A program made the position numbers and the translations under genes. A stretch of DNA of 64,000 nt, from the NCBI GenBank assembly GCA_963665815.1, contig OY762463.1, positions 3,808,001 through 3,872,000 of the forward strand, written 5' to 3'. The stretch's first letter is position 1, and every line of letters starts with the position of its first letter. Below are positions 1 to 64,000 of this stretch, piece after piece. A model generated the notes under the pieces. That model worked only from the letters and a program-made list of their open reading frames with translations, was not told the DNA's origin and made no database searches. Origin of the DNA: Candidatus Cloacimonadales bacterium. GTDB lineage: Bacteria; Cloacimonadota; Cloacimonadia; Cloacimonadales; JAIOQZ01.

Positions 1-102
<102 letters not shown>

Positions 103-113
103 ACTGATTTAGT

Positions 114-1016
114 ATGCAGAACAAGGAAATTCTGACTGCCAGATTGAATTCATTCAAATTCTATTTAACAGTCGAGAAAGGCTTGGCAGATAACACAATT
201 GAAAGTTATCTGACAGATGTTATCCAGTTTTTTGAGGAAACAGGAAAAGACATCAGCCACACAGATTCTGCTGATATAATAAATTTTTTCGTTAGTTTAC
301 AGGAAATTGGTATCAGTTTCAAAACTATAGCAAGGAAAAGAAGTTCTTTAAAAGTATTCTTCGGTTTTCTGACTGAAGAAGGTATAGAAAATAGTGTGAA
401 TTTTGATGATATTCCGGGAGTAAAAACACCGTCTTTACTACCGGATGTCATTGATGTTGATGAAATGCTGCATTTTCTTGATAGTCTACCGCTGGAAACA
501 GCTCTGGATTACAGAAACAAAGCTATGTTTGAACTTATGTATGCAACAGGATTACGTATCAGTGAGATGCTGAACTTGAGACTTTCCGATCTAATGGAAA
601 GTGAAAAACTCGTAAGAGTATTCGGAAAAGGTCGTAAGGAAAGATATATTCCAGTTGCAGATGAATCTCTTGAATGGATTTTTCAATATATCAGGAGTTA
701 TAGACGTCTCCTGAAGAAGCAGGAGAGAACAGATATTGTTTTTCTGAACAGATCCGGAAATAAGCTTTCAAGAATGGGAGTATGGAAAATAATACAGAAG
801 AAAATGTTTGAGACCGGGATTACAAAACATGTATCCCCGCATACATTCAGGCATTCTTTTGCGACTCATTTACTCCAGTCCGGAACTAATCTCAGAATTG
901 TTCAGGCTTTGCTTGGTCACAGCAGCATAAACACTACTCAGATATATACCAATATTGACATAAAATACTTAAGAGAAGAGCACAGGAAGCATCATCCAAG
1001 AAATCATTTGGAATAA
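114..1016 (+). CDS. xerD: Tyrosine recombinase XerD
   Basis: EKGLADNTIESY N-terminus, YATGLRISE, GKGRKER, HTFRHSFATHLL, LLGH...TTQIYT catalytic motifs. Confidence 0.88.
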   Translation: MQNKEILTARLNSFKFYLTVEKGLADNTIESYLTDVIQFFEETGKDISHTDSADIINFFVSLQEIGISFKTIARKRSSLKVFFGFLTEEGIENSVNFDDIPGVKTPSLLPDVIDVDEMLHFLDSLPLETALDYRNKAMFELMYATGLRISEMLNLRLSDLMESEKLVRVFGKGRKERYIPVADESLEWIFQYIRSYRRLLKKQERTDIVFLNRSGNKLSRMGVWKIIQKKMFETGITKHVSPHTFRHSFATHLLQSGTNLRIVQALLGHSSINTTQIYTNIDIKYLREEHRKHHPRNHLE

Positions 1017-1076
1017 TTATTGCATATTTAATTAACAAGAAGGATACAAAAAAGATAAAGATGGAGGTATTCTCAT

Positions 1077-2072
1077 ATGAGAATCATAAGAAAGAGCGGA
1101 TTAATAATAATGTTGTTACTTGCCTCAGCTTTTATGCTGAATGCGCAGGAATACAGCAGTAGTGAACTTGCAGCTAAAGCTAATCAGGAAGGGATAAAGC
1201 TTTATGATAAGGGTTCATACACTGAAGCTGCAAAGAAATTTGACGAAGCAATGAAGCTTTTCGAAAAATCTGAAAAGGAAGATGGACTCAAGAAAGATAG
1301 AGAAAAATCAGAACTGCTTCAAAGACTTGTAAATTGTAGTGCCCAGGTAAAAGATTATAACAAAGTTGTATTCTATATGGAAAAACAGCTTGAGTCTTCA
1401 CCCAATGATTTGCTGCTTGCAAGAAAAATCAGCCAGGTATACAGAAAGTATCTTGGAGATTTCGATAAAGGTATAGCAGTTCTTGTAAACTTTGATGAAA
1501 AGAAAACAAGTCTGGCTGCAAGAAAACTGATAGCTAAGATTTACTTTCTTGAAAAAGATTATAATAATGCGATTGTATGGTATAACAAATCACTGGAACT
1601 TAAAAAAGATGGTCGTACAATGGCTAAACTCGCTACAGCATTGATGGAAACAGGACAAATTGACAAAGCTATTGTTACGCTTAAAGATTATGTAGCAACA
1701 AATCCAAGTAAAAAAGATAAAGTTAAAATTTATGCTCATTTAGGTACTCTTTATGAAGATATGGCTGATAAAAAGAATGCTATAGCTTATTATCAGAAAT
1801 CAATGAATCTTGAATACAGTTATGAGTTTAATCATAAACTTGTTAAACTGTATTATGAGAGTGGAAATTTCAAGAAAACTGTTGAAGCAGCTAATCTTCT
1901 CAGAAAGAACAAACCGAAATATGAAAGTTATGCAACATATATGGTTGCAATGAGTCTCTATAAAATGAATGAAAAATCTACTGCTTTAACCGAATTCAAG
2001 AAAATCGAAAAAGATAAGAAATACGGAGAGGATGCTCAGCAGTTTGTTAAATTAATTAATCAGGAAATTTAG
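1077..2072 (+). CDS. Secreted tetratricopeptide-repeat protein
   Basis: Signal peptide, several TPR-like helical repeats (AIAYYQKSMNL, AIVWYNKSLEL), GGAGG SD. Confidence 0.8.
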   Translation: MRIIRKSGLIIMLLLASAFMLNAQEYSSSELAAKANQEGIKLYDKGSYTEAAKKFDEAMKLFEKSEKEDGLKKDREKSELLQRLVNCSAQVKDYNKVVFYMEKQLESSPNDLLLARKISQVYRKYLGDFDKGIAVLVNFDEKKTSLAARKLIAKIYFLEKDYNNAIVWYNKSLELKKDGRTMAKLATALMETGQIDKAIVTLKDYVATNPSKKDKVKIYAHLGTLYEDMADKKNAIAYYQKSMNLEYSYEFNHKLVKLYYESGNFKKTVEAANLLRKNKPKYESYATYMVAMSLYKMNEKSTALTEFKKIEKDKKYGEDAQQFVKLINQEI

Positions 2073-2080
2073 GAGACATA

Positions 2081-2818
2081 ATGAAGGCTTTATGTAAATG
2101 GACTATAATTACCGTAATGATTCTGTTAATTGTTGCAGTGTTGACAGGTTGTGACAACAGATCCAGGCATGCACCGGATATCAGTGTTAATATATCTGAT
2201 TCCTCTATTTATAATGAGGCTTCCGGAGATTCAATCAGAAATTCTTCTATTATAAGGATTTCTCTTTCCGGGAATGATGCTATTATCGAGAATCAGAAAA
2301 TATGGTTCATTTATGAGAGAAGTGTAGGAAATCTCTATCCTGTTACTGGAGTTCAGGGTGACAAAGTTTACGCCAGAACTTCTGAAACAGGTTATGTGGA
2401 AGTAATATACAATGCAGACCCAGATAAAGCCGGATTAGAGTCGTTCAGAATTTATGCTCAGGATTATGCTAACAGTTCTGAAGAATTCCATATAATGGTT
2501 TATGATATCCCTGAGATTTCACTTGAAAGTACAACGTCCATCGTGCCAATTTCCAGCCCTGCTGAAACTCTTTATGTTACAGTGGTATTGAATTCCCTGA
2601 GTGCTAACTTTGACAATGAAACTGTCTATTTGGCTCTCAGAGAACAACACTCCGGAATGACGTTGCTTACGGATTCAGTTGTGACTAATGAACATGGAAG
2701 AGCTTCCTTCGAAGTTGTAGCAGGACCTTATGCAGGTTTATGGGGTGTTATCGGTACGATGAAGACATTCAACTTTAAAACTGATGAAGTGGAATTTGAA
2801 CACGAATTTCCTGAGTAA
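2081..2818 (+). CDS. Lipoprotein with Ig-like (Big-1/invasin-like) domains
   Basis: Lipobox LTGC; ARTSETGYV and VVTNEHGRASF resemble the Big-1 T-x-x-x-G motif; AGGAG SD. Confidence 0.6.
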   Translation: MKALCKWTIITVMILLIVAVLTGCDNRSRHAPDISVNISDSSIYNEASGDSIRNSSIIRISLSGNDAIIENQKIWFIYERSVGNLYPVTGVQGDKVYARTSETGYVEVIYNADPDKAGLESFRIYAQDYANSSEEFHIMVYDIPEISLESTTSIVPISSPAETLYVTVVLNSLSANFDNETVYLALREQHSGMTLLTDSVVTNEHGRASFEVVAGPYAGLWGVIGTMKTFNFKTDEVEFEHEFPE

Positions 2819-2847
2819 AAAAGTAACATTTAGATACTATTATATAC

Positions 2848-2872
2848 AGGCTGTCAGTTTTGGCAGCCTTTT
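2848..2872 (+). terminator. Intrinsic terminator
   Basis: AGGCTGTCA-gttt-TGGCAGCCT hairpin followed by T run. Confidence 0.7.
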
Positions 2873-2892
2873 CTATTTTATTCTGCAATTTC

Positions 2893-2920
2893 TTGACAAA
2901 ATGTTAGAGTTAAATATGTT
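2893..2920 (+). promoter_or_regulatory. sigma70-type promoter of tpiA-serS
   Basis: TTGACA-16 nt-TATGTT upstream of tpiA. Confidence 0.5.
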
Positions 2921-2950
2921 TATAAATCCAAAAAAATACGCGAGGTAATT

Positions 2951-3733
2951 ATGAGACCATATATTATAGCCGGCAACTGGAAAATGAATAAGAATTTTGA
3001 AGAAGCTGATGATTTTTTATATCAACTTACAGAGTACGTCGATGCAAATGAGGAAAACCTTGAAGGAATTGATATTGTTGTTGCAACACCTTACCTTTAT
3101 CTTGAAATGGCAACAGATTATTCCGAGAACAGACCTATGTATATCTCCTCTCAAAATGTCAGCGAAAAAGATCAGGGAGCTTATACAGGTGAAGTCTCAG
3201 CTGATATGCTGGAATCACTGGATGTCGGATATTGTATAGTCGGACATTCCGAAAGAAGAAAATACTATAATGATACAGATAAAATTGTGAATATGAAAAT
3301 CCAGCAGCTTCAAAAGAACAATATTGTTCCGATTGTCTGCATTGGAGAAACTGAAGAACAAAGAACAGCCGGAGATACAGAGAAAGTTCTCCTTGCTCAG
3401 CTTAAGGGTGCGTTTGATGGTATTCTCTTTCACGAAGATCAGCCAATTTTGATTGCTTATGAACCTATATGGGCAATTGGTACAGGTAAAACTGCAACTC
3501 CTGAAATTGCTCAGAAAGCACATGCCTTTATCAGAAACTGGTTGAAAGAAAACTATGCAGACAGTGTCTCCGAAAGAGTTCCTCTCCTTTATGGTGGAAG
3601 CGTTAAACCTGCAAATATTAAGGAACTTCTCAGTATGAAAGATATTGATGGAGCCTTGATTGGTGGAGCATCACTAAATATTGATGATTATACAGACATG
3701 ATAAATATTGCGATAGGGATGGTAGAAAAATAA
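2951..3733 (+). CDS. tpiA: Triosephosphate isomerase
   Basis: AGNWKMN, GHSERR, AYEPIWAIGTG, LYGGSVKP motifs. Confidence 0.98.
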   Translation: MRPYIIAGNWKMNKNFEEADDFLYQLTEYVDANEENLEGIDIVVATPYLYLEMATDYSENRPMYISSQNVSEKDQGAYTGEVSADMLESLDVGYCIVGHSERRKYYNDTDKIVNMKIQQLQKNNIVPIVCIGETEEQRTAGDTEKVLLAQLKGAFDGILFHEDQPILIAYEPIWAIGTGKTATPEIAQKAHAFIRNWLKENYADSVSERVPLLYGGSVKPANIKELLSMKDIDGALIGGASLNIDDYTDMINIAIGMVEK

Positions 3734-5001
3734 TGATAGATATTAAATTTCTTAAAGAAAATGTTGAATTAGTTAAACAGGCTGTAGTCAATAAAAACGA
3801 AAAGGCTGATGTCGATAAGATCGTAGCTCTTGACGAACATAAAAGAAAAGTACAATTCAATTTCGATCAATTGAGGGCCAGACAGAATCAGGTTTCAAAG
3901 GAAATTGCCGGAATCAAGAAGCAGAAAGGCGATGCATCTGAATTGCTTGCTGAAATGAAAGATGTGGCTAAGAAGGTTAAAGAGTTATCAGCAGAGCTTG
4001 CTGAACTTGAAACAGGGCTGTATAACGCTGTGCTTGAAATCCCTAACGTTCCTGATGAATGTGTGCCTGTAGGCAAGGATGAAAGCAGTAATAAATATAT
4101 AAGAGAATGGTCTGAGAAGAAGAATTTTGATTTCAAGCCTAAAACCCATGAAGAACTTTCTGAACACCTTCTGGATTTTCAGCGGGGTGGTAAATTAACA
4201 GGTTCAGGATTCCCGGTGTATACTAAGTATGGAGCACTGCTTGAAAGAGCATTGATTAATTTCATGCTGGATACTCATGTATATAAGAATGAATATACAG
4301 AAGTAAAGACTCCTTTTATTGTAAACAGAAAAACAATGACCGGTACCGGTCAGCTGCCTAAATTGGAAAATGATATGTATCATATTAATGAAGATGATCT
4401 TTTCCTTATTCCTACAGCAGAAGTTCCTGTAACAAATCTGCATGCTGATGAAATCTGCCAGAATACAGCATTGCCGATAAAGTATGTTTCATATACTCCA
4501 TGTTTCAGACGAGAAGCAGGGTCATATGGTAAGGATACAAAAGGACTGCAAAGGGTACACCAGTTTAATAAGGTTGAAATGGTTAGATTTGTACGACCTG
4601 AAGACTCTGAGGCTGCCCTCGAGGAAATGGTTGGAAATGCCGAAAAGCTCCTTCAGGATCTTGGTTTACATTATAGAGTAATTGAACTCTGTACAGGTGA
4701 CCTCAGTTTTGCATCAGCCAGAACTTTTGATATTGAAGTATGGGCTCCGGGATCTGAGAAGTATCTTGAGGTATCCTCTGTTAGTAATTTCAGAGATTTT
4801 CAGGCAAGAAGAGCCGGAATTAGATTCAGGGATGTAGATAATAGTGTAAAATTTGTGCATACTTTGAACGGTTCAGGACTGGCAACTCCTCGTACTTTTA
4901 TTGCTCTGATTGAGACCTGGCAGCAGGCAGATGGAAGTATTCAGATACCTGACAAAATAAAATCATATATGCAAGGTATTGAAAAATTAGATTTTAGCTG
5001 A
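3733..5001 (+). CDS. serS: Serine-tRNA ligase
   Basis: N-terminal coiled coil, LIPTAEVP, FRREAG, RVHQFNKVE, HTLNGSGLA. Confidence 0.98.
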   Translation: MIDIKFLKENVELVKQAVVNKNEKADVDKIVALDEHKRKVQFNFDQLRARQNQVSKEIAGIKKQKGDASELLAEMKDVAKKVKELSAELAELETGLYNAVLEIPNVPDECVPVGKDESSNKYIREWSEKKNFDFKPKTHEELSEHLLDFQRGGKLTGSGFPVYTKYGALLERALINFMLDTHVYKNEYTEVKTPFIVNRKTMTGTGQLPKLENDMYHINEDDLFLIPTAEVPVTNLHADEICQNTALPIKYVSYTPCFRREAGSYGKDTKGLQRVHQFNKVEMVRFVRPEDSEAALEEMVGNAEKLLQDLGLHYRVIELCTGDLSFASARTFDIEVWAPGSEKYLEVSSVSNFRDFQARRAGIRFRDVDNSVKFVHTLNGSGLATPRTFIALIETWQQADGSIQIPDKIKSYMQGIEKLDFS

Positions 5002-5029
5002 AAACAGCAAAAAAATGCAATTTTATTTC

Positions 5030-5261
5030 TTGACTTGGATATGCTAATATTGGAGTTTGTCCCTCGTTGCTTGTGCAACACATAGAGTGAAGAGCTTTTC
5101 GGAGCGAGTGAAAAATTGGAACGGAAAACTGTTAACGCAGTAGAGATTTGGAAGTAGAGAATAGTGCTCCTTGAAAATAATTTAAAAAAGTTCTTGACAA
5201 CGAGACATCGATTTTAGATGTTGGCAAAACCTTGCTTCGGTGGGGTAAGTGATCTTTGAAA
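5030..5261 (+). promoter_or_regulatory. rRNA operon leader with tandem promoters and boxB/boxA antitermination sites
   Basis: -35 hexamers TTGACT (5030) and TTGACA (5194); boxA-like TGCTCCTTGAAA (5165) and TGATCTTTGAAA (5250), the latter after a TTCG hairpin at 5229-5246; -10 elements are weak. Confidence 0.6.
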
Positions 5262-5343
5262 GAGTAAATCGAAAAGATAAAGTGAATAGAAGTGGAATGA
5301 GAGAGAATCATGGAAACATGAAGGAAGAGTCATACAAATTTTC

Positions 5344-6901
<1,558 letters not shown>

Positions 6902-6973
6902 ACGAATATTTCTAAAATTCAAAATTATATAATTATCTTCCTATCTCTCATTCCAATCTTATAAATTTTCCGG

Positions 6974-7050
<77 letters not shown>

Positions 7051-7053
7051 GAT

Positions 7054-7129
7054 GGGGGATTAGCTTAGCTGGGAGAGCGCTGCCCTTGCAAGGCAGAGGT
7101 CATCGGTTCGAATCCGATATCCTCCACCA
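7054..7129 (+). tRNA. tRNA-Ala(TGC)
   Basis: GGGGGAT/ATCCTCC acceptor with G3:U70, anticodon TGC, encoded CCA. Confidence 0.97.
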
Positions 7130-7234
7130 ATATTTTTTGATCATTAAAAAAGTTTTAAATAGAAGTGAGATAGAGTGAAAGAGCGAAAAAGAGATAGCGA
7201 TAAACAAAGCTAAAGAATTTTCACATTATAAAAG

Positions 7235-10146
<2,912 letters not shown>

Positions 10147-10188
10147 ATTTTATTCACTCTATCTCATACATTTTAGTCAGGCTATTAA

Positions 10189-10305
10189 TGTGGTGGTTTT
10201 GGCGGTGAGGTCACACCTGTACCCATCCCGAACACAGAAGTTAAGCTCACCTGCGCCGATGGTACTGCTTGGGAAACTGAGTGGGAGAGTAGGTCGCCGC
10301 CACTT
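10189..10305 (+). rRNA. rrf: 5S ribosomal RNA
   Basis: CACCTGTACCCATCCCGAACACAGAAGTTAAG and GAGAGTAGG motifs; flanked by CAGGCTATTAA/TTAATAGCCTG stem. Confidence 0.97.
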
Positions 10306-10341
10306 TAATAGCCTGTCTTTTTTTTATCACTTATTTAACAC

Positions 10342-10365
10342 AAACGACCCATAAAAGGTCGTTTT
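10342..10365. terminator. Likely bidirectional terminator after the rRNA operon
   Basis: AAACGACC-loop-GGTCGTTTT hairpin. Confidence 0.55.
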
Positions 10366-10381
10366 CGTCGTTTATGGGAGT

Positions 10382-12093
10382 TTACTTTATAGCCTCAAGT
10401 GTGTCGGTTATTTCTTTTTTTAGCTTCCTGCAATTGATTAAAAACAGGGAGTCTTTCGAAGAATTTATTTTGTTCTTTATGAATTTTATCAATTTTTCAA
10501 GATTATCCAAAACAAGAATCTTGTCTTTGAGCTCAATACTGCTTAGTGTTTTAACTAGCACTTTGAGATTGTATATAGTCATATTACTAATACCCACTGT
10601 GTTAATTTGATGATTAACTAAAAATGCAAAAATACTTTCAATAAATGTCACTGATCTGAACTGATGCCAATCGATTTTCTCTTTATCGATTATTTTGAAA
10701 ATTTCTCCGAAGTTATTTTTGTTTTTCCTCAGAAGGTAGTCAGAATATTTCCTTGGTACTATATATTTATATTCTGCTGGAAAATAATCATTAATCATTT
10801 TCCCACTAAATATTTCATCTTTAACTCCTCTCCACTTAAATTCGTCATCAGAAGTAAAGTACTCATCGATTTTAGACGAGCATCGTTTTATTAGATCACT
10901 CACCTCAGGTATTGTTGACAGTGATTTTAATCCATTTTTTAATTTAATTAATTGCAATAAACTGTAGTTATCATATCAACATAAGCTTGATACTTATTTA
11001 TAACATCCAACAGCTGTGGTAGTTGGATGTATTGTGATGCATGGAAAATATCTTGCTCATATCGATTAAACTCACTGTTAAGATCTCTAAGCTCATTAAT
11101 TATAGATTTCTTATCAAGAAATCCTTTATAGAAAAAATTGAACATGCCCTTACTATACAAATATGCGAAATAGTAGACTTCATAATTTTTTAGAAAGTAC
11201 ATTGTACCATTTGGGGAATCAAATTCTGAAATGCTATTATCATTGTAATAATATTGTAATGTATCGTTATTCTTGAACTTACCTTTCTTCTCTTCAATAC
11301 CAAGTATCATGCAGGTTATCAGCAGGTTATCGAGCATACTTGATAGCTCGTTTTCAGATGCAAGATTGTGTATAATTCTAAAATTATCCAGGGCATAAGA
11401 ATATGTTCTAAGATTCTTTTCTTTCAGCTCATTGTAGAATACTTCTAAATGAGCAGTATTAGTGAGTAGGTAATACTTATAATTACCATTATATCTGTTT
11501 GTAATCAGATCTTCTAATATGTTGATACCGGTTGGATCAAACTTAAAAGTCTTCCGGATAACTTTTTCTTTTTCCGAAGAATAGTCATTGTGATCTATCT
11601 TTGATTCATTAGAGACAAAAATGACCTTATTGTTTTTCTCAATCAAGTCATCAAGAACGAATCCAAAAATCTCTTTATATGTTAAAGGAGCTGATATTCG
11701 TTCAAGATCGTCCATGACAATGATAAGGTCTTTATAATTCGCAGAGTTCAGACAAAGATTCAAGGCTGTTTCAGAGATATCCGAGGCAATTTTAGTTCCA
11801 TCGAACATCTTAAGTAGTTTGTTTCCAATATTAAAAAAACTACTTACTTTGCCAGAAATCTGATGTATTTCTATAAACAATTTCTTCTTAACATCATTAA
11901 TTGACTTCATCCCATTTAGAGATAAATAAATTATTGTATTCTTTTCTTCGTTAATTGATTTTAAAGATTTAATCAGGCTGTTTTTAATAAAGAAGGTTTT
12001 ACCGATTCCCCAATCACCGTCAATCATATAAGCATAGTCTGTTTTTTCAGCTTTTACATAATCAATTATTGCTTTTGTCAGTCTTTCTTCCAT
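10382..12093 (-). pseudogene. KAP-family P-loop NTPase, split by an apparent 1-nt frameshift near 10975
   Basis: Walker A IDGDWGIGKT, Walker B IIVMDDLER, EKVI motif; the upstream ORF stops at 10948 while a second frame opens at ~10976 (YDNYSLLQLIK) with no SD. Confidence 0.65.
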
Positions 12094-12210
12094 TCATCCT
12101 CCAGTTATTACTGAGTTTAGTAAAATTGAAAGAATGGTGTCAAGCTGCAAATACTGAGTACATATTGTTTAAATATTTCTTGATGTAATTGAAATCATTA
12201 CTTGACTTAA

Positions 12211-12228
12211 AACCTACCGGTCGGTAAG
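12211..12228. promoter_or_regulatory. Putative TetR operator 1
   Basis: Imperfect palindrome AACCTACCGGTCGGTAAG just downstream of TTGACT (-35) in front of tetR. Confidence 0.6.
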
Positions 12229-12236
12229 GTGACGAC

Positions 12237-12836
12237 ATGAATAACACAAAAGAGAAAATTATTAAGAATGCATTGAAATTGTTTCTACAGAAAGGATTCG
12301 ATAGAACTTCGATGAATGACATAGCAAAATCTGTTGATATTTCAAAACCTGCAATATACCATCATTTTGAATCTAAAGAAGGATTGGCTAATGGTGTATT
12401 GGATTATTTTGCAGAAGTTATGAGAGACTGGAGCATTAAAAACTTTAGAACTTGTAAGAATACTTATGAGAGGATTAAGTTTTCGTTCGAATCCATCAAA
12501 AGGTTTCATGAGGTTGAGAAGCTTGTTTTAGGTGAAGAAATAAGCTATAAATATTCATTTAATGATTTTATCATTATTGCCAGTAAAAACAGCGAGAATT
12601 TTAGAAAAAAAATGAAAGAAATAGTAATGAGAACTCTGGAGGTTGGTAAAATGAATATAAGAAAAGGACAAGAATCCGGAGAAATAAGAGCTGATCTGGA
12701 TCCTGATATAATTGCGTTGCAGATGCATTCAATAATTGAAGGATTATCGGTTGTTGCAGCTGCAGATACATTACTCAATCTGGATTTAATTGGTGCAAAG
12801 ATGTTTAAACAGTTCTGGCTTCAAATAAAGAAGTAA
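12237..12836 (+). CDS. TetR/AcrR family transcriptional regulator
   Basis: KIIKNALKLFLQKGF..TSMNDIAKSVDISKPAIYHHFESKE HTH. Confidence 0.93.
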   Translation: MNNTKEKIIKNALKLFLQKGFDRTSMNDIAKSVDISKPAIYHHFESKEGLANGVLDYFAEVMRDWSIKNFRTCKNTYERIKFSFESIKRFHEVEKLVLGEEISYKYSFNDFIIIASKNSENFRKKMKEIVMRTLEVGKMNIRKGQESGEIRADLDPDIIALQMHSIIEGLSVVAAADTLLNLDLIGAKMFKQFWLQIKK

Positions 12837-12855
12837 TTTTTTTAATCAGTAAATA

Positions 12856-12873
12856 TACTTAACGGTAGGTAAG
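12856..12873. promoter_or_regulatory. Putative TetR operator 2
   Basis: TACTTAACGGTAGGTAAG matches operator 1 at 14/18 positions and sits just before the CPBP start codon. Confidence 0.5.
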
Positions 12874-12877
12874 CAAA

Positions 12878-13612
12878 ATGAGAATTATTAAGTTCAAACC
12901 ATACATTGCAATTTCTCTGACAATAATAATCTATTACACAGCTTTGTATGTTATATCAGGGACTGCGTTAATAAGATCTTTTCTGGAATCCTTTTCATAC
13001 ATTAACAGATCGAATTTAATACAATTTTACTTTTTTGTTACTGCAATAGGATTATCTCTGATTTTCTTCAGAGGCAAACTGAGTGAAATCGGATTTAGAT
13101 TACCAGATTTTAAAATTCAGTTGAAATCGATGAAAACTGCTTTATGGGTGTCATTTCTCGAAACAATTTTCTTCTTTATCTGGGTAATTCTAATTGTACC
13201 AAAGAACTCCGGAGGTAGTCATCCTGCAATGAATAAGGGATTCTTAAATACAATTATTTCTGTATGGATTATTGCCAGTTTCTGTGAGGAAGTATTGTAC
13301 AGAGGATTTTTGCAGAGTTCTCTGTATCCATGGAAGAAGTATAGATTTAAAAAGGGTAGGGTTAACATAAGTTTACCTGTATTCATTGGAGCATTGCTTT
13401 TTGGTCTTGGACATTTTTGTTTATTACCTGCTATGGGATTAATGAAAACAATACCAATTGTGATAGGCTGCTTCACAACAGGTCTTGTCGCAGGATACTA
13501 CAGAGAGAAAAGCAAGAGTATACTCCCAGCTTATACATCGCATCTGATATCAAATGTCATCGGATCAAGTCCTATGTGGATCTCGGTAATTGTTAAAGCG
13601 ATAAGCAGTTAA
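12878..13612 (+). CDS. CPBP (CAAX/Abi) family intramembrane glutamic endopeptidase
   Basis: EEVLYRG, FGLGH, HLISN motifs; multiple TM helices. Confidence 0.9.
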   Translation: MRIIKFKPYIAISLTIIIYYTALYVISGTALIRSFLESFSYINRSNLIQFYFFVTAIGLSLIFFRGKLSEIGFRLPDFKIQLKSMKTALWVSFLETIFFFIWVILIVPKNSGGSHPAMNKGFLNTIISVWIIASFCEEVLYRGFLQSSLYPWKKYRFKKGRVNISLPVFIGALLFGLGHFCLLPAMGLMKTIPIVIGCFTTGLVAGYYREKSKSILPAYTSHLISNVIGSSPMWISVIVKAISS

Positions 13613-13614
13613 TC

Positions 13615-13818
13615 TTAATATGAATAAATTTTAAGTGCATCAAGATTCTTTCTTCTTGATTTTCTAGTGAATTTATTGTGCTTTTTCTTTAGCTTACCTT
13701 CATCTAACAATCTGTTGAACTCCTGAAATTCCTTCTCTGTCTCTGTTTTTTCTCCAAAAAATATCTCATTCTCATCAGGGTTCCACAAGAATGGTTCACC
13801 TGTTTCCACGATGTTCAA
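13615..13818 (-). pseudogene. Probable 3' remnant of a hypothetical gene
   Basis: Protein-like composition, TTG start without SD; the frame stays open upstream (HQPGKHIQDFLYSVSDSL) to a stop. Confidence 0.3.
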
Positions 13819-14201
13819 AGAGTCGGAAACAGAATACAGGAAATCCTGTATGTGTTTTCCGGGTTGATGTAGAGAGATTGGTTAAGTGTCAGGGGACAAT
13901 TACGAATTTGTTCCACAGCTAAATCTACTCAGAATGTAATGTCTATGTGCTATTTCAAAACAAAGGTATAAAACTTTTTAATTTAATTTTCGCGAAAACA
14001 GTTTCTTAATATTGATTACGGAAAAAAACAATAAACTATTCCCATTAAGCTAAAGCATTTTAATCAACTATTTAATCATATAGCCTGAAAAGGTTAAAGC
14101 ATCATATTGATACTTTAATTAAAATTCTCAGGAAACTTCACAGGTTTTGACTAATAGTTAGAGTATAACAATTGAAAACAACAAAAACTAAGGAGTTTAT
14201 C

Positions 14202-14585
14202 ATGAAGAAAGTTTTAGTCCTGATCGCACTCGCACTAATGTTTTCAATCGGATTTACTCAAGAGTACAGCGAAGATGTTGTAAAACGAACTGACTGGATT
14301 ATGAAGTATTATACAAAGGAACTCGACCTATCAGAGGAACAGATTAAAACTATCAGACCGATAATTCTTGAGCGGACTGCATTTATGGAAAAGAACATAC
14401 CAGGTAAAAACTCTTCGAAAGAGGAGTGCTTTGAAGCATTAAAGAAATTCAGAGAGGAAAAAAGCGAATATGATAAAAGAATAATTGAGCATCTTGCTAA
14501 AAAGCAGATTAAGAAGTTCGGTGTGATGCAGGATAAACATAGAGATGCTTTCTACAATGTTCGCAAACGAGATAATAGAAGATAA
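14202..14585 (+). CDS. Small secreted helical protein (Spy/CpxP-like)
   Basis: AAGGAG SD then MKKVLVLIALALMF signal peptide; ELDLSEEQ and HLAKKQ resemble LTxxQ repeats. Confidence 0.6.
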   Translation: MKKVLVLIALALMFSIGFTQEYSEDVVKRTDWIMKYYTKELDLSEEQIKTIRPIILERTAFMEKNIPGKNSSKEECFEALKKFREEKSEYDKRIIEHLAKKQIKKFGVMQDKHRDAFYNVRKRDNRR

Positions 14586-14616
14586 GTCGCAATGAGATTA
14601 GAGCTTGAATATGATC

Positions 14617-14651
14617 CAGTCTGCTGATAGATTTCGGCAGCTGTTTTTTTT
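14617..14651 (+). terminator. Intrinsic terminator
   Basis: CTGCTGA...TCGGCAG hairpin plus T8. Confidence 0.6.
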
Positions 14652-15114
14652 ATTTTACTGATTCCTGCATCTCCAGGTCAGACTTTCTATCAATTGATAT
14701 TGACCGATTAAGAATCTTGTGCGAGTAATTAGGATGAATCGTAATTACGCCGATATGAGAATTAAGTTATGAAAGATATTATCATAAGATATTTTTATGA
14801 AGATTATCAAACAAATATGCAGCGGAGCATATGGATTATATATTTCTAAGTAATTAAACTCTTGCTAAATTTAAATATTGACATATTTTGTTATAACAAT
14901 AATTCAAGGGATAAATAAGGGTTTTACGTAAATATTATCCTTATAACCGATGACAATGTCCAAGAATATCGAAGCAAGAATTTAATCAAAGATTTCAGAA
15001 AGTAATAAATGTTCATAAGCGTTACTTTCTTAATGTAGAAAGGGAAAGAACTTAATTTTAATGTAGCAGATAATTAATGTAAATATTTAACAATTAGTTT
15101 TAGGGGATAACTTT

Positions 15115-16362
15115 ATGAAAAGGACTTCATTTATTGCTATAATGCACAAGCAATTTATATGTGTATTATTTCTATTTCTTGCAGTGAATCTTATTTCAGT
15201 GCAAAAAGTTAATATTATATCGCTTAGGAACAGCAACTCTAAGCAGTGTTACAGAAAAACTGAAGAGTATAGATTCGATGAAACGATTAGAAGAATTGCA
15301 CTTGGTCGCGAAAGTGTAAATAATAGTGGTGATTTAGTAATGGCAATACACAAAATTAAAGAGTTAAAAGAGTTACAAGAACATAATATTGGGAAAAGGT
15401 TATATTTGTTTGGGGAAAATTCCAATCTGATTAGTGTCAGGGATTTTCCTGCAGATATTAATGTCATTGCTTCTAAACGGGGCACATATATAGGAACAGT
15501 CAAAAATGAGTGGAAAGATGACTATAATAATCCTGAATCATCAGTTGGAGATATATACAAAATTGAGAATTACTCAATGAAGAAGGTTATTAGTAACTCA
15601 AATTCATTGACTAATCTAGAATTATATGACTCCGGGTTTGCTCTGACAAAAGATTCTATTTTTAACATAGATAACGGGCAAAAATTCCAAGGTTTGCGCA
15701 AGGCGATATTAGATATAGATCATTCATATGAAGCTTATGTCGATATAAAATCCATTGATAACAATTTTGTACTAGAAGTTTTGGTTGATGAGAATCAACA
15801 AGTCATTGAAAAGTTCAATGGTAATGTCGGTATAGATTATCTTAGTTTATTGGGTGAGGTAACAAGATCCATCGAGTTACCTATACAATATCTTCATACA
15901 CATAAAAAATCGAGTAGTGGAAAGTCTCATTTTTTTTCAGGACTAGATGAACGCAACAAAAAATATCATTCTTATATATTTGATAATAACGGTAATCAAA
16001 CATTTCATCAACCAATTTATTATACGAGTTTCAATTTTTCTGTTTCAGAGGACATAGCTGTTGCTAATACTTTTACCAGATCATTTGTTTTGGATTTAAA
16101 AACAGGTAAGGCTATTTATGAACTTCCTCTTGGTAATTATGCTGTATCAGATCATAACGCTGGTATTGCAGTAGAAATATGGAATGAAACGGTATATATA
16201 TATGATCTTAAGAACAGTAAATTGTTGTTTAAAGATTACTTGAATATAGAAACTAAGAAATGGGAACTATTTACTCAGTGTATACAAATCTCTGGGGACG
16301 GAAGGGAAGTATCTGTATTTTATAATAGTGTGTTCAAAAAATATAGACTGGAGGGCAAATAA
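15115..16362 (+). CDS. Secreted hypothetical protein, probable beta-propeller
   Basis: N-terminal hydrophobic stretch; propeller-like motifs VLDLKTGK, YIYDLKN, ISGDGREV. Confidence 0.65.
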   Translation: MKRTSFIAIMHKQFICVLFLFLAVNLISVQKVNIISLRNSNSKQCYRKTEEYRFDETIRRIALGRESVNNSGDLVMAIHKIKELKELQEHNIGKRLYLFGENSNLISVRDFPADINVIASKRGTYIGTVKNEWKDDYNNPESSVGDIYKIENYSMKKVISNSNSLTNLELYDSGFALTKDSIFNIDNGQKFQGLRKAILDIDHSYEAYVDIKSIDNNFVLEVLVDENQQVIEKFNGNVGIDYLSLLGEVTRSIELPIQYLHTHKKSSSGKSHFFSGLDERNKKYHSYIFDNNGNQTFHQPIYYTSFNFSVSEDIAVANTFTRSFVLDLKTGKAIYELPLGNYAVSDHNAGIAVEIWNETVYIYDLKNSKLLFKDYLNIETKKWELFTQCIQISGDGREVSVFYNSVFKKYRLEGK

Positions 16363-16419
16363 TGAAGCGCATATTTTGGTTACTCAATCTAACTTTTCTT
16401 TATGTATTGTGTGCTGCTT
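16362..16419 (+). pseudogene. 5' end of a secreted-protein gene cut by an IS3 element
   Basis: GGAGG SD, TAATG coupling to the upstream stop, MKRIFWLLNLTFLYVLCAA signal peptide ends at the IS terminal TG. Confidence 0.55.
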
Positions 16420-16750
16420 TGAGCCTACCCCATATTCTGTACCATGTCTAAGTTTAGTAAGTTTGAGTTATCCTGTTTGATTTCATTTTCATAAGTCAAG
16501 AGATATTCTTTGGGAGACATCATATTAAGAGAACTATGAGGTCTTTCGTTGTTATAACTTTCTCTCCATTCATTTATTACATTTCTTGCATGATTTAGAT
16601 TTAGAAATTCCGATTGATTAAGACATTCATTTCTGAACTTACCATTTAAACTTTCCACAAAAGCATTTTTCTGTGGCTCTCCCGGAGGGATGAAGCACAG
16701 TTTTACATTATGTTTTAGTGAAAATTCAGACATTGCTTTGGATCTGAATT
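16420..16750 (-). mobile_element. IS3-family remnant (OrfB C-terminus plus right end)
   Basis: EFRSKAM...PGEPQKNAFVESLNGKFRNECLN..YNNERPHSSL; terminal repeat ...GGTACAGAATATGGGGTAGGCTCA ends in CA; 5' part missing. Confidence 0.88.
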
Positions 16751-17542
16751 AAGTTTCTTTGTGAAGGTGAGTTTATAAGAATCAAAATCAAGGAGAATTT
16801 GAAATGGAAAAAAAGGGAAAGCAAAACAACCTATTTTTTTTAGTAGAATTCGAGCCAACACACTTTTATTCTTTTTGATTCTACTTTCTTCAAGTTTTTA
16901 TATTAAATAGTGAGTGTACACCATGTCCGGATTATCCAAGATGTGACAGTTGCGATGGAATTTTAAGGACAAGAATTGTTAGATTCTGGTGAGTTCGAAT
17001 CTGCTCTGGTATATAAGGATGGAAGAGTGTTAACAGGTATAAGTTTAGGGTGCGATCTTAGCCCTGATTTCTGGTCGGCTGATGGTTCAATGATGGTATC
17101 ACAAAGTGGAGATTTAATAGATGTCGGAGTGGGCAAAAAATTAATGAGAATAAAAGGTACGGGTAGACCATCCAATAAACATGCAGGCAGAGTCCTTGTA
17201 AGGGATAATAATCGAATCAAAGTTTATGATATTAAGACAAAAGAAATGGTTATTACATTTGGTTTGGGAGGATTATTAGGTAATCATTGGAGTATATCTG
17301 GTGATGGAACAGAAGTTATTGCCGTCTCAGTAAATGAGTACTTGAAAATCAAAAATTGGAGGCAGGAAATGAGAAAATTTTCCTACTTTGCTTTGACAAT
17401 GCTGTTCATTTTGTTCTCGAACTTAATTCATGCTGTTGTATGTACTGGTAACCCACCATGTGACCAAATTGGTGAAGGTCTTGGACATCAAAGATTTTGG
17501 GTTGGAGATAATATAGCAGGCAAAAGAATTATTATAAAAAAA
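16751..17542 (+). pseudogene. Mosaic of gene fragments (propeller C-termini and Cys-rich secreted-protein N-termini)
   Basis: Paralogy to the 15115 protein (VYDIKTK..ISGDGTEV vs IYDLKNS..ISGDGREV); signal-peptide starts at 16804 and 17369; homopolymer frameshifts. Confidence 0.6.
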
Positions 17543-17618
17543 TGGTACACCTGCAGGGATTCGAACCCGGGACCCACTGATTAAGAGTCAGTTGCTCTGC
17601 CAGCTGAGCTACAGGTGC
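17543..17618 (-). tRNA. tRNA-Lys(CTT)
   Basis: GCACCTGTAGCTCAG...ACTGA-CT-CTT-AA-TCAGT...GGTTCGAATCC...ACCA. Confidence 0.95.
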
Positions 17619-17873
17619 ACAAAGAAATAGATTTCCATTATATTTTATGGATATTTTTTGTCAAATTTTAATTCATAATTCAGGTGTTTCAGGGACAAAT
17701 AAGCACTTAGTCTTTAAAATAGTAAGGAAATGCAAATTTTAATTTGACAATATTGTGATTTCAGTCGATAAACTTTACATATTTAAATGTTATAATGTAT
17801 TCGAAATTATAATATAAACGTAGTTAATTGTTGATTCTATTAACAATTGATGCGAAATCGAAGGAGTCAAAGT

Positions 17874-20800
17874 ATGAGAAAACTAATGTTAGTTCTGTGC
17901 TTACTTCTTTCTCTGTCTTTATTTGCGGAATATATTCCGTTTGAAGGGGGGGATGCAGAAGTATTCTTCAGAGTAACCGAATCAAATTCAAATTATACTG
18001 AATTTGAATTCACACTTCCTGGTATAGAAGTTTATCAGGAAACTGTTAACCACGTAACCTATGACCGCTTCTACAATGAGTTCGTTGGGTACACTCAAGA
18101 AGCCGGTTATCCGGAACTTCCTGTATTTTCAGCAATGCTTGCTATTCCAAATACAGGTTCATGTAATCTGGAAGTATTGAGACAGTCACAAATGATTCAC
18201 AACGGATTGAACATTTATCCTTCACAAGGTTGGGACATCTATAATGAAGTTGATGATTTCATTATCAATACTAATTACTATACAACTGGTAATGAATCTG
18301 GATATAAAAAACAACCTTTTACAGTAATCAGTGATCCTGCAATTATGCGTGATTTCAGAGTCGTTAACGTATCAATCAATCCATTCAATTATGATCCTGT
18401 AACAAGAGAACTCACAGTTCAATCAAGAGTATCTTTAAGAATTAACCATACTCCTGAGGCAGGTATCAATGAACTTCATTCAAGTAGAAAAAGATCAAGA
18501 TCATTTGAACACCTTTATCAGGGAATGATTCTCAATTATGATGAATTCTGTCGTGTAGACAATCCTGATTATCATCAAAGAAGTATGATCGTTGTTTATG
18601 CTGATGATGATAATCTTGAAACTGAACTTGATGCATATATTGAGTGGAAGAAAAACAAAGGATTCTATGTAAGAAAAGTTAGAGCTAATGACGATGGTGC
18701 TGGTACAAGTTCTTCTTCAATCAAGGCATATATTCAAAACATATATGATAATGAGGAAAACCCACCTGAATATATCGTAATTATTGGTGACGGAAGTGGA
18801 AGCTATTCTATTCCTGTATTCTCATATGGGGATCATAACTACACAAAACTTGATGGAAACGATATTCTTCCTGAAGCTTTTGTTGGTAGAATCTCAATTG
18901 AGTCTTTAACTCAGTTTTCTCTTTTCCTTGCAAAAATGAATCTTTATGAAAGAGATACAAGCATTAACCAGAACACTTACGATAAGAGTCTCATGGTCGG
19001 TGATACATCACCATCAGGATTATCATGTGTGTTAACAAGTAAACATGCAATGGAACTCATCCGTAAATTTGACTGGGATCATCAATTCGATGAACTTTAC
19101 AGTGGTAACCCAAGCCCAACAGCTATGGAAAGCTCAATGAATCCTGGAACCTTATTCTGGGTATATCGTGGATACCTTGGTATGAGTGGCTGGGGTGCTT
19201 CAAATGCTGCTGCCCTTACTAATACTAACAAGCTTACAAACGCTGTAATCAATACTTGTTCATCAGGTACATTCGCTTCAGGTACTTCCAATACTGAAAC
19301 TATTTTCAGAGCGGGAACACCTGCTGCTCCTAAGGGATCAATCAGTTCAATCGGTATGGCTACATCAGGCACTCACACTCAATTGAACAACTGTCTTACA
19401 AATGGTACAATGCATGGTCTTTATGCTGACAACATGTCGAACATGGGTGAAGCAATCATGCGTGGTAAACTTACACTTTATAACACATTCTGGAATGTCA
19501 GTGGTGCTCAAAGCAATGTAAACTCTTTCACAGAATGGAATAACCTTATTGGTGATCCAACTCTTGACGTATTCAGAAAACCTCCGACAGATATGGCTGT
19601 AGCTTCTGATGCTCAGATTCCTGTCGGACAGGAATACTATTCCGTATATGTTGAAGACGAATACCTTAATCCTGTTGAAGGTGCCTGGGTTACTCTTCGT
19701 CTTGGTGATGATCTTTTCGGATCAGGCTACACAGATGAAAATGGTAACGTAACACTTCATTTTGAAGGTGGAGCTTCCGGAGATGCTTCACTTGTTGTTA
19801 CAAAACCAGATCACAATCCGGTTCTTTCAACCGTAAGCCTTTCAGGTGATGGTATTGTCAGTGTATATGATATGAGCATTGATGATTCAGACGGTAATGA
19901 TGATGGATTTATTAATCCTGGTGAAGAAGTTGAAATGACTCTTCAAATTGAAAACTTCAGAAGTACTCCTGTAATGGGACCAAATGTTACAATCAGTACA
20001 ACAACCCCTGGTGTTATTGTAACTTCAGACAACAGTGTATATAATGATCTTTATATCGGTGGTCACGTTGACTCACATACACCTTATGTATTTACTGTTG
20101 CTCCTGACTTCCAGGCTCCCGGAACAATCGAATTCGATCTTTCCGTTGAAAATGCAACAACAGATGATGTATGGACTACAAAATTCTGGGTTGATGTAAA
20201 AAATCCTGAAGTTGATGTTACAGGTTTCACTGCAGTAAACGGATCAAATATGACACCTGCTCCTGGTGAAATGGGAACACTCTCTGTTGAGTTAACCAAC
20301 ATGTGTCCTACAACAATCAGCAATGTTTACGGAAGACTTACTTCTGCTAATGCAGCATTTGGTATTATGGATGATATAGCTCAGTTTGGTGATCTTATTC
20401 CAAATCAGCCTGTATCTACTTTAGAGCCATTCGGAATTGTTTTAGGTGAAGAATTATATCCTGGACAACATGTTAAGGTAATGCTTGAACTATTCAATAA
20501 TAACGGATATAGAGACGTTAAAGAAATCGAAATAACTGCAGGAAGTAACACTTCTCTTGGTCTTGTAACAGGACCGGACGAATACGGATACATTTGTATC
20601 GAATCATCAGATACTCATCCACAAGCACCTACATATAACTGGATTGAGATTAATCCTTCAGCTGCAGGTGGATTACCAGGAACAAATGCAGGTCTTATTG
20701 ACACCGGTAACCATGATGAAAATAATGGAATAAACAATTATATTCATTCATTCCAATTACCTTTCCCTATCAGATTCTATGGTGTTGATTATGATTCCAT

Positions 20801-22481
20801 CAGTATCTCATCAAAAGGTTTTGTGACATTCGGTGGTCAAGATTCAGATCAACCTTATTTCAGAAACTACAACATTCCTGATGCAGGTGGTCCATCACCA
20901 ATGATCGCAGCAATGTGGGATGATATATATGTTGGTTCAGGTGGAGTATATTACTACTATGACAATGTAGAAAACTACTACATCGTAGAATGGTATAACT
21001 GCCCTAATAACAATGGTGGAAACGAAACAATGCAAATCATAATCTATGATCCAATGTATTACCCGACATATACCGGTGATGCAATGATCAAGATTCAGTA
21101 TTCAAGTTTCCAAAACACAGACAGCAGCTATCAAATTTCAGGAGATCAGGGTAACTATTGTACAATCGGTCTTCAGAATCATGTAGGTAATGTTGGTCTT
21201 GAAATTACTTATGGAAATTCATGGGCGACTAACTGTGGAACAGTTTCAGCAAATACAGCTCTTCTTTTCACAGTAAGTCCACAAGTTCTTGAAAATCAAA
21301 AACTTCTTTTAACAGATAAATTTATTGTTGATCATATGGGTAACCTGAATGCAATTCTTGATTCAGACGAGCAAGTTTCAATGGTATTCAATATTCAGAA
21401 TATCAGTGAGGTTCAAGCAGATTCAGCAAACATCACACTTACTTGTGATAACACTGGTGTTGCTATTGCAGCAGTTCAATCAGGAATTATGCCGCTTGAA
21501 AGTCATATGGCTCAACAAGCTGAATTCAGCGTAACAACAAATGCAAATGTTGCTGCAAACACTGTAGTAGAATTCACACTTGAAATTGCATACAACGGAA
21601 CAGTTGAAAGCTACAAGATCCCTGTTGAGATTGGTGTAGATGCAATGCCTTCCGGAGCAATTGTCGGTACAGTTACTGAAGGTACTGTTCGTGAATATGA
21701 TGGTATTTACATACAAGCCGGAAGTTTCATGGGATATCCAGAAGCGGCTGGTTCTTATATGTTCTACGTAACTCCTGGTGATTATCTTGTGAAATGTAAC
21801 CTTAATGGTGCATTTGCAGATCAAGAATATAACTTAACTATCAACACAAACGATATTTTGTATAACACTGATTTCGTACTTAGTGAGTATCCTGCACCTA
21901 CAGGTCTTGAAACTAATGGTGTTGCAGATGCTACAGTAGAAACCGGTGGATATGTTAAGTTAGACTGGTCATTCAATGAAGTAACCGAAGCAATGTTCCA
22001 ACACTTCAATATCTACAGAGAAGTGGAATCTAACTTTGTTCTTGTTGGTACAACAACAGATACTACTTACAATGATGTTGTTCCTGCAAATACTCATTAT
22101 AACTATCATGTAACTGCTCAGCACCTGTTTATGGAAAGTACTCCTACACAAGATGTTGACGGACACTGGGTATTAGTGGGCTCTGAAGATGGTGTAAACA
22201 ACTATACAACCTTCATGAGCAAAAACTATCCTAATCCTTTCAATCCATCTACAAATGTGAAGTTTGGTCTGAAAGAAACAGGAAAAGTTGAAATCAAAAT
22301 TTACAATATCAAAGGTGAACTTGTAAAAACAGTAGTTAATGAAGTTGTAAGCGCCGGTAAGCATCAATTCACATGGCATGGCGTTGATAACAGAGGAAAA
22401 GCAGTTGGTTCAGGTGTTTATTTCATCAAAATGAAATCTAAAGAATTCAACCAAGTACAAAAATCTGTTCTTCTCAAGTAA
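17874..22481 (+). CDS. Gingipain-like C25 family protein with propeptide, Ig-like domains and C-terminal FlgD-Ig/T9SS-A-like domain
   Basis: AAGGAG SD and ATG at 17874; GYPELP propeptide, WKKNKG, IIGD, VGRIS, NLIGDP C25 motifs; GPDEYGY; NYPNPFNPST...SGVYF. Confidence 0.88.
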   Translation: MRKLMLVLCLLLSLSLFAEYIPFEGGDAEVFFRVTESNSNYTEFEFTLPGIEVYQETVNHVTYDRFYNEFVGYTQEAGYPELPVFSAMLAIPNTGSCNLEVLRQSQMIHNGLNIYPSQGWDIYNEVDDFIINTNYYTTGNESGYKKQPFTVISDPAIMRDFRVVNVSINPFNYDPVTRELTVQSRVSLRINHTPEAGINELHSSRKRSRSFEHLYQGMILNYDEFCRVDNPDYHQRSMIVVYADDDNLETELDAYIEWKKNKGFYVRKVRANDDGAGTSSSSIKAYIQNIYDNEENPPEYIVIIGDGSGSYSIPVFSYGDHNYTKLDGNDILPEAFVGRISIESLTQFSLFLAKMNLYERDTSINQNTYDKSLMVGDTSPSGLSCVLTSKHAMELIRKFDWDHQFDELYSGNPSPTAMESSMNPGTLFWVYRGYLGMSGWGASNAAALTNTNKLTNAVINTCSSGTFASGTSNTETIFRAGTPAAPKGSISSIGMATSGTHTQLNNCLTNGTMHGLYADNMSNMGEAIMRGKLTLYNTFWNVSGAQSNVNSFTEWNNLIGDPTLDVFRKPPTDMAVASDAQIPVGQEYYSVYVEDEYLNPVEGAWVTLRLGDDLFGSGYTDENGNVTLHFEGGASGDASLVVTKPDHNPVLSTVSLSGDGIVSVYDMSIDDSDGNDDGFINPGEEVEMTLQIENFRSTPVMGPNVTISTTTPGVIVTSDNSVYNDLYIGGHVDSHTPYVFTVAPDFQAPGTIEFDLSVENATTDDVWTTKFWVDVKNPEVDVTGFTAVNGSNMTPAPGEMGTLSVELTNMCPTTISNVYGRLTSANAAFGIMDDIAQFGDLIPNQPVSTLEPFGIVLGEELYPGQHVKVMLELFNNNGYRDVKEIEITAGSNTSLGLVTGPDEYGYICIESSDTHPQAPTYNWIEINPSAAGGLPGTNAGLIDTGNHDENNGINNYIHSFQLPFPIRFYGVDYDSISISSKGFVTFGGQDSDQPYFRNYNIPDAGGPSPMIAAMWDDIYVGSGGVYYYYDNVENYYIVEWYNCPNNNGGNETMQIIIYDPMYYPTYTGDAMIKIQYSSFQNTDSSYQISGDQGNYCTIGLQNHVGNVGLEITYGNSWATNCGTVSANTALLFTVSPQVLENQKLLLTDKFIVDHMGNLNAILDSDEQVSMVFNIQNISEVQADSANITLTCDNTGVAIAAVQSGIMPLESHMAQQAEFSVTTNANVAANTVVEFTLEIAYNGTVESYKIPVEIGVDAMPSGAIVGTVTEGTVREYDGIYIQAGSFMGYPEAAGSYMFYVTPGDYLVKCNLNGAFADQEYNLTINTNDILYNTDFVLSEYPAPTGLETNGVADATVETGGYVKLDWSFNEVTEAMFQHFNIYREVESNFVLVGTTTDTTYNDVVPANTHYNYHVTAQHLFMESTPTQDVDGHWVLVGSEDGVNNYTTFMSKNYPNPFNPSTNVKFGLKETGKVEIKIYNIKGELVKTVVNEVVSAGKHQFTWHGVDNRGKAVGSGVYFIKMKSKEFNQVQKSVLLK

Positions 22482-22499
22482 GAACTGATATAATATATG

Positions 22500-22530
22500 A
22501 ACGGCTGTAGATTTCTACAGCCGTTTTTTT
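22500..22530 (+). terminator. Intrinsic terminator
   Basis: ACGGCTGTAG-attt-CTACAGCCGT plus T run. Confidence 0.85.
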
Positions 22531-22740
22531 ATTACTTCCAACAAGATATTTTAACCATTTTCTAAATTGACTATTTTTTCCGACAAAAGTATTGGAAGCA
22601 TAGATTTGCAAAATACTGAATACATTGTAATATCGGAAACTCACTCTTATTTCTTAACAACCTTAAATAAAAGAAAATAACTAATTTGTTTTGACAATAA
22701 TTTGTAGTAACAAAAACTGACATAATTCAAAAATACAAAG

Positions 22741-23065
22741 ATTATTGCATAATCAAATGAAACAATGCTTTGTTGATGATGCCCGGGAATATTCCTGACA
22801 TACTATGTAAAACAAAGAGTTTACACTCTTTGATGCTTGTATTGATTTATTGGATAGCGAAAATTAGTTCGCTTTATAGTATAGGGAGGATTCTTTGACA
22901 GATTCAGGATTACGTCGTTTTGACGTTTTATTTACACTGTGAAAGTGGATTAAATTTCGATGAAAGTTAAAAATTCATGGAGAAACGCGTTGAACTTCAT
23001 ATCATAAGTTATTTTTTTTTAGATGAATTTCTGACTTTCATCAATAATTGGATTTATGCATTGAT
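22741..23065 (+). ncRNA. Candidate structured 5' leader RNA of the DEAD-box helicase
   Basis: Several hairpins, a 20-bp stem (22959-22978 with 23023-23042) and end-to-end pairing; TTGACA at 22691. Confidence 0.45.
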
Positions 23066-23083
23066 CAATACATGGAAGGATAA

Positions 23084-24787
23084 ATGATTAAATTTAATGA
23101 AATGACTCTCAAAGAAGAGTTAATGAAAGCTATTTCTGATCTGAACTTTGTTATACCGACAGAGATTCAACAGAAGTCAATTCCCTGGTTACTTGAGAAT
23201 AAGCACGATCTAATTGCATTGTCTCAGACCGGATCTGGAAAAACAGCAGCGTTCGGTTTACCGGTAATAAATACTATTGATATGAATTCAAGAGATATTC
23301 AGGCAATGATATTATGCCCTACTAGAGAATTATGTCTTCAGATAACAAATGATTTCAAAAGTTTTTCAAAATATATGAATAACTTCGATATCTGTGCTGT
23401 TTACGGAGGTGCATCAATACAGAATCAGATAGATCAGCTTGGAAAGGGTGTAAATGTTGTTGTTGGTACCCCCGGAAGAGTTTTTGATTTACTGAAAAGG
23501 AAAATTCTTAAGGTTGATGCAATTGACAAACTGATACTGGATGAGGCAGATGAAATGCTGAATATGGGTTTCAAAGAAGAATTGTTCGGCATTATGAAAT
23601 TCACACCAAAAAACAAACAGACTATTTTGTTCTCAGCTACTATGCCGCAAGATGTAATCCGTATGGCAAGAGAGTTCATGCATGATCCACACAAAATATC
23701 TGCCGGACACGAAAATAAAGGTGCAGAAAATATCAAACACTATTATTATAAAGTTCATGCTCGTGATAAATATTATACTCTGAAAAGAATTGCCGATATG
23801 AATCCGAGAATATATGGTATTGTATTTTGCCGCACAAGAAAAGAGACTCAGGAGATAGCAGAAAAGCTCCAATCTGATAACTATAATGTAGACTCGCTTC
23901 ATGGAGACCTGTCTCAGAATCAAAGAGAGCGTGTGATGAACGGATTTAGAAAAGGGCATATTCAATTACTGATTGCAACTGATGTGGCTGCAAGAGGAAT
24001 TGATGTTGATGATCTGACGCATATTATTAACTATCATCCACCGGAATATCCCGATGTTTACATTCACAGATCCGGTAGAACAGGTAGAGCAGGGAAAAGC
24101 GGTACATCCATAACGATTATAAATTATCGTGAAGAAAAGAGGATGAAGCAGATAGAAGCTAAGCTTGGCAAGCCTATATTAAGGCAGGCTGTTCCTTCAG
24201 GAAAAGAAGTATGTGAAAAGCAATTATTCAATTTTGTGGACAAAGTAGAAAGTGTTGTTGTAGAAGAAACACAGATGGAAGGTTTCTTAAATGCAGTTTA
24301 TAAGAGATTAGAGTGGTTAAACCGTGAAGATCTGATTAAACGTTTTATTGCTGTTGAGTTCAATCAATATCTTGAGTACTACAAAGATGCTGCGGACTTG
24401 AACTATCCGGATGATAAGAAAAGGAAAAAAAAGAACAGTGATGATAATGTCAGCTTTACACGTTTCTTTATCAATATGGGATCATCAGATAATCTTACCA
24501 AAAAAGCTCTCATGTATCTTGTGAACAGGATAAAAGTGAAACGCAGCATAGATATTGGTAAAATTGAGATTTTGAGCAACTTTTCTTTTATTGAGATCGA
24601 TTCAAGATATGAGTCGAAAATACTTAAAAATCTCGGAAAGATGAAACACAATGGTATACAATTGCGAGCTGAAATAGCAGAAGAAAAGAAACCTGTTAGA
24701 AATTCCGATAGAAACACTGATAGAGGTGATGATAGAGGTAATGATAGAAAATATTCAGGTAAAAAAAGGAATAGAAAGAAGTATTAG
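23084..24787 (+). CDS. DEAD-box RNA helicase with DbpA-type RNA-binding domain (DeaD/CsdA-like)
   Basis: Q motif, SQTGSGKT, PTREL, DEAD, SAT, ARGID, HRSGRTGRAG; C-terminal RFFINMG...IGKIEI..NFSFIE. Confidence 0.95.
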   Translation: MIKFNEMTLKEELMKAISDLNFVIPTEIQQKSIPWLLENKHDLIALSQTGSGKTAAFGLPVINTIDMNSRDIQAMILCPTRELCLQITNDFKSFSKYMNNFDICAVYGGASIQNQIDQLGKGVNVVVGTPGRVFDLLKRKILKVDAIDKLILDEADEMLNMGFKEELFGIMKFTPKNKQTILFSATMPQDVIRMAREFMHDPHKISAGHENKGAENIKHYYYKVHARDKYYTLKRIADMNPRIYGIVFCRTRKETQEIAEKLQSDNYNVDSLHGDLSQNQRERVMNGFRKGHIQLLIATDVAARGIDVDDLTHIINYHPPEYPDVYIHRSGRTGRAGKSGTSITIINYREEKRMKQIEAKLGKPILRQAVPSGKEVCEKQLFNFVDKVESVVVEETQMEGFLNAVYKRLEWLNREDLIKRFIAVEFNQYLEYYKDAADLNYPDDKKRKKKNSDDNVSFTRFFINMGSSDNLTKKALMYLVNRIKVKRSIDIGKIEILSNFSFIEIDSRYESKILKNLGKMKHNGIQLRAEIAEEKKPVRNSDRNTDRGDDRGNDRKYSGKKRNRKKY

Positions 24788-24864
24788 TACAATACGACAG
24801 AATATTCTTGACCTTATTTGATAGTAGGAAATAAATCTGAAAAATCATCTTTGAAGGATTACTT

Positions 24865-27800
24865 ATGTGGAAAAAAAGAATAGAGCTCGAAAGGGTTTTA
24901 CGGTTTATTGATGAGTTAAGAGACAAATGTTATTCTGATTGTTCTGAAATGACTGTTGAATATGTTAACAGCAATAAGAAACCTATTGAGTACAATGATT
25001 TACCTAATTATACATTTTCCGGTATAAAGATCGGAGAAAAATGGGCGGAAGTCTGGAATTGTGCCTGGTTCAGAATGAAAGGTATTATTCCGACAGAATT
25101 TTCAGATTGTAAGTATGGAGCGTATATAGATATCACCGGTGAAGGCTGTGTTTATCTTAATGGCAAGCCATATATGGGACTTACTGCCAAGAGTCCAGCC
25201 TACCATCATGAAGGTAAATACTATGTGGATCTGGATTTTCTGAAACCTGGAGAAGAGTTTGAATTACTGGTCGATGCATCAGCAAATGGTCTTTTCGGTA
25301 AGCAGGATACAGAGTTCAAATTGAAGAAAGCTCATGTTGTACTTTTAAATGAGAAGTTCAGAAAATTATATATTGATGTTTTCACTCTTTATCATCTTGC
25401 AAAAAGTCTTGATGAAAATAGTGTCCAGAGGAAAAAGCTGATATATGGTCTAAATGAAGTTTGCAACGTATGGAATGATGGTAAAGGTGTTGACTCTGCT
25501 CTAAAAGTTTCAGCATCATTACTTGATTCAAAAGCAAACCAGAGTGCTCTGGATGTATATTCTGTCGGACATGCTCACCTTGATTTAGCCTGGTTATGGC
25601 CAATAAGAGAAACAAAACGAAAAGCTGTAAGAACGTTTACAACTGCTCTTCGTAATATAGAGAAGTTTCCTGATTATGTTTTTGGGGCATCTCAGCCTCA
25701 AATTTATGAATGGATATTCGAAAATCAATCTCATGTCTTCACCGAAATTCAGGAAGCTGTGAAGAAAGGTCAATGGGAATGTCAGGGTGGCATGTGGGTT
25801 GAACCAGATATGAATATAACGGGTGGAGAATCACTTGTAAGACAGTGCATATATGGTAAACAGTTTTACATGGAGCATTTCAATGTTGATGTAAAAAATC
25901 TGTGGTTACCGGATGTCTTTGGATATTCTGCAGCTTTACCGCAAATTCTCAGGAAATGTGGAATTGATACATTTATGACTCAGAAGATTTCCTGGAACGA
26001 AACAAATGTATTTCCATATCATACCTTTTACTGGAAAGGTATAGACAATACAAGAATACTCACACATTTTCTTCCTACAAATGATTATAATCTTGCCAAT
26101 ATGCCTGATCAACTAATGAAAAGCGCTGAAAGATTTGCGCAGTCAGATGTCTCAAATGAATTTCTCAACCTTTATGGTATTGGAGACGGTGGGGGAGGAC
26201 CTTCCGAACTGCATATTGAGCTTGGTCTCAGACAGAGAGATATGGAAAGTATTCCAAAGTTCAAGTTTGCCAAGGGGCAGGATTTCTTTGATAAGATCCA
26301 TAAAATACCTGAAGAGAAGCTTCCGACGTGGGTTGGAGAATTGTATCTTGAGCTGCATAGAGGAACTTTGACTTCACAAGCATATATGAAGAAACTGAAT
26401 CGAAAACTCGAACTGGTTCTCAGAGATATTGAAATTCTAATGGTTATGTCAGGATATGACAGAAATGTGTTTAAACAGGAAATTGATAGAGTATGGAAAG
26501 ACACTTTGATGAATCAGTTTCATGATATTCTTCCCGGATCATCAATACCTTGGGTTTACAAAGATGCTCATAAGCTTTCAGAGGAGAACCTGCAGAGACT
26601 TGAGAACATAAAAGAAACAATGCTGTTTAATGTAATTGAGAAGAAAAAGAATTCCTGGACAATCATTAATACTCTTAACTGGGAGAGAAAAGATGTTGTT
26701 CAGCTTAAGTGCAGGGATAAAATCTCAGGAATGAATGATGAATATGGTAATGAAATCGAGTTTTATCAGAATGGAGATGACGTAGATTGCTTTGTAAGTA
26801 TTCCTGCCTTATCAGCTGTTTCTGTTTTTGCAATAGAGTCAAAAATCAATAAGGATGAAAACTTCAGGATTATCTGGAATAAAGGAAGTATCGTAACACC
26901 ATTCTACAAAATAGATATTGATGAAAATGGATGCTTGACCTCAATATTTGTCAAAGAGCTTAATAGAGAAATCTTAAAGGGTAAAGCAAATGTGCTGCAA
27001 CTTTGGGAAGACAAGCCTAACAACTGGGATGCCTGGGATGTTAACCACTATTATAGAGGAACAACTCCGGTAAATGCTGTTCTGGAAAACATGGAGATTG
27101 TAAAACATTCAGAAATTTCCATACAGATAAAACAGGAATTCAAAGTAGGACAATCGAGGATTCATCAGATAGTAGAGTTGTTTACACATAAACCTGGTAT
27201 TGTATTCCATAATAAAGTTGATTGGCGAGAAGAAAGGAAGATGCTCAGAGTACAGGCTGTTCCTGATATTCAGGCTGTAAATGCCAGTTATGAAATTCAA
27301 TATGGCACACTTGAGAGACCTGCTCATAATAATACAAGCTGGGATGAAACAAAGTTCGAAGTAACAGGGCATCGTTTTGCTGATTTATCACAGGCTGATA
27401 TGGGATTTGCATTAATAAATGATTGTAAGTACGGACACTATATTAAAGATAACGTTATGGAACTGACATTGTTGAGAAGCCCACAGAATCCGGATCCTCA
27501 TGCAGATATTGGTATTCATCAGTTTTCTTACATGTATTATCCTCATGCAGGTGATCTTAACAGCTCAGATGTCTTCAAAGTTGCGCATAATTTTAATTCA
27601 GCATTAATTGTTGCTGAAGGTATTCCCGAAAAGAATGATTCTCTGAAATCATTGATTTCATTAGATTCGGATAATGTAAAAGTTGAAGTTATAAAGTATG
27701 CTGAGAGCAATAGTGACATTATTATCAGGATGTATGAATTTAAAGGAACTCCGGTTAATGCAGAAATGGATATCAAGATTCCTTATAGTAAAATTGTTGA

Positions 27801-27903
27801 AACTGATATGATGGAAAATGAACTGGATAATCAGGAACTATTAGATCTGAAACAATTGGAATTCAGAAAATTTGAAATAAAAACGTTCAGAATCAGTATA
27901 TGA
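24865..27903 (+). CDS. Alpha-mannosidase, glycoside hydrolase family 38
   Basis: GHAHLDLAWLW, WLPDVFGYS, GDGGGG, ELYLELHRG, QFHDILPGS. Confidence 0.95.
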   Translation: MWKKRIELERVLRFIDELRDKCYSDCSEMTVEYVNSNKKPIEYNDLPNYTFSGIKIGEKWAEVWNCAWFRMKGIIPTEFSDCKYGAYIDITGEGCVYLNGKPYMGLTAKSPAYHHEGKYYVDLDFLKPGEEFELLVDASANGLFGKQDTEFKLKKAHVVLLNEKFRKLYIDVFTLYHLAKSLDENSVQRKKLIYGLNEVCNVWNDGKGVDSALKVSASLLDSKANQSALDVYSVGHAHLDLAWLWPIRETKRKAVRTFTTALRNIEKFPDYVFGASQPQIYEWIFENQSHVFTEIQEAVKKGQWECQGGMWVEPDMNITGGESLVRQCIYGKQFYMEHFNVDVKNLWLPDVFGYSAALPQILRKCGIDTFMTQKISWNETNVFPYHTFYWKGIDNTRILTHFLPTNDYNLANMPDQLMKSAERFAQSDVSNEFLNLYGIGDGGGGPSELHIELGLRQRDMESIPKFKFAKGQDFFDKIHKIPEEKLPTWVGELYLELHRGTLTSQAYMKKLNRKLELVLRDIEILMVMSGYDRNVFKQEIDRVWKDTLMNQFHDILPGSSIPWVYKDAHKLSEENLQRLENIKETMLFNVIEKKKNSWTIINTLNWERKDVVQLKCRDKISGMNDEYGNEIEFYQNGDDVDCFVSIPALSAVSVFAIESKINKDENFRIIWNKGSIVTPFYKIDIDENGCLTSIFVKELNREILKGKANVLQLWEDKPNNWDAWDVNHYYRGTTPVNAVLENMEIVKHSEISIQIKQEFKVGQSRIHQIVELFTHKPGIVFHNKVDWREERKMLRVQAVPDIQAVNASYEIQYGTLERPAHNNTSWDETKFEVTGHRFADLSQADMGFALINDCKYGHYIKDNVMELTLLRSPQNPDPHADIGIHQFSYMYYPHAGDLNSSDVFKVAHNFNSALIVAEGIPEKNDSLKSLISLDSDNVKVEVIKYAESNSDIIIRMYEFKGTPVNAEMDIKIPYSKIVETDMMENELDNQELLDLKQLEFRKFEIKTFRISI

Positions 27904-27923
27904 TCAGATAGAAATTAATAAGT

Positions 27924-27948
27924 AAAGACCGATTAAGATCGGTCTTTT
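27924..27948. terminator. Bidirectional terminator
   Basis: AAAGACCGAT-taag-ATCGGTCTTTT between convergent genes. Confidence 0.8.
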
Positions 27949-30666
27949 CTATTTTGCGATCGGTAGTTTAATTATCAGCTTCATACCATTGGTTTCTGAA
28001 GGTTCCGCAGAGATAATTCCATGATGGGCTTTAGTAATTATAAAATAACTGACAGATAGTCCAAGCCCTGTCCCAACTCCAATATCCTTTGTAGTAAAGA
28101 ATGGTTCAAATATTTTGTTAGGTTTGTCCGTATGAATACCAGGTCCATTGTCGGATATCTCGGTGACAACATGATTTTTAGATTCATAAGTTTTAATAAC
28201 AATTTCCGGATCAGAAATATTTGATTCAGATAGGTAGATTGCCTGAGCAGCATTTTTAAGGATATTGAAGAAAACCTGCTCTATTTCTGAAAAATCGACA
28301 TAAACATTACTGATTGATTCATCATAATCTCTAATGATATTTATATGTCTGAAATCATATGATTTACTAATGTCGAAGTCATTTTTTACAATTTTTATAG
28401 CGGATTCAATTATTTTGTTTACAGATAATTCCTCAAAGTCTGAATTACTTTTCCTACTGAAATTCATCAGATTAGCTACAATTTTAGATGCTTTTGATGC
28501 TGCATCACTTATACCTGACAAATAATTATAGATATGTCTTTTCTCGAAGTAACTGGAAAGGGCTTCCAGATCTATTCCTGTTTCTTCAGCTGCTTTTTTA
28601 TTCATAGGAAGGTCTTTGGAAATTCTTCTCAAAGTATTTTGAATACCGGACATTATTGAACCGAGTGGATTGTTTATTTCGTGTGCCATACCGGCGGCTA
28701 ATTCACCAATACTGGACATTTTTTCAGATTGAATTAGTTTTCTTTCGAAAAATACTTTGTCTGTTATATCGTCAATTCTAATGACAGCAGAATCTCTATT
28801 TTCGTGCGATATAGGGTATAGAAGTATATTAACGAATCTCTCATTATTATCTTGAAGAAAATATACTTCATTAAGTACCAGCTTTTCTTTGTTTTCTACA
28901 CAGTTCTTAATCTGGCTTTCGTAAGGTTTCAGAAATGTAAATGTTGTAAAAACATTCAGAAGGAGCATGTGTCCCATGGGATTTGCGCAATATGATTTTG
29001 CCAGATGGTTTAACCTTGTAATTTTGTATTCTGTATCAATACCAATTATTGCTGAAGGCATAGAATTAACAAGAGCATTAAGGTATTGCTGTGTTTGACG
29101 GAGTATTTGCTGAGAGTGTTTCTGAAGTGTGACATTGGAAAAAAATGATATGTATCTGTTTTCATTAATTTGAACTCCACTGAAACTTACCCAGACTCTG
29201 ATTCCATTCCTTCTGATCAGCTCAATTTCATCGCTCAGATATCCGGTTTGCTTCATTTGGACAATCAAAGAATGCAGCTTTTCAATATGCTCTTTGGCAG
29301 TAATGTCACGAATTGTTCTGGCTTTCAATTCTTCTCTTGTGTAACTCAGTAAGTACTCAGCGGCTCGATTAGTCTCAAAAATTTTTCCTTTTTCGTCAAA
29401 GGCTATAAAACCCTCAGGTGAGTTTTCAATGTAGTCTCTGTATCTTTTCTCATTAAGCAGTAATTCCTGCTCTATTTTTTTTCTTCTTGTAATATCTGTT
29501 ATAAAACAAAGAATTGCCGGTTCTGATTTCCATGATATTTTTGTAAGATTAACAATACCCCATTTTAGACTACCATTCTTCTTTATTATTCTGCAGTCAT
29601 TTGCTGATATAGGATATCCCTCAAGTCGAAGCACTAAATTTGTTTTCAGAAGTTCTCTATCATGTTCATGGAAAATTGAGCTGAACACAATATTGTTAAT
29701 CTCATTTTCATTATAACCGGTAAGAACAGTTGCCGAAGGATTTGAGTACACGCATTTATCATCACAAATGACGAAAATTGCTTCGATTGCATGATTGATA
29801 AAAGATCTGTATTTAGCTTCGCTGGTAATCAATTCCTGTTCGTATTTTTTTCTGTCTGTTATATCTGTAATAAAGCAGATTGCAGCAATATCATTTTTCC
29901 ATTCTATGTTGGCTGCACTGATCAAGCCCCACCTTACTTCTCCATTTTTTCTGACAAACCTGAAATCATATGGAGGTACTTCTATACCAGAAAGCCGTTT
30001 CTCATGATTTTCAACAATCATTGGTACATCTTCAGGATATATAAAATCAGTGAACTTTTTGTTCAAAAGATCATCAATAGAGTACCCACCTAAGTCTACT
30101 GCTGATTTATTCAGAAATACAAAACTATTATTCTGGATAATCATGATGGTTTCGTGTACATTATCAATAACTGACTTATATAGGAAGCTCTGCTCCCGAG
30201 TAATTTCACTTTCCTGAGAATCATATTTTCTCAATCTGTCTGAAAGTGTATTACAGATATCCTTGATAATTATTTTCATAAATTGATCAAACTTTTTAAC
30301 ATCAATTTCCTCTGATAAAAGTATAATATCAATACTGCCGGAATCGAAATCATTTAGCTTGAAGCTATACCTTAATTTTTCAGATTTTAATGATGAAGGG
30401 TTTGGGGATTTAGAGTTCTGTATTTCATTATAGGTTTTACCTTTGATAGAAAATTCAACAGTCGTCGATTGAATGTAGCTCTGGGAATAAATTGCATTAC
30501 ACAAAGCTTTAGGGATGCATTCAATATTATGCTCTTTGATCAGTAATCTGTATATACAGCAACTTAAATTTGTCACAGAGTTCCCCTGAAAATCGCTTAA
30601 GATATTTTGAGTGCCTTTCTCAGACTCATCATTACACAATTTGCTTCCTTTTTTTATATTTACCAT
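27949..30666 (-). CDS. Cytoplasmic multi-PAS sensor histidine kinase
   Basis: About four PAS/PAC repeats (DITDRKKYEQEL), H-box AHEINNPL, N-box NILKNAAQA, DNGPG, FEPFFTTK, GTGLGL. Confidence 0.93.
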   Translation of the reverse strand: MVNIKKGSKLCNDESEKGTQNILSDFQGNSVTNLSCCIYRLLIKEHNIECIPKALCNAIYSQSYIQSTTVEFSIKGKTYNEIQNSKSPNPSSLKSEKLRYSFKLNDFDSGSIDIILLSEEIDVKKFDQFMKIIIKDICNTLSDRLRKYDSQESEITREQSFLYKSVIDNVHETIMIIQNNSFVFLNKSAVDLGGYSIDDLLNKKFTDFIYPEDVPMIVENHEKRLSGIEVPPYDFRFVRKNGEVRWGLISAANIEWKNDIAAICFITDITDRKKYEQELITSEAKYRSFINHAIEAIFVICDDKCVYSNPSATVLTGYNENEINNIVFSSIFHEHDRELLKTNLVLRLEGYPISANDCRIIKKNGSLKWGIVNLTKISWKSEPAILCFITDITRRKKIEQELLLNEKRYRDYIENSPEGFIAFDEKGKIFETNRAAEYLLSYTREELKARTIRDITAKEHIEKLHSLIVQMKQTGYLSDEIELIRRNGIRVWVSFSGVQINENRYISFFSNVTLQKHSQQILRQTQQYLNALVNSMPSAIIGIDTEYKITRLNHLAKSYCANPMGHMLLLNVFTTFTFLKPYESQIKNCVENKEKLVLNEVYFLQDNNERFVNILLYPISHENRDSAVIRIDDITDKVFFERKLIQSEKMSSIGELAAGMAHEINNPLGSIMSGIQNTLRRISKDLPMNKKAAEETGIDLEALSSYFEKRHIYNYLSGISDAASKASKIVANLMNFSRKSNSDFEELSVNKIIESAIKIVKNDFDISKSYDFRHINIIRDYDESISNVYVDFSEIEQVFFNILKNAAQAIYLSESNISDPEIVIKTYESKNHVVTEISDNGPGIHTDKPNKIFEPFFTTKDIGVGTGLGLSVSYFIITKAHHGIISAEPSETNGMKLIIKLPIAK

Positions 30667-30811
30667 AAATTTCTTCTGTAATATGTATTTCTATACTATT
30701 AATATAATTAGAATAATCTCAATTTCATACTTTTTTTTATAAAAAACAAAAAAAATCTTACATACTCTAATTTTTACAAATATCTTGATATTTATCTTCA
30801 TTTAATATCTA

Positions 30812-31573
30812 ATGCCTCTCATGAATAATAAACTTGAAAAGATAAAAACTAAGCTCAAAATGTTTACTGGTTGGGATTTCTCAGATATTACATCTGATAA
30901 GTCTATGGAGTCAGATGTTCTGTCATGGAGTTACATGGATATTGTACGGCAATTCGTTAAGCAATCATCTGCCATGTTAGACTTAGGTACAGGTGGGGGA
31001 GAGTTTCTTTTAAGCCTGAGTGAGCAGCCTGAGATTACTTGTGCAACAGAAGGCTATAGACCAAACTATGAATTAGCACTGACGAATCTTAAACCCCGGG
31101 GAATTGATGTACGGTTTATTTCAGATGATCTGATACCTTTTGACGATGAATCTTTTGATCTGATTATTAACAGGCATGAATCCTATAATCCTCAGGAAGT
31201 ATTCAGAGTTTTGAAATCGGGTGGAGTGTATATTACACAGCAGGTTGGTGGACTGAATGATAAAGAACTGAACATTGATCTTGGAGCACCGGAATCAGAG
31301 TTTTCTTTCTGGAATCTTGATTCCGCATGCAGTCAGCTTGAGGAGTTCTTCAAAATTAATGATAGAAAAGAGGAACTCGTCAGGACTCACTTCAGATCAA
31401 TAGAGGCAGTGTGTTTCTATTTGAATGCTGTTCCATGGCAGATCAGGGACTTTAGTATAGAAAAATATGAATCAGAACTTCTTAATATTGACAAAAGAAT
31501 AGAGAATGATGGAAAATATTCAGTAACGTGTCACAGATTTTTAATACAAGCTGTAAAAAGGGAGGAAAAATGA
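30812..31573 (+). CDS. Class I SAM-dependent methyltransferase
   Basis: LDLGTGGGE, FDLIINRHE, RVLKSGG. Confidence 0.88.
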   Translation: MPLMNNKLEKIKTKLKMFTGWDFSDITSDKSMESDVLSWSYMDIVRQFVKQSSAMLDLGTGGGEFLLSLSEQPEITCATEGYRPNYELALTNLKPRGIDVRFISDDLIPFDDESFDLIINRHESYNPQEVFRVLKSGGVYITQQVGGLNDKELNIDLGAPESEFSFWNLDSACSQLEEFFKINDRKEELVRTHFRSIEAVCFYLNAVPWQIRDFSIEKYESELLNIDKRIENDGKYSVTCHRFLIQAVKREEK

Positions 31574-32535
31574 TAAGATTACTAATTGTTTTATTGATTG
31601 TTTCAGGATGCGGAATTATTGGTTGTGACAGGAAAGTTGAAAGCAAAGCAGGTAAACTGTCTGTAATTGATAGTCTGGGCTGGCAGGAAGATGAAAACTA
31701 TAATTTCGGTGGACTTGTTTACACTGCGATTAAGGATAATGAACTCTTTGTTGCAGATCCGAGTGCTTGTGAGATCAGGATTTATGATTTCGAAACTATG
31801 AAGTTTGATAGAAAATTCGGTGTAAAAGGACATGGCCCCGGAGAACTTAATTTTATTGGTCCATTTACTATTAGTGAAAGTGGTGATATTATTGTACCGG
31901 ATCCTTCATCCCTGACAATTACGATCTTCGATAAATCAGGTCAGTACAAGGAGACATTAAAAACGGACTTTCCTAACTCAGTAAAATTCTTTAATGATAA
32001 GATGTATGTAATGGAATACTCCACAAAACCTCAATGCTGTATAAAGACGATTGAAGACGGAAACGAAGTAAAAATACTGGAACTTGATTCTCTTTTTACA
32101 AAAAGTAATCTGGAAACAGATTCCAGAAACTATGATTATACATGTAGGGGAGAAAGTGAGTTTGCTGTTCTGTATTTCATGGGAGATAGATTTTTTGATT
32201 TAAAAAAACAGAAAGAAATAAGTTTCCCCAATGACGGAAACGGTAAGTATTTTGTAGCCGGCAGTTTTATTGAAAACGGTGACTCATTTTATATATTGCA
32301 GGCTACTATGGAGAATCCTGAAGCCGGTATGGAATGTGAAACCGCAAAGGATTATAAAATAGCAACCGGAACAAAAGATTTCATTTACGAGTATGATTAC
32401 GAAAGTAACTTGATGAAAACAATCAAACTGCCGAATGATGTACTTTTTTTTCCACAATCTCTGACCGTGGCAAATGGTTACGTAGTAGCTCAGGATGTAT
32501 ATACAGGTAATGTATACAAATACAAGATGATGTAA
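31570..32535 (+). CDS. Lipoprotein, 6-bladed (NHL-like) beta-propeller
   Basis: GGAGG SD and ATG at 31570; signal peptide with Cys; LFVAD, FGVKGHGPGEL motif. Confidence 0.75.
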   Translation: MIRLLIVLLIVSGCGIIGCDRKVESKAGKLSVIDSLGWQEDENYNFGGLVYTAIKDNELFVADPSACEIRIYDFETMKFDRKFGVKGHGPGELNFIGPFTISESGDIIVPDPSSLTITIFDKSGQYKETLKTDFPNSVKFFNDKMYVMEYSTKPQCCIKTIEDGNEVKILELDSLFTKSNLETDSRNYDYTCRGESEFAVLYFMGDRFFDLKKQKEISFPNDGNGKYFVAGSFIENGDSFYILQATMENPEAGMECETAKDYKIATGTKDFIYEYDYESNLMKTIKLPNDVLFFPQSLTVANGYVVAQDVYTGNVYKYKMM

Positions 32536-33578
32536 TGAAAAACACATTTCTGTTTGTCAGTGATACTCATCTCGGTTTTGATTATCCTGTTCGTCCTCGC
32601 ATAGTTAGACGACGCAGAGGATATGATGCTTTTCGCCAGTTCAGGGATGTACTTGACTATGCCGTAGAAAACAGTATTAGTCATGTTCTGCATGGGGGGG
32701 ACCTCTTTTTCAGGAGTAAGGTTCCTGTTTTGATCATTGATAAAGTATATGAGCTTCTGAATGAGTATGCCGAAAAGGGGCTTGTGTTTTATATAGTACC
32801 GGGGAATCATGAGCGATCTGTATTACCGGATAGCACATTTCCTCTTCATGGAAATATTAATGTTTTCGATGAACATAAAACATATCCTGTGAAACTTAAT
32901 GATTGCAATATCAGTGTTTCAGGTTTTCCATATCAAAAGAATATTGAGAATACATTCAGAGATAATCTGAGAAAAACAAACCATAAACATTACAGAAATA
33001 CTTTCAGTGTAGTTCTTGTTCATCAGGCAATAGCAGGGACCGTTGTAGGAGTGCAGAATTACATGTTCAGAAAAGGACCGGAAGTTATTCAGCACAGGGA
33101 GATTCCTGCTGATATAGATATGCTGTTATCAGGTCATATTCACAGACAGCAGGCTAGTGTTATCAATGGAGTTCATGTTCTTTTGAGTGGATCCACCATT
33201 AAAACATCTTTTGCTGAAATGTACGAAAGAAAAGGCTTTTATCGGATTACTCTTAGAATTGATAACAGAAAAATTGTACCTGAGATGAAGTTTATTGAAT
33301 TGAAAACCAGAAAGATGCACAGGATTGTCTTATTACCTGATGATTTCAATTCCTGTGAATCTGTTAACAATGTGCTGATAAAGAAGATTAACAGATTAGA
33401 AAATGATTCAATAATACAAATTTGCTTTGACAAAACAATTTCAGTTGATAGATTTTCAGATATAGATGTTCAAAAAATTCGAGATAATTGTTCCAGTGAG
33501 TTAAACATTGAATATCAGAGTAGAATATGGAAAAGGAGCCGGGATGAGAAAGACCAGAATACTAAAAGAAATACCTGA
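32535..33578 (+). CDS. Calcineurin-like metallophosphoesterase, SbcD/Mre11-like nuclease
   Basis: SDTHLG, GGDLF, PGNHE, SGHIH, SFAE..KGF motifs. Confidence 0.85.
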   Translation: MKNTFLFVSDTHLGFDYPVRPRIVRRRRGYDAFRQFRDVLDYAVENSISHVLHGGDLFFRSKVPVLIIDKVYELLNEYAEKGLVFYIVPGNHERSVLPDSTFPLHGNINVFDEHKTYPVKLNDCNISVSGFPYQKNIENTFRDNLRKTNHKHYRNTFSVVLVHQAIAGTVVGVQNYMFRKGPEVIQHREIPADIDMLLSGHIHRQQASVINGVHVLLSGSTIKTSFAEMYERKGFYRITLRIDNRKIVPEMKFIELKTRKMHRIVLLPDDFNSCESVNNVLIKKINRLENDSIIQICFDKTISVDRFSDIDVQKIRDNCSSELNIEYQSRIWKRSRDEKDQNTKRNT

Positions 33579-34554
33579 AAAATGTGGAGTCTATTATTTT
33601 AAAGATAAAACAGGACAAATCATTTATATAGGGAAATCAGTAAATCTTAAATCCAGAGTGGCTTCTTATTTTAATGGCAGCTCACACAAGAGTGGAATGG
33701 AAAAACATATTGCAGAGATAGAATACATCATATGTAAATCAGACATTTTTGCTTTGTTGCTGGAAGACTTATCCATAAAAATCTATAAACCTCATTTTAA
33801 CGTCAGATTGAGACGTTACAGCAACAGTATGAAGTTGTGTCTGACCGGAGATGAGTTTTCTGCATTAGTTGTTGAAGATGTTGAGTCTGATTCGGATAAT
33901 GAAGTTCTGATGGTACTACCAAGTAAGTATTTTGCTCAGGAATTCATAGAGAAGGCAGCTGGAATATTTAAGCTCAGAACATGTACGGGTAGTAATCCTG
34001 TTGGGCAATGTATTCAATATACTTTTGGTCGTTGTCTTGCACCATGCAGAAAACTTGTTACAGCAAAAAAGTATGATAAAGCTGTAGAAGTATTCAGACA
34101 ATTCATTCAGGGTGATTGTCAGACTGTTATCTCGAAGTTACAGAAAGATATGAGAGGTTTTGCGGACAGGATGGAGTTTGAGGATGCAATTGAGACTAAG
34201 GAGAAAATTAGTTTTCTGCAAAGGCAGTCTGAACGCTTCAGTATGTACTGTAAATTCAGGAACTCACTTTTGAGTTTCAGTGACGGAAAGCATGAGTATT
34301 GGTTTTATAAGGAGAATCTTGTAGCAATTCGATCTGCGAAAAGGAAAAACAAAGCTGCAATTGATACAGAGCTTATTAAGAAGAAAAGAGATAAGGTTAT
34401 GCTTGAGTTCAGAAAGAAATATAAAGATGTTTCTCATTCACAGTTTGATAAGAACAGGCAGTATTACCTGTTTGATCGATTCAATGTTTTGTATCCATAT
34501 CTGAAGAAAAGCAGTAAATCCTCTGATAAAAAGAGTGAGATAATCATAAGATAA
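33544..34554 (+). CDS. GIY-YIG nuclease with UVR domain (UvrC N-terminal/Cho-like)
   Basis: GVYYF..IIYIGKSVNLKSRVASYF, PHFN, Cys cluster C..C..CLAPC, MRGFADRMEFEDA; no RNase H-like or HhH domains. Confidence 0.85.
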   Translation: MRKTRILKEIPEKCGVYYFKDKTGQIIYIGKSVNLKSRVASYFNGSSHKSGMEKHIAEIEYIICKSDIFALLLEDLSIKIYKPHFNVRLRRYSNSMKLCLTGDEFSALVVEDVESDSDNEVLMVLPSKYFAQEFIEKAAGIFKLRTCTGSNPVGQCIQYTFGRCLAPCRKLVTAKKYDKAVEVFRQFIQGDCQTVISKLQKDMRGFADRMEFEDAIETKEKISFLQRQSERFSMYCKFRNSLLSFSDGKHEYWFYKENLVAIRSAKRKNKAAIDTELIKKKRDKVMLEFRKKYKDVSHSQFDKNRQYYLFDRFNVLYPYLKKSSKSSDKKSEIIIR

Positions 34555-34578
34555 ATTTTGCTTATGGTATTAAGCAAA

Positions 34579-34601
34579 GGCTGCCGATATTCTCAGCAGC
34601 C
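34579..34601. terminator. Hairpin between convergent genes
   Basis: GGCTGC...GCAGCC stem. Confidence 0.5.
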
Positions 34602-34621
34602 AGTATATATATTATTTATAA

Positions 34622-36259
34622 CTACTTCATCATGATCATTTTATGGGTTTGTGTAGCATTTCCGCTTGTTAATCTGTAGAAGTAAATTCCACTGCTGCAG
34701 GCAGAACCGGATTGGCTCTTACCATTCCAGATAACTGAGTGATTCCCTTTTGTTTCAAATTTATTTACAAGAGTATTAATTTTTTGTCCTTTAATATTGA
34801 AAATTTCGAGTTTTACATTATTGTCAGACGGAATAGAGAACTCGATTCTTGTTTCAGGGTTGAATGGGTTAGGATAATTACTTATTGCAAAATCTTTCGA
34901 TGGAGCAAAGTCGAAATCAACAGGCGCATTCAGCTCTGCACACGAAAAAGCTCCCCAGAAAATTGCATTGCTGTTGATATCTGTAAATTCCATATCATCA
35001 ACATAACAGCTGTCAGAAAGTTCACCAATCATATATACAAGAGTGTCATTAACACTGCAAACACAAAGACTGCTGGAGCTTCCACTCCCCTGACCTTCCG
35101 TATCTTCAATCCAGGACCAGTCTCCTTCTGAATTCAGCGCTGCAATAAAAAAAGATGTTTCATTTGGTTCATAGTTGAAGACCGATTCTCCGAAGTTTGC
35201 ATATCCGGTATAGTGTCCAGAAACTAATATTCTTCCTGATTCAGTCAGGCACATTCTATAATTTCTGTCATATCCTGTACCGCCGGCAGGAACTATCCAT
35301 ACACAGTTTAAGTCGCTGTCCAGCTTGATTATTGCTGCATCCATACTTCCAGAACAGGTAACAGTTTGATTATCAAATGAAAGATTATCCTCAAATATAC
35401 AGGAAAGATATATGTTTCCTGCATCATCTACTTCAATATCATATCCTGATTCAAAACCTGTTCCGTCGATATTTGAGTATGATACTTCGTTTCCATCCGG
35501 TTCTGTAATCCATAAAAATGCGCAGTAGTCACATTCAGAATTATAACCTGTTGAATAAATGTTCCCATCAGCTCCGATATCAATTCCGTAACCACAGTCC
35601 TGACCGGAAGTTCCATGGTTTTGTGCCCATATCCAGTTTCCGGTTGTATCAAGCTTTGCCAGCAGAGCATCATCTCGACCATTCGATGTAAGAGTCTGAC
35701 TGCCAAAAGATGCAGTATCGGACAACTGTCCTGATACATAGATATTGCCTTGATGATCAAGTTTCATATCATAGATCATGTCATCTCCGGAGCTTCCGGT
35801 ATGTGTAATCCAATCCCATTGACCATCAGGAGTTATTCTGGAAATGAATATATCTCTTAGTGCATTCATCTGAACAGAATTTGTACCAAAATAAGCTGTT
35901 CCTGGTCCAGTAATGAGACCAGCCAGATAAATAAAACCTTGGGAATCAACATCAATTGTCATACCTTCGTCAAACCCTGTGCCTCCAGCACTTAAAACCC
36001 AGAGACATTCGCCTGAAGGGTCATATTTTGCAATAAAAATATCATAATATCCGTTAGACGTGAGAAGGAATTCCTCGATTCTCAAAGAATCTTCAAACCT
36101 ACCGGTAATATAAATATTCTGTGATTCATCTACGAATATTTCACGACCTCTGTCAACTCCAGGACCATCATAGCATTTGATATCATACCATTCAGCCTCC
36201 TGTGCACAAATCTGAAAAGACGCTGTTAAGATAATAAGAAGCATAATTGTTTGTCTCAT
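34622..36259 (-). CDS. Secreted SBBP-repeat beta-propeller protein with FlgD-Ig/T9SS-A-like C-terminus (paralog 1)
   Basis: Repeats D-x-x-GNIYxxG..DIFIAKYD..G..W; NYPNPFNPET; start placed at MRQTIM after AAGGAGG. Confidence 0.85.
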   Translation of the reverse strand: MRQTIMLLIILTASFQICAQEAEWYDIKCYDGPGVDRGREIFVDESQNIYITGRFEDSLRIEEFLLTSNGYYDIFIAKYDPSGECLWVLSAGGTGFDEGMTIDVDSQGFIYLAGLITGPGTAYFGTNSVQMNALRDIFISRITPDGQWDWITHTGSSGDDMIYDMKLDHQGNIYVSGQLSDTASFGSQTLTSNGRDDALLAKLDTTGNWIWAQNHGTSGQDCGYGIDIGADGNIYSTGYNSECDYCAFLWITEPDGNEVSYSNIDGTGFESGYDIEVDDAGNIYLSCIFEDNLSFDNQTVTCSGSMDAAIIKLDSDLNCVWIVPAGGTGYDRNYRMCLTESGRILVSGHYTGYANFGESVFNYEPNETSFFIAALNSEGDWSWIEDTEGQGSGSSSSLCVCSVNDTLVYMIGELSDSCYVDDMEFTDINSNAIFWGAFSCAELNAPVDFDFAPSKDFAISNYPNPFNPETRIEFSIPSDNNVKLEIFNIKGQKINTLVNKFETKGNHSVIWNGKSQSGSACSSGIYFYRLTSGNATQTHKMIMMK

Positions 36260-36507
36260 CTGTTCCTCCTTAAGGTTTATAGTCGCTGTCCCAACCAGCA
36301 TGTATTTAGAGTAATGCTCAAAAAATAAACCTATATTAATTATTTGTCAAAATATTTATAACTAATGTTTCCGACTTGATCTAAGTCATGATGATGAAAT
36401 AATATAACAAAAAAAAGATTTCATAATAAGATTTTCGTAACTTACTATAATCTATATAATTAACTAAAACGTAATACCTTAATTAATTTGTGAAAATAGT
36501 TCATTGG

Positions 36508-36704
36508 AATTGATTACATTCGTTTTCTTTGGTGTCAAAGAAAACGAAGCTAATGAAAGCACTTCTTTTTCAAAAAGTATTTTCAGCAAGCTGAAATCGT
36601 AAATCTTCCCTGAAATCCATCCAAGGCTTCAGGATTTCTTAACGGGAAAATTTACTATACGAAAGAAAAAGAAGAAATACCTCAAGCGGTGCAAAGCATT
36701 TAAA
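36508..36704 (+). repeat. Dispersed structured repeat or ncRNA candidate, copy 1
   Basis: Homologous to 48471-48659 with compensatory stem changes; strand uncertain. Confidence 0.75.
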
Positions 36705-36897
36705 AGTAATTAAGGGATGTAGATAATCGCGATTTTTCTAAAAATACAATACTTCTTGATATAAACAAAATAGATCATATAGAAGAATTCTTCATCCTTA
36801 TTTATCAATATCTTACATGCCGAAAAGATTTGTTATAATATTGTGTAAGGCCATAGCATAACTGAGGTAGTTGATTCGATTTTAGAATGAGTAAAAT

Positions 36898-38601
36898 CTA
36901 TTTTAACAATAACTTTTGTGTTTTTACTTCTTCACCTGTGTTAAGTTTAAAAAAGTAAACTCCACTGCTGCATGGTTTACTATCATTATCTGTTCCATCC
37001 CAAACTACAGAGTTTTCACCTTTTTCGAAGTTCGTGCTCTCAAATGTTTTAATTTTCTGACCTTTGATGTTATATATACCCATTTCTGCAATTGTATCTT
37101 TTGCGAAAGAGAACTCAATTCTGGTCTCGGGATTAAATTTGTTCGGGAAGTTACCTATCAGTTCACCTGTATATGATGCATCCATTGTGAAATCAATCTC
37201 ATTATCTTTTTTCCCAGGACGTAGGATTGCCCAAAATGGATCATTGTTAGAAACACCTGATCCGGAAAGTTCTGTATCGACCTGAATACTACCAAAATTC
37301 GATGATCCGTTAATGGTACCAGTAACTATAATATCTCCGTCGATAGAAACGTCGAGTGAGCGTGCAAATACGTTGTAGTATGAGTTGCGAATCTGACTTA
37401 TCTGAGTATTGTATTTCAACCAGTTAAGTGATCCAGTGTGACTTAAAGAAGCTACATAGAGTTGAGAGCTGTTTGATGGTCCCTGTACAGGACTAAAATT
37501 GGCAGATTGCCCCATCATTCCACTGACGATAACACCATTCTCGCTATTTCTAATGTTTCCGGGACGATCTTCTCCATTGCTGTTAATATTATAAACCCAT
37601 TGAGTATTCAGCTGAGGATCCAACTTACATACGTAGCAATTATAATTGTTAACACTACCTGAAATACCGATTGCATCCATTTTAATGTTATTCTTATAAG
37701 ATCCTAAAACATAAACGTTGGAACTGTCATCAACACAGACACCTTTAATATAATCATCTCTTAAACATTTGAAAGTGATGACATTTGTCCAGAAGGGAGT
37801 TGAGTCGATTTTGCCTAAAAATCCATCAATCTGACCGAAGATGTCAACAGCTTGACCTCCAAAATAACTATCTGAACCAATTACTCCTGCAACATATAGG
37901 TCTGTGTCTCCATTATGTTCATCTAATGCAAGGGCAAAAGCATAATCTTTACCTGTTCCTCCGGCTGTTTTGATCCAATTTAGAGTTCCATCAGAACCGT
38001 AGCAGGCTGCGAAAATATCTAAATCACCGTTACTGTTAATTTTATGTCCTTCAATTGTTACAGTATCAGAAAAGCCTCCGACAGTGTAAACATTGTCATT
38101 GGAATCTATCTTGATGTCATAAATTAAATCATCTTCCTGGCTACCAAACACCTTAATCCACTGATATTGACCCATAGTATTGAGCTTTGCTATAAATGAA
38201 TCTTCGAAATTTGCGTAGTAATTAAAACTACCATCAAAAATTGGATTAGATGATAGATATCCAACTACATACACATTGCCATTACTGTCTACATCAATAC
38301 CATATGAGTCATCCCAGGATGTTCCTCCAAAAGTTTGCACCCACTGTAAAACATTGAGCTTGTTATATTTGGCAAGGTAAATATCAAAATCCCCATGGCT
38401 GTAATATGAATTGTTACCAAGATTTATATGATCAGTGAATCTTCCTGTTACATAGTAATTTCCAGATGAATCATAAGCTATATCTCTTCCTTCATCTCTA
38501 CCTGGACTTTTTAGACTCTGGATGTTTTGCCAAGACGGATCTTCTCCTGACAATATAGTAAAAAGTATTACAAAAATGATTATTGAGTATAGTCTATTCA
38601 T
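36898..38601 (-). CDS. Secreted SBBP-repeat beta-propeller protein (paralog 2)
   Basis: Same repeat pattern; C-terminal GNFPNKFNPETRIEF...SSGVYF. Confidence 0.85.
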   Translation of the reverse strand: MNRLYSIIIFVILFTILSGEDPSWQNIQSLKSPGRDEGRDIAYDSSGNYYVTGRFTDHINLGNNSYYSHGDFDIYLAKYNKLNVLQWVQTFGGTSWDDSYGIDVDSNGNVYVVGYLSSNPIFDGSFNYYANFEDSFIAKLNTMGQYQWIKVFGSQEDDLIYDIKIDSNDNVYTVGGFSDTVTIEGHKINSNGDLDIFAACYGSDGTLNWIKTAGGTGKDYAFALALDEHNGDTDLYVAGVIGSDSYFGGQAVDIFGQIDGFLGKIDSTPFWTNVITFKCLRDDYIKGVCVDDSSNVYVLGSYKNNIKMDAIGISGSVNNYNCYVCKLDPQLNTQWVYNINSNGEDRPGNIRNSENGVIVSGMMGQSANFSPVQGPSNSSQLYVASLSHTGSLNWLKYNTQISQIRNSYYNVFARSLDVSIDGDIIVTGTINGSSNFGSIQVDTELSGSGVSNNDPFWAILRPGKKDNEIDFTMDASYTGELIGNFPNKFNPETRIEFSFAKDTIAEMGIYNIKGQKIKTFESTNFEKGENSVVWDGTDNDSKPCSSGVYFFKLNTGEEVKTQKLLLK

Positions 38602-38833
38602 TGCTCCCCCTTATTTATAACAGCTATTTACATTGAGAAAATCACTCCTTCTCATTAACGTAAATGTCGAGTATTTCCATATAACTTGTCAATGCAAAAA
38701 TATTTATATGAGGGAAATATTGAATATTGTTTCATTAAAACATTTGCCTATAATGCTCATCATTTTTTTTGAATTGTTTTCATTAAGAAGCTAATAGTAT
38801 CGTGAATATTTTATAAAAGCAATAAAAAATGAA

Positions 38834-38859
38834 ATAGCCTGCTGAGATGAGCAGGCTAT
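38834..38859 (-). terminator. Intrinsic terminator of paralog 3
   Basis: ATAGCCTGCT-6 nt-AGCAGGCTAT with T-rich tail on the minus strand. Confidence 0.7.
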
Positions 38860-38875
38860 AACGCTGGTAAATTTA

Positions 38876-40615
38876 TTATTTAAGCAATAGCATTTTTTGA
38901 GTTTGAACTTCTTTTCCTGTATCAAGCTTGAAGAAATAAACACCACTGCTGCAAGGATTGCTGTCACCATCTGTTCCATTCCATATTACTGAATTATCAC
39001 CTTTACTAAAGTATCGTTCTTTAAATGTTTTAATTTTCTGACCTTTGATATTGTATATGCTCAGATTAACAACTTCATCTTTTGCAAGTGAAAACTCAAT
39101 TCTGGTTTCAGGGTTAAATGGATTTGGGAAGTTTCCATGCAATTTCACTGTGTAGTTTGCACAATAATCCTCGTCTACTGCAGTAATGGTGGAATCTGGA
39201 TGAAGGATTGCCCAAAACGCATCATTATCATCTTCTCCACCCAGACAGAGATACGACTGTACGCTATAGTTATCGAAGAAGCAATAACCATTTACAGATC
39301 CGGTTACTGCAATATCGTTGTTCGAATTTACTGCTGTGCATCTAACATTAGCAAGATGATAGTCATTGGCAATGTCAGATTCCTGCTGTGTAGTTTTAAG
39401 CCAGTTCCAAGTACCTGATGTAGAAATTTCTGAAACATATATTTGAGTGTTTCCCGATGGACCTGTAAAAGCTGAACCGAAGTTTGCGTCTGAACCGATC
39501 ATACCACAGATGATAAGATTATCATCATTTCCGGGAGTTATTCTGTATATTCTGTTGTGTCCTGCATCAGTAATTGATTCAAGCCAGTCTAATTCACCTT
39601 CATTATCCATTTTAAACAGATAGGAATTAGTGCCAGATGTGTTAGCTTGGAGGTAAAAGTCATCAATAATTATATTATTTGTGTAGAATCCTGCAATATA
39701 TATGTTCGAGTTGCTGTCGACAAAAACATCTGTTGTACAGTCTGTAGATCCACAAACAAAAGTTTTGACAAAATCCCAGTTATGGTTGTTATCTAAACGG
39801 GCAACAAAGCCTTCGGCTCCCCCCGCTGTTGGCAATTGTAGATTTCCAAATTGGCACGTTACTTCACATACTCCAACAACGTATACTTCTGTTGAATTAT
39901 ATTGCTCATTGATACTTAATGCAAGGGCATAATCTGTACCAATACCTCCAGCCGATTCAGACCAGACAAAGTTCCCTGTAGAGTCGATCTTAGTAACGAA
40001 AATATCTTTATCTCCTTGACTTATTAAAGTGTTAGGGCCATGGTTCACCGTTCCTTGAAAATGTCCTGCAATATATATATTGTCATGTGAATCCAGTTCT
40101 AAATCATAAACAAAATCAATTGTGTCATTGCCGAAAGTATTAACCCACAGGAACTGCCCATCACTGTTAAGTTTTGCTGCAAATCCATCCCAGGTTCCGA
40201 CAGTTGGAGCAAAATCATTGCTGAATATTACCCCGGAAGACACATGACCAGCTATAAATATATCTCCATTATTACTGATTTTCAATCCATAAATATCATC
40301 TCTATCACATCCACCAATAATGTTTACCCATTGACAAACATTTAAAGAATCAAACTTTGCTACAAAAATATCCAGATTGTTACCTATGTTAGGGAAGCGG
40401 CAACTATATTGCACACCTTCAATTACAATATTGTTAGTAAAAGTTCCAGCAATATAGAGATTGTTCTGATTATCGTATGCACACATCCTGCCGTGATCCT
40501 GAGAAATACTGCTGTAGCTGTGAACTGTTTCCCAGACAGGCTCTGTTCCTGAAAGAACTGAAAAAGTAGTAGTAAAGATTAATACTAAAATGATTAATGA
40601 ATAAATTTTATTCAT
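38876..40615 (-). CDS. Secreted SBBP-repeat beta-propeller protein (paralog 3)
   Basis: Same repeats; GNFPNPFNPETRIEF; N-terminus MNKIYSLII close to paralog 2 MNRLYSIII. Confidence 0.85.
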   Translation of the reverse strand: MNKIYSLIILVLIFTTTFSVLSGTEPVWETVHSYSSISQDHGRMCAYDNQNNLYIAGTFTNNIVIEGVQYSCRFPNIGNNLDIFVAKFDSLNVCQWVNIIGGCDRDDIYGLKISNNGDIFIAGHVSSGVIFSNDFAPTVGTWDGFAAKLNSDGQFLWVNTFGNDTIDFVYDLELDSHDNIYIAGHFQGTVNHGPNTLISQGDKDIFVTKIDSTGNFVWSESAGGIGTDYALALSINEQYNSTEVYVVGVCEVTCQFGNLQLPTAGGAEGFVARLDNNHNWDFVKTFVCGSTDCTTDVFVDSNSNIYIAGFYTNNIIIDDFYLQANTSGTNSYLFKMDNEGELDWLESITDAGHNRIYRITPGNDDNLIICGMIGSDANFGSAFTGPSGNTQIYVSEISTSGTWNWLKTTQQESDIANDYHLANVRCTAVNSNNDIAVTGSVNGYCFFDNYSVQSYLCLGGEDDNDAFWAILHPDSTITAVDEDYCANYTVKLHGNFPNPFNPETRIEFSLAKDEVVNLSIYNIKGQKIKTFKERYFSKGDNSVIWNGTDGDSNPCSSGVYFFKLDTGKEVQTQKMLLLK

Positions 40616-40749
40616 TGTTTCCCCCTTTGAGTAAAAAAATGCTTCGATTTTTCTATAAAATTATTGTACACAAATAATGATCATATACTGATGATTTGTC
40701 AATGCAAAAATGTTTTTTATGAAAATAATGCTTATAAGGTTTTAGGGAT

Positions 40750-40773
40750 AAAAAAAAGCCGAGTAACTCGGCT
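40750..40773 (-). terminator. Terminator of the tRNA operon
   Basis: AGCCGAG-tta-CTCGGCT followed by T run on the minus strand. Confidence 0.85.
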
Positions 40774-40782
40774 GAATATATA

Positions 40783-40869
40783 TGGTACCAGAGGCCGGAC
40801 TTGAACCGGCACGAAGCGAGCTTCGAGGGATTTTAAGTCCCTTGTGTCTACCAATTCCACCACTCCGGC
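40783..40869 (-). tRNA. tRNA-Leu(TAA)
   Basis: GCCGGAGTGGTGGAATTGGTAGAC..., anticodon TAA, long variable arm, CCA. Confidence 0.96.
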
Positions 40870-40884
40870 AAGCAATATCAAAAA

Positions 40885-40958
40885 TGGAGGCGACACCCGG
40901 ATTCGAACCGGGGATGAAGATTTTGCAGACCTTAGCCTTACCACTTGGCGATGTCGCC
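40885..40958 (-). tRNA. tRNA-Cys(GCA)
   Basis: GGCGACATCGCCAAGTGGTAAGGC..CT-GCA-AA..TCCA (U73). Confidence 0.96.
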
Positions 40959-40972
40959 TGATTAAAAAAAAA

Positions 40973-41047
<75 letters not shown>

Positions 41048-41286
41048 ATCGCAAAAGCAAAGTCATATCTACTTTCGGCATTTTTCTTGTCAATAGAAAA
41101 TTTATAGAAAATTCATAAAAAATTGAGAGATTATGCCTAATTATCAGAAGAATTAGAGGTTAGAGATTGAAGGAAATTTGAGCATAAAATCGACGTGAGA
41201 CTTTCTAATTAATGATTCAGATAATCTGAGTAGTTCAATATGAAAATCAGCTCAGACACAAAATCTTATGTGAAAATCCTGCATTC

Positions 41287-42129
41287 TTATCCCATAGACT
41301 TCAAAATAATATCATTTACCTCAACGTCAAGATCTCTTGCAATAATGGGGCATTTAGCTTTCAGTAGAAAGAATATCGGAGCATCAACTTCCGAGAGTGC
41401 TTCAAAATTCCCCTGACCCTTACTGATAATCATCGGAGCTCTATTGAATATATCCATAAACTCAGGGCTGCAAAGTGAAAGCAATGTACCCGGAGCTGTA
41501 GATCCGGAAGAAACTACTTCGGCTACATCATGTATACCTGCTAGCTCAGCTTCATTAAGAGATGCGTCGTTAATTACAGGTTTTGCTTTTACAGCGAAGA
41601 TGGTTTTCTTGTTCATCGTTTCTATCAGAAGTTTATCGAGAACAGCTTCACCGGAATTGTCTGCAAGATAGAGAATGAACTCAGCTTTATCAAGCTTGTT
41701 CCTGAATTTCTCGAAGTCGAAGATTGCAAAATCCTGAGTCAGCTTTTCTTCTATTGCCTGCTCAATATCCATAACTTTTTCCAGACCGTAATCAATGACA
41801 TTTCCGGCAATAGCGAGACGTACAGCCATCTCAAGTTGATTGTCCGATTGACTTAGCTTCTGCTTTAACGCAGGATATAATGATTTAACTTTCTCAATGT
41901 TCTGCTGTTTAATTGCTTGATACGGATCAGCATTACCTGAAACATCTGCAATAATTTTGTATATGTGCTCTGCGATTTCCGGAGGTGTAGAATCCATGGA
42001 AACTTTTTGCAGATAGTCCTTAACTTGCAGCATTATTTCGTTATGTATATCAGCATCGTGTGTTGCCAGTTTTGCAGTTCGTTCAGCCTGTTTTTCAAAG
42101 CATTTAAAACATTTCTCGTAGGTTCTCAT
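41287..42129 (-). CDS. DUF89/ARMT1-like damage-control phosphatase
   Basis: CxxC N-terminus, AIAGNVID, DNSGE, ISKGQGNFE, LLKAKC. Confidence 0.9.
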   Translation of the reverse strand: MRTYEKCFKCFEKQAERTAKLATHDADIHNEIMLQVKDYLQKVSMDSTPPEIAEHIYKIIADVSGNADPYQAIKQQNIEKVKSLYPALKQKLSQSDNQLEMAVRLAIAGNVIDYGLEKVMDIEQAIEEKLTQDFAIFDFEKFRNKLDKAEFILYLADNSGEAVLDKLLIETMNKKTIFAVKAKPVINDASLNEAELAGIHDVAEVVSSGSTAPGTLLSLCSPEFMDIFNRAPMIISKGQGNFEALSEVDAPIFFLLKAKCPIIARDLDVEVNDIILKSMG

Positions 42130-42170
42130 TATGATATCCTTTGATTTTCAGATGAGTCAATGAAAATAAG

Positions 42171-42428
42171 CTTATGTATTAAGGCAAGGGAAAAGTCAGT
42201 TTGCCTTTTGTACAATCAAACACAAACAGCTTTGCCTGAATCGATTCGATGAGATTTTAGAATTAAATCCATAAAGATCGTTATATTATCTAATAAATTC
42301 TAAAATTGGGTCAACTACTCTATTTAAGTGCAAGGCTCGGAACGAGACCTTTGCATATTCTAAAATCGGTCAACTTCTCCATTTATGTATTAAGGCAAGG
42401 AAAAAGGCAGGATTAGAACCTGCCTTGA
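42171..42428. repeat. Intergenic mosaic of short direct and inverted repeats
   Basis: TTATGTATTAAGGCAAGG twice; ATTCTAAAAT..GGTCAACT.CTC.ATTTA twice at 60-bp spacing. Confidence 0.6.
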
Positions 42429-42459
42429 CCCAACACAAAAAACTTTTCTTAAATATCTA

Positions 42460-44400
42460 TCAAATTGATATGTTCTGTTTATTTCCGAAATCAAACTTCC
42501 ATTTATCAACAATATCTATAATATCAGCTATTTCTTCTCTTGTGAACTCTATCTTATTCTTGTTCTTACTGCTGATATAATCTTCAAGTGAACTGAATTC
42601 TCTTGAATCAACCAGTTTCAGTAATTCAAGTCCCTCTGCATAGTCCTTTCTTAAAAGAAGTTCTCGCAGAACAGATGGAGTTCTTACAGATCCAATTTCA
42701 CCTGGATTATCAATGTATAAACGTTTCATAGTGTTATACATACCGCAGGACGCCATGATTCTGACAATATTGCTTTTGGTTGTACCTATTAAAAAGCTGT
42801 TATTATCATCAATATAGCTCCAGGCATTTTTGACTAAGACTTTAGCCTTATCTTTATCCCCCGATATGTAATATACTGATGCTATTTCAGATAACAATTC
42901 AGCTCCTCTTGAATTCTGCGGAATTTCATCAAGAAATCGGTTTATCCTTTTCAGCATAGAGGAAGTCTGAGTTCTATTATCTGCTTCAATATATGCCTTT
43001 GCTGATGCACACATTACTGACACTTTCGCAATAGTGCTTCCTGATGATTCTATTAGTCTTTCAAGTTCATCGGTCATGTTTTTCTCGGCAAAGATTTTTG
43101 CCAGATTATTCCTGTATCTGTGAAAAGAAGAACTTTTCAATCTTTTATTCATGAGTGAATGGATTTTCCCGAATTTTAGAATACTAATATTGTCGGCAGC
43201 TTCGTCTGTACTGCAGGAATCCGGAATATCAACTGTTACAAATTGCCTGTCTATTTGATCAGCCCATTCACTATACCCTTTTTTATACATGTTTTCAACA
43301 AGTCTGTATAACGCAAAGTCATCTTTTTTTATGTATTCTGCTGTATTTAAAAAATCTTCTTTTAATGTTATAATTCTATTGTCTATTTTGTATTTATTGA
43401 TGTAATTAATTGAAAATGAAGCTTGGGTAGAGTCTTTGATCTTCTTCTGTAGTTCTTCTGCTTTTTCTAACTTATCTTCTTTCAACAAATATGATATTGC
43501 ACTGGTGTAAACTCTTTCCGCAGGATTCAGAGTTGGTAATCCTGCTGCGGAAACTAAACTTTTGGGTGAAGGTTTAATTTTATCTGCAATATCAATAGCC
43601 TTTTCTATCTTGGATGTTTTAATATAACTAATTGCCAGATAAATCCATGAATCCTCAACCTTGTGGTTAACAAGAGAACCAAAAGCAAATCGTTTCAGTG
43701 TGCCCTTCAAGCCTTTTTCTTTAAGGAATATTGATTTCACTTCACTCTCGTTAGACAGACATAATTCTATCAACTCGTACAGCTTTTCAGAAGCTGTTAT
43801 GTTATCTGAATTGTAAAACGACTCTGCTATTTTGCATAATGCAGAAATCCATGTTTTATGTTCTGCATTATATTTTGAGTCTATCAGCAAGGTTGTGAGT
43901 GTGGCTTTTCTGTATTCTCCGCATTTTGTATAACCCTCAACAAGATCGCATAATGGGAAAGCTCCAACTCCACTTGAATTATCCAAGGCAGTACTAAATT
44001 CTTTTTTTGCTGTTTCAGATGAATTTGAGTCAGAGTTAAAGTTGACTATAGCATCATTGTTTAACTTTGATGTATAGGGTCTGAATCGGTATGCTTCATA
44101 AATTGCATCCAGGGGATTTTTGTAAGGATCAAATTCTATTTGGGCTTTCTCGTTTTTCAGATGATTGCTCAGTGCCTGTATCTGAGATTTGTACAAGGAT
44201 GAATCAGCAAGCACATAGCTTCTCATAAGCTCATTTTTGGCGATCAGTTCAATATTTTCCATCTCCGGAATGTTTTCAATATCATTAATGAAGCTTTCTA
44301 ATGATTCTATCAGAGAAGGATGGGTTTCATTGCTGCCTGCACAACTTGAGATTAAGAGAATTACTATGAATAATAATGCGTATATACTAAATCTTGTCAT
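42460..44400 (-). CDS. Lipoprotein with helical (TPR-like) repeats
   Basis: Lipobox ISSC; AAGGAG SD; all-helical repeat pattern. Confidence 0.65.
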   Translation of the reverse strand: MTRFSIYALLFIVILLISSCAGSNETHPSLIESLESFINDIENIPEMENIELIAKNELMRSYVLADSSLYKSQIQALSNHLKNEKAQIEFDPYKNPLDAIYEAYRFRPYTSKLNNDAIVNFNSDSNSSETAKKEFSTALDNSSGVGAFPLCDLVEGYTKCGEYRKATLTTLLIDSKYNAEHKTWISALCKIAESFYNSDNITASEKLYELIELCLSNESEVKSIFLKEKGLKGTLKRFAFGSLVNHKVEDSWIYLAISYIKTSKIEKAIDIADKIKPSPKSLVSAAGLPTLNPAERVYTSAISYLLKEDKLEKAEELQKKIKDSTQASFSINYINKYKIDNRIITLKEDFLNTAEYIKKDDFALYRLVENMYKKGYSEWADQIDRQFVTVDIPDSCSTDEAADNISILKFGKIHSLMNKRLKSSSFHRYRNNLAKIFAEKNMTDELERLIESSGSTIAKVSVMCASAKAYIEADNRTQTSSMLKRINRFLDEIPQNSRGAELLSEIASVYYISGDKDKAKVLVKNAWSYIDDNNSFLIGTTKSNIVRIMASCGMYNTMKRLYIDNPGEIGSVRTPSVLRELLLRKDYAEGLELLKLVDSREFSSLEDYISSKNKNKIEFTREEIADIIDIVDKWKFDFGNKQNISI

Positions 44401-44412
44401 TAGTTGCTCCTT

Positions 44413-45153
44413 CTATGCTTCTCTTTTAGGGATCAGGAAGAAAATCCCTGATATCAGTATTGGTAACGGCAGAACAGAGTAAAATGTTATTCCCCATAAG
44501 AACAGATTCAGTCTGGATGTCTTGAATTCCAGGAAGTGAACCAGAGCTGCGATGTCCGGGAACAGGTACATGATGAATATGCCCAATGCAATAAAAAGTA
44601 CTCCGCTTATTTTAGGAAACTTGAAAGAAATAAGCTCAATCAGGAATAGTATACCGAATATTGTTGTGTAAATCATTGCGTCTGCAAATGAGTTGCTGGA
44701 AATCAGAAACAATGCGAACCACAACGACAGCACTATACCGGAAACTATTCTGGCTGCTTTTGCTGAGCTGTATGCGCTGAATGTATTGAATATAAACTTT
44801 GTCATAAGGGGTACAATTAGCAAAACCTGAAATTCCGCAGGAGGTTTTTCTCCGAATCTTATGTATTTGGCAATCATTATCAAGATTACCAGAATAAGAA
44901 ATGTGTGAAAACCTATATGACTGCTGAATCTGCTGAAATGTAGCTGAAGTTCGTCAATCTCTCTCTGTCTGGTTAGCTCGAAAACAAGGGGCAGGATGAT
45001 GATGGCTGAGGCTGAAGCTGTCAGTAATATGATTTTAGCTGATGCAGAATCAACAAAACCTGTGCAGATTGATGCTATGATAAGCAGTAAAAGCCATATA
45101 CTCCCTATAAAACTGTACTTTTGCTTAAATTTGTTATACATTTTTTCCTCCAT
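44413..45153 (-). CDS. Multi-pass membrane protein
   Basis: About eight hydrophobic segments, DE(L)Q motif as in DUF2178-like partners of XRE regulators. Confidence 0.7.
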   Translation of the reverse strand: MEEKMYNKFKQKYSFIGSIWLLLLIIASICTGFVDSASAKIILLTASASAIIILPLVFELTRQREIDELQLHFSRFSSHIGFHTFLILVILIMIAKYIRFGEKPPAEFQVLLIVPLMTKFIFNTFSAYSSAKAARIVSGIVLSLWFALFLISSNSFADAMIYTTIFGILFLIELISFKFPKISGVLFIALGIFIMYLFPDIAALVHFLEFKTSRLNLFLWGITFYSVLPLPILISGIFFLIPKREA

Positions 45154-45358
45154 TTAACTCTGATTCATCAAGCTGAAAAAGATCTTCCACCTTACAATTC
45201 AAAACATGAGCAAGTCGCAGTGCCAGCTTCACAGACGGATTGAACTTGCCTTTCTCTATATAGGCAATAGTCTGACGGGTGGCATCCACCTTGTCTCCCA
45301 GACCCTGCTGAGTTAACTCTCCACTGATGAATCTGTGATATTTAACATTGTTTTTCAT
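45134..45358 (-). CDS. XRE-family helix-turn-helix regulator
   Basis: LTQQGLGDKVDATRQTIAYIEKGKFNPSVKLALRLA..VEDLF. Confidence 0.92.
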   Translation of the reverse strand: MKNNVKYHRFISGELTQQGLGDKVDATRQTIAYIEKGKFNPSVKLALRLAHVLNCKVEDLFQLDESELNGGKNV

Positions 45359-45381
45359 CACTTCTCCTTATTTGAGTCAAA

Positions 45382-45422
45382 ATGTAAACAATACTTAACA
45401 TGATGTCAAGAAAATTATACAT
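45382..45422 (-). promoter_or_regulatory. Promoter with tandem palindromic operators for the XRE operon
   Basis: TTGACA-17-TACATT on the minus strand, overlapped by two ATGT-N12-ACAT palindromes. Confidence 0.65.
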
Positions 45423-45616
45423 AATGGAATGTATTAATTGCACAAGAAAACTGCTTAATGTGAAGTTAACTCGAAGAATATTAGACAATTATGTTTCAAT
45501 TTCATGGAGAGTTTTTTTTCTCAGTGACAAAGAGGTGTTTTTCATCCGTCACATTAAGATTTACAATAGAATTTGATTCTGAGAGCTAAATTTCATCCAA
45601 TCTTGACACAAAAAGC

Positions 45617-46234
45617 ATGATTATAAAATCTATTCACATGAAGATAATAAGAAAATACTTTATAATCATAGTTTCAATGCTGATCAGTTCTATTCTGTAT
45701 GCACATCCGCATATATTTGTGAGTATTGATTCACAAATTGTGTTTACAGATACTGATCTGGAGAAAATCCATTTTAAATGGGTTTTTGATGATATGACCA
45801 GTTTTGGCATTCTCGAAGAATTCGATACAAACTCTGATGACAATATTGATGGTGAAGAGCTGGTAGAGACTCAGAATGTTTTTGTAGAAAACCAATCGGA
45901 CAAGAACTTCTATGTTCACCTGTTTATCAATGATTCTCTGAGAACAATAAGCAAAATTGAGAACTTCTCCACATATTTCGATGGTATATACATGAATTAT
46001 GAGTTCGACGTACTTTTAGATATTCCTATCATCAGCCTGAAAGATGATATAAGATTACTTATGTACGATGAGGAAAATTACGTGAAAGTAATGCTGCATA
46101 AGGATAAAGCTGTAGAAATTGTGAAACCTGATTCTGCAGAAATAACCTTTGAGCGTTTCTTTAACAAAGAGATTTCTTACTATTACGGACAGCTTAATCC
46201 GGAAGAAATTAAGATAAAGATATCCGGGGAATAG
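45617..46234 (+). CDS. DUF1007 family periplasmic protein
   Basis: Signal peptide then AHPHIFV, WVFDDMTS. Confidence 0.85.
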   Translation: MIIKSIHMKIIRKYFIIIVSMLISSILYAHPHIFVSIDSQIVFTDTDLEKIHFKWVFDDMTSFGILEEFDTNSDDNIDGEELVETQNVFVENQSDKNFYVHLFINDSLRTISKIENFSTYFDGIYMNYEFDVLLDIPIISLKDDIRLLMYDEENYVKVMLHKDKAVEIVKPDSAEITFERFFNKEISYYYGQLNPEEIKIKISGE

Positions 46235-46237
46235 CTC

Positions 46238-47074
46238 ATGAATAAAACAATTATAGTAGCTTTAATTATACTGTTTACAGCATCTCTGATATTGGCAGAT
46301 ACTCATAATAAATCATATAAAAATGATGGACCCGGATGGTTCCAGAGAGTAATCGAGAAGAACAGCATTAAACAATTGGAGATTCGTACGGAAATCTCAG
46401 GGAAAATGAGAGCATTAAAGAAAGGGCATGATTTTGGATTGATGATGTCAATATTGATGGTTGCTTTCATATATGGTATATTCCATGCGATTGGTCCGGG
46501 ACACGGAAAACTGGTTATATCAAGTTATATGCTGGCAGATGATGTCAAAGTCTGGAAAGGGATTACCGGTGGGACAGTTTTTGCCTTTGTGCACTCTATT
46601 TCCGGGATTGTGCTCGTTATGATTCTCAAGCTGCTGAGTAAGAATGTGTTCAGGGAATCTGACAAGTTTGTAGAGATGGCATCCAAAATCAGTTTTGGAA
46701 TACTGATATTGCTTGGGATCTATTTTCTGATTATGACTTTTCGTAGAGGTTCAGAGCATACTCATGGAAATAAGAACCTGTTTGTGACAATTCTGTCTGT
46801 TGCTCTTGTACCTTGTCCGGGAAGTGTAATAATCTCATTATTTGCCATGCGAATGGAAATGTTCAATTTTGGGATTGTGATGATTCTTTCCATGGCTCTG
46901 GGAATGGCAGTTGTGATTTCAGCTATCAGTCTGCTGACAATTTCGCTGAAAGAATCTGCTTTCAGAGTATTTCTGAATAACGAGAAGATGAAAGCCGGTC
47001 TTGTAAAAGGGATCAGGATTTTTGGAAGCATTTTGATGATACTGCTGGCGTTTCTATTTCTGTTGATGGGGTGA
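46238..47074 (+). CDS. Nickel/cobalt transporter (NicO/RcnA-like)
   Basis: YGIFHAIGPGHGK, VPCPG motifs; typical pairing with DUF1007. Confidence 0.88.
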   Translation: MNKTIIVALIILFTASLILADTHNKSYKNDGPGWFQRVIEKNSIKQLEIRTEISGKMRALKKGHDFGLMMSILMVAFIYGIFHAIGPGHGKLVISSYMLADDVKVWKGITGGTVFAFVHSISGIVLVMILKLLSKNVFRESDKFVEMASKISFGILILLGIYFLIMTFRRGSEHTHGNKNLFVTILSVALVPCPGSVIISLFAMRMEMFNFGIVMILSMALGMAVVISAISLLTISLKESAFRVFLNNEKMKAGLVKGIRIFGSILMILLAFLFLLMG

Positions 47075-47105
47075 AAGTAGATTCCGCTGAAGGATTACTT
47101 GATTG

Positions 47106-47181
47106 GTGGGCTTAAGCCACGGAAATTTATTAACCTCTGACTCCGATTCGTCAATCGGAGCCATCTCCCTGTTAGGGAGAA
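47106..47181. repeat. REP-like palindrome cluster
   Basis: GTGGGCTTAAGCCAC, CTCCGATT-cgtc-AATCGGAG and TCTCCCT-gtt-AGGGAGA hairpins. Confidence 0.45.
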
Positions 47182-47295
47182 CATTGTCAATGCACACCAA
47201 AATAGCACTTAGTATTTGTTAAACCGTTTGTTTTATTCTATGTCTGAACCTTGGTACTATTAAATAACCTTAGCGATGGGGTAAAAATATCTACT

Positions 47296-47327
47296 AAAAA
47301 AAAAGACCATCACCGAGGCAATGGTCT
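47296..47327 (-). terminator. Terminator of the YitT gene
   Basis: AGACCAT..ATGGTCT hairpin with T run on the minus strand. Confidence 0.75.
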
Positions 47328-47360
47328 ACTACGTTTAAGTATATGTCTGCACATTAAATG

Positions 47361-48320
47361 TTATTCGTCACTTCCGGTAAGGTCAATGTTACGGCTTTTG
47401 AATCCGTATCCCATTACATCCCATACGTCTGTCAGAATCATGAATGCTTTGGAATCAATATCCTTTGTTATATCTCTGAGCATGGAAACCTGTCTACGGT
47501 TAAGAGCACAGAAGAGAACCTTCAATGGATTTCCTGTGTATCCGCCTTCTGCATGGAAGAACGTAACACCACGCCCCAGCTTATCATAAATCTGTTCTTT
47601 TATCAGATCAGATTTTTCTGAGATAATGTATACACCTTTAACATAAGGGAGACCTTCACTGGTAATGTCAGTAATCTTAGCTGTAATAAAGAGGTTAACA
47701 TAGCCCCAGATTATCAGCTTGAGATCCTTAAAAACAAGCCCGACTGTCAATATAATAAGAGTCTCAACAATCCAGTAACCTGTACCAATTGAGAGTCCTG
47801 TTTTCTGTTTAATGATTGCTACAGGAATATCTGTACCGCCTGTTGAACCCTTGAATCGGAAAATCAATCCAAGTCCGAAACCAAGTAAAACTGAACCAGC
47901 TATTGCAGATAGATATATATCCTGTGGTCCGAGCATTGCAACAATCTTTTCACCGTTTACCATAAACGTAAATGGATCCAGATCCTTGATTATTCCTATT
48001 TTATGAAGTGTTGTCAAGTCAACTGCGTCAATCATCAATGATCCTACGAACATACCGTAGAATGATCTGAATCCAAACCTTTTACCCATTACAAAATAAC
48101 TTACAATGAATAAAGGGATATTGAATATCAGCATCGACATACCGACAGGCAGATGAAAAAGGTGAAAAAGGATCTGTGCCAGACCACCGACTCCACCCGG
48201 TGAAATCTTATAAGGAACGAGAAACCATGAATACGCAATAGCAAAGACTATTGCACCAAGCCAGATACCTATCAACTGCTTAATGTTTCTGGTTAAATTC
48301 TTTTTCATTATCAGCTCCAT
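47361..48320 (-). CDS. YitT family membrane protein (DUF161/DUF2179)
   Basis: PGGVGG, FNIPLF, GSTGGTDI, RGVT, IDSKAF..DVMGYGF. Confidence 0.92.
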   Translation of the reverse strand: MELIMKKNLTRNIKQLIGIWLGAIVFAIAYSWFLVPYKISPGGVGGLAQILFHLFHLPVGMSMLIFNIPLFIVSYFVMGKRFGFRSFYGMFVGSLMIDAVDLTTLHKIGIIKDLDPFTFMVNGEKIVAMLGPQDIYLSAIAGSVLLGFGLGLIFRFKGSTGGTDIPVAIIKQKTGLSIGTGYWIVETLIILTVGLVFKDLKLIIWGYVNLFITAKITDITSEGLPYVKGVYIISEKSDLIKEQIYDKLGRGVTFFHAEGGYTGNPLKVLFCALNRRQVSMLRDITKDIDSKAFMILTDVWDVMGYGFKSRNIDLTGSDE

Positions 48321-48470
48321 TTTTGTTATTCGAGACGCACTTTTAATTTAGCCTTTTTGCCGTCAATGTAAAAGTAAATAATTTTATTTCAATAATTTAA
48401 TGTTAATTGATGTCATTTACAAAATTAATAAACATATTCTGAGTTAATCGTGTGGATCAATATATATATC

Positions 48471-48659
48471 AATTGATTACTTTCATTTTCTTTATATGAC
48501 TAAAGAAAACTAAACAAAAGAAACGACATCTTTTTCAGATGTATTTCCAGCCAGCTGGAACCACAAATCTTTCCTAAAATCCTTCCAAGGCTTCAGGATT
48601 TCTAAACGGAAAGATTTCTTATACAAGAGAAAAAGAGACAGTAGGTGCAAAGCCTTAAA
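48471..48659 (+). repeat. Dispersed structured repeat or ncRNA candidate, copy 2
   Basis: Homologous to 36508-36704. Confidence 0.75.
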
Positions 48660-49032
48660 TTCTTAATAATGAATTTATATAATTGTGATTCATTTAACTT
48701 TTTAATTTACTGATAATGTTAAAAATAGATATAAACATCAAGATCTGCTGCTTCCATTTTGCAATACTTTTCAATGCAGTAAGACTACTTGTATTAATAA
48801 ATATTAAATATACATACTTAAGGAATGTACATTGGTCTCCTTTCAAGGAAAATCTTCAAGATATAGGCAATTGCACATAATTTTTTTACATAATTTCTCA
48901 TTCATATTAATTATTGTCATTTCCAAAATTTATATGCTGATATCCTTTATCGGAAAATATTTCCACTTTTGGTAACAGGGTTAAGAAGCCCTAACATGTG
49001 TTATAACAGGGTGATAAAGTATAAATATTTTT

Positions 49033-49048
49033 TGGCATCGGGTTTGCT
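49033..49048 (+). promoter_or_regulatory. sigma54 (-24/-12) promoter of the flg operon
   Basis: TGGCATCGGGTTTGCT has exact GG-N10-GC spacing; predicted +1 near 49059, just before SD GAGGTG. Confidence 0.8.
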
Positions 49049-49071
49049 CTATATAGGTCGAGGTGAATAAA

Positions 49072-49926
49072 ATGGTAAAAGGATTATATCAGAATTCTTC
49101 TTCTATGCAGATGCTGCTGACGAAGATGGATGTATTGTCAAACAATCTGGCTAATGCATCTACGGCAGGATACAAAAGGAAAGATGTTTTCTTCCGGGAA
49201 TTGATTTCTCAGAAGCAGTCTCTCGAAGAAAACAGAATACAAGCTAAGAATTACAGGGGACAGGATTATACTGTTAACGAGGATAATCCTTATCAAAGAA
49301 AAGCTCCTCTGCACACAATTGATACGAATTTTATCAAACAGAAAAGATTATGCTGTCAGGATAAAGGCTATTTCGTTTCCACTCCCATGCTTACAGGAAG
49401 TTATACAGATAACTCCGCTGGGAGAATACGAGAAACAGGTAACCCTCTCAATATTGCAATAACCAGCGAGAGAGGATATTTCACAATACAGACTCCTGAA
49501 GGACAAGGATATACCAGAAACGGTGAATTTTCCATTAATAGTGAAGGTTATATGGTGAATGCCAATGGATATTATGTTCTTGGCGAATCAGGACCTATTC
49601 AAGTTACCGGATCAGATCTGGCAGTAAGTCCTGAGGGGCACATTATCATAGACAACACGATCCAGAATAAATTTCTCATCAGTGATTTCAACGATACGGA
49701 ATTGCTGCAGATTAAAAACGGGCTGGTAGTTCCAAAGGATGAGTCAGTAAAACCTGAGCCGGTGAATGCTGATATCTTGCAGGGATATGTGGAAGATTCC
49801 AATGTCAGTATCGTTAGAGAAATGGTTGGTATGATCACAACTCAGCGTCATTACGAATCAAACAGTAAACTGATGACAAGTCAGGATCATACTTTACAGA
49901 AATCATGTAATGATATAGGTAAATAA
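49072..49926 (+). CDS. flgF: Flagellar basal-body rod protein FlgF
   Basis: MVKGLY..SNNLANASTAGYK, TGNPLNIAI, YTRNGEF, QGYVEDSNV..EM; lies before flgG; ATG at 49072 after GAGGTG. Confidence 0.8.
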   Translation: MVKGLYQNSSSMQMLLTKMDVLSNNLANASTAGYKRKDVFFRELISQKQSLEENRIQAKNYRGQDYTVNEDNPYQRKAPLHTIDTNFIKQKRLCCQDKGYFVSTPMLTGSYTDNSAGRIRETGNPLNIAITSERGYFTIQTPEGQGYTRNGEFSINSEGYMVNANGYYVLGESGPIQVTGSDLAVSPEGHIIIDNTIQNKFLISDFNDTELLQIKNGLVVPKDESVKPEPVNADILQGYVEDSNVSIVREMVGMITTQRHYESNSKLMTSQDHTLQKSCNDIGK

Positions 49927-49937
49927 AGGAGATTATT

Positions 49938-50726
49938 ATGATAAGAGCATTATATAATGGAGCAAGCGGGATGTATGCACAGCAACTGAATATAGATAAT
50001 ATATCTAATAATCTCGCTAACATAAACACTACAGGTTATAAGAAGTCCAGAGTACAGTTTCAGGATTTAATGTATCAGACACTTAAAGAAGCCGGTTCAG
50101 CAACATCAGAGAATACTAAGCGTCCTGTTGAACTTGCAGTTGGCTCGGGAGTTAAACCTGTTGCAACTCAGAGAAGTTTTACAGTAGGTACACCTACTAA
50201 TACAAATAACCCTCTTGACATTGCTATTACCGGAGACGGTTTTTTTCAGATGGTAGATGGTAATGGTGACATAGTTTACTCTCGTGATGGATCATTCAAG
50301 ATTGATGGAGATGGCACAATTGTTAATGCACAGGGACTGAAGCTTGAACCGGGAATAACAATTCCGGCTGATGCAGAAGCAATCAGTATTTCATCTGATG
50401 GTATTGTAACTGTCAGATTATATGGAAGTTCAGACTCTGAAGAAGTAGGGCAGGTTGATCTGGCACGCTTTGTTAATCCTGCCGGTTTACGTTCAGCAGG
50501 TGGAAACACATATGAACAGACAGAGGCATCCGGTGAAGCAATAATCGGAACACCAGGTACAGAAACTTTCGGTGCTCTGGAACAGGGCTGGGTTGAGTCA
50601 TCAAACGTTGTAATTGTTGAAGAAATGGTAAACATGATCATGGCTCAGAGAGCTTACGACCTTAACTCAAAAGCTGTTACAACATCAGATAAACTTATTG
50701 AAACAGCAAACAATCTTAAAAGGTAG
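49938..50726 (+). CDS. flgG: Flagellar basal-body rod protein FlgG
   Basis: MIRALY..GMYAQQLNID.ISNNLAN.NTTGYKK..FQDLMYQ, FVNPAGL, AQRAY..NSK. Confidence 0.96.
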   Translation: MIRALYNGASGMYAQQLNIDNISNNLANINTTGYKKSRVQFQDLMYQTLKEAGSATSENTKRPVELAVGSGVKPVATQRSFTVGTPTNTNNPLDIAITGDGFFQMVDGNGDIVYSRDGSFKIDGDGTIVNAQGLKLEPGITIPADAEAISISSDGIVTVRLYGSSDSEEVGQVDLARFVNPAGLRSAGGNTYEQTEASGEAIIGTPGTETFGALEQGWVESSNVVIVEEMVNMIMAQRAYDLNSKAVTTSDKLIETANNLKR

Positions 50727-50732
50727 TACGAA

Positions 50733-51674
50733 ATGAAACTAATGAAGATATTTGCAACACTCCTGTTTATTTCAGCGGTGTGCTTTGTTTCAGCAACAGA
50801 ACATGAGTATGTTCTCAAGAAACGTGCATCTGTATCTTCCAAACTCATTAAGCTTTCAGATGTTATTGAGAATTCCGGTTTATTACCTGACAAAATTGCT
50901 GATACTATTATAGACTCTCTGGCGTTTAAAAGTGTATTCAAAAATATACATTCCAAGAATGTTCAGATTATCATGAGAAGTAAATACAACGCTGAACTGG
51001 AAATTAAGAACAGTGTATGTGTTGTAAAGAGAAGCTCAAGAAAACTGAGCAAACAGGAAATTGATAAATCGGTTGCTGATTTTATCAAAAACAGATTTGG
51101 AAAATACAGCAAATTCGAATATAAAGTGCAAACATGGCCGGATATCGAAGTCCCTGAAAAGGATTTCACAATAGTTTATGATCTTCCAAGAAATCCGACA
51201 TTTTCTGATAACATCATTCTTAAAGGGAACATAATGCATGAATCAGAAAGAATTTCCGGGTTCAGCACCAGGATTACACTTTCTGTGTTTGACAACGTGT
51301 TTGTTGCTAAGAGAAGAATTAAAAGAAACTCTAAGCTTGATATGAGAGCGTTATCCATGGAAGTCCAACCTGTCAGTATCAATTCAGGTTATATTAATGA
51401 TATAAATGAGATTGAAGGCAGAATTGCTTCAAAATATATCAGACCGGGTGCTGTTATCACAAGTCAGAACACAAAAATCATTCCTGATGTATCTCGTGGA
51501 GAAACAGCAATGGTTGAAGTAAAAAGTTCAAATGTGAAGTTAGTAATCAATGCCGTTGCAAAAAAAGACGGCTATATTGGTGAAAAAATAAAATTTAAAA
51601 ATCCTGATTCCAACGAAAGCTTTATGGCAGTAATTTCAGGTAGGAAACAGGCTGTCATAGAAATGGGGGAATAA
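50733..51674 (+). CDS. flgA: Flagellar P-ring formation chaperone FlgA
   Basis: Signal peptide, SAF domain, V.RGE..V...AKKDGYIGEKIKFKN..S; lies between flgG and flgH. Confidence 0.85.
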   Translation: MKLMKIFATLLFISAVCFVSATEHEYVLKKRASVSSKLIKLSDVIENSGLLPDKIADTIIDSLAFKSVFKNIHSKNVQIIMRSKYNAELEIKNSVCVVKRSSRKLSKQEIDKSVADFIKNRFGKYSKFEYKVQTWPDIEVPEKDFTIVYDLPRNPTFSDNIILKGNIMHESERISGFSTRITLSVFDNVFVAKRRIKRNSKLDMRALSMEVQPVSINSGYINDINEIEGRIASKYIRPGAVITSQNTKIIPDVSRGETAMVEVKSSNVKLVINAVAKKDGYIGEKIKFKNPDSNESFMAVISGRKQAVIEMGE

Positions 51675-52234
51675 TGAAAAAATATATAATGATAATCCTT
51701 ATAAGCGCAGCAGTAATGCTCAGTGCAGTTCCGGTAAACTCGTTTTTCTCTGATCACAAGAGTTTCAGTGTTGGTGACGTAATAACAATATTGATCATTG
51801 AACAGACAAGTGCATCATCATCAGCCGGTTCAGAAACAGATAAAAGTTTTGACCATGGACTGAATGTTGATCAGGGAATGGGAAAACTCAAGTTTATACC
51901 CATGATGTCAATGGGTGCAAAAGCAAGTAATAAAGCCAGTGGAGATGCGTCTACAAACAGAACAGGAAAGTTCGAAGGTAAGATTACAGCGAGAATAATT
52001 TCAATAGATGATAACGGAAATCTTGTGATTAAAGGTTCCAGATCACTCAAAGTGAACGGGGAAGAGGAAGTCACCTCTCTTGAAGGTATGGTGAGACCTC
52101 AGGATGTTCAAGCGGATAACTCTGTTTACTCGTACAATATTGCGGAAGCAAAGATTGAGTATAGGGGAAAGGGTGATGTTCATAACGGATCCAAAGTAGG
52201 ATTTCTAAGCAAAATTATAAACTTTATTTTCTAA
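51674..52234 (+). CDS. flgH: Flagellar L-ring protein FlgH (no lipobox Cys)
   Basis: FSDHKS..VGDVITILIIE, NGNLVIKG, GMVRPQDV..DNSVYSYNIAEAKIEYRGKG. Confidence 0.9.
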   Translation: MKKYIMIILISAAVMLSAVPVNSFFSDHKSFSVGDVITILIIEQTSASSSAGSETDKSFDHGLNVDQGMGKLKFIPMMSMGAKASNKASGDASTNRTGKFEGKITARIISIDDNGNLVIKGSRSLKVNGEEEVTSLEGMVRPQDVQADNSVYSYNIAEAKIEYRGKGDVHNGSKVGFLSKIINFIF

Positions 52235-52270
52235 AGATGATTGTATAATCTTCTTTTACCACCTCCAGAC

Positions 52271-52298
52271 AAGTGCAGTGAAGCAATTCATTGCACTT
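52271..52298. terminator. Hairpin between convergent flgH and cdsA
   Basis: AAGTGCAGTGAA-gcaa-TTCATTGCACTT. Confidence 0.7.
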
Positions 52299-53099
52299 TC
52301 ATTGTTTCAGGAAGAACAATGAAATGATATAATACAGAATCGGAGAAGCAAAAAGCAGACTATCGAATCTATCCAGAATTCCACCATGTCCGGGGATAAG
52401 GTTAGAGCTGTCTTTTACATCTGCATCTCTCTTTATAAGCGATTCAAATAAATCACCAATCTGTCCTGCTACACCTGCTGAAAAACCTATGGAAAGATAA
52501 ACGAACCAATGGACTTCCGGTGCAAAGAAAAGCTTGTAAAGAACGGGTGTAAGGAATGACATGATGAATCCGAATACAAAGCCTTCTACAGATTTTTTAG
52601 GGCTGACCTTTACTATTCCTCTGTGTTTTCCAAACAACATTCCACCAAGATAAGCGAATGTGTCGGTCGCCCAGATTGATAACAGGAACACAACCAGAAT
52701 GACTCTGCCATGCTGAAGTTCTCTTAAATGATACATGAAAGCAGGGCAGAATACAGTATATATTATAGCAAACAAGGTAGTACTGATTTCTACGATTGAA
52801 CCTTTTATGTGATTTTTGAAAATATTCCTTACTGCAGATACAATGATCGTCAGCAGAATAGGAATAAACCAGAATTTCTTATCTGCATAGAGATATAACA
52901 AAAGATAGGGGATATTAAGGACTGCCAGAAATAATGGCAACTCAATGTTAAACTTACTGAGAATTTTTCTCATTTCGTAAAATCCCACAATTGAGATTAC
53001 GAATATTGCGAATGAAAGTAAGTATCCGCCCTGATAAAACAGGAATGTCAATAGAGGAGCAAATATTGCTACTACCAGTGTTCTTTTAATAAAACTCAT
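52299..53099 (-). CDS. cdsA: Phosphatidate cytidylyltransferase
   Basis: DTFAY..G, SPKKSVEG, GDLFESLIKR...KDS..IPGHGGILDRFDS. Confidence 0.96.
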   Translation of the reverse strand: MSFIKRTLVVAIFAPLLTFLFYQGGYLLSFAIFVISIVGFYEMRKILSKFNIELPLFLAVLNIPYLLLYLYADKKFWFIPILLTIIVSAVRNIFKNHIKGSIVEISTTLFAIIYTVFCPAFMYHLRELQHGRVILVVFLLSIWATDTFAYLGGMLFGKHRGIVKVSPKKSVEGFVFGFIMSFLTPVLYKLFFAPEVHWFVYLSIGFSAGVAGQIGDLFESLIKRDADVKDSSNLIPGHGGILDRFDSLLFASPILYYIISLFFLKQ

Positions 53100-53821
53100 T
53101 ATCTTGCTCCAAATCGTCTATGTCTGTTTTGAAAATCAAGTATTGCCTGATAATACTCTTCAGTGGAAAAATCAGGCCATAAGGTTTTGGTAAACCAGAA
53201 CTCTGAATAAGCTGATTGCCATAGCAGAAAGTTGGATATTCTCTGCTCTCCTGATGTTCTGAGGATAAGATCAGGATCCGGAATATTCGGTACATAAAGA
53301 TTCTGCTGAATTAGCTCTTCGTTCAGATCTTCCGGTTTTAAGCCGTGATTTGCTTTCATAGCCTTCTGAACTGCTTCTATAATCTCAAGTCTTCCGCCAT
53401 AATTAAATGCAATGTAAACATTGATCTTTTTACAATCTTTAGTCATATCGCAAAGAGAATTGACTTTGTCCTGAAATGATTGCTTCATGTTGGCAGTAGA
53501 TCCAATGAATCTGATTCTTACATCATTCTCTATCATCTGGTTTATATAGCTTTTCAATGCTGAAACAGCAAGCTTCAGCAGATATTGAACTTCAAACTTG
53601 GATCTTCTCCAGTTTTCAGTCGAAAATGTATACAGAGTCACATGTTTTACACCAATATCAGATGATGCTTCAATGATACGCTCAACAGTTTTTACTCCCT
53701 GCTGATGTCCCTGTAATCTGTTCTTTTTATTTAGCTTAGCCCATCTACCGTTACCATCCATGATGATGCCAACGTGTTCAGGTACATTATTCTTTGTTAT
53801 TTCGGTAATTAAGTTTTCCAT
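53099..53821 (-). CDS. uppS: Undecaprenyl diphosphate synthase
   Basis: PEHVGIIMDGNGRWA, FSTENWRR, RTSGEQRISNFLLWQ. Confidence 0.97.
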   Translation of the reverse strand: MENLITEITKNNVPEHVGIIMDGNGRWAKLNKKNRLQGHQQGVKTVERIIEASSDIGVKHVTLYTFSTENWRRSKFEVQYLLKLAVSALKSYINQMIENDVRIRFIGSTANMKQSFQDKVNSLCDMTKDCKKINVYIAFNYGGRLEIIEAVQKAMKANHGLKPEDLNEELIQQNLYVPNIPDPDLILRTSGEQRISNFLLWQSAYSEFWFTKTLWPDFSTEEYYQAILDFQNRHRRFGAR

Positions 53822-53823
53822 AG

Positions 53824-54940
53824 TTAGTGCTTTTTCCTGTTTCTCGCAGACATTTTTAAAAACTCCTGAATAAAACCATCCAGATTCCCGTCCATTACTC
53901 CGCTTGCATTACCAACTTCATGATTTGTTCTGTGGTCCTTAACCATCTGATATGGGTGGAAGACGTAAGATCTGATCTGGTTTCCCCAACCGATATCTGT
54001 TTTAGCATTTTCTGTTTTCTGACGCTCTTTTTCTCTGATTTCTTCAAAATGCTGGTTCAATCTTGATTTTAGCATTTTCATTGCTGTTGCTTTGTTCTTT
54101 AACTGAGAACGCTCATTCTGGCATTGAACAACAATGTTTGTTGGCATGTGCGTGATTCGCACTGCAGAGTCAGTTGTATTGACATGCTGTCCACCTGCTC
54201 CGGATGCTCTGTATGTATCTATCTTCAAATCTTTAGGATTAATCTCAATATCAATGTCATCGTCAACTTCGGGGTAACAGAAAACTGATGCAAAAGAAGT
54301 CTGCCTTTTACCTTGAGCATTAAATGGAGATATTCTTACCAGTCTGTGAACTCCGCTTTCTGCTTTAAGCAGTCCATATGCAAACTCGCCTTCAATTTCA
54401 ACAGTAACACTTTTTATGCCTGCTTCATCTCCCGGTAGATAATCCACAATTTGAAATGTAAATCCTTTCTGATCAGCCCAGCGTTTGTACATTCGGAAAA
54501 GCATTTCAGCCCAATCCTGAGATTCTGTACCTCCTGCTCCCGGGTGGAGAGTCAGGATTGCATTGTTGAGGTCATATTTTCCGCTAAGCAGAAAAGCAGT
54601 TTCTTTTTCGTTAATCTGTTTGATCATGTCTTCAATTTCAGATACAGCTTCATTGAATAACTCATCAGAGAATTCTTCGTCGAGAAGAATAAGATATGTT
54701 GTCAGATCTTCTTTCATCGTGTTGAGCTGTTCATCCTGCTCTATCTGTAATCTTAATGCTCCCAGTTTTTTGGTAATCTGTTGAGCTTTTGCCTGGTCAT
54801 TCCAGAAATCAGGTTGGAGTGATTGCTTCTCAAGATTTCCGAATTCTCCTTTTATCTTTTCGAGGTCAAAGATACCCCCTTATTTCGGATATCTGGTTTA
54901 TCGTATTTTCTGCAAGTCTTTGAAAATCATTTAATTCCAT
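53824..54940 (-). CDS. prfB: Peptide chain release factor 2, programmed +1 frameshift after codon 24
   Basis: ATG at 54940 MELNDFQ...RGYL then AGGGGG-TAT-CTT-TGA-C; the +1 frame continues DLEKIK..FWND to SPF and GGQ motifs. Confidence 0.97.
54865..54880 (-). promoter_or_regulatory. prfB +1 frameshift signal
   Basis: Internal SD AGGGGG, 3-nt spacer, CTT TGA C. Confidence 0.95.
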
Positions 54941-54949
54941 GTGTCACCT

Positions 54950-56110
54950 TTATAAGAATCTTCCCGGTAATATAAACTGCTTTAGCTCTTCATTAAAGTA
55001 TCTGTCTGTCATTGTAGCAATAAAGTCACGTACTTTTTCTGCGGGAAGATAATCATTCAGATACTTTTCGCATTTATGATTGAGGAAATGCTTGTAAATT
55101 TTAGATTCAGTGTTTCCTGATTCTATATCGTTGAGATATTTTTCAAACATTATATCCATTCCCCTGTAAATCCGTTCATTGGCGGATTTCACATGAGGAG
55201 CAGTGTATATCATTTTATAATTGAATGTTTTAAGCTCTTTAAGCATGAAGGATGTGTCTTCGTCAAAAGCAATGTATGGTTTTTCATAGCTTTCTGTTAT
55301 AACACTTTTTACGAGAGTATTGATGATTTGTCCGTTTCTGCTGCCAAGATAATCTCTGCAATCGCGAGGAATATCTTCTATATTCAGGATGTTATAACGA
55401 ACAGCATCTTCAATATCCTGACCGATGTAGGCTATTGTGTCGGATATTCTGACAACGCATCCTTCCATTGTTGCTGGCATCCAGAGACAGGTTTTAGCCT
55501 GTTTCTTCTGATTGATGTAATGCTGAATTCCTTCCTCTGTTTTGTCCCAGTCCGGTTCGAGTCTTGTATTATGAACCTCACCGTCATGAGAAATTATTCC
55601 GTCTCTAACCTGAAATGTCAGATTCAGCCCATGTCCTTTCTTTGATATGTTATCTACAATATGCAGACTTTCTATGTTATGATGGAATGATCCGATATTG
55701 TGTTTTCGGCAGTTTCTGCTTAGTGCTACCTCTCCATCATGACCAAAAGGAGTGTGCCCAAGATCATGTCCCAGGCTGATTGCTTCGATCAGCTCAAGAT
55801 TCAATCCCAATACTTTACCGATTGTTCTGGAAATCTGTGAAACATATGTAGTATGCAGAGATCTGTTTGTCATTTCTTCATCAAAAAGATTTGTGAAGGA
55901 AAAAACCTGTGTTTTGCCCTGATAACGTCTATATGCTCCACTATAAAGGATTCTGTCTCTGTCCAGAGCAAATGCTGTTCTGAAGTGCTTTTTGTCTTCA
56001 TCTTTCAGTCTGTGAGCTTTTGTATCCGTACAGGCGTATTCACTCAGGTTCTGCTGAGTTTTATTTTTCAGATCTTTCTTTATGATCTTTAATTTTTCTT
56101 CGTTTATCAT
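54950..56110 (-). CDS. dGTP triphosphohydrolase-like HD-domain protein
   Basis: DRDRILYS..YRR..KTQVF, GHDLGHTPFGHDGE, DFIATMTDRY. Confidence 0.88.
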   Translation of the reverse strand: MINEEKLKIIKKDLKNKTQQNLSEYACTDTKAHRLKDEDKKHFRTAFALDRDRILYSGAYRRYQGKTQVFSFTNLFDEEMTNRSLHTTYVSQISRTIGKVLGLNLELIEAISLGHDLGHTPFGHDGEVALSRNCRKHNIGSFHHNIESLHIVDNISKKGHGLNLTFQVRDGIISHDGEVHNTRLEPDWDKTEEGIQHYINQKKQAKTCLWMPATMEGCVVRISDTIAYIGQDIEDAVRYNILNIEDIPRDCRDYLGSRNGQIINTLVKSVITESYEKPYIAFDEDTSFMLKELKTFNYKMIYTAPHVKSANERIYRGMDIMFEKYLNDIESGNTESKIYKHFLNHKCEKYLNDYLPAEKVRDFIATMTDRYFNEELKQFILPGRFL

Positions 56111-56124
56111 TTTATGCGTCCTGT

Positions 56125-56742
56125 TTACAAGACTTTCTTAAACCACATAAATATTGGAGGAAAGCCTTCTTTTTCTTTAACTTTCTCGAAGAAAGTAATT
56201 ACTCTGTCTTCCTGGAGTTCCTCTTTGTGACATTCAAAATCTTTATGGCGTGAAAACTCTTTCATCATCCATTCCGAATATCCTGTATGGTCGGTAGAAA
56301 TCTGCACGATTCCGTCTTTCTGCAGCAGGCTGGAAAGTGCATCCAGAAAATTCTGCTGGATAAGTCTGTTTTTATGGTGCCTGCGTTTCGGCCATGGATC
56401 CGGGTGAATAATGTAGATTCTTTCGAATATATTTGCTGATATAAAGTTTGTTATTGATTTGTCAACATATTCACTTACAATTCTTACATTATTGTTGTCT
56501 ATATGGTTAATTTTCTTCATGATGCTGTTAACTCTTCTCCATCTTGGCTCAATGCCGAGAAAGTTAACATTGGGGTTTTTAAGGGATTTTTCTACAAGGA
56601 AATCCCCATGACCGCAACCTATCTCCATATGGAGAGGATTGTCGTTTCCAAATATTTCTTTAAAATCGATAATTTTGTTTTCGGCAAACTCAATTACGAA
56701 GTGTTCTTTTTTTTCTTCTACTGTCCAATTCATAATGAACAA
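56125..56742 (-). CDS. trmB: tRNA (guanine-N7)-methyltransferase
   Basis: EIGCGHG, PDPWPKRRHHKNRL, STD, TFFE. Confidence 0.93.
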   Translation of the reverse strand: MFIMNWTVEEKKEHFVIEFAENKIIDFKEIFGNDNPLHMEIGCGHGDFLVEKSLKNPNVNFLGIEPRWRRVNSIMKKINHIDNNNVRIVSEYVDKSITNFISANIFERIYIIHPDPWPKRRHHKNRLIQQNFLDALSSLLQKDGIVQISTDHTGYSEWMMKEFSRHKDFECHKEELQEDRVITFFEKVKEKEGFPPIFMWFKKVL

Positions 56743-56852
56743 ATCTGAATAGCAAGTAAAGTTGTCAATAGAAAGTCTTTGAAAAGCTGTTTATAAAAAG
56801 AAGGCTAACAGTTTTTTATAGAGTCATACATTGATCTGAGACAGAGTTTATC

Positions 56853-57638
56853 TTACAGGCCGTACATTCTCATGAATAATCCGGTCATTCCCTGTGCGAC
56901 TGAATTTTCGATAATGAAATAGACAAATGCTGCTAAAGCAAGGAAAGGGCCGAATGGAATAAACGATGAGCGTTTAATTCTCATTGCAAGAATATAAATG
57001 AGTGCTATAATAGCTGAAATGAAAAGAATATAGAAGACTCCGGGACTACCAAAGAAAGCCCCTATTGCAGTCAGATATTTTACATCGCCACCGCCTAATC
57101 CTTCCATTTTCTTTAGTTTTGCATAGATGAATCCTATTCCAAAGAATAGAATGAATGCTATTCCAGCTCCCATGAGTGATGATTTCCATGTAATGTCTGA
57201 CATTGGGAAAAATGCAAGAATAATACCAATAATGATTAGAGGGATGTCAATGGAATCAGGAATGATCATGTGAAAAAAATCTATGAATATTATTATTATA
57301 GCTGTCGCAAAGAACAGCAGATATTTAAAATATATCAGGTTGAATCTGTTACCGAGAAATGCAAACAGAAAAACGAATAATGCACCTGTGAGTATTTCCA
57401 CAAAAAGATAGTGCCAGTGAATCTTAGTTCCGCAGTCCCGACATTTTCCTTTCAGAAAAATGTAGCTGAAAACAGGGATGTTATTGTATGGGGTAATCTT
57501 CTTTTTACAGACAGGGCAGTGAGAAGATGGGAAAACGATTGATTCGTTTTTGGGGATTCGACAGATGCATACATTAAAAAAACTGCCAAAGCAGCTTCCA
57601 ATGAAAAATAAAAATAAATAAATGATTAATAATTCCAA
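56853..57638 (-). CDS. pilD: Prepilin peptidase/N-methyltransferase
   Basis: GSFFNVCICRIP, SHCPVC..CRDC, GGGDVK, IPFGPFL. Confidence 0.93.
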   Translation of the reverse strand: MELLIIYLFLFFIGSCFGSFFNVCICRIPKNESIVFPSSHCPVCKKKITPYNNIPVFSYIFLKGKCRDCGTKIHWHYLFVEILTGALFVFLFAFLGNRFNLIYFKYLLFFATAIIIIFIDFFHMIIPDSIDIPLIIIGIILAFFPMSDITWKSSLMGAGIAFILFFGIGFIYAKLKKMEGLGGGDVKYLTAIGAFFGSPGVFYILFISAIIALIYILAMRIKRSSFIPFGPFLALAAFVYFIIENSVAQGMTGLFMRMYGL

Positions 57639-57641
57639 AGT

Positions 57642-58094
57642 TTACCTGTAAAATAAGTTATTTCTGTAGCTGTAAGGGCTGTATGGATTGTATTGTCTAT
57701 ACTCAAACTTGATTGTGGAATTCTCTGTAGGTTTATAAATAAGCTGGAACTCCGGAAACACTTTTGTGTTGTTATCCTCATTTGAGTCAAATTCTAATCC
57801 TTTTTTCAAGTAACCTGTACCGAAATTAGAAAAATGCAGGTTAAGATTCAGCTTCAGATTGGATCGGAAATTATATTCTATATGATTAGTATATGTCGTG
57901 TTATAAGTAGAAAAAGAGCTTGAGCTGTAGCTTGAGGAGAAAGACATACTGTGGCTCATCTTCATATTCTTGGGGTTGATTATTCCTGTGTCGAATAATG
58001 ATGGAAATTTGTAATGAGGATTAATACCCGGAACCTGAGCAAGACAGGTAAAGGAAACGATCGCAAATAAGATAACTAATGCTGATTTCTTCAT
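57642..58094 (-). CDS. Secreted beta-rich hypothetical protein
   Basis: GAGGAG SD then MKKSALVILF signal peptide; alternating beta-strand pattern. Confidence 0.7.
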   Translation of the reverse strand: MKKSALVILFAIVSFTCLAQVPGINPHYKFPSLFDTGIINPKNMKMSHSMSFSSSYSSSSFSTYNTTYTNHIEYNFRSNLKLNLNLHFSNFGTGYLKKGLEFDSNEDNNTKVFPEFQLIYKPTENSTIKFEYRQYNPYSPYSYRNNLFYR

Positions 58095-58387
58095 TATAAA
58101 CTCCTCTAAATTTTGTTTCATATTATGAACAACGCCAAATAGTGTCAATAATTACTTAAAAAATATAATTTAACAACAAAAATATGTTCATTAAAAACAA
58201 ATAAGAAAAAATTTGACGTATTTTTTAACCTGAAATTATTGTAATGATTGTAAAAAAATATGTATTTCTGTTACAAAACCAGAGAATTTTGGTTATACTA
58301 TATATATAATATATACTGTTTAATGATGTATATATTTGATGATGTTAAAAATGGTTACAGATAAATAAAAAAATCGGAGGTCTTTCG

Positions 58388-60985
58388 ATGAAGAAAGGTA
58401 TTCTTTTGGTAGTCATCCTGATGATGATGACTTTCCTTATGGCGGACGACATTATTTACAGGACTCTGCCGAACGGTATGAAAGTTGCCGTAAAGAAGAA
58501 CGACAGTAACAATTCTGTCGGACTTTATTGTTTTGTTAAAACAGGCTCAGTTAATGAAGGTGAATACCTCAGTGCAGGTATATCTCATTACCTTGAGCAT
58601 ATTGTTTCAGGTGGATCTACAGAGTTTCATACAGAAGCTGAATTTAGTGAAATGGGTAGAGAAATGGGAGCTATTGTTAATGCTTTCACTACTTATGACA
58701 TGACTGCTTTTCATGTTACTGTAGACAAGATTTATGCAGACAAAGCTCTCAGCATTCTTGCAGAGCAGATGCAGTACAATCGTTGTGACACAGTAGAGAC
58801 TAACAGAGAGAAGAAAGTAATTCTCAAAGAAATCGTTATGCGTTCATCTCCTGCTCAATCTCAGGCTTTTCAGGCATATAGAGAATTTCTTTATCCAAAT
58901 TCAAATGACAGATTTCCTGTAATCGGTTATGTTGAAACTTATAGCAGAATTACAAGAGACGGACTTTATGATTACTACAAAAAACGTTATGCACCTAATA
59001 ACATGATTTTTGTATGTGTTGGAAATATTGATCCTGAAGAAATGTATGGTAAGATCGAAAAAGCTTTTGAGCAATTCCCAAGAAGAGTAATGGATCCAGT
59101 ATATCTTCCTGCAGAATCTCCAATAAGCGGAAGTCATGAAAGAGCTCAGGAATTTGGAATCAAATCACCAATGGTTTTCATGTCTACTATACTTTCACCT
59201 GCTGATTACGTAGATGAAGTAGCACTTGATGCCGGTATGACAGCTCTTTTCAATAAAAGAAAAGCTCCACTTCGTTACAAATTAGTCGAAGAACTTAAGC
59301 TTGTAAACTATGTATATGGTTATACAGATATTAATCCGGCTTCACCTCACAGTACAGTGAATATTGGTTTTGAAGCAAAAAATCCTGAAGATGTTAAAAA
59401 GATCGTAAGAATCATTGATGAAGAGATTGCTGAATTTGTCAAAAAAGGTTTTAAGCAAAATCAGATTGACAATATGATTCAAAGATATACAGCTTACAAT
59501 GAACTTTCTACTCCAGATGTAGATGCAGAATGTACATCAATCGGTAGATCGATTGTAAGAAACGATATCCCTGATACTTATGATACATTTATGGCTCAGT
59601 TAAAGAAACTTACACCGGAAGATATTAAAGCTGCTTTTACAAGACATATTCTTCCTCAGAACAGAAAGATATTCTATGCAATGCCAATGGGTACAAAAAG
59701 CATTCTTGAATCTGCAGAGAAAAAAGAAGTTGTAAAAACTGACATAGAAAAAATTAATGTGAAAAAGAATATCACTCTGATTCATAAGAAAAATACAGAA
59801 AAACCTTTAGTATATGGTGAAATTTTCCTTCCTATCAACTCTAACTATGGTGATGAAGAACACTTTGGTGAAATTGATTTCATGGTTGACCTTATGCTTT
59901 CAGGTTCAAAGAAGTATGATTCTATGGATCTTACTGAATGGATGGAAGATCATGTTGTAGATTTATCTATGAGTGCCGGATTCCTTGGAACGTTTATTGA
60001 ATTCAAATGTCTTAAATCTGATTTTGAAGAAGTTCAGAATGTACTTATAGATGCTATTAATAATCCAAAGTTTCCAGAAAAAGAGATTCAGCTTTTAAAA
60101 GATTCACGACGAGCTAACTTACTCAGAAATCAGGCAAAAGCAGAAACTTTCCATGATGAATTCAGAAGCAGTGTTCTTTATCCTGATTCTCCTCATGGCT
60201 TGACCGGAGAAGAAAGATATGAAATAGTAAATGCTCTCTCAAGAGATGATCTATTCAAACTTCATGAAAAATACATCAAAGCAGATAGAATGGTTATGTC
60301 TATCTTCGGTGATATTGAAAAAGATGAAGCTGAAGATATTGCAAAGAGCATTTACAAAGAAATTCCTCACGGAACAATTGATGATAAGCTTTATTCAATC
60401 ACAATCCCGGATCTTAACGGACTTTATGAAAACGAATATGAATTCGAACAAGTTAACGTTAATGTAAACTGTAAAGCTCCAAACAAACATGATGATGATT
60501 TCTATGCATTCCAGGTTATCGAAACTATCCTCAACGGTTCAAGAGGTAGACTCCATGTTGAAACCAGAGGTGTTAGAGACCTTGCTTACTTTGCATATGC
60601 AAGTTATTCATATATGTATGATGAAGGGTGGTTAAGACTTACATCACAAACATCTTATGATAAAAAAGATGAACTGATTAAAGTAATGAAAGACCAACTT
60701 ATAAAACTCAAAACAGAAAAAGTATCTCAGGAAGAACTTAAGGCTGCAGTAGAAGAAAAAGAAAAGATGCTCAATGCAATGCTTACCGAAAATAGCATGG
60801 CCAGCATCTCAGTTTCTTACGAAGCTTTCGGAATGGGATATGACTTCCTTCATAAAAACATCCAGGAACTGAAAAAAATAACACCTGAAGATATTCAGCG
60901 CGTTGCTAAAAAATACTTCAATAACCTTGCAGTATTCTCCTCATTCCCTGATGAAGATACACGTGAAGATATAATGGTTAAATAA
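58388..60985 (+). CDS. M16 (pitrilysin-family) zinc peptidase
   Basis: Signal peptide, LPNGM, HYLEH (HxxEH), NAFT, YAPNNM; second half lacks the motif. Confidence 0.92.
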   Translation: MKKGILLVVILMMMTFLMADDIIYRTLPNGMKVAVKKNDSNNSVGLYCFVKTGSVNEGEYLSAGISHYLEHIVSGGSTEFHTEAEFSEMGREMGAIVNAFTTYDMTAFHVTVDKIYADKALSILAEQMQYNRCDTVETNREKKVILKEIVMRSSPAQSQAFQAYREFLYPNSNDRFPVIGYVETYSRITRDGLYDYYKKRYAPNNMIFVCVGNIDPEEMYGKIEKAFEQFPRRVMDPVYLPAESPISGSHERAQEFGIKSPMVFMSTILSPADYVDEVALDAGMTALFNKRKAPLRYKLVEELKLVNYVYGYTDINPASPHSTVNIGFEAKNPEDVKKIVRIIDEEIAEFVKKGFKQNQIDNMIQRYTAYNELSTPDVDAECTSIGRSIVRNDIPDTYDTFMAQLKKLTPEDIKAAFTRHILPQNRKIFYAMPMGTKSILESAEKKEVVKTDIEKINVKKNITLIHKKNTEKPLVYGEIFLPINSNYGDEEHFGEIDFMVDLMLSGSKKYDSMDLTEWMEDHVVDLSMSAGFLGTFIEFKCLKSDFEEVQNVLIDAINNPKFPEKEIQLLKDSRRANLLRNQAKAETFHDEFRSSVLYPDSPHGLTGEERYEIVNALSRDDLFKLHEKYIKADRMVMSIFGDIEKDEAEDIAKSIYKEIPHGTIDDKLYSITIPDLNGLYENEYEFEQVNVNVNCKAPNKHDDDFYAFQVIETILNGSRGRLHVETRGVRDLAYFAYASYSYMYDEGWLRLTSQTSYDKKDELIKVMKDQLIKLKTEKVSQEELKAAVEEKEKMLNAMLTENSMASISVSYEAFGMGYDFLHKNIQELKKITPEDIQRVAKKYFNNLAVFSSFPDEDTREDIMVK

Positions 60986-61003
60986 TAATCGTTACAAATA
61001 TAT

Positions 61004-61038
61004 AAAGCAGGCTGTCAGTTTTGACCGCCTGTTTTTTT
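61004..61038 (+). terminator. Intrinsic terminator
   Basis: GCAGGCTGTCA-gttt-TGACCGCCTGT plus T run. Confidence 0.75.
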
Positions 61039-61286
61039 ATCCCTCCAAATGGACATAGCCCTTTGGCAATGGTGTGACAAACTGCAGTTACCACTTTACG
61101 ACGCTTAACGTCGCTAAATTTCCCTCTTCATTGTTATCAGAATTCAAGTTGTTTCTGGAGTTATTTCTTTCAGAAAAACTCTACGTGAGTGCAAATTCAT
61201 TTCGGATGAGACATGAATTGGAATGTGTAAATTGATGGGTACAAAATAGATTGAATATGATAAATAGTATTGTTTTGGCGTTAAAT

Positions 61287-61430
61287 AGACGTTGCATGCA
61301 ACGCGTAGTGCTATTACAATATTAAATTGGAATACACCTGAACTATACTCTACATATCAGTTACATACTCAGCAATCCTGCCGGACGCGTAGAGACAACC
61401 GGACGGTTGTCTTATGAAATCAACCTCTAC
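61287..61430. repeat. Degenerate GTAG-type REP palindromes
   Basis: AGACGTTGCATGCAACG (61287), GTAGAGACAACCGGACGGTTGTCT (61389) and CTCTAC end. Confidence 0.55.
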
Positions 61431-61459
61431 TAAATATAAAGAGTAAAACGGCGTTTAAT

Positions 61460-64000
61460 TTATTGGTTTTTCTTCTCCGGGGCTATTCGCTCTCTTATTG
61501 CATCAATTAATTGCAGCCAGGCTTCATCTTTATCATCCCATTTAATCAGAGGAACTAATCTACCTTCTGTCTTTTTCAAAGGCTGCATCTGGTATTGACC
61601 AACTTTATACTTGTTCTTTTCATTCAGGTCTTCATCTATGATTGTCCAGTTCTTCCAATCGCAGGTTCTCAGCAAAAACGGGAATATATATCCTTTTCTT
61701 TTCTTTACTTTTCTCAAGGCAATAGGCATTTCCACTTCATGTACATAACTGGAACTGATGAAACTCTGACTGAGAAGCATAATAACAATATCTGCTTCCT
61801 CCAGATTATGCCTAATAACCTCGTCCCAAAGTTCTCCTGGCTTAATCAAACCGTCATTCCATTCCTGCACGAGTCCGTCTCGTTTCAGGTTAACAAGAAA
61901 CTTATTCAGTTCCTTTCTCTCGCTCATATTGTCATGTGAGTAGCTTATAAATAGTTTCTTCATTTTTCCTCTCAAGTCTTCCGGTAAATACTCGTTAAAA
62001 TCATAAATCGAAAGCTGTTTTTTGCTTCCTTTATCATTTACGGATGTAATAATTTTACATTCATCCTTTGCTGCATGGACAAGGTCTCTGTATTGCACAA
62101 AGTACTCTCCATCATTTGATATTGATATGTTTATTTTATCCGAGTACCAGCCTCTCTGTGCTTTTTTCGCATGATACAGCGCTCCCCCCAATAATTCCAT
62201 TATTTTAGGCTTACCCATACCTAATGCTTTTCCAATTTTATTGTCCTCATAACTTCTTTCTACAAATTGTTTCGGATCAATTATACTTACAATATTATCT
62301 ATAATTGATTTCCTGAGATTAGAATTATCTGAGGAAAAACTATCGTACAGCTTTAATCTCAGCTTAGGTCTTTCGTATTCAATCAGGATCATTTCCTTGT
62401 CATCTTCTATTACAAGTCCGTTCTGCCAGAAGAGGTGAGAAGTATCGCTTCCCTGAATGTCCTTGCCATATATACTGAACAGCTCCAGCAGGATTTCATT
62501 CATCAGATAATGGTCGGACTCTATTCTGATGCGGGATGACCTGAAATTATGCTTCTTCATCATCTTAAGCCAGGCAGGTTCCACTGCAGGCAGATATTGC
62601 GGTGCATAGAAATGACCATCATGTGATTTGAAGATCAATTTGAAGGACAGAAGCAGGTTTGTAATTTCTTCTTCAGTTAAACCCAGTTTATTCTTTTGGG
62701 CAGCATCCGAAATTTCATCTGTTATCCTTCCGTCATTGTTATTAAGATCTTCAGTCAATACCTGCTTGTAAAGAATATCGAGTAATGTTTGAGGTTTCAG
62801 GAAAATTTTACCAGGAGCAGCATCTGCGAAATACATTATGGATCCGGCTCTGTTCAGTGTCTTTAGTTTCTCATTATCATTTTCACCGGTAAGATTATAG
62901 TATTTTTCCAGTGTTATGGAGCTGACTTCTGTTCCCTTCTCAACAAGTTTATCTCTGATATCTATATATTTATATGGCCAGATTCGTTTACCGGATAAAT
63001 ACTCTATTCTTTCCCGGATCAGCTCAAAAAGACCTTTCAGTCTTTTTCGTTTCAGTAAACTGACTGAACAATAATTGATTATGAACTTGCATTTATTGTC
63101 TTCGCAGTTATTGTAGGGAGAATAAATATTAAATTTCTCCTGAATACTGTAACGGGGAAGATGCGAAACAAAATCAGATATATCATTATTGCCAATATCT
63201 ATTTTATTTTCCACCAGTATTGTTTCTATTACCCCTGATTTCCCGCTTAACTGCTCGCAGCAGCGCAGCCAATAGTCCAGATCATACAATTCATCTTTAG
63301 TTTTCTTATCAGAAAGCTTTTCTCTCGTTTCTTTATCGTTAGACCAGAGTAGTATATGTAAAGCATCAGCACTGAAGAACAGTTTATGGGTTGCATGAAA
63401 ATAATCCTGTCCACCGAAATCCCAGACATGGCATTTTACATAGTTGTTCATGTATTCTACAGGTAAAAACTGGTATTCAACACCGTGAGTTGAATCTCCA
63501 GAAATGTACTCTATTGTGTCATTACCTTTTCCAACTTCTTGTAACCATATGTGAAGAAGATTTGATTTGCCGACATTGGTGTTACCAATAAGTAAGACTT
63601 TTAACTCATTAAGAGAAAATTTTTCTTTCTTATTGGAAATCTCCTTACAATAACTTACAATTTCCTGAGCACTGGCATTTAAGATTTCTTCAGGGATATC
63701 CAGAGGATTATCAGTAATTTTTAAATACTCTAGTTTTTCCAATTGTGCCAATGGAGTAATATCTTTGATTTGATTACTCCATAAGTTAAGCCCAGTCAGA
63801 TTCACCAGTTTTTCAAGAGGTGTAATAATTTTGATTTGATTGCTGTATAAATACAGCTCAGTCAGATTCACCAGTTTTTCAAGAGGAGTAATATCTTTGA
63901 TTTGATTGCTGTGTAAATTCAGCACTTTCAGATTCACATGCTTTCCAAGAGGAGTAATATTGGATATTTGATTACCATCTAAGTCCAGAGCTGTCAGGTT
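61460..64000 (-). CDS. LRR-Roc-COR-TIR (Roco) protein, 5' partial
   Basis: 22-aa LRRs open to the window edge; P-loop GNTNVGKS, STHG, WDFGGQ, NKID; COR region; TIR LFISYSH..FISSSYVHEVE. Confidence 0.9.
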   Translation of the reverse strand, partial: NLTALDLDGNQISNITPLGKHVNLKVLNLHSNQIKDITPLEKLVNLTELYLYSNQIKIITPLEKLVNLTGLNLWSNQIKDITPLAQLEKLEYLKITDNPLDIPEEILNASAQEIVSYCKEISNKKEKFSLNELKVLLIGNTNVGKSNLLHIWLQEVGKGNDTIEYISGDSTHGVEYQFLPVEYMNNYVKCHVWDFGGQDYFHATHKLFFSADALHILLWSNDKETREKLSDKKTKDELYDLDYWLRCCEQLSGKSGVIETILVENKIDIGNNDISDFVSHLPRYSIQEKFNIYSPYNNCEDNKCKFIINYCSVSLLKRKRLKGLFELIRERIEYLSGKRIWPYKYIDIRDKLVEKGTEVSSITLEKYYNLTGENDNEKLKTLNRAGSIMYFADAAPGKIFLKPQTLLDILYKQVLTEDLNNNDGRITDEISDAAQKNKLGLTEEEITNLLLSFKLIFKSHDGHFYAPQYLPAVEPAWLKMMKKHNFRSSRIRIESDHYLMNEILLELFSIYGKDIQGSDTSHLFWQNGLVIEDDKEMILIEYERPKLRLKLYDSFSSDNSNLRKSIIDNIVSIIDPKQFVERSYEDNKIGKALGMGKPKIMELLGGALYHAKKAQRGWYSDKINISISNDGEYFVQYRDLVHAAKDECKIITSVNDKGSKKQLSIYDFNEYLPEDLRGKMKKLFISYSHDNMSERKELNKFLVNLKRDGLVQEWNDGLIKPGELWDEVIRHNLEEADIVIMLLSQSFISSSYVHEVEMPIALRKVKKRKGYIFPFLLRTCDWKNWTIIDEDLNEKNKYKVGQYQMQPLKKTEGRLVPLIKWDDKDEAWLQLIDAIRERIAPEKKNQ
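63740..64000 (-). repeat. 66-bp tandem repeats encoding LRRs
   Basis: CAGATTCACCAGTTTTTCAAGAGG..TAAT..TTTGATTTGATT recurs every 66 bp. Confidence 0.9.

Follow-up and report, generated by a model that had tools for sequence, protein, structure and literature searches.

Does a short intergenic segment that recurs in a bacterial genome with its base pairing preserved represent a structured RNA, or a nonautonomous mobile element? The question arises from a window of 64,000 nucleotides (G000:C1:3808001-3872000), the whole stretch of DNA analysed here, in a Cloacimonadales genome consisting of a single contig (G000; 3.96 Mb, 36% G+C). A sequence-only reading had picked out two segments of this window, here called copies A and B (Table 1), and had proposed selection on a fold of RNA or single-stranded DNA. 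Its coordinates and the common orientation of the two copies are correct, and ORFs reaching 60 aa are absent from both segments, in keeping with its claim that they lack one. Both compensatory differences are present as it quoted them (TTTCAGC..GCTGAAA versus TTCCAGC..GCTGGAA, and AAATCTTCCC/GGGAAAATTT versus AAATCTTTCC/GGAAAGATTT), as are a 5′ hairpin whose loop differs between the copies and an invariant loop, TCCAAGGCTTCA. Mean column identity between the two is 84% over 256 aligned columns. The plus strand of copy A (plus denoting the orientation of that reading) folds at -52.7 kcal/mol compared with -33.2 ± 4.3 for 200 shuffled sequences, none of which folds as well (z -4.6), and its minus strand folds at -58.6 kcal/mol (z -5.1).

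A family of elements in two bacterial phyla

Both window segments are members of a family of ~165-nt structured elements that is absent from Rfam 15. Three rounds of nhmmer searching in G000 returned 31, 37, and 51 hits, which resolve into 31 separate copies above 60 bits (two of them partial, at 267010 and 3274666) and an additional solo 5′ hairpin at 2206510; the leftover hits come from reading the palindromic hairpin on the opposite strand. With this many copies in G000, and many more in other genomes, the two segments are not the product of one local duplication. A second genome of the same genus (G001) has about 29 matches, and BLAST found none in 39 other relatives. With the covariance model, 3/151 Cloacimonadota genomes match, namely G000, G001, and one genome with a weak 53-bit hit, and the element is present in 2/53 genera of the phylum. 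A pattern for the invariant loop, compared with 185,579 species genomes, matches only three: the Cloacimonadales MAG, Flavobacterium sp. BFFFF2 (also a MAG; G158), and Aquimarina litoralis. The Flavobacterium genome has 99 covariance-model matches, ~45 of them complete and the others short or truncated, with many copies in its arrays ending early, after helix P4; A. litoralis has four. Among sampled Flavobacteriales, 8/151 genomes match at E ≤ 1e-8, mostly with one to four copies each, a figure that is an undercount owing to strict filters.

Outside these genomes, a two-anchor pattern identified 101 metagenomic stretches, many of them marine, and had no match in viral contigs; blastn found none in phage records. 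Plasmid records yielded only a 40-nt match, covering the first hairpin (P1) and the linker that follows it, in two Pseudoalteromonas records of chromid size. There the hairpin-plus-linker module is joined to a different 3′ domain and is a distant relative of the family. Tandem copies are common, at a spacing of 180-520 nt, and in some copies an extra 39-nt hairpin (GTTGATGAAAT..ATTTCATC) has been added at either of two sites; this hairpin occurs 15 times within or adjoining copies and twice elsewhere. The family is thus found in two bacterial phyla with 0 to about 100 copies per genome, and its distribution is best read as the result of both horizontal spread and duplication.

The RNA families catalogued in Rfam do not account for the element. 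Searched against the 4227 models of Rfam 15 at gathering thresholds, the whole window gives only its rRNA operon and tRNAs. The two intergenic regions at E ≤ 10 give only chance matches to eukaryotic snoRNAs and miRNAs below 24 bits, and 20 diverse related loci at E ≤ 0.1 give no hit on the element. No Rfam family matches it, so the strong hit that would have removed its novelty did not appear. The resemblance to Flavo-1 suggested in the sequence-only reading is not supported, since RF01705 has no match at E ≤ 10 on either copy; the lone weak Flavo-1 hit among the 20 loci (32.9 bits, against a gathering score of 42 bits) lies at positions 189-272 of locus L141, ~1.2 kb away from the element at 1479-1651. 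The two motifs are alike in being intergenic, in lacking an ORF, in occurring in Flavobacteriia, in having covarying stems, and in having no known function, but the present element is about twice as long, contains a pseudoknot and a three-way junction, and occurs in Cloacimonadota as well. REP/BIME/REPIN and BOX repeats are short, species-specific palindromes. The element shares with them a dispersed or clustered intergenic distribution, conserved pairing, modularity, and variable copy number, and differs from them in its 165-nt branched fold, in loops that are invariant across phyla, and in having no adjacent RAYT gene. We found no description of the motif in the literature, which is not proof that it is unpublished.

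Table 1. Positions of the features of copies A and B (window coordinates) and of one MITE unit (G000 coordinates)
Feature	Position	Details
Copy A, bounds in the sequence-only reading	36508..36704	
Copy A, conserved core	36517-36676	covariance-model match; G000 3844517-3844676; 148.9 bits
Copy A, P1 hairpin	36519..36548	TTCGTTTTCTTTG 36519-36531, loop GTGT 36532-35, CAAAGAAAACGAA 36536-48
Copy A, linker GCTAATGAAAGCAC	36549..36562	counterpart of the family mirror repeat CAAAAGAAA; predicted third strand
Copy A, P2 long-range stem	36562..36674	36562-71 with 36665-74; encloses P3, P4, P5
Copy A, P3	36577-80 / 36657-60	
Copy A, P4 hairpin	36581-96	
Copy A, P5 arm	36599-36610 / 36644-55	
Copy A, P6 stem	36612..36638	36612-18 / 36632-38; invariant 13-nt apical loop CATCCAAGGCTTC-A, 36619-31
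Copy B, bounds in the sequence-only reading	48471..48659	
Copy B, core	48480-48640	
Copy B, P1	48482-94 / 48501-13	CGAA>CTAA weakens the lower stem
Copy B, linker	48514-24	canonical sequence ACAAAAGAAAC
Copy B, pseudoknot strand GACAT	48525-29	
Copy B, invariant apical loop TTCCAAGGCTTCA	48583..48595	
MITE, 381-bp unit	3278277-3278657	L220:7612-7992; terminal inverted repeats TGGAATCCCCCCG and CGGGGGGATGCC

A covarying fold, a pseudoknot, and a predicted triple helix

Covariation across the family supports selection on a fold, as had been proposed from the two window copies. We collected 183 instances (136 unique), reduced these to 77 representatives with less than 92% identity, and aligned 71; 68 strong matches to a model derived from the predicted structure of copy A (R1; 167 positions, 51 pairs) were then re-aligned. 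In this 68-sequence alignment, whose fitting to the model favours structure, 88.7% of 3390 cells are paired, compared with 71.1% in shuffled alignments and 46-58% when pairing partners are slid. Changes on both sides are seen in 36/51 pairs, and double-change cells number 662, against 223 ± 13 after shuffling (none of 500 shuffles reaches the observed value) and 86-163 with slid partners. An untrained MAFFT/RNAalifold run gave a similar picture, with double changes in 18/19 predicted pairs.

Helices P2 to P6 all covary, for example CUCUUUUU/AAAAAGAG versus GGCCCGCAUA/UAUGCGGGCC and GUAU/AUAC versus GUCA/UGAC. P2, in which 73.5% of cells are paired because its outer pairs are poorly aligned, encloses a three-way junction made up of P3 (4 bp), the hairpin P4, which is free to vary in both sequence and length, and the P5-P6 arm. 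This arm carries conserved internal-loop bases (CUAAA / UUCUUAACG) and ends in the invariant loop UYUCCAAGGCUUCA. In the search made for a target of this loop, no notable complementary 11-12-mer was found outside the copies, and none in rRNA. The 5′ hairpin, P1, is a near-invariant U/A helix of 13 bp in which 8/13 pairs never vary and in which 75/83 sequences have a conserved A·C mismatch on the plus strand; copy A has G-C at this position. P1 is followed, in the plus orientation, by an A-rich linker, CAAAAGAAA. Short ORFs running through P1 were considered as a coding signal and rejected, as they change frame between sub-families and copy A has no ATG.

Beyond these helices, a stretch of 3-5 nt after the linker forms a pseudoknot by pairing with the 3′ side of the P1 loop. 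At least eight complementary sequence pairs occur across the family (loop/linker TGTCC/GGACA, CGTCT/GGACG, GGCCC/GGGCC, AGCCC/GGGCT, GTGCC/GGCAC, CGCC/GGCG, TGCCC/GGGCA, and ATGTC/GACAT), and in copy A the GCAC that follows the linker pairs with GTG(T)C of the P1 loop. In more than 200 instances the linker, AAAAGAAA, is the mirror image of the P1 purine strand, AAAGAAAA, and only a few single-copy variants depart from this rule. Copy A itself has two substitutions within its linker. Read directly on the minus strand, the segments begin with the pseudoknot strand and UUUCUUUU; after a short turn come UUUUCUUUG, which is the Watson-Crick strand, then the loop that contains the partner of the pseudoknot strand, and finally CAAAGAAAA. 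Two of the three strands concerned are pyrimidine and the third is purine, and their polarity and register are right for a triplex.

This is the arrangement of an H-type pseudoknot whose loop 1 would lie in the major groove of stem 2. On the minus strand the linker, UUUCUUUU, would occupy the major groove of P1 in parallel with AAAGAAAA, the purine strand, forming eight triples, seven U·A-U and one C+·G-C, stacked under the pseudoknot helix. Such a triplex would account for the lack of any covariation in P1 and the linker, in contrast to all the other helices. Members of a sub-family found in at least four genomes have a UUUCUUUU / AAAAGAAA hairpin with the linker AAAGAAAA, a joint shift by one position of the C and G of the hairpin and of the G in the third strand. 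They comprise Aquimarina copy 4 and copies in G189 (L270), G229 (L271, three tandem copies), and G175 (L279), with G169 (L284) a probable further member. L270 and the three tandem copies of L271 are otherwise full homologues (131.7 bits). The three-strand co-shift is the sort of change that a triplex would be expected to leave, but it is probably a single evolutionary event inherited by the sub-family. The natural triple-compensatory variant makes the predicted triplex directly testable with few mutants. The mirror rule would be obeyed equally by a purine-motif triplex on the plus strand. Copies from marine Bacteroidota have further conserved modules beyond P1, so there a minus-strand triplex would be terminal only after processing.

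The topology that we propose has known counterparts. An H-type pseudoknot with a major-groove triplex is found in telomerase RNA and in the SAM-II and preQ1-II riboswitches, and the 3′ ends of MALAT1 and PAN RNA (ENE) are capped by a triplex of comparable length. Read on the minus strand, the predicted structure resembles these in its strand order, in a third strand parallel to the purine strand, and in the combination of U·A-U triples with one C+·G-C; the strands of the predicted triplex are invariant while other stems covary. The element differs in having no adjacent regulated gene, in being joined to a three-way junction, and in its many copies. In the passages of the review on which we draw, four consecutive U·A-U/C·G-C triples suffice for a triplex, and the bacterial examples given have two or three (PMC7583470). 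With eight consecutive triples, the predicted helix would be several times the length of the triplexes of bacterial riboswitches, at least as these are represented in the same passages (PMC7583470).

Genomic context and a MITE that carries the core

The element shows no association with particular genes. The 62 ORFs flanking the 31 copies in G000 have unrelated functions, including GroEL, glycine-cleavage P protein, ETF, regulators, and several T9SS-tail proteins, and include no transposase; the 98 neighbours scanned at metagenome loci are equally diverse. Metagenomic neighbours also show little preference in orientation (5′ side, 34 same and 22 opposite; 3′ side, 30 same and 29 opposite). We found no constant position or orientation upstream of a coherent set of genes, as would be expected of a riboswitch or other cis-regulatory leader. 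A link to LytTR regulators was considered, as 2/4 Aquimarina copies lie 81-92 nt downstream of such a gene, and was given up as a general association, as 0/98 metagenome neighbours have the domain. Likewise set aside was a promoter reading of the TTTG that commonly precedes P1 in Bacteroidota, where conserved modules lie upstream and no clear -7 box is seen. In G000, a divergent gene lies on the 5′ side of 24/31 copies, and the copy is antisense, in the plus orientation, in 14/15 tandem-gene contexts.

Most of the orientation bias in G000 is due to a MITE, since a divergent gene adjoins 15/17 MITE-borne copies. Seventeen of the 31 copies occur in a long form of about 370-380 bp with common flanks of ~80 nt on the 5′ side and ~100 nt on the 3′ side. 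A 381-bp unit (Table 1) is flanked by a 17-bp direct repeat, TATTTTTGTTTACCTAT, at L220:7595-7611 and 7993-8009, and the syntenic site in G001 has one near-identical copy of this target and no element, so that the search for an empty allele succeeded for a MITE-borne copy. Five more copies have target duplications that differ from one another and measure 13-17 bp. Its terminal inverted repeats, site-specific duplications, lack of an ORF, multiple copies, and empty site identify the long form as a MITE. A 57-bp derivative at about G000 3249040-3249100 consists of the two inverted repeats alone, within a 15-bp duplication, which indicates that the structured core is cargo and that transposition does not require it.

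The duplicated target mostly lies directly against GTCAA(G); this is the divergent gene's -35 hexamer, TTGAC(A), and at two sites a promoter of the form TTGACA-N17/18-TATATA can be read. The 17/31 G000 copies inside the MITE were amplified as its cargo, and the MITE inserts immediately upstream of -35 boxes. The capture and amplification of a structured module by a MITE with this preference is relevant to the ways in which repeats rewire promoters. In length its target duplications match those of the ISTde1 subgroup (IS1202 family), for which the parts of the preprint used here give direct repeats of 15-17 bp and inverted repeats that begin with 5′-TGT; the ends of the MITE differ, being TGG/TGC (bioRxiv 10.1101/2022.12.17.520857). 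Among the rve-domain genes of G000 and the genes beside the MITE ends that were examined, no partner transposase was found; the two rve-domain genes, of which one is Mu/Tn7-like and has an ATPase beside it, bear no relation to the MITE ends. A truncated left end at 1898326 and an end at 3249066 were examined as possible remains of an autonomous parent and rejected, as they adjoin T9SS-type proteins and not transposases.

The suggestion that the segments might be a nonautonomous mobile element is partly borne out, by the 17 G000 copies inside the MITE; the two copies from which it was made both lie outside it. The MITE terminal inverted repeat motif is absent between 3808001 and 3872000, and all Bacteroidota copies likewise lack the MITE inverted repeats. 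Copy B belongs to a syntenic block of 2.5 kb that, together with the element, is 91% identical in G001, and the MITE-free copies at 1191935, 1194423, 1451958, 2291667, and 3274666 likewise have syntenic sites in G001 (with a tandem pair there at the last), making 6/6 of those checked. The neighbours of copy A, which are T9SS-type beta-propeller proteins, show no clear synteny in G001. Identity between G000 and G001 is 84-93% for element and flanking intergenic sequence, a divergence at which inside and outside show no useful difference. The window copies are best read as older, stable, MITE-free copies.

RNA or single-stranded DNA

If the element is an RNA, we favour transcription from the minus strand. 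The conserved A·C mismatch of P1 on the plus strand becomes G·U on the minus strand, and over all pairs A·C outnumbers G·U on the plus strand by 269 to 107 cells (60 to 37 in P3-P6). The slightly lower folding energy and the chemistry of the predicted triplex point the same way. On the other side, P4 in Flavobacterium copies is closed by cUUCGg, cUGCGg, and cUUUGg loops when read on the plus strand, cUUCGg also closes a hairpin 3′ of P2 in many marine copies, and the Pseudoalteromonas relative has U·G in its lower P1 stem; the tetraloop and wobble evidence is therefore mixed. Wobble pairs make up only ~2-3% of P3-P6 cells on either strand, a scarcity that a fold of single-stranded DNA would also fit.

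We give an even chance to the reading in which the element is a transcribed, stable non-coding RNA that combines a pseudoknot/triple-helix cap with a three-way-junction binding domain. The cap would make the end of the RNA resistant to exonucleases, and the invariant loop and junction may bind a protein or RNA partner. Family membership, covariation, the pseudoknot, the mirror repeat with its co-shift, and the lack of gene association are the observations on which this reading draws; transcription, the strand, the triple helix, and a stabilising role are what it would add to them.

An unlikely alternative, though one with several observations on its side, is that the fold acts as single-stranded DNA. 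REP/REPIN sequences, the ends of IS200/IS605 elements, and integron attC sites are folded single-stranded DNAs recognised by an enzyme supplied in trans, and the element could likewise be a nonautonomous mobile element whose hairpin and junction are recognised by an HUH/Y1 transposase, a tyrosine recombinase, or some other enzyme with ssDNA as its substrate. Its copy number (0 to ~100 per genome), its patchy presence in 2/53 Cloacimonadota genera and 8/151 Flavobacteriales genomes, and its dense tandem arrays with truncated units are all what such an element would show, as is the rough symmetry of the rare wobble pairs between strands. The 13-bp arms of P1, with a 4-8-bp spacer and a conserved mismatch, are like a recombinase or transposase site, and TTGAT-containing motifs bracket the Flavobacterium units. 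G000 also has two Y1_Tnp-like genes, but these lie at least 70 kb from any copy, and the copy-richest genome, G158, has no Y1_Tnp or TnpB hit, although as a MAG its lack of the gene is not proof of absence. TnpB had no hits in G000, G001, or G159 either, and neither an IS110-type DEDD transposase (PF01548) nor a reverse transcriptase (PF00078) was found in G000. The check for a linked transposase, TnpB, IS110, or reverse transcriptase gene beside the copies thus came back negative. The element thereby lacks the marks of an IS200/IS605 end, a PATE, or a TnpB omega-RNA, with which copies would be expected at the ends of Y1 transposase or TnpB genes, and, as far as G000 goes, those of an IS110/IS1111 bridge or seek RNA, a retron ncRNA, or a group II intron. 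Two further points weigh against mobility of the core, namely that every one of the 6 MITE-free copies checked is syntenic in G001, and hence stable, and that the sole documented insertion is explained by the inverted repeats and target duplication of the MITE and not by the core. Nor is a pseudoknot with a mirror-repeat third strand known from DNA sites of this kind. Should the fold nevertheless act as DNA, it would point to a mobilising enzyme yet to be identified.

Less probable still is a role in cis, in which a REP/BOX/ERIC-like repeat is co-transcribed with its neighbours and acts as an RNA roadblock that stabilises or insulates mRNAs with no partner of its own. The element is always intergenic and its neighbours are unrelated, it is modular (the 39-nt hairpin is an optional insert, found in 15 places, and marine copies have additional modules upstream), and a fold of such high stability, possibly including a triplex, would stop 3′-5′ exonucleases. 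The minus-strand reading is moreover co-directional with both neighbours in the 14/15 tandem-gene contexts of G000. This orientation bias, however, mostly reflects the insertion preference of the MITE, with a divergent gene on the same side of 15/17 MITE-borne copies, and it is gone in the metagenome loci (15 same/same against 8 opposite/opposite). Many copies also lie several hundred bases from the nearest gene, and a roadblock leaves unexplained why the 13-nt loop is invariant and the junction bases are conserved across phyla. That the three-way junction is a new self-cleaving ribozyme seems very improbable: multiple and tandem copies, the lack of a conserved neighbour, and conserved unpaired junction and loop bases recall the habits of bacterial hammerhead and twister ribozymes, but none of the ribozyme families in Rfam hits the element, even at E ≤ 10, junction strands of 0, 3-4, and 2 nt appear unlike the hammerhead core, and the data show no sign of a cleavage site.

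The transcribed, stable non-coding RNA that we prefer would constitute a sizeable and widespread class of structured RNA missing from current RNA family libraries, with unusually good covariation support. A bolder form of this reading, in which bacteria of two or more phyla share a non-coding RNA that spreads horizontally, bears an eight-triple cap stacked on a pseudoknot as a bacterial counterpart of the MALAT1/PAN stability element, joins this cap to a three-way-junction domain with an invariant binding loop, and has become the cargo of a promoter-targeting MITE in one lineage, is less likely than not. Against the preferred reading, the many truncated Flavobacterium copies and the linker substitutions of copy A suggest decaying repeats rather than working genes.

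The MITE carrying the element and its short derivative form

A MITE encloses the element at 17 sites in the genome that holds the window, the 381-bp copy listed in the table and 16 more, none of which lies inside the window. Its target duplications are 14–17 bp long. The insertion directly adjoins the -35 box (TTGACA) of a divergent gene in most copies, and the orientation of the MITE beside this box is constant. We also found a mini-MITE, which is flanked by a 15-bp target duplication and followed immediately downstream by the promoter (TTGACA-N18-TATATA) of a gene for a protein with a type IX secretion (T9SS) tail. Elsewhere on the contig, a 477-aa ORF that weakly matches the rve domain precedes a gene for a P-loop ATPase; the pair resembles a transposition module of the Mu or Tn7 kind and has no relation to the element.

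Positions of the features discussed (G000:C1, the single-contig genome holding the window; L-numbers, locus stretches)
Feature	Position	Details
MITE, 381 bp	G000:C1:3278277-3278657 (= L220:7612-7992)	ends TGGAATCCCCCCG / CGGGGGGATGCC
Mini-MITE, 57 bp	G000:C1 about 3249040-3249100 (= L256 about 3040-3100)	only the two inverted repeats
477-aa ORF	G000:C1:90294-91727	weak rve-domain match
39-nt hairpin module, further sites	G000 1447333 and 1451882	
Non-coding stretch with companion hairpin modules	L174:1640-2000 and similar marine loci	
Companion modules 5′ of P1	L098, L100, L135, L191	
Aquimarina litoralis copies near LytTR genes	L247:2437-4471 and L248:3909-5993	
Gammaproteobacterial relative	L264:1251-2129	Pseudoalteromonas sp. 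NC201, NZ_CP022523.1
Complete rRNA operon	window 5344-10305	16S, tRNA-tRNA, 23S, 5S
Cluster of three tRNA genes	window 40786-41047	minus strand

Hairpin modules in and around the element

A 39-nt hairpin module (GTTGATGAAAT..ATTTCATC) occurs at 15 sites in or beside element copies of the same genome and occupies two distinct insertion positions within them; it looks like a small insert in its own right. In marine Bacteroidota, the element sits in non-coding stretches of 1–2 kb together with other conserved hairpin modules. These companions include GGGAGCTCGTGAATCTCC..GTCGATTTG, a covarying hairpin immediately upstream of P1 (the 5′ hairpin of the element), and a hairpin family, TTTCTTTTG-N8-CAAAAGAAA, of which a single genome holds up to 21 copies; the marine companion modules gave no Rfam matches.

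Relatives and neighboring genes

Two of the four Aquimarina litoralis copies lie 81–92 nt past the stop codon of a gene for a LytTR response regulator, whose partner is a histidine kinase, and the convergent arrangement is identical at the two sites; no such neighbor was seen in metagenome loci. The Pseudoalteromonas relative, present as several copies inside 1 kb, retains only the hairpin, mirror-repeat linker, and pseudoknot strand, and its 3′ domain differs from that of the element.

Within the window, two paralogous beta-propeller proteins with SBBP repeats (34622-36301 and 36898-38601) flank copy A (36508-36704), and at least one of them (34622-36301) bears a C-terminal sorting domain for type IX secretion. 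Across this genome, copies often have Por_Secre_tail proteins as neighbors (7/62 flanking ORFs).
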